DNA of 64,000 bases from Amoeboaphelidium protococcarum X5 (taxonomy: Eukaryota > Fungi > Aphelidiomycota). Both the position numbers and the translations under genes were made by a program. The stretch lies in NCBI GenBank assembly GCA_023515725.1, contig JALDTO010000266.1, positions 2,312,217-2,376,216 of the forward strand, written 5' to 3'. The notes under the pieces were generated by a model. That model saw only the letters and a program-made list of their open reading frames with translations, did not search any database and was not told the DNA's origin. Below, in pieces: positions 1 through 64,000 of this stretch (the stretch's first letter is position 1; every line of letters starts with the position of its first letter).

Positions 1-2
1 GC

Positions 3-1883
3 TCGACTAATGCTGTTTCATTGTCAGTATCATCAACGAAAACCGTTGTCACTACCTTCACGACAACTTCCGGTAGCGTGTCCACGTCGATCTCTTCAAG
101 TACAACTGCCGCTGCTTTATCTACCTCTTCCAAATTGCCATCTCCTAATTTGAGTACAGCTATATCATCTGTCTCATCTCAAGTTGAAAGCTACTCTACT
201 TAGGGATCGATTACTTTGAATTCCAGCGCTAAGAGTTAAAGTACATCGCCTAATGAAACGCTACCATCTACATCGAGCCCTACAATGTAAAGTGCATTTC
301 CTGTTGAAACGCTACCATCTGCTCTGATAACTTCTACTTCGACTAATTCCACAACTTTAATAAGCAGTGTTATGTCTAGTGCTTCATAAGCTAATAAAAT
401 GTTACTTAATACGACTGTAGGTAGCATTTATCCGTCGTCGTCGGTACAAAGCTAGTCTCTTGAATAACTAGCACTGACCAGTACTAGTATTAGCACCACA
501 CTATCGTTCAGCTCTACCACGATAAGAGAAGAATTATCCATCGTAACAAGTTAACAATTGTTTACTGCGACTAGTGAATAGTCTTCTACTCCTACTGTGA
601 CTAGCGAATAGTCTTCTACTCTGTATTCTACAAGCTCGATTGGTGTGTCACCTGCGATTAACTTGTAATCAGTTACAAAGATAAGTTTGAGTTAATCTAC
701 GGCGTTGTCTTCCTCCGCATAGAGTGACAAGGTCATAAATTTCTCATTTGACCTGATGCAAACAAGTTCATCTATGGCCATTGGTACAACTATGAACACA
801 GTGGCAACTTCTGCTGTTATCACTCAGGCTTCCGCAGGCGCGTTTTCATTTGGTTAAAATTTGTTCACTTATGCTGTCATTGCTGGTATCGTGGTTTTCC
901 TCATGTTGAACACAGTTGCTTGCTTATTGTGCGTCAGGAGAAGAAGGTATGCAGGAGCTCGTAAAGTGCCTTTTGTATCAACTCCGAATCTGTCTCAGAG
1001 CATGACTCAAATGTCCAGACAGACAGATACTGGCCATATGTCTGCTTAGCGAGGTGTGACTTCTTAGCATACTGGCATGACTGCTTATTCTACAACCATG
1101 ACTGCTATGACGGCTGTTGCTACATCTCATGAACTGTCTATCCCTGCGTACATGAGGTATGAGTTTGGCTTGGATTTCAGAGCTGGTAAGACGATTGCTA
1201 AGAACGTTCGTGGCAAGATTTGTCACGGTGAAATTTTGAATGCTTAGCAAATCAGTCATGCAAATGGTTTGCAGGTTGTTGTCAAGTTCTTTGAGTTTAA
1301 CGTCGAGGATCCCAAGGATCAATAGTGGTATCATGCCTTTTAACAAGAAGTCTCGGTCCTGCATATGCTCAGAGACTGTCCGTACATCTGTAAGTTTATT
1401 GGATACAGCGACAATCCATCATGCATTATTATGAAGTTATATGGATATGGTTCTCTGCGTGACTTGATTTTGAAGAACGCGACGTCAAATCAGATTTACA
1501 ACAAGTCACTCATAGTCTCTATGCTGACTCAATCCTGTTTGGCTTTGTCGCATGTCCACAAATTTAACTTTGCCCACTGTGACATCAAGTTGGAGAACAT
1601 TATGATCGACTTCAATGAGTTTGGTCAGATGATTCCAATTTTGATCGATTTTGGTATCTCTGCTGTGGTGGATCGCCAACAATTGAGTGTAGCTGCCTTT
1701 AAAGTTAGTACTTTGAAGGGCTTGTCAATTGAGTATGCAAGTCCTGAGATGTTTGCGGGTTTTCGTGGCAAGTACCAGATTTAGCCTTACGAACTGCAGA
1801 AGGCTGACATTTACGCGATGGGTTGTATCACATTCAATTTCCTGACCAGGACCAGAATTAAGTAACGCTTTATCTATTACTGA
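3..1883 (+). CDS. Receptor-like protein kinase, 5'-partial: Ser/Thr-rich mucin-like ectodomain, single TM, kinase domain
   Basis: ORF-track pieces 21, 861 and 1365 share one frame, joined by TAA/TAG=Gln. TM segment YAVIAGIVVFLMLNTVACLLCV is followed by RRRR. Kinase motifs VVVK, HCDIKLENIM, DFG, YASPE and KADIYAMG are present. TGA at 1881-1883. Confidence 0.9.
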
Positions 1884-2043
1884 GATTTTGAAAATGGATT
1901 ATGAGTTTTCTGGGGGATAATATGATAGTTTTGAATGGAAGACAAGGTTTTAAAGTTGTGCTTTTTTAGATTTCTTTACGCGCCATTTTTAGTCAATTTT
2001 TGTTCTGATCGCTTGCCTTAAAGCTTTACATTTACCGTCATTG

Positions 2044-3024
2044 ATGACTTGGACTCAATTTTTTGCTATTGGACTACAGGCATATGGTCCGCCATTAATA
2101 GTCTTCTTTTACTATCTCAAAAGCCCTCTGAATCTTATTTTAGCTATTACTGGGTATTTCGTAATGTTTCGACATGCAGTGACATGTTATGTGATCAGTA
2201 GTGAATGTACCGTGTAGATCGTTTGTATGGCTGTTGTCAATGCTGATAGTGGGAGCGATATGGTTTGGTGCTACATAGTCAGTGCAGTCACCATAGCAAG
2301 TTAATTCACAGGATCCTTTAACTGTGTTTTACTCCGTGTCTCTACAAGAGATGTTTCGACTCGGTTTTATGCTTTTATTAAGGTAGATAGATTAATTGCT
2401 ATGCTCACATTAAATTATCCATTACTGAATTCATGCACTATGTAGAAAAGCTGAGAATGGATTACATGCTGCAGCTATGAGTGGGCGCAATTAATAGACC
2501 AAAGATGATCAAGATTAGATTTCTGATCTGCAACATCGGTTAATGAGACTAGAAATTTCATCAGCAGTTGGATTTGGCTGCGGCTTTGCGTAGTCACTCA
2601 TCACGTTCATCGGCTTGTGGTCAAACTCAACAGGGCCTGGTACTCTATTTTTACCGTCATGTCCATCGGTATCTGGTCCTTATCTCTACGGTAAGTGTAC
2701 TTTGAAGTTCTGCACTGAATGCTTGAATACTATCACCTTACCATTCGTTTTTTTGTAGCGTGGATGGTGTCGATCAATACATTTATCAACGTTACGTATT
2801 TTATAATTGCTTTCGAAGGCTTAATGCGAAGAAATTACCAGTTTATCTTATGGGTGGTCACTGGGCATTTCCTGGTGTCTTACACAAGTCTATTGAATAC
2901 AAGCACTCTCACTGGAGGTTGTGCTGGTGCCATATTGATACCTGCATTATACCTGGGACTATCTGTGAAGTTGGTGCGAAATGACATTCTCCCGTCACCT
3001 GTAAATGTAGTAGAAAGTGAATGA
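2044..3024 (+). CDS. APH1: Gamma-secretase subunit APH-1-like, 3 introns (2154-2217, ~2383-2445, ~2691-2758)
   Basis: Reads MTWTQFFAIGLQAYGPPL...ITGSFVWLLSML...SLQEMFRLGF...SAVGFGCGFAQSLITF...TGPGT...WVVTGHFLVSYTSLLN, which matches APH-1 TM motifs. GT...TGTAG introns restore the frame. Confidence 0.8.
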
Positions 3025-3075
3025 ATGAGTGAGTAACATCAAACTAATTTACATTATAATCATGAGCACATTCAA

Positions 3076-4464
3076 TCACAGTTTCTGTTCAATTTTAAAA
3101 GCTTGAAGCTTCTATTCATACAAATTTAGTGCCTGATGGTATGTATCTATAACTTTTAACTCCGCTTCTAGCTTCCTACGTAGATCCTCCCTCAGCTCTT
3201 TAAGACGCTTTTATTCTTGCACTATCACGGTCCTCTTTTCATTAATCTCATCAAGTTTAGCAGCATACTCTTTCTCAATCAGCTGCTAATTATCGGAGGT
3301 GAAATCTTGAGCAACATCAGCTTTGGTCTATTCACCTGCTTCTGTTATGCCACCAAGTTGTACCATCTTATCATCTTAATTTGAGATAGAATAGGCTTAC
3401 TCTTTTTCTACATTGAGTGTCGGTTTTAAACTATCAGTAGCCCTCTGCTGCTATTGTTATGAACCATGAGATCTCATTTCAGGTACTTGATCAATACCGT
3501 CAAGAGGAGGAAATCTCTTATCAAAATCATCAACTTCAGGCGCAGATTCTTAACTGCTCTTAGGAAGTACGCCATGTTGAAGTATATGATCATCTGCGAT
3601 ATTAGACTTCTAATCCACCTTTTATAGCTTCTAGTTCATTTACTGTTACTAAGAACGGATATATGATACAAACTGTGGGTGTAGTTAATTCGGCAAGAGG
3701 TGATCCATAGACATTGCGGGTACATTCATACCGAGCATTCGTCTTCTATCAAATTCAGCACTGAGAACTTGGATGGAGTTCAGCAGATGCTCTACAATGA
3801 ACATCCCAACCTGGAATTGGGGCAATGGTATCTGATAAATCTTGTCAATGTCCACCAGATTGATAACTCTCTAAAGAACATTCATCTACAAATTAGACTT
3901 GGCATAGAACGCCAGTACCTACTCTCCTAATACCAGTGAGGCCTGACTTTAAGACGTACTATGCAGAAGCAACTATTGGAAATACTCTGAATACTTTTGC
4001 AAGTCACTAGTCGATGGCTACCATTAGCCTATTCCTGTGGATGATATAAAAGCAGACACTACATGCTCATACTCACTAATGATGGCAAAATACTACTACT
4101 GAGATTCTGATTAAAACATAGAGGAAACTTGACCAGCAGATGGCTCCATAAACTCCTTTCTCAGTAGCGCTTACTATTAAACAGCAATCAGCCGCATTAG
4201 GACGTTAAAAGTATTCTAATCCATCAATGAGGCACTTGAACCGCGAACACTAGACGTACTGGGTGAATTAACTCCAACAATTTCCCAGATCCTAGTGCAA
4301 ATGTACTGAGGCAGGTAGGACTTTGTGAAGAGAAGATTGTACATGTGTTCGTACGTGGGCAGTCCCTGCAGTGATGAAGTGGACGAGCCAGCTGTGGCCA
4401 ATCTAAAATACTCGTCATATACCTGCTTCTCTTTACCTTTAAGAATAACGATAGGCAACTTCAT
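3076..4464 (-). CDS. EH-domain endocytic protein (End3/Eps15-like) with C-terminal coiled coil
   Basis: 463-codon ORF under TAR=Gln. Two EH-like repeats (LFTKSYLPQYICTRIWEIV; FYAKSNLQMNVLQRVINLVDIDK...FQVGMFIV) and a charged helical tail. Confidence 0.7.
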
Positions 4465-4713
4465 ATGTGCTAGGGATGATTCTACAATTTTATTTGAAAT
4501 TTCTAATTTAACCGTAAAGTTGACGAAGTTATTGTTTCGACTCCGACTCGATTTCGATGGAACTGGATGGGGAAAGTTGAAATCATTAGCTGATTAACCT
4601 GCACATCTTTACAGGTGATTAAACCATACAAACTTAGGTCAACTTCAATAATTTAGATGATATAACCAAGTAGTGAAAGATTTTTTTTAAATAATAAACA
4701 CTGGAATGATTTA

Positions 4714-5380
4714 ATGTCTAAATCTTAGCGGTGGTACCATTAGTCTACAGGCGAGCTGTTGTCTGCTATCAAATAGATTGCTTCCAATACAGCTCAATGC
4801 GTGTCTTGCGTCTATTTTTGGTTAGCTGCAGTCTTTCCAACAAATGGGTACATAGACTATTAGGATTACTCGGCGCATTAGTAGTTTTTTAGTGTTTTGC
4901 TTACTTTGCAATAATGGCAGGTTTGACCGGCGATTCCGGTGTGAATAACTTTGGTCCTGGTTATACAATTATTGCCATTGTTTTGGGGCTTGATTTCTTG
5001 TTTAAATGCATCACTTGGATCTGGTGTATCTTTTGCCATGGCTTCGGCTATAGACTAGTAGAACCAATTAAAAGATTTCGCAATTGATGCTATCATCGCT
5101 GAGGTTATGTGGCTAGCTAGGTGCAGAGGTACAAACTGCTCGTTTAATTGAGTTGCACACGAAAAGCCAGGATCCTGTTTATATATCCACATCTCAGTCC
5201 AACCATTGATGACCGTTCAGGGTAGAACGAGTTGCCGAGCATTCAGCTTAGCTGTTGGATAGCGATTTCTGAGTCATGTCCTGCCAAATAGTAGCTTTGT
5301 ATCGCGTCATGGACTCCTATGGAAATACAATTAATTGCTTTGTACATCCGTTTCCACATCGGTCTCATTAAACCGACATG
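4714..5380 (+). pseudogene. Degraded paralog of the orphan signal-peptide/3-TM family (see 5617 and 15231)
   Basis: ELLSAIKQIASNTAQ (~4752-4800) matches both intact copies. It is followed by a large internal deletion and frameshifted TM-region remnants (LGLLGALVVFQCFAYFAIMAGLT; AIDAIIAEV). The 3' boundary is uncertain. Confidence 0.6.
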
Positions 5381-5399
5381 ACAATATTTTGGGCGTAAT

Positions 5400-5553
5400 A
5401 TTTTAATTAATTGAGATAGATGCCAGTTGATAATTAGGCTTTCTAAAGATGCGTAAAAGTGCGACAGTGTTACATCACGCTGTATGTAACTCGTGATTTT
5501 CTAGACCATAAAACGTGTATAGAGTATCTCATGTCTCATGTATTTCAATCTTG
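5400..5553 (+). repeat. Conserved upstream (promoter-like) block of the orphan family, copy A
   Basis: Aligns by eye with 8360-8531 (gatgcgYaaaagtgcgRcagtg...cgctgtatgtaac...agaccataaaacgtgtatagag) and more weakly with the reverse complement of ~15310-15380. Confidence 0.8.
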
Positions 5554-5616
5554 TTTTGATATTAATTTGATAAATCATATATTTTAGAATTTATTCATAT
5601 AGAATAGAAATTTATA

Positions 5617-6756
5617 ATGGCTACTGGTTATGCACTCTTTATCTGCTGGTTACTCCTGTGGCAAAATTGCCTCTTTCCCACGATACAGGCTGTGAGGTTT
5701 GGTGCCTTTCATAATGCTGGCTCAAGCGCTATGGTTCAAGATGGTTAATCTGCTCATGGGGGCGCAAATTTTGATAGTATGATCCAATAATTTACAGGTG
5801 GTGATCGCGAGCTTCTATCTGCCATCAAGTAAATCGCGTCCAATACTGCTCAACGCGTGTCCTTCAGTTTAGATGGTGTGATTGATCATCTCATCAGAAT
5901 GGCCCCTAGAATGAAGGAGTAGTCTCATAAGATGGTGAGCTTGGTTTAGTAGAGATTCAGTGGTCAGAATCCATAGTAGATGCTCTCTCAATTCCTGCAG
6001 AAGGCCACGGGTTAATCTGGATAGGCTGATGAAGTAATGTCGATTCTGCAGTCACACCAGTAAGATCCACATGGAAGTACCAGTCGTTTGGCCTAGTTTG
6101 TTAGCCAGGATATCTTTGTAGGAGACTGCATTAAATAGAGTCGTAATTTGTAGGCGTTCATAGAGGCAGCGGGGGAGAATAAAAATTATTAGGATCACCT
6201 ATTGTCGTATCCCGAGCATGAAGCATCGGTGACATCCGTAGCACCAAAGATCTTGTTGGCTCTTTGGTTTGCGTCCATGTTCGTATCCTTCACTACACGC
6301 TAAAAGTCAATGTATGCTCTAGCGTCTACATACCGCGTCCTGTTAGTTTCATTCCTCTTTGTGTACGCTGCAATCACCGTGGGGTTCACGACTACAGATA
6401 TGGTTAAAATCGGTTCTGTGATTATAATGGGAGTTTTTTCCATCCTATTGATAGCAATGGAGGCTTATGGTGCTAAAACTTAATTTTATCATATTGATAA
6501 CCTGATTTTAAAAGGTAGATAGAACGCAATTGACAGGGCCGTAGCTGCGGCAGTTTCATCGAGCCAGGATGGACATTCTGTACGTCAGCTTGAGTTGCCT
6601 GATTAACATTTGACTTCTCCGCGCTTTCATCCAACTATTGAAAACATTGCTGAACTTGGTCAGGATAGAATTTTGCAACCTTAGATGGATTAGCCTAACT
6701 TGTAGCCCCAAGAAAGTGGTTATACACAAAGTGTTGCAGACGAGTATTAGTATTGA
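5617..6756 (+). CDS. Orphan protein: signal peptide, Gln-rich helical ectodomain, ~3 TM helices, disordered tail (family copy 1)
   Basis: 380-codon ORF (TAR=Gln) beginning MATGYALFICWLLLWQNCLFPTIQAVRFGAFHNA. Close paralog at 14146-15231. TGA at 6754-6756. Confidence 0.85.
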
Positions 6757-6823
6757 GAAGTTTAGATTGAAAGAACGAATAGCCATTTTGAAAACGTTGA
6801 TAGATAATATTTCTTTTCCGATA

Positions 6824-6975
6824 TGGATTTGATTTCATGGAATGTCTTGGAAATACTTAAAATCAATAATACTCAACCGCATAAATCTTATTGGAACTAT
6901 GTGGCATTCATCGGTGGAAATCCGCTCAAGACTTCCAGTGCGCGCCTAAACAGATTTGAATTTATATACCAAGTA
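6824..6975 (+). pseudogene. Inverted duplicate of the 3' end of the amidohydrolase gene at 10981-14010
   Basis: tggatttgatttcatggaatgtcttggaaatact...ggtggaaatccgctcaagact...tatataccaagta matches the reverse complement of 10965-11180, with a 64-nt internal deletion. Confidence 0.9.
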
Positions 6976-7060
6976 CTGTAGTATCCATAATGCATAGCAT
7001 AGTACTGTAAGATAAGTTTATTAATTTTTCACGCAGATTAAGATGGTTTATAACGCATTA

Positions 7061-8075
7061 GAGCATCTCCACCGGTGAATGTCCATAGATCGCCCTATAG
7101 AAATTTCTATGTGAAAATTTCTATATGGACATCGAAATCTCACACCGGTTGAACATAAAATTTCTATATGGATATTCACTAATGGTGCAAGTTGAGAGTA
7201 ATCATTACGGGATATAGTTCGTTCTTATACAAATACACGCGTTAATCCAATACCACCCTGCTCAATTTTTCATTCTCTTTTCAATGGTGGTGGTCTCGAA
7301 CGAAGATGACCGATTTTGATATTGATGCCGTCATCAATGACTTTATTTTTGATGACGATAGTGATTTAATATAACAGCCAGCTGCTTTGCAAGTTATTTA
7401 ATAGAACTTATAGCAGGCATCTTTAGTGCACGGTGGATCTTCTGTCGGCAGATCTCCAAACTTGTCAAGGAACTATGCATTGGCACACTCTCAACTTATG
7501 GCAAAAGTATTTCGATCCGAATTGCATTTATCCCTCTAAATTATTTAGAAGACGTTATCGTATGGAAAGAGCGCTTGTGAACAAGATTATTTAAGATGTT
7601 GTGGCATATGACGATTACTTCAGGCAGAAAATGGACGCCACCAAAAAGATAGGAATCTCCCTCACCTGAAAATCACTGCCGCGTCACGGTATCTTTGTTA
7701 TGGCACTTCTTATGATCAGCTAGATGAGTTGTTGTCTATATCTGAATCTGTAGCCTCCGAGTCTTTACTCCAATTTTGCAATGCGATCATCGATCTGTAC
7801 GGCGACGAGTATCTCAGATTTCCTAACAAATAAGAGGTGGAAGCACTTATGAAGGAGAACGAAACAAGAGGCTTTCCAGGTATGATTGGGTCTATTGATT
7901 GTATGCATTGGTAGTGGAAAAACTGCCCAAAGGCGTTCAAGGGATAATATTAAGGGAAAGAGGGCGTCCCCACTGTCATACTCGAGGCTGTCGCGTCCAT
8001 GAGCACTTACTTGTGGTCTTCTTATTTTGGTTTGCCTGGCTCTTGCAATGATCTGAATGTTTTATGTAGCTCACA
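7061..8075 (+). mobile_element. Truncated PIF/Harbinger DNA transposon with a frameshifted transposase
   Basis: TTA target-like triplet followed by the TIR-like GAGCATCTCCA at 7061, with subterminal AAATTTCTAT repeats. Transposase motifs FRRRYRM, KITAA.RYL.YG, RGFPGMIGSIDCMHWQWKNCP, LEAVA and FGLPGSCNDLNVL. Frameshifts near 7505 and 7660. The 3' part and right TIR were not found. Confidence 0.9.
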
Positions 8076-8359
8076 ATTGCAGTTCGTAATTATACTTAAT
8101 TTTAGTTATACAACTACTGTATCTACCAGCCCAATTGCGAGCTTTCAGAGCGTCACGCGAATACTCATAGGCCCGACCTGAATAAAGTAAAGCTCCTCTT
8201 AAACTGGCTTAATTATTTTTATTTTTGGTACAGTAGTCATATCCTTAGAAACGTTACTTTGTTTCCTGTCATGAACTCATATGGAATTACAGTTAGTTGC
8301 ATTGCGCCTCCGCTTAGACATTAGACTCATAATACTCATATGAAGAGCTTATGTGCTAA

Positions 8360-8663
8360 TATTTTAGTAATTTGAGATGCAACTCGATAATTTGGCTTTT
8401 AAACTAATGGACCAACATTCTAATGATGCGCAAAAGTGCGGCAGTGAGACATCGCGCTGTATGTAACCTCATAATTTAAGAGACCATAAAACGTGTATAG
8501 AGAATGTCAGGTGTCATGCATTTTAATCTTGAATTTAGTAGTAAAATTTGATTACCAAATCTTTTTTCAATTTATTAATTAAAGATTAATACTACAGTAT
8601 ATAATGATATACATTGTTTTTCTGCTAGTTGCTGTTGTGTCTTTATCTCAGTACAAGCGGTGA
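8360..8663 (+). pseudogene. Upstream block copy B plus a 5' remnant of a fourth orphan-family gene
   Basis: Promoter-like repeat, then ATG at 8604 with tttttctgctagttgctgttgtg...tacaagcggtga, resembling tttatctgctggttactcctgtg...tacaggctgtga of copy 1. TGA at 8661. Confidence 0.6.
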
Positions 8664-8796
8664 CATCGTCAACCAATCTCAGCACTCCCTCACGAAATGC
8701 GAAAACTGATCAAACATCGGCGCTCTTTATTCGAAAACGATCACTTTTAGAGATTTGTAGTTAATACTGATATTACTACATACGTTAATTAATACA

Positions 8797-9834
8797 ATGG
8801 AGAGTGTTATTAAAGAGCAACAGGTAGATAAGGCATTGCGCGCATTGATTAAGCATGAGAAACACGTAGCTGCTCAGTAATATGAATCTGCTGGTGGTAA
8901 AGCGGATTTACTCCCGGCGACTAAACTTGTTCATTTGCAGATTTCTCTCAAGAAGGTTGCAATCGGATATAGACCATAGCCTCGCGTCATTGATATACCC
9001 AATCCTATTTATGATGTCAATGGATCTGATGATTGCAGTATCACCGGTCAAGGTACGGATGGTCAAATTTGTGTTTTCGTTAAAGATCCATAGACTGAGT
9101 ATAAACAAGCGTTACTGAACATTCATCATCCTGATGATAAGTCCAAGAAGCTCATCCAGAAGGTGATTTCAGTGACGAAGCTCAAATCCAAATACTCTAC
9201 GTACGAGGCAAAGAGAATACTGGCTGATAGCTATACCATATTTCTTTGCGATGACAAGGTTGCCACTCTGCTGCCATCATTGCTGGGCACCAAGTTCTTT
9301 AAAAAGAGAAAGTTCCCCATGCCTGTCAAAGTGAGTGCTGTCGTGATGAAGTTTTTGCAAGCCGGGGAGAATGATAAGGCTTATGATTACCTGTATAAAA
9401 ACGCGTACCTATCTGTGCCTTATTACGTGCCTGGCACTGCAGAGAGTGTTGGTGTTATTAGTTCTCTCAGAGTTGGACATATGGCCATGGATGTTGAGTA
9501 AATGACGCAGAATGTGATGCACGCCCTTCCTCAACTGTCCAAGTACATTAGCGGAGGCGTTGATAACATCGCTGCAGTCCACGTCAAGACTCAGGATAGC
9601 ATTGGTATACCAGTATATTAGGCAGGTGTTGATAGCGCAGAGTAGGACAAGGAGCTGACAGAGAAGGTGGCCGTAGAGAACAAGAAGAGAAAGTTGGCCG
9701 TTTTGGATCGTGACGATGATCTTCAAGTACCTGAAGATGCACCTTAGGCTGTCAAGGATGTGGCCTTGCAAAAGAAGGAGAATAGGAGAACATTGAAGTA
9801 GCTACTTCGCAAAATTAAAGTGCAAGTCAATTGA
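8797..9834 (+). CDS. Ribosomal protein L1-domain protein (RSL1D1/Utp30/Cic1-like)
   Basis: QVDKALRALIKHE, PRVIDIPNP, ICVFVKDP, KVISVTKLKSKYSTYEAKRILADSYTIFLCD, LLGTKFFKKRKFPMPV, VHVKTQDSIGIPVY. Confidence 0.9.
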
Positions 9835-9909
9835 ACATGAAATAAGTAAAAGATTAATATGAAAAATTGAAAATTATCTGAGTATTTTCATCATAAATAA
9901 ATATAAAAT

Positions 9910-10775
9910 TCAACTTCCATCATTGCTAAGAGCTCTGTAGAAGGCGCCATGAGCAGTCTCCAAGTCGAACATCAACTGACGCGTATCTTGCTCATCCAAC
10001 TCATCTGCAGCCTTCATTTAATTCAACTTGATTAGCCACTCCTTCAGCTTCTACTTGTGTGATTCTATCTGAGTCGATACTCCCACTTTGTTCAGTGATT
10101 GTAATAAATCTCCCATTAGAGGATGCAGATGGTCCACAGATCGCATTTCCAACTTAAGAGAATCCATCAGAGTGATGAAAGACTGCACTGCTTCAGCAAC
10201 ATATTTAGCGCTTTATTATCCACCACCACCACCATTACCACTACCTCCAGAAGTCGAATTAGATGCTGCAACGGCGTGTTCGATAGTTGCAGGCACTCCA
10301 ATCTTGAGTCTATTCAAAGCCGCTTAACAGTTCAACTACATACGTAATAGCATTTTAGGTATAATTATGATATGTTTACAATAGTTTATTAAATATTTAC
10401 ATAATACGTCTAACAGAAATCATCGATATCTTTAAACTGATCGTCCACTAGATTAAAGGCCGTCTTGTACTGCGTGAGTAGTTTTGCACATGCTTAAGTG
10501 TATCTACAATGACATATAAATAAACACATAATAATGATTATAACTGGAGATAATAAATAAATTTACTAATCAGCCGATATTGAATCCCTAATGTAAGCCT
10601 TTTCCAATTGTTCAACGGTGATCACAATTGCATACAAGTCCGCCTGGTTCTCATAAGTCTCCCGTTCTGATGACGACTCTGCTAATTTAATAGGAGTCTA
10701 TGGCACTGAACTATTGCTGTTATTAGCCGCTAATCCTGGTATAATAGGTAATTCCTTATACTGATACATGGACAT
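9910..10775 (-). CDS. VPS28: ESCRT-I subunit Vps28 (2 short introns)
   Basis: RETYENQADLYAIVITVEQLEKAYIRD, ACAKLLTQYK, RLKIGVPATIEH, AEAVQSFITLMDSLKL, VDHLHPLMGDL, RQLMFDLETAH. Confidence 0.95.
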
Positions 10776-10980
10776 GATTTGTATATTTCTTCTGCTGTGT
10801 TACTTGGAGACAAGGGAAAAGTTAGTAAGATTGAGCCGCTAAGTTAAGAAAGGCAAAGGTAAAGTTCCTACTTGATATTAATGCGTTATAAACCATCTCA
10901 ATATGTGTGTGTGTGTAAAATCAATAAACTTATCTTACAATACTATACTATTTAACTTGGATCCTACTTGGTATATAACT

Positions 10981-13900
10981 TCAAATTTATTTAGGCGCGC
11001 ATTTGATAAAGTATTATCCTTTGGATGATGACTATTAGGCCGCAATGGACAGCAAAATACGCGCATTAGAAGTCTTGAGCGGATTTCCACCAATGAATGC
11101 CACGTAGCTCAACTTGGATTCATGCGGTAGGGTATAATTGATTTTGAGTATTTTCAAGACATTCCATGATATCAAATCCAATGCGGATTAATCACTCAAG
11201 GATGTTGAGAGATGGCTGTTCATGGAACCATCGAGATTAATCTTGCTAGTCAACTGAACCAGTCCAGCCCACCAGAACATTTCTCTCAGTTGCAAGTCTT
11301 AATCCGTGGCGAGGGCAAATTTAACACCGTGCCGAATCAAAATTTGTATATCCGTCATTAATTACATCTGTGAGGTATTATTAGTCTAAGACTAAGTTGA
11401 AGCAGCGTAGAGAGAACTCAGCGACCGGCTTCTGCGACTATCATATGCTTCTGGAGTGGAGGATGGCGTGGTCAGTATCAGCCTGATGTTATTCTTCGCA
11501 ATTAACTCTGCCACCATCCAGCTCTCAACTCCGCCATAAATGACCATATTTATACGGCAAGTCTCGCAAAACTCCTTTACGGCGTCCTCTATTAGGGACT
11601 TGATACGAATGACACCTCTTATCAACTCCGCGTTATCTACATGAATTGCCAAAGGGAGATCACCGGTGAGTACTGCAACAAACTTGTTTCTATGAGATTT
11701 GCATCCCTATATTTTCTCTGAGCAGCTTTTAAAATCTTTCAATGCTCTTTGTAGCAAGCGCTCAAAATAATACAACTAACCAGTGAACGATTACAGCAAA
11801 TCACCATTTAGAGACCTGCCCATTGTGAGATGTAAAGCCACTGCTGACTGTATAACGCGGTTATCGACATTCTACTCGTTGAGTGCAATCAGAGAACTCA
11901 CGCCGCGAACCATACTAGATGAACTAGAAGGCGGTACCACTACAGCTTACTCGATTCCAGCCTATTAAGCCATTATCATCAGCTTTGAGTCTACGTGCTC
12001 TAAAAGCTGAGGATCAAATTTCAACTTGTGAAAAGCGGTTTCACTTATCTGCTAAGCAGAGTCTTCCATTAGGGGAGCATTCACGTTGATTACCTGGTCA
12101 AATCCAAATCCACCATCCATAATCAAAGAATCCCAAACTCCTAAACGAGGAGCCACTTACTAAGTGACCAGCTCCTGGCTTATCTCCTTTATGCCAAGTT
12201 CAGTATTTGCAGCAATTGGACCTTATACAAAAATACCATTCTTCATATCTATACTGAGTTCTGTATCATACTGAGAGCAATCCGTCTCTTGTCCAAAACA
12301 GACGATTTAGAGATTATCGATATTTAACTACACCCGTGATAATACACTATCATGCAACTTAAAACCAAGCACTATGGTCAAATTTTCACCACTCATAAAC
12401 TTATCTTACTCAGTGTAGATCAAAGACAAATTATAGAGTCTCATTTAACATTTGCCACCGCATTTATCAGAAAGGCTGTCACAAATAGACTCCATATCCT
12501 ATCTATATACTTTAAAATTATTAATGTGATGGGATCTTATGGAAACATGGTCTACATATTGCTTCCAAGACTCAACCTTATTATGAACAATGCGGCCATC
12601 CACGATTATAAGAGCTGGACGAGTTTACAGATTAAGGATAGGATTAAGAGGCCATAGGACAAGATCCGCATCCATTCCGACTTTAATATCTCCAACGCGG
12701 TCCTAAATACCTAAAGCAATAGCAGGATTTCTGGTTACAGAGTTAAGAACTACACGCCAACTTTTCTCTGAATAATGAAGAGTCTTGAAAGCTTCATAAT
12801 GTAGGAGTTGAGCATTCACAATGGGATGATCACTCTTGATGGCGACATTCAAGCCTGCATCGACCAGCTGATCAAATTAACGTACACTAGCACGGTACGC
12901 CTCGTATTTGTAGTAGCCCCGATCACTAAACATTGCCACTGACAAATCACTGAAATAATGTCCATTCCATTTGATAAAAGGAATCATTTCATGGGCAGAA
13001 GTTGCATGATGGAGTGCAGCAATTGTAAAGTTGAATTCTATACTCAATTGTAACACCATCTCAATATCAACTGCACTATAAACATGGGTATGAACAACAG
13101 CATCACCTAGGAGAATTTGTCTATAGACTGAAAGTGCAACGTCATCAGGATATTGAACATTCAGCAGATTATTCAGATATCTTATGCTACACCATTGTTT
13201 TTGACGTTAAATCAAATTCTAAGCACCCGTAAACTTCTAGCGCAAATAGGAACCAATACCGAGACGTGTTGAATGTTGCTGTGACCGAACATTCTCACCC
13301 ACAGCCATCTTGACCAATCTGCGATTCTTCTTCATATTACTTCCTTGCTAATCAAGCCTATGAAAGTCGCATTTATCTCTTTGATCAGGAATATGATGTT
13401 GATCATCGTGGAAAAGTAAATCTCTAACACTCTAAGCCCAGGGTCGATGCTTGACTATCTACGCGTAACCACCGACAATATTAGCAGAACCAGGCAGGAT
13501 CAAACTAGAGGTGACACCACCGTTTAATATCAGATTCAATTAAACATCTTCAACATGGATAGCATCTCTTACATCACCAATCAATCCTTCATTTTCTTCA
13601 TTAAAATCCTAACTAGTTCTGAAAGTGGGCCATGTATCCACGCCTGCATGAGAGTGCATGTCGATGAAACCAGGCATTAAAGTCATTTCATGGCAGTTTA
13701 CTCTAATAAGATTATCAACCTCGTATAGATTTAATCCTAAATTAGACTCATATATCGACTTAATTACGCCATCTCTAATTATTAAAGAGCAATTTGAGCA
13801 TGAGGTGGAATGCGATTCGATAGACGCGTTATATAATAGCAAGATCTCAGTAGAACGCGTATCAGATCCCAGCCTGGATTAGTCAAATCGACTCTTAGTC

Positions 13901-14010
13901 GCATAAATTCTATAAAATACCACCAGGCACCACACAGCAGTTGCACAAAGCAATATCTGCAATCTTCGCAGTCTTCTGCTGATAAAAATGCGTCTATATG
14001 ATAACTTCAT
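10981..14010 (-). CDS. Membrane-anchored tandem-domain amidohydrolase
   Basis: 1010-codon ORF. N-terminal hydrophobic anchor, PGFIDMHSHAG (HxH), GGVTSSLILPGSANIVGG, KMAVGEN, HTHVY, LHHATSAH, AIKSDHP and G.IKVGMDADLVLW, then a second degenerate barrel. Confidence 0.9.
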
Positions 14011-14145
14011 AAAAAATTATAATTAGTGTTGAGAATGTGACAACATGCGGCAAGATTGAAAGTTCATTGTAAAACCATTTTCTCTTTATATTCTCTCAGC
14101 GTCTCATCTAATCTTTTATTTGCGTCTCAAAATCATTAGAATACT

Positions 14146-15231
14146 TCAATTTCTTGGAGCATAGCGGTAATTAAAAGCACTGTCTTGGCGCTACATACGC
14201 GGTAATTCAATTTATCGTTCAGCATTTCCGTCATTTCGGGGTTCGATAGCCGCAGCAACAGCCTCATCAATGATATTATTATCACCTCTATCTTGACGCT
14301 ACTCATCTAAATATTTAAACGCCGAAGCAGTGACATTTATTTCTAAAGCGGCGTACAATAGTGAAACTATCGCTCCTATAAGCCCAAGGCCTGTGTAAAT
14401 ACCAACTGCGTCATATACACCTTCTCTGCTCGTTAAAGCCATCATAATCGATAGGTAGGCATAGCAATAGAAGACCACCAGAACACGAAACAACGCCAAT
14501 AAACCATACACCAGCTTATTACGTGTAGTACACCCAACTAGAAGTGACGCCACCCATAGAGCCAAAAGGATCATTGTCACAATAAATAGAGCTTACACCT
14601 GGACGTCAGGATAAGCCCATGGGTGAGTCCTGTAGTAGTTTCTCTCATTGCGCGGAACTTCAATGAATGCCTGCAACTTACGACTCTTTTAGATGCAATC
14701 TTTGACGAAGGTATCCTAGTCACTCACAAATTAAGCTAAGCGACCGGTGCTTGCCTACGGATCTTACTAATGTGACTGAAAGATAGACATCACCTCATCA
14801 GCCTATCCAGATTAACCCGTAGCCTTCTGCAGGAATTGAGAGAACATCTACTATGGATTCTGACCACTGAATCTCTGCTACACCAAGCTCACCATCTTAT
14901 GAGACTGCGCCTTCATTCTAGGAGCCATTTTGATGAGATGATCCACCACACCATCTAAACTGAAGGACACACGTTGAGCAGTATTAGACGCGATTTGCTC
15001 AATAGCAGACAACAGCTCGCGATCACCGCCTGTAAATTAGTGGATGATACTATCAAAATTCACGCCACCATTACCAGTACCACCACCAGCAGCAGCAGAT
15101 TGACCACCTTGCACCATAGCACTCAAGTCAGCATTGTGAAATGCACCAATTCTAACAGCCTGTATCGTGGGAAAGAGACAATTTTGCCACAGCAGCAGCC
15201 AGGAGAAAAAAAATGCATATCCCGTAGCCAT
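14146..15231 (-). CDS. Orphan protein: signal peptide, Gln-rich ectodomain, ~3 TM helices (family copy 2)
   Basis: 362-codon ORF beginning MATGYAFFFSWLLLWQNCLFPTIQAVRIGAFHNA. Nearly identical to 5617-6756 in the N-terminal half. Confidence 0.85.
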
Positions 15232-15917
15232 TTTATAGTAAGTATAGAATTTTTAATTTCAACTTCAATAAGTGTCAGTATCTATAGATTGCCTTAACGT
15301 TATAATAAAAAGCTTGAGACACCCCACACGCGTTTAATTGTCTCTCTTATCAGAAGTTTACATCCCACGTTGATACTTTGCGATGTTACATTCACGAGTT
15401 TGCGACAACACCGCGATCATCATCAGATCTAAACGATGCGATTGGGTCATAGTGGAATAGATCAAAGTGATTTCATATTGTCAATCTTTACTGTCATTGA
15501 AATAATTAAGCTGAGTTGTCGATGTTTCAAGCGAAATTAATACCAGTATCAGGAAACTTAAATTTAGATATTCACTTGAGATGGAATATTGTTCATTTCA
15601 TCCAATTCAACTAGACTCAAACTGTATAAATGTTAGCTCATACATATTTAGGAGATCATTATCGCGTGCCATATACACAAGCTGCTGTTCTGACGATTGA
15701 ATATTATACACCCATAGTCGGCGTGTTTGTAAACAAAGAGTCACTCTTAAATCAGCTAATTCTACAATAAAATATCTATCAAAAGGAAATCATTTCTGTC
15801 GCGTATGGCAGGTTTCTCACAATTAATACCACACAACTGTGGGAAAAGATTGGAAGCAATATGGGTAACAACTTACTAAACGATTCAAACAGGACGCGAG
15901 TGAAACAAATTGAAACA

Positions 15918-15925
15918 TTTCGCGC
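15918..15925 (+). promoter_or_regulatory. E2F-like site TTTCGCGC upstream of the GCP gene
   Basis: Exact TTTCGCGC about 70 nt before the ATG at 15997, with ACGCG and a TGAAACA direct repeat nearby. Confidence 0.3.
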
Positions 15926-15996
15926 CCCGTTTGATGCTCTCTCTCTTTCTCGTTTCACGCACTCACTCACTTGCCCGCCCGAGATTTAACACGATT

Positions 15997-17676
15997 ATGC
16001 TAGGTGCAGATAAGTAGACACAGCAGTCTAAATACCAGCACCTGTCACAGTCTGTTCAAGATTCATCTCATCATCTATCCGTTCTGTGTGCTATGCAGGC
16101 TTTAGTTAAATGTAATTGCTATGAAAAGTTGAATTAATTGCTCTTATGGTAAGCTGAGAGGAGCGGGAGTTTGCTGTGGAATGGATGCGCCAACGCTCTG
16201 GCCGTGGTCTTGGACGAGCTACTACACCGGGCTGTAGATACTTAGTACAAGTAATCTCAAATTAATAATTATAATAATAATTCCAGAAATAGTAGTATGT
16301 CAAGTTTGGATTTGACCATTTAAAAGATGAAGAATGTCGATTTGAATCAGATTTCAGAGTACTAGTTAAATGACATTATTGGATCCTTGTATTAGACTTA
16401 TCTAAAGTTGAAGTAGAGTTCATAGAATGGGCAGATGCTTGATTTAATTAAATTCGATTATGAGGCAACTGGGTCTTAATTTTAGAAGGAAGTATACCTG
16501 AAGCTCTTGAATGAAGCAATTCAGCCCGTTGTAAAGTCCATTCTTGCAGTACTGTCGGGATAAAGTTACAGTTTTATTGTATTAGATTTCTAATGTATTT
16601 TATTTCCATAACAGGTGTTAAGTCAAGTTCAAGACATTTAAAGGTTGCATAATATGCTGCAAGGTTCGATATTACGAAATGAATTGTAATATTCGATATT
16701 GCGATCACAACAGCAGCGCTTCGATTAATCCAATCTTGATCAATTATTCAAGATGGTCAAAGATTAATATTAGCGGTTGAATTCTAAGGTTTTGGGTATT
16801 CTATTCAAAGAATGCTAATTGATTTAAAAGTTTAATGACATTGTGACCATGTATTTCATGATGGACAGCGTTGAAGTGATGAAATGGTTTTAACACGATT
16901 TTACAGATATAATGTTGCCCAATGGTAGAATTGGATTGTATCAGTACCTAGGTGGGGATATGATTTATGACTGTGGTAGTTCGCTGAGTGAGATGCTCTT
17001 CCTCATGATGGGTAAATAGGCATCCGTTCAGCAGCAGTAGTAGTATAACTAGTAGAGATATTTCCAGAGGTTGGGATTGCGAATGAAGGTTGAAGGTCCT
17101 CTTGAAGTTTTATTTCCTCTGAATGCATTTAGATCTTATGATTTGGTGTTTCGTTAGATGTTGTATATTAATGCATCCATTTTCGCTGTATCTAATCTGC
17201 TTAATGAAGTCAACGATAGCTTAGAACGCGACACTTGGTTGGCATTGTCTACTCTGCTCCAGGCTCTCTCTGTAATTTAGAATCATATTGCGGATTAACT
17301 AAAATCTCATGTGCGATAATTCCAATCTTAATTGATTTAGACGCAGTTAACACTTGATAATCCTGACAAGGTTGTCAGTCTGTCGCAACTGCAAATATCT
17401 CATCACAGATTTTTAAGTGACTGCTTGGATTCTGCCCTGGTGACTGATATTGATTTAGTGTCTGTTATGCATCAATTATTCGATCAGTGCTTCTCATTTC
17501 TACAATAGTATGGAGATGTGGTGGTAAAAGAGAAAGATATCATCATGTCGACTGCCCATCAGTCAAATTAAACCATAAAAGCACTGGTAGAGCTGCTGCG
17601 AAAGCTAACTGCTGCGGGGGGAGAATTACATTTGGCAATGCTTTTTGATAGACTCTCATGTATTATAAATTTATGA
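15997..17676 (+). CDS. Divergent gamma-tubulin complex component (GCP/Spc97-Spc98 family)
   Basis: 560-codon ORF. LNSKVLGILFKECQLIQKFNDIVTMYFMMD, LRMKVEGPLEVLFPLNAFRSYDLVFRQML and SHHRFLSDCL resemble the GCP C-terminal domain. Confidence 0.7.
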
Positions 17677-17712
17677 ATTATTTGTATCTATATACACTTT
17701 ATTCATAGCGTA

Positions 17713-19577
17713 TCATAGTGCATCCATATCCACCTACTTACCTCCGATCCAAAGCTACGATATTTTGCTCGCGGATAACTGTTTTTCATCTAGATCTATA
17801 TCCCAAATCATGGTGTCCACCACTATGAAATCTGCGCATGATCCAACTTTCAACTAACTATATTCATCGTCTTTATGGCAAGCATATGCGCCATTTATGG
17901 TATACATTTGTAAGGTTTAGTCAAAGGTAAGACATTACTCTGGATTAAACTATGCTGATTTCTTAGTGCTCTTGGCTTGACTTGCACTTTAGATTTAGGA
18001 ATCATCTTTAGATTATAAATCGTGGTAAGAACGAAAGATAGCAGCTGCAATACCGAGTATTGGATCACAGCTCTCAACTGGAGCATCAGATCCTCCGGCA
18101 CATATAACTCCAGCATCCCATAATGATTTCCAAGCGTAACAATACTTTAAACGTTCCTAGTCAGTGCCGAGAATCTACTTTAAATGAGGTGCATCTGAAG
18201 TGACAAATGACGGCTGTATATTGGCAATCACACCCATCTGGGCCATACGTTCGATAAGGCTTTAGGTGAGCACCTAGCAATGTGTCAGAATAGGACGATG
18301 CTCACGCGTAACGCCAGCGTTTTCAAAAGCATCCAACACGACTGAGGCAGCATAATCACCAATAGCGTGAACTTCTAGTCGCCATCCGCGGTCATGAGCA
18401 TCTTTAACGCGAGCGAATAACTCCTCCACGGTGAGTGACAAATGACCCGAGTGATCACATTTATCATAGTGTTTACTCAGTGCGGCAGTCTTGGCTCCCA
18501 AGCTTCCATCTGCGAACAACTTGACGCGATCGCAGAATAGCTATCCCTTGTGCGAGATTCCAGGATAAAGTTCAGGTATATAGAATGGACTATCAGGCAG
18601 AGTCTCGTCATACGGCACGGTGAGATGAATCCTTAATGGCATTATGATATCTTCATCATCAATCAACGATTTCCATACATTCCAGGCACCGTAAAAGTCG
18701 TTGGTCTATACTGAGGATATACCATGTCTCAGACACTCCTTAGCACCACGTCTAAAGATTTACTGCTTAACACGATCAGGGTAAGAGAGATAGATGAACT
18801 TTTTCACTTCAAACAATGCCGACTCTCGCAAAATTCCGTTCAAATTTTCATTTTAATCTCTTCCAATGAGAATAGTAGAGTCCAAGTTCTTGTTAAAGAA
18901 ACTTCGTAGCTGTTGCAGGTGCAGATCTTCATTCTAATGTAGATCATGGTCGCCATCAGAGACGAGCAACATGCTGCAATCTTCAGGAGAAAGTAAACCG
19001 AAGAGTTCCAATGCTTTGCTGTTCACGATACACTAATGAAGACAAGTCCTAAACACCGTCACAGGCATATCCCTAGAAATAGACATTGAATCCAATAACT
19101 CTCTAGAGATTTCCATTTGAGACTCATTCCAGCCTACAAGAACGCGAAAGGTTGATTCAATAATATTCAGTAGGTAAATCCCAACTAAAGATTAAACTTA
19201 CCGTTGGCAGATAATACGCGCAACTCTGGGTGATCCGAATGCAACTTGTGCAGCTATCCATCAAGCTACTGGATAGATTTAACGTCACTCACATCAACTG
19301 CCAAATTGGAAAGACTCTCGCCCAGCATTTACACATGAATATGCGAGTCGGTAAACGCAGGCAGAATATATTTGGGTAGAATATCATAATCGTTGTTCAC
19401 TTATAAGTATGAGTCAAACCCGTGATCATATTTAATTTTCAACTTACCATTAGCACCAATTTCCATCGTATCGAGCTCAGTTCCTGTTTAGATTTCCCGT
19501 ACTCTTCCATCTTAAATCACCATAGAGCCCATAATGCCATTATGAGTCCAAATTCGATTACGCGCACTTACAAGCAT
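17713..19577 (-). CDS. Amidohydrolase_3 family (YtcJ/LAF3-like), intron 19134-19201
   Basis: LPAFTDSHIHV, RTCLH, VNSKALEL, RVKLFADGSLGAKTAAL, EVHAIGDYA, ILTHCQV, IQPSFVTSD, GGSDAPVE, LKVGSCADFIVVD. Confidence 0.93.
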
Positions 19578-19955
19578 TATTATTATTGCACGTCACGTCA
19601 ACACAGGCTTTAATTATTACAGTAGTAAGGAAAAGGGGGGTTTCAATTGAACTTATTCGGGGCTTTCTCAGAGATTGATTAGACTTGTATCTTAAATCTA
19701 CACATAGTATTATTCATGTTATAATTACGCGGTTAAGACATTATCATAGTATATTCTAACAGTGAAATTTTAGTGTAACTAAAATTGTCACATCTGAGTA
19801 AGTTTCCTTCTCTATTCTTTTCTGATCAGAAATTCGAATGCAGTTTTGACATACAATACCTAGTGCAATAGTTACGTTTTTGGCAGTTGGGTCATAAATA
19901 ATAATCACATTAATAATATAATTTTGGATATTTGCAGTTTTAAGTTAATTGTATA

Positions 19956-20690
19956 ATGAGTAGCTGTTGTTATAATTTAATATACGATTAGATTGATCTA
20001 TAAAAGTTTTGGATCATTGAATGTATTGATGTGCCATTTCAGGGAACTTCTACTAATAATGATGGTAATAACAATAATGATGATGATGAGTAAGATGATT
20101 CAGTTTAGATTAAAATTCAAATTACAGATGGAGTATCAAGTTTGTATTGCGCCGAAAAGTAGTTTTAATCCGCAGTAGAAGGTGATTAATTTTTGAAAGC
20201 TATAACATCTGGACAGTCTTTTGTTAATGTTGAAAAGGATGGCACCGGTCTGAGGTTGATTGTAAAAGGTGTCACTGATCAATGGACTGTACAGTGTAAA
20301 TCTTCACAAATAACTAATCAGTTGCGCGATATTCTCTGGCGCATGGCTCGTAAGATTTAGTAATAGAATGTCTTGGAGTAGAACATACAAGAGCTGTAAT
20401 AGGAAGTTGCTAACCTTAAATCTGCAACAGCTGCTGCAAGTCAGTCGTCCTCCACAAGAACACCTGATCCTGTGTCAACTCAGTAATCACCATCTATTAA
20501 TCCGCCTTCTCCTCTTAGAATGAGTCCTTATCATCGCTCCAAGAGAATGAAGCCCAAGTTGGCTCCTAAAGCTGAGGCTATAATTGGAAAGCGGAGTACT
20601 TCCGTTAATTTTGTTAATCCAACTTAAAAGTTGCGAACTGGAGCCAATGCTCGATGGGCTAGTACCAAAAATACCAATACTGATCAATGA
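19956..20690 (+). CDS. PAXX: PAXX-like NHEJ factor (XRCC4/XLF/PAXX superfamily)
   Basis: 245 codons. Head domain IKIQITDGVSSLYCAE...FLKAITSGQ...LRLIVKG, coiled coil QLRDILWRMARKI...LEQNIQEL, disordered linker and C-terminal SVNFVNPTQK (cf. PAXX SLINPGFK). Upstream 5' exons are possible. Confidence 0.6.
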
Positions 20691-20814
20691 TGATTTCAGT
20701 AGTTGGCTTTACACTATTATGATTTTAATTCAACGCGCAATAAGAATATATCTTTGTTTAGAATGTAATATTATTCACTACTGAGTTTGAGATTGTCTCT
20801 GTCAATATTATCCA

Positions 20815-22299
20815 TCAATTTAGCCAAGTTTGGACGTCAGGCTTTCCCCACTTCTTGGTGATTTTACGACGCCAAGTGAAGAATTCCACTGCAGAATCTC
20901 CAGTGATATCACCGACAAATCCAAACTTACTTCTCTTGATACCACCGAATGAGAATGGCTCCCTCGGCACCGGAACTCCAATATTGAGACCCATCATACC
21001 AGCCTGAAATCTATTCAAAAACCAATCTGCAGTCTTTGCATCCTGAGTATAGATAGCTGCAGCGTTACCATACTGAGAAGAGTTTTAAATATCAACCGCC
21101 TACTGAGGAGACTCGCACTGATATATGCTCAGCACTGGACCAAAGATCTCTTCTTTCATTGCAGGATCTTGACTGCTCTTGTGTAGAATTATAGTTGGAC
21201 CGACCCAATAGCCGCGTTTATGCTCTTTACACCACTTTCGACCATCCAACAAGATTTGAGCTCCGTATTTTGATTCTGCCTCATCTATATAACGCAGAAT
21301 CTTCTGCATACTCTGCTCATCAATGACCGGCCCAATCTAACCAGCATCTTTACCTGCAGATACTGCCGAGGCCTTCTATACAATTTAGTCAATCAATTAC
21401 TACTAACTCTGACCAATTATCAACAATACCGACGCAGCCATACATCTTTAACCGGAGCAACCGGCAAAACTGTTCACTACATCTTGCGAAGTCATAGAGA
21501 TATCACAATCTGGAGCCGCCACAAGGTGATTTTTGGCTCCACCCAGAGCTAGTACTCTTTTATTCAGCTATGAGCATCTGTGATACAACAGCTCAGCCAC
21601 ATTGCTGGTGCCTACAAAAGTTACCGCTTTCACCAGTGGATGATCAACAATAGCCTCCACAGTCTACCTAGTGCCATTCAGGAGAGTGAATACACCATCA
21701 GGCAGACCGGCCTCTTTCCAAATTGCTGCCACCTTGTTCATCGTCATTGGCACCTTCTCGCTAGGCTTGAGTACTAACGTATTACCGCAAGCTAGCACAT
21801 GACCAATAGTCCAAAATGGGACCATATACGGGAAATTGAACGGCACAATAGATGCCACAACTCCGAGCGGTAGTCTATCGTCTTGACAAAAGACACCGCG
21901 AGACACTTCCATATGATTACCTTGCTTCTAGTTCTACAGTGAAATCGCATACTCCAATGTCTCATTACCCTTAGAGATCTCAGCCATAGCCTCAGGGATA
22001 GTCTTTCCATGTTCAAGATTGATAATACGGGCAAGTTCATCCTTGTACTTGAACTCTACCAGGTGCAGATATTTGGTCAAGTATGCAACTCTGGACTTTA
22101 GTGTCAACTACGACCAGGATTGATAAGCCTTATGCGCCGACTGAATAGCCGCATCGACAGCAGATGTATCTGTCAAAGGAACTTGAGCAATCACCGAGCC
22201 ATCATGAGGTGTGGAAACTTATAAGAAGTTCTCTCCACTGCCAACAACATTTTAGTACTAGCCACTAACAAAATTCTACAACTTAACCACTTGACTCAT
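20815..22299 (-). CDS. Methylmalonate/malonate-semialdehyde dehydrogenase (CoA-acylating, ALDH6 family)
   Basis: PLGVVASIVPFNFP, KPSEKVP, FVGTSNVA, LALGGAKNH, GCSGQRCMA (catalytic Cys), EEIFGPVL, GLNIGVPVP. 495 codons. Confidence 0.95.
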
Positions 22300-22483
22300 A
22301 TTATAACTAGTTTAATTATCTACACCAACAGATCTCAGTATTGCAGATGAAACACTTCAGCCGATCGTGGGAATTTGAAGAAGGAAAAGATGAAATCGGC
22401 TGGGGGGAATTCGTATGTCGCCCTCTGAAAATGTTTCAGCTTAGGACGAAGAAAAAGAAGAACTGTTTGCTCGTCATACACTC

Positions 22484-22514
<31 letters not shown>

Positions 22515-22515
22515 G
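22484..22515. repeat. (GA)n microsatellite in the divergent MMSDH/urease promoter
   Basis: agagagagag... tract, directly visible. Confidence 0.9.
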
Positions 22516-22701
22516 AATTTGACGCGCGTTCTATTCTGGACACATAAGGACCGGTCACTTGTCTAAAACACTCTTCAACGAAATCGCTCTCAATTGTTCC
22601 TGTTGAAATTCACGCGTTTCATTTCTTTGACTTCTTTTACCAGCATTGATAACAGTTGACTCTAATAGTAATCATATCCTACTTTGTCTATAGAGTATAG
22701 T

Positions 22702-25357
22702 ATGCATTTGACACCTTAGGAACGTGATAAACTTTAGATTTCCTAGATTGCCAAGTTGGCACAGACCAAGTTGTTAAAGAAGAAGCAGTTGAATTACATT
22801 GAGGCTACGGCTCTGATCTGTCATGTACTACTTGGCCACAATCATCTCTCAGTGTCCAAGTTGATGGATATGGGAAGGATTATTCTGGGACCGAAACAAG
22901 TCACTTCTATGGCTATTACCATTGTGAAGGAGATTTAGATTGAAATATGTTTACGTGACGGCGTAAAGTTGGTAACAATTCACGACCCGTTCTAGTGTTT
23001 TACTTTTGAGAATGCCTTTTTCGACTGCCCTGATTTGTATAATGATGATTAATTGCGTGTATGGGTTAGTAGGCTGTAATGGGATTGTCCAGATAATTAG
23101 CCTATTAGAATGCTGGTATAAGATTAGAATGAGTCAAAGGAGGACGATAACAATATTAAGATTATACTCAATGAAGGTTAGAAGCGAGTCCGTATGCGTG
23201 TAGTTAACATGGGAGATCGCGCTGTGCAGGTGGGCTCACATTTTCCATTGCTTGAAGTTAATCCACAGCTTAAACTTAATCGCGCCATTGCATATGATCC
23301 TAGTTCTTTGAGTGGTGAATATGGTCCTTTAAGGCTGGATATTGCGGCTGGTTGTGCCGTCCGCTTTGAACCAGGTGAGGAGAAGTACGTCAACTGTGTC
23401 TCTTACACTGGATAGTACAAGATTATTGAAGGAGGTAATGGTTTAGGGAAATTGGTGTTTGATGGTGGATAGCAGAAGTGGAAAAGACCTGATTTAACAA
23501 CAGTTATGGACAGAGTAGCAGCTGGCGGATTCTTGCATGATGAAACTATACCTCAAGTCGTTGAAGACTAAAATAGAATCTCCAAATCGGATTACTTTGA
23601 AGCGTATGGACCTACAGTTGGATAAAAAATGCGATTAGCAGATACTAATCTCGTCGTTGAGATTGAAAAAGATCTATGTGCCCAGTTTGGTTATGGTGAT
23701 GAATGTGTATTTGGTGGTGGTAAAGGTATACGCGAGGGAATGTGCTAGTGTGGACTGATTAAGAACGACGGGGGTATAGGGATCTTGAAAGATTGCGCCG
23801 AGTGTGATGGTGGACCTCTGGATTTGTGTATAACAAATTGTGTGATTATTGACTATACTGGCATATACAAAGCTGATGTTGGCGTAAAAGATGGTAAGAT
23901 TCGTGCTATTGGAAAAGCTGGTAATCCATCAACAATGAAAGTGTCCCCTGGAATGGTTATAGGCGTTTGTACAGAGATTATGAGTGGCGAGGGAAAGATA
24001 CTGACCGCGGGTGGTATTGATACACATGTTCATTTCATATGTCCGCAGTTGATGGAGACTGCCATTTGCTCCGGTCTTACAACACTCATTGGTGGTGGTA
24101 CTGGAATTAACACGGGGACTTGTGCCACCACATGCACACCAGGCAAGTTTCATATCCGTACAATGCTCCAGGCTATTGATAATTTCCCGCTTAATATTGG
24201 CTTGACAGGCAAAGGAAATTCAAGCTGCATTGACCCACTTATTGAATAGATTGAAGCTGGTGCTATTGGTTTGAAGTTGCACGAAGATTGGGGATCCACA
24301 CCATCTGCAATAGATACTTGCCTGGCGGCGTGTGATAAATATGATGTTCAATGTACCATACATACCGATACTTTGAATGAATCTGGATTCCTAAGTTAAA
24401 CGCTGAAGGCTATTAAAGGGCGCACTATTCATTTCTATCACTCAGAAGGTGCCGGCGGTGGTCATGTACCAGATATCATTGAATGTTGCTCTTTCCCGTA
24501 TGTTATACCTTCCTCAACTAATCCCACCAGGCCATACACTGTGAATACTGTTGATGAACATCTTGATATGTTGATGGTTTGTCATCATTTAAACAAGAAC
24601 ATTCCAGAAGATGTCGCCTTTGCTGAGAGCAGAATTAGAGGTGAGACTATTGGCGCTGAAGATTATCTGCAGGATGTTGGTGCGATAAGTATCATCTCGA
24701 GTGATTCTCAGGCTATGGGACGTATTGGAGAAGTTATAATACGGACTTGGTAAACTGCACACAAGATGAAAGAGGTGTATGGTGAACTTTTGCCGGATGG
24801 CGCGTCTAGTCCTGTAGGCAATGATAATTTCAGAGTAAAACGATATGTAGCCAAATATACTATAAATCCTGCACTTGCTCATGGAGTGGCACACCTTGTT
24901 GGCTCTGTTGAAGTTGGTAAATTGGCAGATCTCGTGTTGTGGAAGCCTGAATTCTTTGGAGTTAAGCCTGAAGTGGTATTTAAGGGCGGTGTTGTTACTT
25001 ACGCGCAAGTTGGCGATCCTAATGCAAGTATACCAACACCACAGCCATCCTTCATGAGGCCCATGTTTGGTGCTAGTCCTAGTGTTGTTTAATCGGGAGA
25101 GAATTCTAACTGCTTGACTTTTGTATCTAAACATTCGCTTCTGGAGGGAGATATTGCAAATAAGTACGGTCTAAAGAAGAAGGTGGTGGCAGTTGAAAAT
25201 TGTCGATCCGTCACCAAGGCTGATATGAAGTTGAACAACTTCACACCAAAGATTGAGGTTGATCCGGAAACATTCCAGGTGAAAGTTGATGGCCAAGTTA
25301 TCCGCGTAGAGCCAACTTCGCGAAGTACCTCTATCTAGCGAGTACTTTATATTTTGA
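22702..25357 (+). CDS. URE1: Urease (eukaryotic gamma-beta-alpha fusion) with an apparent +1 frameshift at ~25321
   Basis: [87 protein letters not shown]. The canonical end [11 protein letters not shown] lies in the +1 frame (TGA 25355-25357). The unshifted frame ends at 25413. Confidence 0.97.
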
Positions 25358-25485
25358 AGAATCACAGTGCTTATTCGAACTATATTCATACTTTCTCTTA
25401 TCCTTAAAAATGAGGCGAAACGTCTTAAATATACATAATGAGAATAGAAGATATACAGTGTATTGTACAGTTATCATGAATTTTA

Positions 25486-26346
25486 TCATTCCTCCGACCG
25501 CTTTTGGGCATCGTCGGCAATTCTCCAAATGTATTTGGCGTAAGTGGGTAGAACGTGAAAATACACTGGATCTTTGATCTCACGGAGCAACTCCACAGGA
25601 TCTTGTTTAATTAGTATCGCGTCTCTAGCACCACCATATATTCCAGCTATTAAATCTCCTGGAAATCTGTAAACTTTACAGTTCAATCCTGCTGCAGCAC
25701 CTTATGGACACTCGGGCGAACCCATGTAGATCAACTTTACTCTATCTCGATGCTACTACAACAGTTGTCTCACTGATGATTGGTCATGTATTAGACGGTT
25801 CAGAACCATGCCACCGTGACTATGTGCGATAAAATCCACTTCCGTGTACTGATCATCATGTAAAATTTCACTCAAGATTTGCTCCAACTATTGCTTGTGT
25901 CGACTCACAACAGACAGAGCTTTAAGGGTCAGATAAGCGCGAAATGTCAAAAAGAAGTCTCCCACCAGTTAGAATAAGGATCCCTTAGCCTTTTTTGCCA
26001 AATAGCAGAATGAGGATATTACAAAAATTAATGCTGTGCCTTGTATCACGCCCTTCGATAGATACTCGCGGTACTTGCCGGCGAGCAAAAGCAAATTGCC
26101 ACTTGTTTCAATCAACATATCATTCATCAAGAACCAAACTTTATACGGTATTGTGTCATTGGGTACAAGGTACACTTCATCATAGACATCATGTCGCAAC
26201 AATGAGTCAATAACTGTCATATCGATGAACTTTTTACGTTCATCAATTGAAAAAATGCCATTGATCAAAATGCAAGCCCTCTTGCCTTTGCCCGAGTCTT
26301 CCCGTTTAGGATGAACCGAACACCTGGTGAATTTCTACACTTTCAT
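25486..26346 (-). CDS. Alpha/beta-hydrolase (lipase/esterase-like)
   Basis: 287 codons. ILINGI, nucleophile elbow FIAHSHGGMV, LIYMGSP, GDLI and a late His (YFHVL). Confidence 0.65.
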
Positions 26347-26654
26347 TACTACTTTACTAAAGTGTCTTAAACAAAAGGATAAGGCGAAAAATCCATTATG
26401 TCATGAGTTAGTTGTGCTGTATCACCTAAGCGTAAACATATTGTGATTCATCCAGATCTGCTCTGTCACAGACGAACCCCGTTATCATGAACGCGCGCTA
26501 GAACTTGAAATCTTACTGCATGTTGAATGCTCAAAGGTAAAAATTGATTAAGACTGTAGGAGAAAATTATATTCCTTTGCACATTAAAATCATCTGTGTC
26601 TTTCTTGTTAACCAGTAGGAGTAGATTGATCTCAGTCAATTTAGCGAAAATGCA

Positions 26655-28340
26655 TCAGTACATCACACTAGCGTTTAAATAACGAGCGCGCTTGGGATCC
26701 AACTCGTGTAATCTTTTGTACAGACGCTTCCAAAACTAACTGCGCCCACCTCTAATATAGTTTGGAGTCATGAACCAAGAAGTAGGAGTGATAAATTACT
26801 CTTTAAAGGTCTCAGTCCTGAAACGCCTCTTAAAAGAGTAATCTTCAATACTGTAGGAGCAGATGTACGGGCCACCATAAATTGAGAAATTGATGTGATC
26901 AATAGAGTGCAGCACCGTATGAGAGAAGAAACTAGACAGCAAATGTTCCAGTCCAATGGCGCGCAATTCTTCTTTGCAGATCTGGCGCGCTTTATTCAGC
27001 CACTGTACAAATGGTTTGTGAGACATGGTGACTAGTCCTTGATGAGTAAACGCAGCCCAGTTTTTGCCTTCTTCAATCACAGATTCTCGCTCAGCAATCG
27101 TGTAATTCAACCAAGATTGTCCAGTCTGAGGATCAATGTGGTATACTCCTTCAGAATCCATGATAGCGCTAGAGATGGGAGAGACGTTAAGTGTGAGCAG
27201 GGCCCGATGCAAAGCCTCGGTGGTTATTGCAACCTCCGGTTTCAGCTCCTTCTGCACAATTTCTTTAATCTCGGGCGACAGATTAGCGTTTCCGTTTGGC
27301 TCGTCGATAATGTTCAGAAACGTTGAGCTGGCGACATGGATCTTGGTGTGGTGGGAGAAGGAGCCATACATGCTCAGCACAGACATCATGACTCTGTAAT
27401 CCTTAGTCTCGGCTCCATTAACCACAAAGGATAGCACTTTTTCATCATTAAATAGCATTTTAAAGCTTCTGAACTGAGTCTTGGTTTCAAAGAGATTGAC
27501 TTTAAACAGAGGAACATCTACCAAGTACTTGGCGTCCGGGAAGTTTACTAGATCGCGATTGGGTTAAACAAGCAGGACTAGAGCTGTATTTTCAACCAAT
27601 CCAATGACAGCTTTATCATCAGGCATCTTGGAAAATATCAGGGTTCTAAACAAGGATTTAATGATACGACTCGGCCATTGCAGAGTGTACTGGAGGCCAG
27701 TTGTACTGCTGAACGCTCTGATCTTCTTCAGAGTAGGAGTAAATACCAATCCTTGATAACCAGAGCTTTCCAGTCGCTGCTTACTCATTAATGGATCATT
27801 GACATAACGTTATCCATTGATGATCTATTCTCCATTCGCAGTTACAGTAGCTTGAATATCTATCACAGGAGACTGTTAAGTGTTCTTCCTGAGAGTGTCA
27901 CGATCTGGTGTAGATGCCGTCGATGCCATGTTGGGTAACAGCCCAATAGTGCTCACATCGCTTGGTCTTCTAGCACTATTTGTGTCATCGCTTATACGAG
28001 TCAAGTCTTTTACATGCACAGGAGGAGGGGTGTGTGAACCATGAGGACTGTTATCATCAGATGAACCTTGATACAGCACCACATCGGCACTGACAGCATG
28101 CTTGGTGACAAGGCTTGTATCACTGAGCCCCTATACCTTATATAGAGCCTTTTCCTCTCCATATTGTAGCTTTGCAGGCGCTATACCATTGCTTTTAAGC
28201 ACCGGGCCAGTTTCTCCTATCATCTCGGCTGTTTGTAAAACAGACTTGGGACGCTCATCCCGCGCATCGATGAAGATCTTCTGTTGATCCTTCGGCAATC
28301 CCGCGTGAAAGTTTGAACTATGTTTCACAATTTGTGCCAT
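26655..28340 (-). CDS. Hypothetical protein, possibly a divergent lipoxygenase-like metalloprotein
   Basis: 562-codon ORF joining four ORF-track fragments. His motifs SHHTKIH and HTVLHSIDH. C-terminus LDPKRARYLNASVMY*. Confidence 0.75.
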
Positions 28341-28797
28341 GCTGATTGAAACAACGATTATGAATTAGTTAGATAATTTACTATAGATAACAATGTCGTT
28401 TAATTCCAAAAGACTTTGAAATGTTGAAATTGAGATATAAATATAGTCACTTGGCATCATTATCACCAGCGTAAAAGCGGGGAGCTCAGTGATTGGACCG
28501 TTATGAACACCAAGAATTCCAGGCCTTGGTCATGAACAATCATTATTTCCAGAAGTCTGTTCTTATACATACTTGTTATTGGAGCACTATATTGCATTAC
28601 TCTGACTACACGAAGTAGACGATTATTCCTAAAACAATTGCAAACTTAATCAGAATTATTTATGCTCTCATGAATTTCAATTCATGTTAGTCTTACGCGG
28701 CGCGCTGTTCATCACTTTGTGATCAGGCCCTTTTCTCTCAGCTATTAACTTTTAACTGCAAATCATTAAGCCTTGACAATTACCGTTAACATACAAT

Positions 28798-29540
28798 ATG
28801 ACTTCAAGCACTGTGTTAATAACTGGCGCCAATAAAGGAATCGGTCTTAGCCTAGCAAAGCAATTTAAATCCAAAGGTAAGCTTGTTACGTTGCATCGTC
28901 CGCTGTCATTACATCATCGACCGATGCCGCATTCATTGTAGGTTGGAATGTTCTGGGAACTGCACGTAAGCCGGATGACGCGCTCGAGTTGAAGTAGCTG
29001 GCACATTAAGTTTACAAATTGGATGTGTCAGATTTCTAGTCTATCAAGCAGCTAGCGGAATAACTGAAGGATGTCAAGATTGATTTGCTGATCAATAATG
29101 CCGGCGTCTATAACAAGAGTGATCTAGAAAAGTCAGAGTGGAATGACATGCTGATGGAGTATCAGGTGAATGCTTTAGGCCCGTTCTTTGTGTCTAGAGA
29201 GTTGCGCCCTAGTCTGATGAAAGCTGAGAAGCCGCACATTGTGAATATGACCTCTCGTATGGGTAGTGTGCAGGACAACTCCAGCGGCAAGTCTTATGGG
29301 TACCGTGCTTCAAAGTCTGCGTTGAATGCTCTTACCAAGTCTTGGAGCATCGATGTGCCAGAGATTCCTGTTCTGTTAACACATCCCGGGTTTATTCAGA
29401 CTGGTATGACTCAAGGTCGCGGAGAAATGGCTCCAGATGAGTGCGCTGAGAAGTTGATGATAGTTTATATGGATTTCCTGAATGGCAAGCACAAGACTGG
29501 CTAGTTCTTACACCGCGATGGCTATGAGCTACCATGGTGA
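28798..29540 (+). CDS. Short-chain dehydrogenase/reductase (CsgA/C-factor-like), intron 28877-28941
   Basis: VLITGANKGIG, LINNAG, NMTSRMGS, YRASK (YxxxK), HPGFIQT. Confidence 0.95.
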
Positions 29541-29662
29541 GTATATCGAACTGTCATCATCAATCCTAATTGAAGTTATTGCGATTATTACTATCATGAA
29601 CGAGCGAGATAATATAACAATAATAAAAATGAAACAATTTGTATTTCCACATTCTCAATTAA

Positions 29663-32600
29663 TCATCTCACTAAAGTGATAATCTAGTTCCTGTAAATGA
29701 GCTAAACCACAGGACTTATAGTTGATAGGATTGCACACACGACACTGATACCAATAACTAGAAGAAATATGTCAATTGGGAAAAAGAACTCCAGAGGTAC
29801 CTGTGTCATCACTGATCTTTGCGCAGCCATTGACCAACCCATGACAACACCTATCAGAGTGCCCAATATCGCTGAAGACATGATAAGCACAAAGGACTCG
29901 TATGTGTACAAGCGCAGCATCTCGTGTCTTGTCAGTCCGAGGGATCGCAATACTCCAATCTCCTTCCTCTACTCCATGATATTCGTAAATACACTACTAT
30001 TTAAACTGAAAAACGCCACCACCATTGATACCAGTGTTATCAATAAGAATATGTAACGCAGTGTGTTCTACGCACTTATAATTCCAGCTAACTAGTCTTT
30101 CAGTGTAGTTACCGATTCAAAAGTCACCAAATTATTCAACTCTCGAACTATTCGCTAATACGCGCCATCTGAAATGTTTCCAGCCAGTTTAATTATCATA
30201 TTTTGAATCGGAATCTAATCCACAGACGTAAAAGTATCATTCATCAGCAAAAGATAATTTGTAAAGGATGTAAGAACATCCAACGATGGACTGGAAGGGA
30301 ACTGACTAAACGCAAAGTATGGCGCAGAGTTGACAAAAGCTAGAGTCTCTGATACCAGTCGTCTCTCTTTTCTTTACGTACCATCTTGATAGGAGGCACG
30401 AAGTAGGTATGGATCTGTGAATGACTAGAGATTAAGATGAGTCTGTAACTGCGTTCCTAGTGGGTATGAGTAAGAACCAGCAAGTGTGTACAACCTCTCA
30501 CCAAGAGTAAGCTTATTCAGTGAGGCATTCTCCGATGAAATCAGCAAATAAGAAGAGTCTAAAGAGCTGAATGCACTAGGAGATACGGCATAATAGTTCT
30601 AACTCTGGTCCACAGTCTTGCCAATATTACTAACAGAGGTTGATTTCCATGTATTGTTCACCTGAGATGGTTAGAAAGTGACGCAAAAGTAACCATCAAT
30701 GTTTTCGCGCTAATCATCAATATAAGCTGCAATTTCAGGCATATTCACAATTCCAAACGGAATACCTCTGCTGTCTACATAGCTGGCACCGACATCAATG
30801 CGTATATCGCCATTGAACCGGGCTATGGTCTGATAGATCAGCGACTACAGTTCAATCTATATGGCCACCGTAAGGAAAATGATGAATCCTAGAGCCAGTG
30901 CGTACATAATAGATGTCTTGCGATTACGAAGACGATGAGATAGCAAATTCTTCAGCACCAAGATAGACATTCCTCGATTCTCAAACCACAGACAGATAAA
31001 CAAGACAAACACAATCCCTTTCTCCAGCAGCGGCTGGATGTTCAAAGATAACATGACAAGGCCCAGTAGCATTCCCACTAATAACACCAAAAATATATTA
31101 AACAGCAAGGCAATATTCTGAGTGATTAAAGCCAGAGGTAGAAAGTAATAAATGACGAATCCAAAAACAGTCAAAAGAATGCCAGTACTTAGAGCTGCAA
31201 GGGGTACTCTGCCTGCAGATGCCCGTTCTATAGTTACAACTACCGCTTACACTTTGGACCTCCTAGTATCAAGAGCATCATGCAAATTACCAGTAAGAGC
31301 ATTGCGTATTGGTAGAATGGCAGCCAAAATAGGAACAACTAAACCAACAACAGTTGCAACCACTATAGATGCGCCCGAGAGATACGGACCAACATCAGCA
31401 TTGATCATCTGGGCCATTAGCGCTTTAAATCCGAGCCATACAAGCTAACTCACAATCAGGCCGAGAACCCAAGCAGGTAGCGCGTACAGAATCGCTTAAG
31501 TAAGTATCAAGGACACAACTCCAATCTTGGTCATACCAACCATTCTGAATATACCATACTCGAACGTCTTTGTCTCTACCGATACCATCAGTAGACTGTA
31601 GATTAGGAATACACTCAGGCCGCCCAGGATGAGGAATACAATACCAAATATAAGATTGAGAAAAGCAGAGAATATATTGGTCTTCTTAAGATTACTGAGA
31701 AGAGATAGGTTGGACTGTACTTGAGTGAATCCAGCAGCATAAACGATATCAGATGCCCAGCCGATGATATTTTGGGCAATTTCATTATAAGAGGAACTCA
31801 GATAACAACCCACTCTATAACTGGAGCAAGCGAAGTACACATCCGTAATCTCTTGACTCTATTGTTTCGTGGTAGAAGCATTCCTAAAGCCAGCGAAAAC
31901 TGCCTGTGGATATTTAGGTGAAAGATGCTGGCTCACCATATCCAGAACTGTATCAAACTCTATGAACAAGGAATTTGTAACAGCCTACTTCAACTTACCA
32001 AGATTTGACGGAATAACATCTTAAACTCTGACTGGAATGTTGACTTGCGCGTCCTAAAATGTGAAATTAGATTGTAGAGACACTTGATCCATGGTAACCG
32101 GAAGGAGATCGTTCAAGCTGAAGGATAGGAACAGAAAATCACCAGGTTAGATGTTGCCCAGAAGTGCGGCTAGATCATTATGAATCAAGACTGCATCAGA
32201 AGGTATCACGCCGTAATTCCAACCACGACCAATACCCAATTCAGCCTCCCGTTTAGAGTCAATCACATTGATGTTACCAAATTGTCTGACTGAACAAAGC
32301 GCGTTAATACACCTGCTAGCACTATTTCTGCATGCAGTATTAATAGATGCAGATGGGAACGTACCTCCAGTGTAGGTGAAATTACTCTCATACGCTCGCT
32401 CCTAATCGAAACCAGTACATGAACTGGCTCTGTACACAACCGGCTAAATTCCCATAATCCGAGGAGTATGTAGATCCGTGACACCTTGCACAGATTACGC
32501 AACTTTTGTGTAATTAAGTCTATTATATTGTGACCAGTAGGCAGAGTAAATGTTCGTGTCAACCTCGCCAGACTGTGCTTCAGACAGGGTAAGAAATACA

Positions 32601-33097
32601 ACCGGAGAATATGAAATGGCAGTCAGTAGAATAGAAATCATAACTACAACCACAAACACAGACGTACATCCGAGACAGAATTAGAATTTGTTCAACCTAG
32701 CCTCCCTAACGGCATACCGTACATTGAGCCGCATCATTCCAGTTACTGAATTTAGACGTTTGTTGGCGGGGGATATCCTAACTATATTTTTAGTCTTTTT
32801 ATCATCCATACTTTAAGACTCGTCCAGTTGCAATTGAGTACCAAGCTATGATTACTCCTAATGCAGAGATGAATTCAACTTATCCACGGTTTAGTCTTTT
32901 TAACTCTATGACGATGAAGCCGCATTATAGTCAGAAGTAGATTAATCACTATTCTCACTTCTCTTACTACCAGCACTACTACTACTACCATTAGAATCGG
33001 ACACATTCGTACTAATCTGTCGCAAGTCTTGCATCTAAATGGGAGTCATTGCAAGGGATGGGACTTATTATTTCTTCTGCTTTTATTTCTAGTTCAT
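29663..33097 (-). CDS. FtsX/MacB-type permease with two permease halves
   Basis: 1145 codons. LIYSLLMVSVETKTFEYGIFRMVG, RNRKTSIMYALALGFIIF, KEIGVLRSLGL...YTYESFVL. Confidence 0.88.
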
Positions 33098-33683
33098 AGA
33101 ATCCTCTTCTGAAAATTATTATTATTACTATTGTGATAGAATAAAGAGTAATCCCAGTCACACTGAATATAATAGTAAAAAACTGATAGAAATAAATGAA
33201 TAAGTCGTCACAATTACCAGTCGTGAACAATTAATTCACAAAAAATGAGAGAGGAAGCTTTGTTCAAGAAAGCACGGCAACAAACGGCAGGAATATTGAT
33301 GATGATGATGTATGATTATCAGACTTTTGATCAGGCGAGGAAGGATAAATTTGGAGAGATTGACTCTACGCGGGGCTGAAACAGGTCGCCTCCCTCCCAT
33401 CTAAATTTCAATTTTCTCTGACAATCGCCGTGCCATCGATCATAACAGCACTATATATCACACATCACTATGCTCATTGATTCATTGAAAGGATAGACTA
33501 TCATAAGGTTTTTTTGTCGTGTTTGATTTACAGTATATTCATGACCAGTATAAATTATGCTCTAGATTGTGTTAGTAAGCTAAATCCAACTTTCTATTGA
33601 GCGCGATCGGCCGTTCTGTCGATCTTCTTCTTTCCAGATGGTTGGTTGGGATTTTGCATTAAAAATAATAACGGCAAGTCTAA

Positions 33684-34940
33684 ATGAGTATGGACGATAT
33701 TCCATTGTTGGAACCCATCTAGTAAGACGATATATCAATTAATGTTGAAGTTGAAGAGTAAATTCCTGTGACTGTTATTACTGGCTACTTGGGTGCTGGT
33801 AAAACGTCTTTTCTTGGACACATCTTGACATCTGTTGGCAATCAGAAGAGAATCGCCGTAATATTAAATGATGTCGGAGATGCGCGTGATATTGAACGCG
33901 ATATGCTCCTACATACTATTGTACAGTCTAGAGTTATTGGGTAAGAGTATAGGCCAGATATTGACGGCGAAGGTACCGACCTCGCTGATGAGAATCTGGC
34001 TTAAGAAAGTTCCACTTCCACAGCCATAGCAGACCCGCAATCGGTACTTGAGGATTGGGTGGAATTAAGAAATGGATGTCTATGTTGCAGTTTAAAGAAT
34101 GCTTCAGTGGCAGCACTGGAAGCTATGGTTATAAAGTCTCGGCAAAAGCCAACTAGTAGTGATGGTGATCAGAGGCCCATTGAGCATGTTGTGATTGAAT
34201 GTTCCGGTCTTGTAGATCCCACAGTGGTTGCATCAATGCTTTGGATAGATGATGCTCTCAGCTCTGCCTTGAAATTGAATGGTGTAGTTTGTGTGGTGGA
34301 TGCTCAGTAGGTGATAAAGTTGGTCGATGGTGATAAGGATGGATCCCTGATGAGGCCTGAAGTGGAATGGCTGCGATAAATTGCCACTGCGGACCTTTTA
34401 CTGCTGAATAAGATTGATAAGATTGCTTCTACAGATGGTTAAAAAATTGTGTAGGCGCGTAAAAAATTAGCAGAATTGAATGGCTTGTGTGATATTGTGG
34501 AGTGTTAATTTGGAAAGATTGATCTTGATGCGATGTTCAATTTAAATGCTTATGATAATAACGCAGTCCATATGCCGGAGAAATATACTCAATAAGACGT
34601 TCAGCAGTAATAGAGACATGCTCAAGATGTCGTCACTATTCATCTTGATGATAAGACAGATTAAGCGATAAGGAAGAGTAAATTTGAGTAATGGATTGAG
34701 AACGCGTTATGGGAAAGTAATTTTGATATATTCCGTGCCAAAGGTGTTGTATTTGTATAAGAAGACCCCTCTAATTAATATGTTCTACAAGCTGTGGGCT
34801 AGACTTATGAACTTAAAGAGTCATTGCCTTGGAGGACTTCTGAAGGATAACAGCCACTGACGCGTCTAATGATTGTTGGCCGCTTATCAGATCATTAATA
34901 ATCGGCTCTATAAGAGTCCTTTTAGACATTGTTTGAATGA
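33684..34940 (+). CDS. ZNG1: CobW/COG0523 Zn-metallochaperone GTPase (ZNG1/CBWD)
   Basis: PVTVITGYLGAGKT, AVILND, ELRNGCLCCS, IECSGLVDP, VVDA, LLNKID, IFRAKG, LQAV. Confidence 0.93.
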
Positions 34941-35174
34941 TCTGTTATAGTTCATGGGAGTCATGTATCATGATCAAGTGCATTGATTGCATTGCGTTCA
35001 AACTCTATAAATCTTATCCTCTTCTTCTAAGTTGATACTCTCTCTCTCTGCAGTAAATCTTATTTAATAGTCTCATTTTAGTCTAATCTCATTCTTTATT
35101 CCACCATCAATCGCCTTGTAAATTGTTTTTACATTGACTCTTTCATCATCATCAATCAGTCGAACCATCGACAA

Positions 35175-36400
35175 ATGAAGAAGGTGTAATGTCCTTTAAA
35201 TGGAATAAGTGGCTATTCGGTAATTTAATATTATCGCTGATTAAGTCTAATAACATGTTTTCGATTATAACTGTGTAGATTTAGTTTAGTCCTTATAATG
35301 CTAATGATTTTATAGTGTGCGGCGGAAGTAATTTTGGTATAAGTGGAAGCGGTGCCATGTCTCTTTATAGAATAGACCAAAGTAATACTATAGGCGGCGG
35401 TGGATATGGGTAGATTAGTCTGTTGAAGAGTGTCGAGTTTAGCGATTGTGTATTCGATTGCAGATGGAGTGAACTGTCGGATGGTCATATGCTGGCTGCG
35501 TGTGGAGATGGATCGGTGGTGTTGGTTGACATGAGCATGTTGAACGTGTCACAGACCAAGGTGATTATGCGATGGTAGGAGCATATAAAGGAGGTGTTTT
35601 GCGTGGACTGGTCCTCTGCGGATAAGAGTAAATTTTTGAGTAGTTCCTGGGATGGTTCAGTTAAAGTTTACGATGTGAATAGTCCCCAGTCTATTGGCAC
35701 GTATTAATTGAATGTACCCGCTTCTGGTGGTGGCAGTGGCGGATAATAAATGCCAGTTAATGACGCGTCTATTGGCTGTATATACTCGGCCAAGTTCTCG
35801 CCTCACAATCCTCATATATTTCTATCTTGTGCAGGTCCTCCAGTGTTGGCTGAGTAGCAGTCTTAGTATCTTCCACCAATACAATACACCTCCTCTGATA
35901 TAGTGATGATCGACATGCGGATTCCACCGTCAGAAGTATAATCAGTCGTATGTAGATTACCGAGTCCTCACATGGGAGGTGAAGTTTTGGATTTGGATTG
36001 GAACAAATATGATAACAATCTCATAGCATCCGTAGGCACTGGTGCAAACCATTCGGTATGTATCTGGGATATGCGAATGTTGATACAGCAGCGATAGGCG
36101 GCAGCACAAGATCCTTTTATGATGAATATGACACAGAATAGCCTGGTCAGAGCTATGCCTGGTCATTAGCTGCCTGCGCGAAGAGTGAAATGGTCTCCGC
36201 ATAAGAGAAATGTCGTTGCCTCCGTCGGTTATGATATGACTTTGCGCGTGTGGAATACATCCATGGAGGTGCCTTGTATTTATACTGAACAATCACATTC
36301 TGAATTTGTGTTTGGTGTCGATTTCAACTTGTTTAAAGATGGTGAAATTGCCACTTGCTCTTGGGATTAGTCTGCTTTAGTTTAATAGCTGACAATCTGA
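35175..36400 (+). CDS. PEX7: PTS2 receptor Pex7 (WD40), intron 35220-35278
   Basis: GYSIQFSPY, SNFGISGSG, FDCRWSE, CGDGSV, EHIKEVFCVDW, SSSWDGSVK, EVLDLDWNKY, VKWSPH, SVGYDMT, HSEFVFGVDF, TCSWD. Confidence 0.93.
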
Positions 36401-36563
36401 TGATGTGTTATCAGCATAGTTCCAGGGAGTGCATTGCAATTTAAAATCAATATATGCACATGTGTAAAATTAACTTTCATTTAATGACAACAGTTGCTGT
36501 TATCTTCACACTTGATAACCACCATACAATGATCGTGAAAACTTTAGGACTTATAACTCATAC

Positions 36564-38441
36564 TCAATCCACCTTGATGGATCCGTAAATCTTGCGCACA
36601 AACATCCAGCAAGCATAGTATCCAATGAAGCCAGTGGTAAGGAACATCAGCGCAGACATCACCAGAGACCAGCCAAAGTATAGGGCAGCACTATTAACAT
36701 TCTGACTACCACCAATCTCATGGAAATAGATTATGCTGTACAAGAAGACGTAGATTGCACACGCACCAGACGTGAAGAATGACCTCCATTACCAGCGATA
36801 ATCTTCAGCCACCAGATGAAAATAGCACATCAATATGGTCACTTCAGCACATGTCAGCACCAGCACGAGACCGACGATGAACAAGAAGCCAAACATGTAG
36901 TACACTTTGTGTGCCCATAGACTGTTCATGATAAAGTACAACTCAATGAATATGGCACCAAATGGCAAGATACCACCCATCATGATGCTAGGCAGAGGTC
37001 TCAGATAGAACACCTGCTCGGGAACTTATCTTGGAATCTGGTTGGTGCGCACCGGATTCTCAATCTTTGGCTTCTTGAATCCGAAATAACTTCCGGCAAA
37101 GCACAGTGGAATTGACACCAAGAACCACAGGAACATCAGGAGGAATAGGGAACCTGCAGGTACAGCAGATGAAGATCCAGCACCTAATAAGAAAAAATTC
37201 AAAATAACAAACACAATGAATATCGCAGCAGGAACCATGACCGACGTATACACAACGTTCCTCTTCCAGTCTTCACCACCAAACGACTTATACAATCTGG
37301 CGCTCATATAACCAGCCCAGCTAGAGCTAAGCAAATACGTGACAATCATAGTGTTAGCCATTGATCCTCTGTTGGATGGAGACAGGAAGCCCAGTGCCGC
37401 AAAGAACATAGTCACACCACCCATCAACCACAACTGTGCTCCACTACCTAACAGCACAGACAGAAAAATGAACTTTGGCGGAGATCTGAATACATCTCCG
37501 TGCACCAGTTTCCAGCCAGTCTCTTCATGCGCCTCCTCAGGATCCAATTGATTATACTTGGCAATGTCCTTGTGTAGAGCACGCAGCAGAATCATGGCAA
37601 TCATACCGGTGAGAAATAGCACGATAACTATGGAGTTGATGATGTTAAACCAATGGATCTTGGGATCATACACATGCAGATACTTGTCCCATCTAGTTCT
37701 CCATTCATCGTTAGTCTCGACGAATTGCACCGAATACGTATAAGTAACCTTATTATCCTTCTCAGTACTCAAGCGCATATTATCACTATTCGCAGAGGCA
37801 TCACAATTACCTTCCGAATCTTTATAGTCAATACTCTCCGGATAAATTAGAAATCCTACAATTCTAAAATACCCAGACACATCTTTGTGATAGTTGACGG
37901 TGAGAGAGAAGTGGTTGAATAACACCACCTGATCACTATCATCCATCTCCTGGCCGAGCGGGAACCCAATTTGATAAAACTCCTCACCAGTCTTGGTGTC
38001 ATTGTAAGACATTGCAATAGGGAGGCCATCGATTTCCCATTAATGAAAATACTCTTCCCCAATTCTGTCATTAATGAATACAGCATCACCCTTAGGAACG
38101 GTGGTGGAGCAGAGAACGGCACACTCCTTATTCACACCAAACGTAATATTGAATGGGGAGTTGAACAGACGATCTCCCATCAGAACTGAGCCCAGAGACT
38201 CGCCCTGTGCCTATGGACCACCAGAAGGCTGACAAAAATGAAAGCGATTTAAATAGTAGTCATATGGTAGAGTGGTTTTCACAGATTCCAGTGCATTAAC
38301 ATACAGCGGAACATCATCCTTCAACTGATAATTATGAGGTGCAATTCCAGGTAGATAAAACGCATGAACATTCTGAATAACCAGAGTGGCCATAGTGAGT
38401 AGCAGCATCATCATCCTAGTTCCAGACTCGTTAATTGCCAT
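36564..38441 (-). CDS. Transmembrane 9 superfamily (nonaspanin, EMP70/TM9SF2-4-like)
   Basis: AFYLPGIAP, LPYDYY, RWDKYL, IHWFNIINS, EETGWKLVHGDVFR, PVRTNQIPRQ, GGILPFGAIFIEL, IYGSIKVD*. Confidence 0.97.
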
Positions 38442-38918
38442 TGCCTCCTTCTTAATATATTATTTAAATAAGAGACTCAGACAAAAATAGTGCCCAAGAA
38501 TATACTATTCAACGAAGGAAGAGACTGGAGATAAAACAGGAATAAAAGAAAGGAGATTCTGCTAAGGAGAGAGACAACAGTAGAGAAGAAGAACGTTTGG
38601 TTCGATCGCTCGTTAAATCGTTCTGTTCACAATTAGTTGCGATAAGGACAGAATTGACACGCGCGCTTTGGGAACGATGAGAAACGCGCCTTGTCAGAGG
38701 ACGTTCAGTTATAAAAGATGAAGATTCAACAAGGCGAGAGAGATTCGTTCAGGCGCTGTAACACTGGGAGCCTATTGCAAGTTTTGGCCATCTTTTATGG
38801 TTAGATCTACCTAATCGGTCACTCTAATTAAGTATAGTATACTTCATGATTTGCTGCAAGCAAGGGGAACTAAAATACATGTAGAAAACAATATCAGTCT
38901 AATAATACACCAAAATAA

Positions 38919-40022
38919 TCATTCGAATGTTTATTATTAGTCCTTCTATAATACTTGATTCGCACCGTCACCAGCAGGAGAGTTTTCATGTCCGTTACTC
39001 TGATGCCCAACCACGCTGTTCGCTCCATATTCTCCATCTTCAGACGATGTAGCCTGTGAATGACCAGATTCGCGCATTCTTCCGCCATTTGCTTGTGGTG
39101 GATACATCATTGCCTGAGCAGGTGGATAGTATGGGGGAAGCACGTATGGATATGGTGGGTAATATGGAGTCTACGGTATGGCAGGAATGGGCATTGAAGC
39201 TTAACGAGAACCAGCTTTTGGATCTATCCCGTCTTACACATTCATATTCATACCATCAGCAATCGGCACGGGGAAATACGGAGCAGGAGGATACATACCA
39301 TAAGCATAGAAATTATTCATTCCCTTCTGTTGCATACCATTCTTGTAGTTATGTCCATGCTTTCCATACTAGTTCAATCCAAAGGGACGCGTCGCTTGTG
39401 GATCACCTTGAACAGGTTTACCTCCTGGGCCAGTCACTTGGGATGCTTGCAAACCCTTCAGACCATTGACCAACGAGTACTCAACCTGCTCACCCTCTCC
39501 CAAACTCTTGAATCCGCCCTGGTTCTTGATCGCGGTGTGATGAACAAAAATCTCATTTACTCCATTGGCATTGAGTTCGTTCGGATCATCTGGAATGATA
39601 AAACCAAATCCCTTGATAGAGTTGAAGAATTTCACATGTCCACTGCGGCGTTTACCACCATCTACCGCGCCGTTCTATTGCTGCTGATGGTACCCATTCT
39701 AATGTTGACGCTGCAAATCCGAAATATTATTGTCGCTGACGGCCGGCACAGCCCCTGAATGACCTTCTCCAGCTTGGTCGTTCAAACTCGACAACTCGGT
39801 GCCACTATCAGCCTGCAGAGCAAAATTTTGGCCATTCTGGTCAATCTCTTTCACCCTCTTATCGCTGGACACTTATCCATTACCGTTTATCTAACCAGCA
39901 CCCGGAATTTTACCACCAGCCGCTCCGCTATCACTCACTCCAATAGGTGCATTATTGCTATTATCAGTTCCGGCGGTAGAAGATTAACTTCCAGCGTTGA
40001 TGGGAGCCTTAGTCAGAGTCAT
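38919..40022 (-). CDS. Cold-shock-domain RNA-binding protein with a Pro/Tyr-rich tail
   Basis: [15 protein letters not shown] (RNP1), EIFVHHTAI (RNP2), [24 protein letters not shown]. Confidence 0.9.
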
Positions 40023-40340
40023 TCGCTGGTAGAGTAAACGACACAAAAATGATCTTGTATTAGCAGCAGTTAGGAGAGGAGCGAATTGTAAGATTAATAG
40101 CAAAACTGAGCTACTAGTACACTACCAGGCAAAAGTTCTGAGAGAATTCGGCGGAATACACAAAATCAGTAACTGGTTCGGGATCAAATAAAGGCCCGCG
40201 TTGCGCCACTTTGATCTCCGTAAATTGCATATTGATTGACCGTTTGAAGGGTCACGGCGTCATTTAAACTTTGACCGGAAACTGAAAATTATATCAAACA
40301 TTAAACAAGATGGTTTATATGGTATTTTAGTGTTTATGAA

Positions 40341-40362
40341 TTATATATATATATATATATAT
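40341..40362. repeat. (TA)n microsatellite
   Basis: tatatatata... tract, directly visible. Confidence 0.85.
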
Positions 40363-40550
40363 TAATTAGAAGTCCCATGACCTGATAAGCAGTAGCGCGA
40401 GCTTCACTGTAAAGAGTCTACGTTTCCAAGATACAAACACGTCAAATAAAGGTTGATTGACCGAAGATTACCCAGAAGTCGTTAATTCATACTGAGTCTA
40501 CAAACACAGCTTAAAATCTTTAGTAGCAGCAATTGGAGAAATACTAATAC

Positions 40551-42783
40551 TCAACGCTTTAGTTTACTTATGCAGGATTAGATCTGTGAGATCCAATCGA
40601 AAAGATCGAGATCGTAGCTGGTTTGTAACACTGCTGATCCTTGGCCCTTCCAGATCAACTTGAACACATTCGGCTTCTTTTTGCCCATATCAAAAGCAAA
40701 AGCAGCCGATTACGGAGATAATTCCAAGACTTTTATCACATCTTTATTCATAGATTCCAGCTTAGCTTTCGGTTTCTTCCAGTAAATGACAACGGCGGAC
40801 TGATACAAACGAACAAGACACGTCTCCCAATCGTTATTAGCATTAGGCTTCCTCCCATCCTCCATTGAAATCAGCTTTACTTTCAAAGTACCTTCTTTGA
40901 ATACTCCTTAATTACTAAAAGCATCATAATAATCAATCTGATCAATACTCCGAATTTACGGCGAAGCAATTGGACTGATTGATTAGCTTTACAGTCCGTC
41001 GGAACTGAGTGGCGCATCAACATTTGGCACCGATTGCTACTGCCGTTATTACCCTTGCCCGTCAACGTCTTCAACAGAAAGAACAACTGACCCTCCAATC
41101 TTATCAAGCTGAAACTTACTCTGCAATATTCTTTTCTTCTAAAGCTTTTTTGGTCTTGATTGCGCATCATAAGGTAGCTGATCATCCACTTCATCATTTT
41201 ATGAAGACGATTGGTAAGACTGTGAGATGGAACTGACAGCTCTTCGATGTCCATGCCTCCGGCCAGTGTCTTACTCCTCCATCTTATCTTCTACCATAAC
41301 ATCACTGAGGTTGTCAAACGAAAGAGCCTTCTTCATCTAATCAAGTGGCATATCCATCAAATCAAGCTGAGGTGAGACTGGCGCTACTTGAGACGACTAT
41401 TATTTCTTCTAAGGCTCAATCTGTAATGACTTGAAGTAGTACCGATCTTCCAAAAGATTCTCCAACTCTGTAATGTATTTCTACTATAATAAATACTATT
41501 TGACAGGTGGCAGTTCTTCAAAACTATACTAACATCGAGCTTACATCTACTGCAAGATATCAATCTCCCGATTAATTTATTAAAGACGCGATCTGGCTGA
41601 TTCTGATTATCCTTTAGACAGCTCTTTCTTCTTAACCTCATTCAGTACAATTAAATCGCCCAGATGAATGCCAAGAAATGGTACGAATGGAGATTGCAAC
41701 TTCTTGAGTCTTTTTCTATAACGGGAAGCATTATCCTCCGGCGACAGGATAGCTTAGATCTTATCAAACACCTGGGCATCTTACTTTGGAACAAGAGACC
41801 ATGTCTTGGTCAATCTATGTACGGGAGAGTGTTGCAATCCAGTGATCACCATTTTTGCTCCATTCAAATCACCCAACTTTACACAATGCTTCGCAACGTT
41901 AATTAAATGTGATATCTTTTGCAGCCGTCTCTTGTGATTTATAGTGTCTAAAATTTCTTTGCTGACCATCATAGTAATCTAATTAAATGACTAAATCATC
42001 AAAGCAATGGTTGGAGCCTTTGTCCATCTATCAGTCCCTGTCCAGGACATTGACTCTAGATCTTGTCTGGCAACATTTCGAAACAATTGCGCGTCAATCA
42101 GCGCGATTTATTGAGCTAGAACCAGAGGTGGTACTGATAGAATGTCAGTGATAGATGCCGATTTATCGAATGCAGTCCGTTCTAAGATGCTTCCTCTCTA
42201 CAAATTGACAATTTAAATGACTATTAGCTAATTTTTAGGAGTAGAATTACCTTCTCGGACACTAATGTTGACGATCTGCTCGATTTAAAGGTTGCACTCT
42301 CGTCTCCAGATTGATTAAAATCATCATCCGAAGATAATTCGAGCCTGCCTTTACCTTGCTAAAAAGACTTATTGATAGCTGTATAATGCTCTAAAGCTTC
42401 AACGTCAATATTTGATATCTTGTTGTCCGGATCTAGTTGCGAAGCAGTATCTTGAAATTGAAGATGATTTGCAGGAGCCTACATATGCCATATGTCATAA
42501 CACAGGTTTCTATTACATGGTAGAATAGTCTTTAAAAGGAAGGTCTTACAATTTTACGTTGTCGCGGTTAGTTGGAAATACTGAGTGGAGCAATACCAAA
42601 TTGAACCACATTCTATATTTCCGCCTATTGTTCAGCGATATTGTAAAAGTCATCAAACGGATTGTTGATGGCCTGATGCTGTTAGCTTTTAGCAGACGTA
42701 GAGAGATTATCTGCGAACGGATTCATATTCTACTCAGATTGAACCCAATAGTTTTATTATTTATCTTGCTTATTTCGATCCAT
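40551..42783 (-). CDS. RasGEF (CDC25-domain) protein with C-terminal PH domain, RalGPS-like; two predicted 5' introns
   Basis: VLAQQIALIDAQLF, APTI...SFNQIT, LINVAKHCVKLGDLNG...GLQHSPVHRLTKTW, PFVPFLGIHLGDL. PH-like EDGRKPNANNDWETCLV...NVFKL...DWISQI. Confidence 0.8.
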
Positions 42784-43065
42784 AATCTTAAAATATAAAT
42801 TGCCTAAAAATTGATTTATGTGAATTCAGGTCAAAGGATGGTTACTTAGTCGCAGTGAGATTAGGGACAATCTTGAAACGAACAAGTTCGTTGCCATGGA
42901 GAATATTAAAGTGAAACGCCTTAATGAAATTCGTTAAAGTCAATAAAGTGAATAAAAAAGTTTATTTTTAGTAAAATCTACTATAAAAGTCAATTCTTCA
43001 TCAATGCATTTATAGGTTTGTGAACAAGAGGAGACGGTGATGGGGCTTGTGGGGACGTTTAAGTT

Positions 43066-43771
43066 TCATAATATATCTCCCTAGCGTCGTCATCACCATC
43101 ATTCTTTATTCGTGAGATTTAAGGAGCATTTGAATTCAAGACATCCTTCTGATATTCAGCTCTTATACTGTCAAAGACACTCAGTCTAGTATCAATCTAC
43201 AAATGATGACCAAAGTTGTCAAGAGATTTAGACATGGGCATTTAATTCGGTCGCGTCGAATGGCCGGGTAGCTTTTGTTATTGAACCAGTTTGTCCACTG
43301 CGCTTACTTTAGTAATATATAATGTGTGTTTAATCTGACCGACAATTAATGGCCTGACATGCAACTTGAAGGAAATCTTAAGCCAATCCTTGACGTTAAC
43401 ATATTCGACTTCAATCTTGTTCGCACGAAGCAGGTTGTCCAGCACCGCGCACTGCACTTCTAAATCTCTAAGTGCTTTCTTGTCGGCATTAAGAATACAT
43501 AACTATACGATTCCACCATTCTCTTGCATAACTTAAATTTTTACAGTGTCATCACTGAATGACTGTTTCAATGCGGAATCTACAACTTTTTGTTTCAAAA
43601 CATGACATTAATCACATGCTGCGAGAAGCTGTTGTCGTTTCACTACACCTTAATTGTTCTGTAATCAGTGATACTTGTTGATGCAAAGGTTTTCTTACAG
43701 TATGTCAAATTTTAATGTGGCTAGCATGTCTAAACATTACATAACAGTTACAATGAATGAGATTTCTTCAT
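43066..43771 (-). CDS. Hypothetical protein (one predicted intron)
   Basis: About 190 codons free of TGA from ~43640 to 43066. A 5' exon from ATG 43771 joins in frame via a GTAAG...TGTAG intron. No motif recognised. Confidence 0.5.
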
Positions 43772-44010
43772 GATACAAAGTGAGAGATAATAGATGGGCG
43801 AGCGATCCGTGAACAAAAAGCAAAGAGCATCAAGTCGTCAAGGTGAAGAAGAAATTTAATGATAACGATCATCGTGAATTTATCATAACTCAAAAACTAA
43901 TTAAGGAGCATATTCATTACGGGACGGTCAAAACTAAACTTCCGCAGGGGGACTAAACTTAAAATTGACGGCATCACCTCCTTGGTCTACTTCTACCGAC
44001 ACCAAATGCT

Positions 44011-44609
44011 TCATATTCGCATCAAATAACCATCGCGGAATTTGTTGCACTTTACTTTGAATCTTTCCACTTCTCACAGGTCTACTCCAGGCAAAGTAAT
44101 TACACTTTACTTAAAATTCATCACGATTGGGATTGTAATGAAGATTCATGACAAAGTTTACAATTATAGGCGCACCATTCTCCCTAGGCAATTGCCCTTG
44201 CCCGAGTTGACTTTATAAAATGCTCTCTTATGGAACGCGTGAAGGAGGAACGCGTCGTCCAGTGCGTACAGCCAGAGGACGAGCAGACTTTTAAATTTAT
44301 TACTACTTAGTAACGAAAGGACCATTAAGCTGTTCGTTTGATAAGGCGACACCACCAAATGGCGGAAGATGTACTTTGATAGTCTTGTCCAGGGATTTGT
44401 AGCTTATTTACAAACGCTTGGACGCGTCACAGAGCATGATTAACACAGCGCAAAGACAAAAGCCTGTTAGATAATTCATTTGCTAGTATATATTCTAATA
44501 ATGCAGCGGTCTGACACGCAATTAATTAACGAATATTTTTAAATGTGAAAACTCCCTGCAACGTTGATAGAAGTTGGATTTGCTGCCTCCTGAATTCGCT
44601 TCTTTCCAT
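44011..44609 (-). CDS. Hypothetical protein (one predicted intron)
   Basis: About 150-codon TGA-free frame below 44463 with a CTAACAG acceptor. Plausible 5' exon MERSEFRRQQIQLL. No motif recognised. Confidence 0.35.
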
Positions 44610-44707
44610 CTATTGTTTGGGAATTTACCATCATTGTTATTTTTAGTAGCTTAGCTTGACTTCTAAAATTTGAATTGGAGTATTACTGCAAATAGACAAA
44701 GTACATC

Positions 44708-46141
44708 ATGTTAAATTTAAGTTGTCTTTAAGGTCTTTCTGGCAAAATATCAGTTAGATAGAAGAATTGTATGCCCAGAGCATTGGCCTTGCGTCTGTCG
44801 TCATAGCGTCGATTGGCGTCAATCCAAGTAAAATAAGCGACTCCATAACGAATAATAGGAGGTGGATAAAATGCATTTGTAATCAAAGAGGCAGATAATG
44901 GGAAGTTGGAGACTTTCGTTGATTCTAGAACATAACATCTATTACCAATGAGATTGAGACTGTAAAATACTCTATTCTCAATGTTTTTCCCGCGAGACTA
45001 TCCTCACTCTGTAACTTGGAATTATCTCAACTATGCCAAGTGGTCGTTCCTGGGTTCGATTTGTGGTACCATGTCTGGCGTACTGTCCACTCAAGCTCTG
45101 CTCTCCGCCCTCGGAATGGGCAGTGGTACATCTGTCGCTGTTAGTGCAACTTTGAATTGGGTTATTAAAGATGGCCTAGGTCTGTTGGGAGGCGTGATGT
45201 ACACGTCGCTGGCTTCAGGTAGATTTGATTCGGATCCTAAACGATATCGCTTTGGCAGCGCCGTTCTCTTACAGGCATCAATGCTGTGTGAGCTCATGAC
45301 CCCTCTTGTGCCTCAACTGTTTCTTCCTCTGGCCTCCCTGTCTAATATAGGTATGCTAGAGGTTGTGCATTTGCACCTTCATTCATGATAATTTTTATTG
45401 TAAATTAGTGTAGGTAAAAATATATCTTGGCTTGTGCTGAGTGGAACCAGAGCATAGATGCACCAGTCATTTTGTTAACGTGACAATTTAGGAGATGTCA
45501 CGGCCAAGAGTGGATCGCAAGCTACTGCAGCTGCACTACTTGGAACTGGATTAGGAATAGCTGCTTCGGCCACTCTAGGAAATTCTCTTCCCGTATCATT
45601 AAGCATGTACGTCCCTCTAGGACTGGTGAATTTGTATTCAATCTATAAATCCAATTATGTCGTTGAAACCAAGTCACTGAATGTGCAAAGAGCGGAATTG
45701 CTGATTCTTAATTATTTAAAGACTGGATCTTTATTAAATACTCGTGATATTGCACAGCAAGAACATTTTATACTGCGGTATAAGAGCGTGTTTGGCTAGA
45801 AAGTATTGGTTAATAGTCCATTGCGCAGGATTGATTCAGAGCTTTTGCCCGCCATTCTTTAGTAGTTTAAAGTGTAGCCATTCGCATTGTTGTAGAATCG
45901 AAATCAGCACTATGTTTGGTTTAGAAGTAGCAGCTCTTAGAAAGATGTACTATAAGGATTCTATGCTAGTTGTGTCTAAAGATTTCATGGTGACAGTAAA
46001 GAGTCGGTTGAAGTGAACGGATTTGACAAGTTTTACACCCAGCTTCTTTAAAGTGATTGGAACGTCAAAGATCTGCAACTATGTGATAGTGATGGTTTTA
46101 TAGATGTTTATTACGACAGAACATAATCCAGCTAGAGTTGA
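44708..46141 (+). CDS. RUS1/DUF647 family protein, intron 45351-45413
   Basis: FFPRDYPHSVTWNYLNYAKW, GVLSTQALL, LNWVIKDGLG, FDSDPKRYR, LASLSNIGKNI, DNLGDVTAKSGSQ, SLNVQRAE. Confidence 0.93.
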
Positions 46142-46215
46142 AATAGTTATTAAATAGATGCATAAGAATAAAGCTGTTTTTGCCAATAAGTCTATCTTTA
46201 ATGTCATTGCAATAA

Positions 46216-46584
46216 TCACAGGTTATCCGCGTTCGATTGTACCACTTTATTAGACTAATTTTACTGAACCAACGCCACATGCTAATCCAAAAACTACTGC
46301 GCAGTCGGAGCATTACTCTGCAGCAATAGTCGCAATTCGCTCTGTATGTATTTTGGAGTAATAGCACGCTCAGATACTCGCGTTTGTTTATTCATCTCCG
46401 GCAGCACCTTTCGATATTATCCTTCACCCATCATCAACGCGTATCCCTTTGGCACGAGAACATTGCGCGCATAGGCCGGTTCCACCTCCACCACAGTGCC
46501 CGGATTTCCCAACTTGGGATGGTTTCTGATTAAATAAACTTCCACGGTATAGGAGGCGTGTCGCACTGAATTAATAAAACGCAT
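46216..46584 (-). CDS. Mitochondrial ribosomal protein bL9m (L9 N-terminal domain)
   Basis: 123 codons, with a short presequence-like start and VEVYLIRNHPKLGNPGTVVEVEPAYARNVLVPKGYA (L9 signature). Absent from the ORF track. Confidence 0.8.
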
Positions 46585-46723
46585 TTTAATGCCAAAAAAT
46601 GTTTATTTCTATATCCTAATCTGTTTTGATAAAAGAAAGTAACGCGTCACTGCAGGCAGAGTACCGATATGTTCTTCAACCGCAATGAAATAAAGAAAAG
46701 AATAGTAATAGTAATAATAATAA

Positions 46724-47369
46724 TCAAACGTCTTAATCTATTGACTGCAATTCAATATCGTAGGTAATACTAAACAATTTTGATAGCTCCTCTGACAAGA
46801 GCTCTTGCAAAGACTTTTCACTTCTCGCATCAATCCACTCATTCACTCCAATGTTGTAATCAAATCTTTTTGGGCCTCTACATGACACGCAATTACTTAC
46901 TTCTTTCAATACGTATAGAGAATTGATATACTTACGATATTGGGGAGGAGAACCAAATTTGCTTAGTTGGTGGTTGTTTATTGATCACGTATGTCCCTTT
47001 AGCTCCAAGTCGGAATGTCAAAACACCTTACTACATGCATATGCAACAAATTAGGTCTCTTTATAACGCATACACTAAAGAAGACTTACGGTCAATTCAA
47101 CATCCAATATTTTCGCTTTATCCCCCAATACTTCCTCCAGCTCGGTAAACTAATCCGACAATTACTCCAATGTCTAATCAGCAATTCTATGATAATCCTA
47201 TTCACTTAGATGTAGTCCCCTATCTGAAGTAACATACACATTTGACACGCAAACATTTCAACTAGATAAAAGCAAATTTAATCAAGCCTTACCTCAGCTA
47301 ACGACTGCAGAAGATGCCGCGTTAAAGAGGCTTAACATTGACTATTAAAGTGTGTTATAATCGCAACAT
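46724..47369 (-). CDS. FXN: Frataxin (3 introns)
   Basis: [39 protein letters not shown]|[17 protein letters not shown]. Confidence 0.93.
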
Positions 47370-47518
47370 TTCAATTATGACTTTTCGAATCAGCAAAGAA
47401 AAATGAACTGAAAGCGAAAATTCCCTTGCAATATTTAGCTGTCGTCAATGGGATGAGAAGAAGGGACATAATATGCTAGAGTATAAATTTTCAATTATCT
47501 AGCCACTCTTCAGTGTGT

Positions 47519-48772
47519 TCACTATTTGTAAAAGTGAACATCAGCAGGATCACAACCTCTAAGGAATGGTGGCTCCGAGCCAGCGACATAGATATCCTTC
47601 CACAGCTCCTCCATAGGTGGCTCCGGACTGTTCTTGGCCTCTTCCAGGGCCTGATCAACCTCTCCGCGTACCTCCTTGTCAATAGCCTTCAACTCGGCCT
47701 CAGTGGCAAAGTTGGAATCCAAAATCCTCTGCTTCAGACCAGTAATTGGATCATTAGTGCTTCTCATATTCTGGATCTCCTCTCTGGTACGGTAAGTGGT
47801 ACCAGGGTCAGACATGGAGTGACCGCCGTATCTGTAAGTGACCATCTCCAGAACCATAGGCCCCTTTCCGCTAATACACCATTCGCGAGCGTACTTTGAC
47901 GCTTCACGTACAGCCAGAACGTCCATACCATTCACGCGGATACCAGGAATGTAACCGGCGCGCTTGTAATATTCTGTAGAAGCAGAAGAGCGCTACGCAG
48001 ATGTTCCCATGCCGTACTTGTTGTTCTCACAAACAAAAACGCAAGGCAGGTCCCACAGTTTGGCCATGTTGTATGCCTCGAACACCTAACCTTGGTTACT
48101 GGCACCGTCTCCGTAGAGGGCGAACGTGCAAGCCTTCTTCTCCTGGTATTTCTAGGCAAAGGCAACACCAGCACCTACAGGAACTTGAGCACCCACAATA
48201 CCATTACCACCATAAAAGTTGGGAGCGAACATGTGCATGGAGCCACCTTTACCCTTCGCAATACCATCATAGCGACCCATCAGCTCTGCTAGAATACTTT
48301 TCACTGAACCACCGCGAACATACGCAAAACCGTGACATCTATAAGCAGTAATCACGGCATCTTCGCGCGTAATAGCAGACTCAATACCGACAGCCACAGC
48401 TTCTTAACCATTGCTCAAGTGACAAAATCCGCGGATCATCTTGGACTTGTACAGACCATCGGCTGCAGTCTCCATGCGGCGAACTACCAGAGCCTCGCGA
48501 TAATACTTGAGTAGCTCATCCTTAGTGGCGGTAACTTTAGTAGCTGGCGAGTCACATAAGTACGTCTGAAATGCATCGTGCAATTTATACTCTGCCTCTT
48601 ATTGTTGTTGGCTGGCCGACCTTGGGGAACTCTTCGCCATGAGTTAACGCGCACTAGCAGCTATACCACGTTTACTCTACATATAAGTCAAAAGCTATTA
48701 TAAAATCATTTACTACTGATCAAGACTTACAATTCGCTGACAGTCCTTGTATTTCATAAGCTTTGACGCCAT
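47519..48772 (-). CDS. PDA1: Pyruvate dehydrogenase E1 alpha (one 5' intron)
   Basis: [73 protein letters not shown]. Confidence 0.97.
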
Positions 48773-48961
48773 TCTTCTTGAATATTTAGCTTGAACAATG
48801 ATGATGATGATGATGATGAAGGTTTTTAACAATCGATCGAAGAAAAGACTTGGGCAAAGCGACGAAACTTTTACCGCTAGTTCACTGAAATGGCAGTATT
48901 ATTGATTATAAATGACGACTAAAACGACTTTTAATTATTTGAATTCAATATCTCTCACTAT

Positions 48962-49678
48962 TCAGGGAACAATAGTATGAGATTGATATGGAACTGTAAC
49001 AATCATGATAGCACTTGTTGGAAAATAATCGTTGTGCTAGGTAAATTCAGACGTTTGAATAGCTATCTCGTAGTCCTCAAACCAATGTGGCAATAGAGAC
49101 GCGTAAATACCCATTTGATTCATTAAAAGCGGCTTGAATTGGAGATTATCGGCAGTCAAGGAATATCCAGATTGTCGCAACGGTACACCGTGAATGCTAT
49201 TTAGTTCTGCGACCATAGCGCTAAACTTAGGAGAAATTTCATGAGGTATACGATTTCCGTAATCAATTTGGAACGAGTACGGCAAACCACTCTTTTTCTT
49301 TTTCAAATTTGTAACAGTGAAAGTGAATGTAAACTTTCTCTATTATGTGCCTGTTGCAGCAGCTTACAATTTAAAATGGGCCAAAATTTGCATCCATTGC
49401 TCGGTGCTCATATTAGCAGGCTGGAGCAATTTACCATAGCGATAATAGTTCAAAATAGCGCGTAATCCATCTTGATCTTCCGCCAATTCAATCACACTGT
49501 GTCCGGCCTGCACTTATTGCCGGACAAATTCATGATAAACGCAAGGATGTAAAGCGCTATTAAAAAAGCGAGCTGAATCGATAGCCTCCATTTCATTACC
49601 ATTTTTGAAGTAGATAGTATGAGCAGCTGCTAAATAAGGAAATACCAGACACAAGAAAATTAATACTAATTCAGCCAT
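48962..49678 (-). CDS. Predicted secreted protein with a BTB/POZ (KCTD/T1-like) domain
   Basis: 239 codons. Signal peptide MAELVLIFLCLVFPYLAAA, then VIELAEDQDGLRAILNYYRYGKLLQPANMSTEQWMQILAHFKL. Confidence 0.65.
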
Positions 49679-50048
49679 ATTGTAGATATCTGCCTATATC
49701 AGCACAGGAATGAGAGATAGTTTCTATAGCATGAATTGACGAATCGACGCGTAAAAATGATACAGGGGCTCGTCAATAAATGCTCCCCTCATTGGGCTCT
49801 GAATTCTCTTTGACTATCACATCTAGTTTATGATGGCTATAGCGAGGATTTCTCACAGCACTTACAAAATAAGCTCATTTCAAAGCAGAGAATGGCTGAT
49901 CATAGAGTGACATAGATATCAGCGCTTGATAAGACTCCAATTAACAGAGTATCCATAAGTATTAAAAAACTATATATTAATTCATAGCCATCATTTCAAA
50001 CTATTACTGAATATTAAATAGCACCGCTTTATCGATTTCTAATAGAAA

Positions 50049-51404
50049 TCAAACCAATCCAGCTTTCCATAACGCCATGTGCATTCGACGCTTATTAAAG
50101 TAACCTCCCTCCTTCTTTCTGAAAGGTGTTCTAATGTTAGTCCCCCAAATACGGGCACGTTCTTGCTGCTGTGTATTACCACTATTGACTTAATCAAACG
50201 TTGCAGTTTCGGCATCATATAAGTTCTATCTATTGTCGACCTGCGGCAAAAGAAGCATCATTTCAGTATCCTCTTCATATTACCTACGCGGATTAGCGCG
50301 CGCTCTGATTTTATCACCCAAAACTTTCATACGAGCCTTGAGTGTCTGTTTCGATGACTAAGGCATCTAAGAAGTTTAATCAATACCCCCATCCGCCCGA
50401 TATTAAGAGCCTTGCGATAACAGTTGATGATTTTCTTGCCCTTAAGATGATTAATGATCTGCCAAAGGAGGAACGGCCTAGTCGGATTATCTTTACGTGT
50501 TGAAAGCATTGTTCGGATCAGGAGGAGCAAGGCGGGAGCCACTGTCATCAGAATTGAGACCACCAGCTTGCTACGGCTAATCAGCATCAGAGAAACCACC
50601 CAAGTCTTAACTCATTAAAGGTGACAATGCACGATGCTTTATACTATCTTCACTTTCATTGGCGTATTCTTCGCGCACCTTACGATCGTACTAAAGACCA
50701 GGCACATCTTATATCCCATTAGCTTCATTCTCATCCAGCCACTTAAGCACAGGTCGTTTGTCAAAAGGCGGTAGTTCTTCCACTTCATATTCATCATCTT
50801 ACTATGTCAGGTGAGCTGGATTCATTCTGCGCGCAAACTGATCAGAAGGCATCATATAGCCCCAATTGTTATCTGCATTTTCGTTAGATATTGGCGGATA
50901 AGCATGCTATAATTGCTCTCCGACAGCCTTGGTTTTTATCTGTCTCAACGGATGATAAGACCCCCAGCCGGCATAATCTACAGGAAGTTCGGCAGTTTTC
51001 TTGTACAAATCGAATATAGAGTCATGAGGACGATCTTCCGGGTCATACTCCAAATCGCTCTCATCGTCGCTAATACCCAATTTAGTGCCAAATGGAATAT
51101 TCGTGAATTTGGCGAATGGACTGATCTACTTCTACTCCGACTGTAGCTCACTATTACCATCGTTTATTGCAGAGGAGCCACTGACACTCATACCATTCTA
51201 TGCCAAGTTACCGGTGGAGGAGGAGGAGTATGTGTCCTAACTAAATTGCTGAGGATAACTATTTCTACCACCAGCGCGATAACCATCTGATGTCCTAGCA
51301 GAATGAGTACCATGACGAGCACCAGTAGTAGCAATCACAGAGTTAATTCCATTGATTAAAGCAAAAACCACCCAAACATAGCGCATCATCATAGTAACCA
51401 TCAT
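50049..51404 (-). CDS. Predicted secreted, largely disordered orphan protein
   Basis: 452 codons. N-terminus MMVTMMMRYVWVVFALINGINSVIA, acidic/Q-rich body, C-terminal ERARIWGTNIRTPFRKKEGGYF. Confidence 0.75.
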
Positions 51405-51721
51405 TTATATCTATTATATTTTCTTTACGCGTTAGCAATATTCGAAAGTTATACTAAAAGGCGAATGTAACGAAAAAGTCGTGGAGGTGGCAGTATCATA
51501 TGAGTTTGAAGGTCAGGTGGCTTGGGTGTTACCGCGAGTTTAAAACTCCGAATTTCAATTGGCTGATTTAAACAAATTTCACATGTCCAATGTACGGCTC
51601 ATAAAGCTGGCACATCCATATCCACTGATTCTTGACGCGTCATTCATGATGGAGAAATAAACTTAAATTAAAATACCGGCACTTATGATTGGTGAATGTA
51701 AAACTGAACTAAACTGCTATT

Positions 51722-52354
51722 TCATTAACCATAACCATTATTATCTTTCTCGGTTCAAAGTACCTAAAATCAGAGACTGGGTTCTCCCCAACCCAATGTA
51801 TAAGGTTTCCCTTTAGAGTAACTGATAGGCGGTGGTTGATCTACTAATTCACCATAAGAATTATATGTTTTATAAAAGTCTTCATCTTCAGCACCAGATG
51901 ACGTCGCCTTCTAGCGGCCTAATTGGCCTTGAGACTTTTCAGCGTCGTAGTCACGCATGAATCCAAAGCCAGTGTTCTAAAAGTGTTCACGCTGAGGATA
52001 AGGTTCGGAATTTGAGTGCAAGCTGCTTGGATTTTGTACTAAATCGTTTTGCTATATCCATCCAACGTAGCCTTTAGCATTATCCTTCTCTAATGGTGGT
52101 CCCTACTATAGACCACTGTGCCAACCCTTGACACCAACCTCTTATTCAAACGGACTTCTGACTTCTTAATATGGCTCTGCTTTCGGCTCAATCTCCTTCA
52201 ACCAGCCTTGATTTTGTTGCGCCTTCTACTGACGCGTATCACCTTCACTCTCCGGGATTGCGCTTAATTGGTGCTTTGCGCTCTTTGTTCTAGGCAGATG
52301 CATAGATGACGCGATGGAGATCAAAGTCAAACTAATTATTATAGCTGGTTTCAT
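51722..52354 (-). CDS. Predicted secreted orphan protein
   Basis: 211 codons. Signal peptide MKPAIIISLTLISIASS. G/Q/Y/W-rich and Cys-free. Confidence 0.72.
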
Positions 52355-52720
52355 TACAAATCTAATCTATTTTATTTTAATGCAATAAGCGTTTTTGTTT
52401 AGCAAAAAGAACAACTTTTAGACATTACAGGCTCTTGAATGAACCCACAAAGTGTAACACGTTGAACATGAGGTCGACTTGTGGCACTTTTTGATTGGCA
52501 CTTTCAGCCATGTGTACCAAAGCAATGTAACAATCATTTCAAGCCCGTCACGTTACACACAAGCTCTGCTAATTTCAAGAAACATGCTACTGTAGTCTAT
52601 GTCGAATCAAGTAAAAGACTTATGTGTGAATATTTTAAAATGGCGAAATCATATATTTAAATTGATTATCATTGACCAACGCTACGGTGCGTAAATTATA
52701 TTCAATTACGTTAAATTCAT

Positions 52721-53641
52721 TCATGCAAATCTTTTAAAACTTGGAGGCTTCTGTTAGTAGTCTTAAGGAAAAGTCAGATCAGCACCTATTACACTGCCAT
52801 ATTCATCACCAGAATCAAAGCTCAAATTCAGCGATTCAGATGACAATTCAGGTTCATCCTAAGGACGAGCTTATCCACCAAATATTCTTGATTTCAAGGC
52901 ACCGAATCTACTACGACCCTCCTTTTTCTGCCCCTAACTGACAATAAAATTCTCAACATCATCAGTCATGTGCGCGTCTTCAGAAATACGAGCAGCGCGT
53001 CTTAATTTCGGTCGTGGCTTAGGCTGCTGTTTGCCTCTGAACATCCTTTACCATTTGCGCCTAAAGTTGACACCAGAGTCTGCGCCTTTGCTCTTACTAG
53101 GCGTATTTGCTGCTAAATGAGACGGATATTCCTCTTCATCTGTGTCGAAACCACCCAAAGATTGACTATCGTGAGAGCCATAACTTTATTTATCACTACC
53201 AAGTCCAAACATTGATGGTCCAGCTTAAGCGTCTCCGTAATCAGGCTATCTTTGGGGAGAAAAGGCATTTAAACGTTGCAGCTAATCGACATGCGCATCC
53301 TGATCATTATAGAAATCTTGTTGCTACAATCCTAATTTATCGAGATTGCCTCTCGCGTCGACATCCACATCCATAGGATCAATACCCTAATCTTGCGTGC
53401 CTAAAGCATCAGTATAACCGTGAACGGTATTACTGCTTTCTATGCTATCAAATTATTTAATACCAGACTGGTCATTACCATTCTCTTGCTAATGCCATGG
53501 TCCTGATTACGGCGATTGGCCTAAGTGCCCTTGGTTGTGGCCAAAGAAATGCCTATCACCGCGGGGTCTTCTGGGGGAGCCAGCCATCGCGAATTGGGCA
53601 GATGTCGCCACGATCAAAGCTACTATAACAGAGTATTTCAT
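52721..53641 (-). CDS. Predicted secreted orphan protein with an NLS-like basic patch
   Basis: 307 codons. Signal peptide MKYSVIVALIVATSAQFAMA, and FRRKWQRMFRGKQQPKPRPKLRRAAR. Confidence 0.75.
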
Positions 53642-54011
53642 GACTATTTCTGCTTTAAATTCTTTGGGTTTGTACTATTCTAATAAGGAAAATTAAGGGG
53701 CAGACTAAAAGAGATCAATTCAAGAGTCTCTGATTCAATTTTGAAAGTCAGAGCCTCGTGAATTAGGTGGCGTGACATTGTCATGAGCTTGAAGTTACAT
53801 TGAAGTCGATAATGCCGCTAGAGTATCTAAAGCTTATCGTGAAAAAGGTGGTGCATCTACTCTAAACATTAAATTAAAACTCAAATAATGGTCTCAAAGA
53901 ATTATCAAAAATATTTCATCACGTCAAAATACTAAAGCAGTATCAGCGGTAATCATATACGATCCCAAGATTCCTCGTCGCATCATATACCATTTAATCA
54001 TCAATGTACGC

Positions 54012-55172
54012 TCAAACACGGCGAAGCAGTGGAGTAGAAGAACTATCATCATGTTCATTGGGTATTTAGCGACTATTACTCTTGATAATATCATATCCCT
54101 TCTAAAAACGAGAATCCAAGTATTTTTGTACACGACCGGGGCCGGCAAAATAGCTCCCACTAACCTTCTTCTTCCACGGCAGTCTAATATCAGTTCCCCA
54201 AACACGCGCCTTTTCACTTTTTAACTAGTCATTATGTTATTCTGCATTGCCAGTATTAGTATTAGTATGCGTAAGTTAAGACGCGTCCGTGTTACCATTG
54301 ATATCATTGAATACATCATTCATCTTTAACAAATCAGATTCTTATTACACGTTTGGATTCAAAGATCTCTCAACCTCCATCAAATCTTAAGTATATTGAT
54401 GGTAATTTTATGGGGGTTTCTATCGACGTTAAGGACGAATGTTTTCCAGCTTGTGGATAATTCGAGCACCAAACTTTGGCCTAGGATTTTGAACCGCATC
54501 ATCATCATCATCAGGGTCAAAGTCCTGATCTGCATAGGAATTCAAATCAACAGACGATAGTGAGGATTGACGCCAATGGCCAGTAAAGCTTAACGGATAG
54601 GAAGGGCCATTATCATCAACCTATAATCCGACATCAGCAGTATCTTTCACCTTCATATTATTAGCGTCACCGTTGATACCATAAACTGCAGATGTATGCT
54701 TTTTCACAGGGCGACGATACTTGTCCAGAAATGGTTTAATCTTATTCTAAGCAAACTCAGGCAAGTATGGACTATCAGCTTTCTTGGAAGAGAATGGTAC
54801 ATGCAGATTAGAACCCCACACACGCGCTCGCTACTTAATGGAAGGATCTTCACCAGGCAGATCTTACTTCTACTTTTACTACTAAAACCATTACTGCTTA
54901 GAGCCACGATGCATACCAGCCCAAAATCTTTTTCTAACAGACGGATCAGCTAACACGTCATCATTAACACCATTTGCAGACTATTTAGAATAGACTTGGG
55001 CATTCAATGCAATACCTTTACCATCCAGTCTGGCATCCTTAAAATCGGCATGATTGCCAGGTTGCTTAAACGCGCGTACCTAGTCACCTAAATTCTTAAA
55101 GGTAAAATCAGCATACACGGCCATGCACAACAATAAGGATAAAATCAGCCATCTAATTTATATAATTCTCAT
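54012..55172 (-). CDS. Predicted secreted orphan protein
   Basis: 387 codons. Signal peptide MRIIQIRWLILSLLLCMAVYA, and near-C-terminal EKARVWGTDIRLPWKKKVSGSYF. Confidence 0.75.
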
Positions 55173-55603
55173 TTTAAATTTAATTAGGATATTAAAATAC
55201 TTACAAAAGAAGAAAAAAGGATATTGGGCAGTTAAAGTAGTATTTGTTATTTTCTGATGTGATGTGCCCCTTACACACGTTAAACGATCAACACATTTTT
55301 AAGAGACACGAGATGATCATTATGATGAATCCCATGTCGAGAGATCTAGTCAATGTAATTACTATTATTATTTCAATAAATGTGATTCTATAAATACAAG
55401 AACGGTTACAGTATATACAACTTCCTACCTGAGACTTTTTGTCTCCACCAGCGCATCAAAAGTCGTGCTCGCATCTCTCTCTCTCTTCTTCACTGGTGAG
55501 CTTTATTCAATCACTTTTGTCCTTCTCTCGCAGGTTCTCATCATTCTCTTGGTTTTACTTTCGACCAAGTTGCGACAAATTTAAAACAGAAAGTGTTAAG
55601 AAG

Positions 55604-56845
55604 ATGCTCAAGTCAATTGTTAATAGAGCAAGTTTATTAAAAGTCGCCCCTAGAAGTGTTCGACACTCGTCTACGTACTCTAATAAGCTCTAGTTCTTAC
55701 CTGATCATCCAAAGATTACGTCGTATAGAGTTCTCGGTGCTGATGGTAACATTCTGAATGGAGCAGATGATCCTAAACTTCCTCAGGAGGAGTGTGTGAA
55801 TATCTACAAGTAAATGGTTCTTTTGAATACTATGGATGTCATTCTGTTTGATGCCCAGCGTCAGGGTCGAATCTCCTTCTACATGACCAATTATGGTGAA
55901 GAGGCGACACACTTTGGGGCTGCCAGTGCTCTGACTAATGATGATGTCGTTTTTGGGCAGTATAGAGAGGCGGGAGTGTTGATGTACAGAGGATTCACGC
56001 TGGACGAGTTTATGAACTAATGCTACTCTAATGACTTAGATTATGGCAAAGGTCGCTAGATGCCAGTTCACTATGGATCGAGAAAGTTGAATTTCTAGAC
56101 TATCAGTAGTCCGCTCGGTACGTAGATTCCTCAGGCAGCTGGTGCCGCATTTGCTCTTAAGCGGGAAGGTAAGTAGAATTGTGTTATATGTTACTTTGGC
56201 GAAGGTGCTGCCAGTGAGGGAGATTTTCATTATGCTCTCAACTTTGCCGCCACTATTGGCACACCTACTCTGTTCTTGTGTAGAAATAATGGCTATGCGA
56301 TATCCACTCCGGCCAAGGAGTAGTACGCTGGTGACGGTATTGCCAGTCGTGGATGGGGATACGGAATCAAGACTATCAGGGTGGACGGGAATGATGTATT
56401 TGCCATGTACAATGTCGTAAAGATGGCTAAAGAGTACGCCGTGACAAATTACAAGCCTGTCTTGATAGAAGCTATGACTTATCGCGTTGGTCATCACTCC
56501 ACCTCAGATGATTCTTCAGCTTACCGTAATAAGAGTGAGGTTGAGACATGGATGAAGTAGGACAATCCCGTGCATAGATTGCGCAAGTACTTGGAGAATC
56601 AGCAGTGGTGGAGCGGTGAACAGGAGGAACAGTGGAAGAAGGAGGCCAGACAGTAGGTGTTGGCAGCATTCAACCGTGCCGAGTAGAGAAAGAAGCCGGA
56701 TGTTAATGAACTCTTTACCGATGTCTTTGACCAACCTACCAAGATTTTGGATGCTCAAAAAGCTGAGATGGAGCGTATTGTTCGCAAGTACCCAGATTAA
56801 TATCCCCTTGATAATCACGCCAATGGTGATCGGTACAAGAAATGA
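55604..56845 (+). CDS. BCKDHA: Branched-chain 2-oxoacid dehydrogenase E1 alpha
   Basis: [74 protein letters not shown]. Confidence 0.97.
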
Positions 56846-56993
56846 TTCTGGGTGTCTTCTTTTGGCTCAATGTGTGTAGATATTGACTTACTGATTAATA
56901 ATGAATCAAAATGTCAGGTAATTTCCAATTTTTAATCTCTTTAGAACTTTATCGTTCGTTAGTTAATGTTATAACGCCAAACTCTCTTCCAAC

Positions 56994-58629
56994 ATGATGA
57001 ACATGATGGATTCTGATATTGTGATTGTAGTAATTTCTGCTCTGTTAATAAGATTTATAACTGGACTTCATCCGTATTCAGGTTGGAACAGTCCACCTAT
57101 GTATGGAGATTATGAGGCACAGCGACATTTTATGGAAATCGCGTTTAATCTGCCTGTAGGATAATGGTATACTTACGATCCTGAATATTGGGGCTTAGAT
57201 TATCCTATACTCACTGCTCTACATTCATATGCTATGGGATACGTGTAAGCATACTATTTAGCTTTCGCATCCTAAAATGCAAACGATACCACTTTATATA
57301 CGCGTACCTTTAAACTTCGTGTAGATCTCATTTAATCAATCCGCAATGGACGAGTCTGTATGAATCAAGAGGTTATGAAAGCAGCTAGCATAAGTTGTTT
57401 ATGAGATGGACCGTTGTGTTAAGTGACTTGCTATTTTACTTTGTCCCAACGCTGTTACTGATTAAAAGTGTCGATTCTAAAGTTCGATCAAATCTGCTGC
57501 TAGTGCTATTGTTGTAACCTTCTCTAATAGTCATCGATCATGGTCATTTTCAGTACAATTGTGTGATGCTTGGATTAACTCTACTTGCAATCTGTTTGAT
57601 TTTGAAGGAGCGTGTTATCACTGGCAGTATATGCTATTGTTTAGCCATTGGATACAAACACATGGCATTGTACTACTCGCTGGCCTTTTTCTCTTACCTG
57701 TTGGGCAAGTGCTTGTCAAGAGGATTTAATAGAGGTACATTATTGCTTGCGCTATTGGGTGTGTCAGTAATAGGAACATTTGGAGCAATGATGTTACCAT
57801 TATGTCTTTACGGAAATGACAAAGGATGCATCTAATCGGTTTTATAAATGTTTTCGCGGCTCTTCCCTCTACACCGTGGACTATTCGAAGATAAGGTGGC
57901 CAACTTTTGGTGCGCTATGAATGTCGTTATCAAATTTAGAGAGATATTTCGCGTGGATCAGTTGTTTAAACTGGCTGCTTTGATGACTCTAATAGGATGC
58001 ATTCCCTCGTGCTTATATGCCTGCAGGCTCCCTACACCCCGTAATTTCATCTATTGCCTATGCTGCGTCTCGCTCTCGTTCTTCATGTTCTCATTTCAGG
58101 TTCATGAAAAGTCCATTTTGCTACCACTCTTGCCGATTATGTGTCTCTTGGTTGTAGAACGTGATGCTCCATCTACAATTGGGTTTATCGAGTTCTTTTC
58201 AATTGTATCAATGTTCAGGTAAGACTGTTCCTTCATATCTATAAGCGGATTATGTCACATGGTGTGTATGTGTGTAGCATGTGGCCTCTTTTGAAACGAG
58301 AGGGATTGGGCGTGGCGTTCGTCGGACTGATCTTAATCTTTGTTTCAGTTCTCGGCTTTCCTTCTTTGCGTGTCAAAGGACTAAGATTATTGTCTGGACC
58401 TGTTTATACTCTTTTTGTTGTGCTGGTATTAGCAGAGTTTAACATTTAGCCTCCTATGAGATACCCTGACCTGTTTGTAGTCTTGAATGTGGTGCTATCA
58501 TTCTGCTGTTTCGCGTTGTCATATCTTTACCTGCATCTGCGAATGTTCAATTGTCCCGTTGATTCTGTACTTCAACGCTTGGACAGTGTTCTACTCACTC
58601 AGAAACCTGACGAAAAGAAAGTCAAATGA
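56994..58629 (+). CDS. ALG6: Dol-P-Glc alpha-1,3-glucosyltransferase Alg6, introns ~57245-57325 and ~58219-58277
   Basis: HPYSG..SPPMYGDYEAQRH, YWGLDYP, IDHGHFQYN, YKHMALYY, RLFPLHRGLFEDKVANFWC, FSFQVHEKSILLP, RYPDL. Confidence 0.95.
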
Positions 58630-58862
58630 TCAAATATACTGTTACAGCTTTGATTTACATAATTTAAAGTTTTATTACATCACGCATTCAAGTAAAGATG
58701 GCGTTACTTATTCATCATCAAGTCGTGTCTGCGAGAAATGATGATTCGCGTTCTACTTGCGATTGTTTCGTCTCGTCCGAGGAGAATCTTTTCTCACTTA
58801 ACTGTTACATCAGCCAGCTCACTGTATTATTATAGCTCAAATAACTACAGTCTTCAGCTATT

Positions 58863-61800
58863 ATGGATGAATTGTCTGATGAATAAGAGTCACAAAAAAG
58901 TCCTTTGTTGGATTAGGTGGAATCTGAGCAAGTTTATGATGCAGTTAATACGTTAAGTCAAGAGACGTATTCTAACTAATTGGTGGCTGATCCTATGACA
59001 AAGGCGCAAGAGATTGATGACGTTGAGTATGAGTAGAGGAGTTTGAATGAAGAACTAGATTCTCTGGATTTGGTGAATGATGAAATGGGTGGTCAAGAGG
59101 GTATTGATGAGGAGGAATATGTACAAGTACTCGATTCTAATGAAGACCTGGGTGATGATTAGGCCGGTGTTGATTCATAAGGAAAGCAGCCGCAGAGTAG
59201 GAATATGAGTAGTGGTTCACTGTTCTCTCCTACGGCAGTTTTCTCTCCCCTTATTAATAAAAATGCAGTCAAGTATGTCAGTTTGGTACTTCAGTTCCTA
59301 TATCCACTGTGTTTACTTGCCGTGTCACCGCTCCGTTTCGATCTAATTACTACTGGATACCTCATTGGTTTCGTGACGTTCATACTGATACAAACTGTTC
59401 CTAGCTGTGATTAGCTGAGACCCCGTTTAGTATATGCGGTAACTGTGTACTCGGCTTTAATCATACTTGGTAAATGTATCTTTTAAATCTATTTAGCGGC
59501 TGCACCTGGTGGATATTAGGAAGTTTTAGTTGATTACGCCATGTCGTAATTGTTTGGTTTTACTAAAATTCAGTCAGTGTAAGATGGTCTCTATTAGTTT
59601 CTGCCTGAAGTGTCTATATTAGTGATTTCAATTATTAATATAGCTTTGAAAAGAGCCTCTACATCTAGTCAACCGCAACGACCAGAGTAGCTTTCTATGA
59701 TGTGGAATACTCTTTACGTAGCAGTTTCCTGGATAGTGTACTTGGTAGTCGTTCTACTTGTTCTGTCGCAGTAGCATTTGCTTAATATTATATATTTGGT
59801 GATACTTTGTGCTGAATTGTTCATTTGGTCTATTTAACGCGATATGTCGACTGTGACTAAAGTGGTTCGGTTCGTACTGTTCTACTTTATAATTTGCTAA
59901 TCTTTACTGTTTCATGTGACTCATATAAATGTCGTTAAAGATAGTATAAGCTTAGAGTATCGCTAGTTGTTGGGACTGTAGTTGAACTAAACTGGCGTTG
60001 GCTACACATATGCAATCCTGCTGTTGATCTTAGTACTTTTTCTGTATTTCCAGTAGTGGATTGGAAGCAAAGCTCAAATCGCAAAGTCTCTTTGGAATCC
60101 ATTGGGCAGTGAAACTTGGTCGTTGGCATTGTGGTAATCTACACATAATATGTCTGACGGCCTGATGACGAGGATTGGACATTTCCTTGCAGTGCACAAC
60201 TCCAAACTGGTCTCTTTAGTTCTATACTTGATAGCAGTGTCGTTCCCTAGCTATCTTACGCTTCCTGTGCTGTTTTACGGGTCTGCGCTGCTTATATTGC
60301 CATAAATTAAGTTTCATCATTGGCTAATTCTAATTTACGTCTAAATTGTTTTTGGCATAATCTACAGCTACAATTCCTTGTGGGCAGCTGAAAGTTTATA
60401 GCTTCCAGAGTATCAAGATGTCGGCCTGATTCGCTTTTAACCTTCGTAATTATACATGATGGCTTTATTTATCTTGACATACGCTTTGGCTATATTTGTC
60501 TATCCTTGGGATAGAATTTCGCATGGAGACCGCCTACAGCCAACTAACAACTCCCTTGACTCTGGCGCCCAGTCATTACCTGAGTAGAAAAGTGCTTTTA
60601 AAAAGAAACTTGCTGCCTTTCGATAGTACTTGTCTATATTGTGGAGTTTAGCTGTGTAATTTGCGGTCAATTATGCTTATTTGATATCGCTGATAGTTCT
60701 GTATCTTTGTGGACTGCAGCGTGTAAATATTATCAATGCTGGTTTCATGTTCTTTTTTATCCTATTTCTGTTGTATCCTCAGCTAGCATAGCGATTTTGG
60801 TTGGCATTAGTGGTCTACACTGAACTGGTTATCTGTTTGCAGTTCTTTTGGTAGTTTTAATTTGCACAACCCAATGCGGTGTCTGAAATTTGGGGTCTCG
60901 AGAAGAGCAATAACCTTTGGTAACTTTTAATCTACCACCTTGTCATTCTGCTTTTCACTGCTGTCTAGTAGGATGTTTATCAATCGCTCAGGTAGCGTTA
61001 GATGGGAGTTACTAATGATTCTGAGATGGCCCTCAACGAGAATGCCAATTCCGTAGTGCAGAACAATCATTCCAATTTGATGCGGACCAATATCGTGCTA
61101 CTGGCATTGAACAAAATTTACGAGTTTATGAATTATTTCATCAAGTCGTACAATATTTTGTTTTGCTGCTTCGCTTACGTACTGATCGCTCTACTGAATG
61201 ATGTCACCATGTTCTCTATCGGCTATTTCGTCCTATTTCTGCTGTGTGCTCTGGCCTTTTAAATGTCAGCCTTTGTAGTTGTTAGAAGATCCTGGCTTCT
61301 TGTGGCCTCTTATCCAGCGGCATTAGCCATATGCTGTTATTTGTATTAGTTCAAGTCGCTGTAAAGTTACCTGCAATCTAGATTTAGTCCTTAACTGTTG
61401 CTTGATATTGGTTTGGAGGCAAAGAGCGGATCACAACTTTCAGAGTACCTATTCCAACACGTCGCTGCTTTGTTCTTATCAGTGTTATAGTATAGGATCT
61501 TTATTGGGATATTTCGCGCTGAAAATTCCTTGTCAGATTTAAGTTTATCTTTACCGGACATCGTAAGTTTTATCGTTGGTTTCTGTAAGCGCTTTATAAT
61601 TGTCCATGGGTCTAAGCTTATATTTGTCCTATCATTTTACTTTGCCATTTAGTATATTTCGCTGTATGGAATGCTAACCATGATTTATGCTGTCTTCATA
61701 ATTCCGTTTCCGCAATCGTTCGGAGGTGGAAGATTGATTTTAATGTTGTGGGTCTCGACGTTCTGCGTAGCTAATCTACTTTATCAGCTTGAAGTAGTAT

Positions 61801-64000
61801 AGAACACTAGCATTGTGAACTAAAATATTCCATGGATTGGGTTTTACAAGTACACCTCTGGCTACAAGCCTATCGGATATATGACGTTGCCTGTGTTCCT
61901 ACTCCTGTCTTTCAATTTGACAAAGTTAGCCTTCGTTTGGGAATAGCGTTTAAGAGAAAAGTATCCGGAGCTACCTTTGAGGGTTTCTTTATGGCCGCTT
62001 CTACCACATCTATCGATTGGTGCACCTGGCCAAATACATCAATCTTCTAGCTAGAATGTGTTGGGTCATAAAAAGACTCTATCTCGAATAATACAGGTGG
62101 CCAGATCTACTACTGCCGAGTTCGCTTCTGGAGTTAATTATTGGATGTCGAATTTCTTCCATCATTTTGGATGCGAGTTGGTAACGTTAGTGCATTATGT
62201 TTGTGGCTTTGCCAAAGGGAGCGGATTGGGATTATTGTACATTCTGATGGGCATCATTCTAGCATAACGGTAGAAGAAGATGTCCACAATCTGGCCGTTG
62301 TATGTGGCTCTGGTTAGTGTCGTGATGATTTTTTAATATCTCTGCGTATTAGGATATCCTCCAACTACAGAAATTCAGTTCCCTTGGGCTGGTCTTCCAG
62401 TGAATGTACTGAACTGTATTGGACTACCACTGAACTATTAGTTCTTTTACATATCGCCAGATTTTTGTGTCCTACTGTTCTCTGCATTTCTACTCAATCA
62501 CTTTGTGGCTGATCACAACGCTAATGAGGATGATGATTTTTATTTATGGCGGAGTTATCGAGATATGATGGATGCTGATTTTACGGTGAAGCCTCGTAGT
62601 AAAGTCTCCTATTTGAAGATGGTATTCTTCCGCTATTTCATTTGGGCAGTGGTGATTCTGCTTTTTGCTAGCGGAACTGTAGCTGTGGATCTATTGCGAT
62701 TTGTATTCCTTTGCTTCTCGCTGGTATTCATCGCTATTGGTGAGAACTTTATGCTTCATAAAAGAACGAGAATTAGATTCTGGAAGTTCATCAATGGTTA
62801 CATGGTATTGTGGGTACTCATTTAGAATTGCTATCAGATCCTCGCCAACTTTCTTGGACTATCATCTCCTGACTCTAGGCCGTGGTATGTCGTATTTGGC
62901 GTGACAAGATTCTCTGTGCAAAGTTGGGCTGACTTTTAGAGCTAGGCTTTTACACCGATCAATGTTCTGACTTTGTTCACTCTTGCGGCCGTGCTCATCC
63001 AGGTGAGAATGAACAAGAGTACGTCCATGTCACACATGTCCAAGTTTATTAAGAAAGACTCGGCCAAATCTGTGTTTCGTGCCAAAGAGTATTTGAAAAA
63101 GAAGCAAATGCAGATACTTGAGAAGAAGTTATAAACGGACACTGAGGTTTCGCTTATTCGGGAGGAAGTATCTCAGCTGAAAGGAAAGTAGAGTGATATT
63201 AATGACTGGATTCTGTTGTATGGACAAAAGCCAGACTCTGAGCATTGGATGCTTGTTGATCGGGTTGATGGTGGTGAAATTGTCGTAAAGTAGGATTATG
63301 AATTTGACAATCTGACTACGGCTGGTGAGCACTTGGGACTTAGTCGTCGTAAGTCTGATATTCGTCAAGATGCTCTTCTTAAGCCTTAGTAAAGTCAAGG
63401 GACGTTCGGTTCTGGAACGAACACCTAATCTCTTGATAGATCGACCTCATAAGTTCGCCGCCGTCTAGTTGGTACTGCTGAAGTGTAAAGCTCATAACCT
63501 CATCCAGTGTAATAATAAACTCCGGCTGATTCAGTTTAGACGTCAGTTAATCCTCGAGATTAGGTGCCGACAAAGAAGGTGTCATTATATCGTAAACTAA
63601 TAGTAAAACTACTAAAGAAGCTCTACCGATTGTCTTACAACTACACTGACATGTATGTCACTACAAGTACCAGAAATCTTATGAAAACTGACTGGTAACA
63701 CGAGTCGCTTTTATGGGCATTTCTTAAGGGCATCTTCTTTGCCATCTGTGCACATACTACGGTTATTGTTTACCTTGCAGTGTATGGAAATTAAGTGTAC
63801 CATGGGAATCTTCTTGCCATAATTCCAACGTTCTCGGTGCTGCTTGTGGCGATGCTGCAAAGACCTTATCCGTCTAGAGTGTACTGGGAGTTTCTTTTTG
63901 CAGTCGTGGAATTAACCGTGCTCATCAAGTACTTTTTCTAATTCCAGGTATTCACCTTTAATGAGCTGTAATGTAATGGTTCTGAGAATGACCTACGTGA
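58863..64000 (+). CDS. PIEZO: Piezo-type mechanosensitive ion channel, 3'-partial
   Basis: A >1700-codon frame with repeated 4-TM units (not every codon checked). YLKMVFFRYFIWAVVILLFASGT...RFWKFI and AHTTVIVYLAVYGNQV...AMLQRPYPSRVYWEFLFAVVELTVLIKYFFQF parallel PIEZO1 segments. A beam-like coiled coil lies at ~63060-63190. Confidence 0.88.

Follow-up and report, generated by a model that had tools for sequence, protein, structure and literature searches.

No lineage is closer to Fungi than the aphelids, which harm algal cultures; to our knowledge, nothing is known about the molecules that they secrete. Several described systems nevertheless offer points of comparison for the locus presented here. 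RxLR and PEXEL motifs are short conserved motifs within parasite secreted proteins, which sit at a fixed short distance past the signal peptide and recur in tens to hundreds of proteins that show no other relationship. Candidate-effector families are lineage-specific tandem families of secreted, disordered parasite orphans, and every family has a conserved short motif of its own. Basic-aromatic (basic-hydrophobic) clusters of the MARCKS effector-domain type bind membranes or polyanions. Finally, KEX2-processed repeat proteins (KEPs) are defined by an N-terminal signal peptide and at least three near-identical internal peptide repeats, with cleavage sites between the repeats that are KR or RR and, less often, KK (PMC6339444).

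The window, that is, the whole stretch of 64,000 nucleotides of Amoeboaphelidium protococcarum X5 that was analysed, was read with TAA and TAG as Gln and TGA as the sole stop. Open reading frames translated in this way include four tandem minus-strand genes, gA, gB, gC and gD (Table 1), which are intronless as annotated and lineage-restricted. Entries identical to the gA and gD proteins exist in NCBI-derived collections (P0008 and P0005, respectively); the 450-aa homologues of gA are hypothetical proteins of A. protococcarum, and the relatives of gD are found in A. protococcarum only. Locus tags of the MIR68 and MP228 series occur among these entries, of which MIR68 would point to strain X5. 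No Pfam family was matched by the stop-free pieces or by the full-length database copies of gA and gD. A second, syntenic copy of the locus is located on contig C154 with the same gene order, and the four-gene order is also present in strain MP228. Between the two locus copies, gA is 73% identical (dN/dS 0.36), gC 64% (dN/dS 0.45) and gB 60%, the last with a 35-codon in-frame indel and a dN/dS of 0.62. Across the cluster, dN/dS amounts to 0.34–0.62 versus 0.03–0.04 in the flanking PDH and BCKDH genes, and gA and gD are fast-evolving members of a lineage-restricted tandem cluster. Weak, scattered scores were all that linked gB and gC to gA and gD, and homology between the two pairs was dropped as a proposal. 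When the upstream DNA of the four genes and of their second-locus counterparts was compared for common elements, only A/T-rich words emerged. An element inserted in C154 was considered as TnpB/Fanzor and likewise dropped, as the pieces gave no Pfam support.

Table 1. Genes of the tandem cluster and copies of the motif, with their positions in the window.
Feature	Position	Strand	Description
gA	50049..51404	minus	451 codons (coding 50052-51404), TGA stop 50049-50051, 24 in-frame TAA/TAG
gB	51770..52354	minus	194 codons, signal-peptide-like start, no motif copy
gC	52721..53641	minus	306 codons, signal-peptide-like start, no motif copy
gD	54012..55172	minus	386 codons (coding 54015-55172), TGA stop 54012-54014, 23 in-frame TAA/TAG
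Motif instance 1, ERARIWGTNIRTPFRKKEGGYF	50097-50162	minus	gA aa 415-436
Motif instance 2, EKARVWGTDIRLPWKKKVSGSYF	54147-54215	minus	gD aa 320-342; further conserved stretch of ~30 aa after it
Motif instance 3, QRARVWGSNLHVPFSSKKADSPY	54765-54833	minus	gD aa 114-136; internal, more degenerate copy

At the N-terminus, all of the cluster proteins have a hydrophobic segment, with small residues preceding a plausible cleavage site, as judged by heuristics only, and they contain no further hydrophobic stretch. By this heuristic reading of their N-termini, the products of gA and gD are probably secreted. The gA–gD proteins are cysteine-free, with zero Cys in the mature proteins, and a Uversky-type plot calls all eight cluster proteins disordered. 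AF2 models have a mean pLDDT of 36 for gD and 37.5 for gA, from alignments of just four sequences, and of about 26–37 across the motifs, again from shallow alignments. gA and gD resemble candidate-effector families in their signal-peptide-like start and lack of a known domain, in their fast evolution, with a dN/dS roughly tenfold the value of the housekeeping genes nearby, and in their tandem layout, their restriction to one species complex and the presence of one constant short block. They differ in that this block, the motif, is mostly C-terminal and is duplicated within one member.

The motif spans 22–24 residues with the consensus [RK]-[ATS]-R-[IV]-W-G-[TS]-[ND]-[IL]-[RH]-x-P-[FW]-x-x-K-x(2-4)-[GS]-x-Y-[FL]. 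An initial annotation of this DNA had reported it near the C-termini of two otherwise dissimilar proteins, and each part of this description holds: the motif is found in gA and gD (instances 1 and 2), 15 and 44 residues from the respective ends, and family profiles with the motif masked give an hhalign P of about 0.1–0.2. A third, weaker copy inside gD (instance 3) had been overlooked, and neither of the adjacent gB and gC proteins has a copy. With the motif included, the gA and gD families align with P=7.5e-7; with it masked, the Smith-Waterman excess that is left is weak (z 2–5), and the motif is the sole part that they detectably share. Common ancestry of gA and gD is our inference, drawn solely from the motif, their similar architecture and their adjacency. 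Both genes, and both copies within gD, would then go back to one ancestral gene through tandem and internal duplication, with the disordered remainder having diverged past recognition and the functional module having been retained.

Few runs in either family are as well conserved as the motif. In gA, 21 of the 22 motif columns are invariant against a background of 63% (P=4e-4), and the motif contains the longest invariant run of the family, as seen in five gA-family sequences. For instance 2 of gD, the four gD-family sequences give 20 invariant columns out of 23 against a background of 65% (P=0.016), while instance 3, with 18 of 23 (P=0.125), does not rise significantly above background. dN in the motif windows is about 0.05 and dS 0.5–0.9, and an environmental variant that is 86% identical overall is 100% identical in the motif. 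The motif is under purifying selection at the amino-acid level. It is not the sole constrained element, as other blocks of gA and gD are about equally conserved between orthologues. Conserved above its disordered flanks and without a predicted stable fold, it has the properties of a short linear motif. Since a short motif is under purifying selection here against a fast-evolving, disorder-predicted background, in proteins with signal-peptide-like starts, the functional linear motif suggested by the initial annotation is the right class.

The distribution of the motif is narrow. The sequence A-R-[IV]-W-G-[ST]-[ND], written as a degenerate pattern of 21 nt, has six matches in the 23.6-Mb genome compared with none in the reversed control and ~0.7 expected by chance under uniform composition; the motif thus recurs beyond chance. 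Longer DNA patterns recover the identical six sites versus none in the control. Taken together, the three DNA patterns and a profile search in six frames (E<=10) put the genome total at six instances, three in the window and three in the C154 locus. Among 1.84 billion representative proteins, a profile search retrieved only A. protococcarum proteins of the gA and gD families and, spuriously, one protein with LCCL repeats. A pattern scan of JGI metagenomes yielded a single match, on a contig of 69% GC and in an unrelated context, which was taken as chance, and a search of PDB sequences with the motif profile returned noise only (E about 1.3). The motif is thus known in the gA and gD families alone, in both locus copies, both sequenced strains and one environmental contig. 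Being confined to a small gene family, it serves as a family marker; it is a family hallmark and not a secretome-wide translocation signal.

These data bear directly on the alternatives. A general host-translocation or sorting signal of aphelid effectors, analogous to RxLR or PEXEL, had been among the options raised initially, and the carriers are indeed parasite orphan proteins with signal-peptide-like starts. However, the test that the initial annotation itself had proposed, a genome-wide HMM scan, returned, even at E<=10, only the two families and their second-locus copies; no other carriers exist among the representative proteins, and the adjacent gB and gC lack the motif despite signal-peptide-like starts of their own. 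Instead of a fixed short spacing directly past the signal peptide, the motif has variable, mostly C-terminal positions (starting at residues 114 and 320 of 386 in gD and 415 of 451 in gA). We thus regard an effector-wide signal as extremely improbable. Could the motif instead be a passive remnant of duplication without function, or a similarity maintained by gene conversion? The adjacency and common orientation of the genes fit tandem duplication, but outside the motif gA and gD no longer resemble each other detectably, whereas the paralogous motif copies keep 9–11 of 13 core residues. Within the families, the motif ranks first or close to first in length among the invariant runs, and its dN is far lower than its dS. 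Third-codon identity between the paralogous copies is 0.25–0.5 and thus near-random; since the copies have been free to differ at these positions, recent gene conversion is not the explanation. Of the two findings by which the initial annotation would have recognized a mere residue of duplication, confinement to these genes is observed, whereas conservation is in excess rather than lacking, and a functionless origin of the similarity appears very improbable. Least probable, with a likelihood close to negligible, is a PP1-docking site of the RVxF type or the remains of an LCCL domain. The RVxF expression of ELM is [RK]-x(0,1)-[VIL]-{P}-[FW]; the R-[IV]-W of the motif had been noted as superficially similar to RVxF/W, but all eight cluster proteins lack a match to the expression, and R-L-P-W fails through the excluded Pro. 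As for LCCL, whose domain core reads VWGTDIYTDDSSIC, the profile search retrieved a protein with 11 LCCL repeats (P0003) through VWGTDI; this hexapeptide is all that is common, and P0003 was rejected as a spurious relative. Its match totals 50 bits over 10 repeats, or about 5 bits each, each of its LCCL repeats has cysteine whereas mature gA and gD have none, and the LCCL model (PF03815) does not match gA, gD or pieces of them at thresholds as lenient as E<=1 to 10.

A further alternative, which we consider unlikely although it has more in its favour, is that gA and gD encode precursors of a prohormone-like or KEP-like kind, from which kexin/furin-type or other basic-residue proteases would free the core [IV]-W-G-x-x-[IL]-x-x-P-[FW], whether or not the leading A-R is included, as a signalling or toxic peptide of 10–14 residues. 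The architecture is compatible, with a signal peptide (here heuristic), a Cys-free disordered body and short conserved units between basic residues; every copy has basic flanks, with [RK] upstream before A-R and RKK, KKK or SSKK downstream, and six genomic loci encode a proprotein-convertase P domain. In addition, the language-model clusters nearest to gD (0.86) and gA (0.79), obtained independently, are arthropod prohormone or neuropeptide precursors, but atlas scores below 0.9 are mere leads, and 0.8 is reached by one-third of shuffled proteins. Other features of the two proteins speak against processing of this kind. gA has one copy of the motif and gD two, compared with the three or more repeats that define KEPs (PMC6339444). 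KR or RR is not found directly at the boundaries of the core, the upstream flank being monobasic, with one R or K ahead of A-R (ER, QR or EK), and the KK downstream is the weaker Kex2 site (PMC6339444), which one second-locus copy has lost (SSKI). Dibasic pairs in gD (~9 counted) are close to the ~8 predicted from its 15% K+R. Unlike in KEPs and prohormones, conservation runs uninterrupted over the putative cleavage site, across the basic cluster and into G-x-Y-F, and the proteins are long (386–451 aa), with several further conserved blocks. The more specific version of this alternative, in which the core would be excised as a secreted 10–14-residue peptide with W near its N-terminus and P-[FW] at its C-terminal end, making gA and gD signalling precursors, seems to us distinctly improbable. 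Such a peptide recalls fungal alpha-type pheromones in size and outline. If this were true, the sister lineage of Fungi would have signalling-peptide precursors in gA and gD, and the peptide might act on the algal host or serve cell–cell recognition, for example, before a fusion that could have yielded the two diverged gene copies per locus. STE2 and STE3 pheromone-receptor families had no match in the genome, a result that is uninformative because the control genomes gave none either.

The best explanation as a whole, to which we give a roughly even chance, is that the motif is a selected binding module of a duplicated gene family. Judging from its residues, the motif most likely acts as a basic-aromatic binding element: its 22 residues include four aromatic ones and have a net charge of +5 to +6, no other basic-plus-aromatic cluster exceeds it in three of four scored proteins, and in gA it is set within an otherwise acidic protein. 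In this it is like MARCKS-type clusters in composition only, with no sequence relationship to them. A binding element of this kind would tether gA and gD to a common partner; candidates would be a protein that both bind or an anionic surface, for instance, a wall polymer or a membrane. The cluster provides a testable candidate pair with one conserved handle. Practical value is modest for now, and there is a caution for work on the secreted orphans of this genome: their short conserved motifs seem confined to individual small tandem families rather than making up a delivery code common to all. As a separate observation, the basic residues that flank the core in every copy are also compatible with proteolytic release of a peptide.

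Four co-oriented genes, gA to gD, stand in tandem on the minus strand between a PDH E1-alpha/BTB pair on one side and a BCKDH E1-alpha gene on the other, and two of them, gA and gD, carry a basic-aromatic motif of 22–24 residues. This is a real, selected and family-private linear motif of a small family of orphan aphelid proteins, which are probably secreted. The bacterial code fragments the region into short ORFs, while TGA as the only stop yields long frames with 11 to 24 in-frame TAA/TAG codons per gene. The annotated locus of strain MP228 has the same gene order, and its products of 383, 306, 196 and 450 aa agree with our gene models. The positions that the initial annotation assigned to the motif in gA and in gD match ours exactly; a more degenerate copy lies further inside gD.

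Features of the locus, with amino-acid (aa) identity and dN/dS between the window and its second copy on contig C154
Feature	Position	Strand	Product or place in protein	aa identity	dN/dS
PDH E1-alpha (flanking)				98%	0.03
BTB gene (adjoins gA)	48965-49678	minus	238 aa, hydrophobic N-terminus		0.15
gA	50052-51404	minus	451 aa	73%	0.36
Motif in gA	50097-50162	minus	gA aa 415-436		
gB	51773-52354	minus	194 aa	60%	0.62
gC	52724-53641	minus	306 aa	64%	0.45
gD	54015-55172	minus	386 aa	72%	0.34
Motif in gD, C-terminal	54147-54215	minus	gD aa 320-342		
Motif in gD, internal	54765-54833	minus	gD aa 114-136		
BCKDH E1-alpha (flanking)	55604-56845		gene separate from ALG	98%	0.04
ALG glucosyltransferase	from about 56901		adjoins BCKDH E1-alpha		

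The whole locus occurs a second time in the same genome, on contig C154, where it is inverted and syntenic and runs in the order Piezo, ALG, BCKDH, gD2, gC2, gB2, gA2, BTB and PDH; comparison of the window (1-64000) with G000:C154:500001-524000 shows the neighbourhood duplicated as a block. This fits the doubled gene count reported for A. protococcarum (13,180) relative to A. occidentale (7,568; PMC10608142). For the housekeeping genes PDH and BCKDH, dS between the copies is about 0.26, and for the cluster genes it rises to as much as about 0.45. gB2 is longer than gB by a 35-codon in-frame insertion, and gA2 stops at a TGA three residues past the motif where gA runs on for 15, in-frame length changes that are as expected of real coding genes. 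The dN/dS of the BTB gene is higher than that of the housekeeping genes and lower than that of the four orphans. On C154, gA2 and the BTB gene are separated by an insertion that the window lacks (G000:C154:516042-518285, equal to L013:8042-10000), with two ORFs of 444 and about 285 aa; Pfam gave no match to their stop-free pieces, and at least 25 near-identical copies (92–97% identity) of a 78-aa segment from the larger ORF are spread across the genome. The insertion has the appearance of a mobile element that was active recently.

With the motif included, BLAST and hhalign align gA with gD (hhalign P = 7.5e-7). That signal comes from the motif, since profile–profile comparison of the two families falls to P of about 0.1–0.2 once the motif columns are removed, and the initial description of the proteins as otherwise dissimilar is thus upheld. 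Smith–Waterman scores against shuffles show a weak, inconsistent excess (z 2.1–5.0). Given their adjacency, orientation, shared architecture and composition, we nevertheless infer that descent by tandem duplication, with an internal duplication in gD, is the most economical account. Third-codon identity between paralogous motif copies is 0.25–0.5, which counts against recent gene conversion as well as against an element acting at the nucleotide level.

The motif is confined to this family. Searched with three degenerate DNA patterns, each less stringent than the last, the 23.6-Mb genome gave the identical six sites every time (three in the window, three at the C154 locus), and the reversed controls gave zero. 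A six-frame profile search at E ≤ 10, the kind of scan proposed at the outset for an effector signature, returned exactly those sites, in the gA and gD families and their C154 copies only. Databases were queried with stop-free pieces and then with full-length copies from the protein collection. Because the claim rests on absent relatives, and word searches are blind to full-length kin of short pieces, we relied on a profile search of 1.84 billion representative proteins, which gave three: one gD-family, one gA-family and a 1242-aa protein with 11 LCCL repeats by Pfam. The LCCL core reads VWGTDIY, and the score of 50 bits is the sum of ten repeats at about 5 bits each; as LCCL is not detected in gA or gD, which also lack cysteine, we treat the match as spurious and reject LCCL kinship. 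Word searches with full-length copies found only "hypothetical proteins" of A. protococcarum (MIR68_ and MP228_ tags), and no search of the protein collections found a protein of another aphelid, A. occidentale included. To judge by the accession ranges given in PMC10057920 and PMC10608142, MIR68 is probably strain X5 and MP228 strain FD95. In JGI metagenomes, the exact pattern matched just one sequence, an unrelated one on a contig of 69% GC. In JGI sample 3300048586, contig Ga0498924_0271001 (1268 nt, L017) shares 93% DNA identity with gA and 91% with the MP228 copy, indicating a further A. protococcarum-like lineage there.

All eight proteins of both loci begin with a hydrophobic segment followed by small residues, called heuristically as a signal peptide, and have no other hydrophobic stretch; their mature parts contain zero cysteine, and all fall on the disordered side of the charge–hydropathy plot. 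AF2 models built from four homologues have mean pLDDT of 36 (gD) and 37.5 (gA), with low confidence over the motifs. In sliding windows, motif regions show dN of about 0.05 against dS of 0.5–0.9. Across five gA-family sequences (gA, gA2, two MP228 copies and the environmental contig), 21 of the 22 columns of the motif show no variation, compared with a 63% background (P = 4e-4), and RIWGTNIRTPFRKKEGGYF is the longest stretch of the family without change; the environmental variant has 86% protein identity to gA and 100% over motif and tail. Among four gD-family sequences, variation is absent from 20 of 23 columns of the C-terminal copy (P = 0.016) and from 18 of 23 of the internal copy, the latter without significant excess. 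Other blocks of gA and gD are likewise well conserved; the motif is thus one of several constrained elements, yet the sole one common to both families.

As to function, a host-translocation or sorting signal had been suggested. The variable motif starts (aa 114, 320 and 415), together with the differing tails of gA and gA2, rule out a signal whose position is set from either terminus, and with just six sites in the genome, all in two families and their C154 copies, a secretome-wide delivery code is ruled out as well. Nor does the proposed resemblance to PP1-docking RVxF hold, the regex matching none of the eight proteins. In gA, gA2 and gD, no cluster combining basic and aromatic residues ranks above the motif window, which scores 10 in gD2 as well; it has a net charge of +5 to +6 and four aromatic residues, and in gA it sits within a protein of net charge −14. 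On this peak and these exclusions, we favour the motif as a putative short linear binding element common to gA and gD proteins, which would contact an anionic surface or one common protein partner.

The main rival is that gA and gD are peptide precursors from which the motif core is released. In each copy the core is flanked on both sides by basic residues, language-model features place both proteins nearest arthropod prohormone clusters (0.79–0.86, lead-grade), and six loci encoding a convertase P domain are present in the genome. However, the flanks are not KR/RR, conservation runs across the putative cleavage site, and gA has one unit and gD two, whereas published criteria for KEX2-processed repeat proteins (KEPs) call for at least three repeats separated by KEX2 sites; by number of units, gA and gD fall outside that class. 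The family as a whole is of a known kind, the candidate-effector family with its own motif.

Among the P-domain loci (kexin/furin type; C264:1022514-1025326, C98:1662828-1665630, C207:762460 and C146:249134), four of the six form two tandem pairs, on C264 and C98. In the public MP228 annotation (GCA_023515745.1, JALECJ010000007.1, L016:4544-7569), a single 893-aa product with E1_dh and Alg6_Alg8 domains is probably a merged gene model, as BCKDH E1-alpha and ALG read as separate neighbours in the window.
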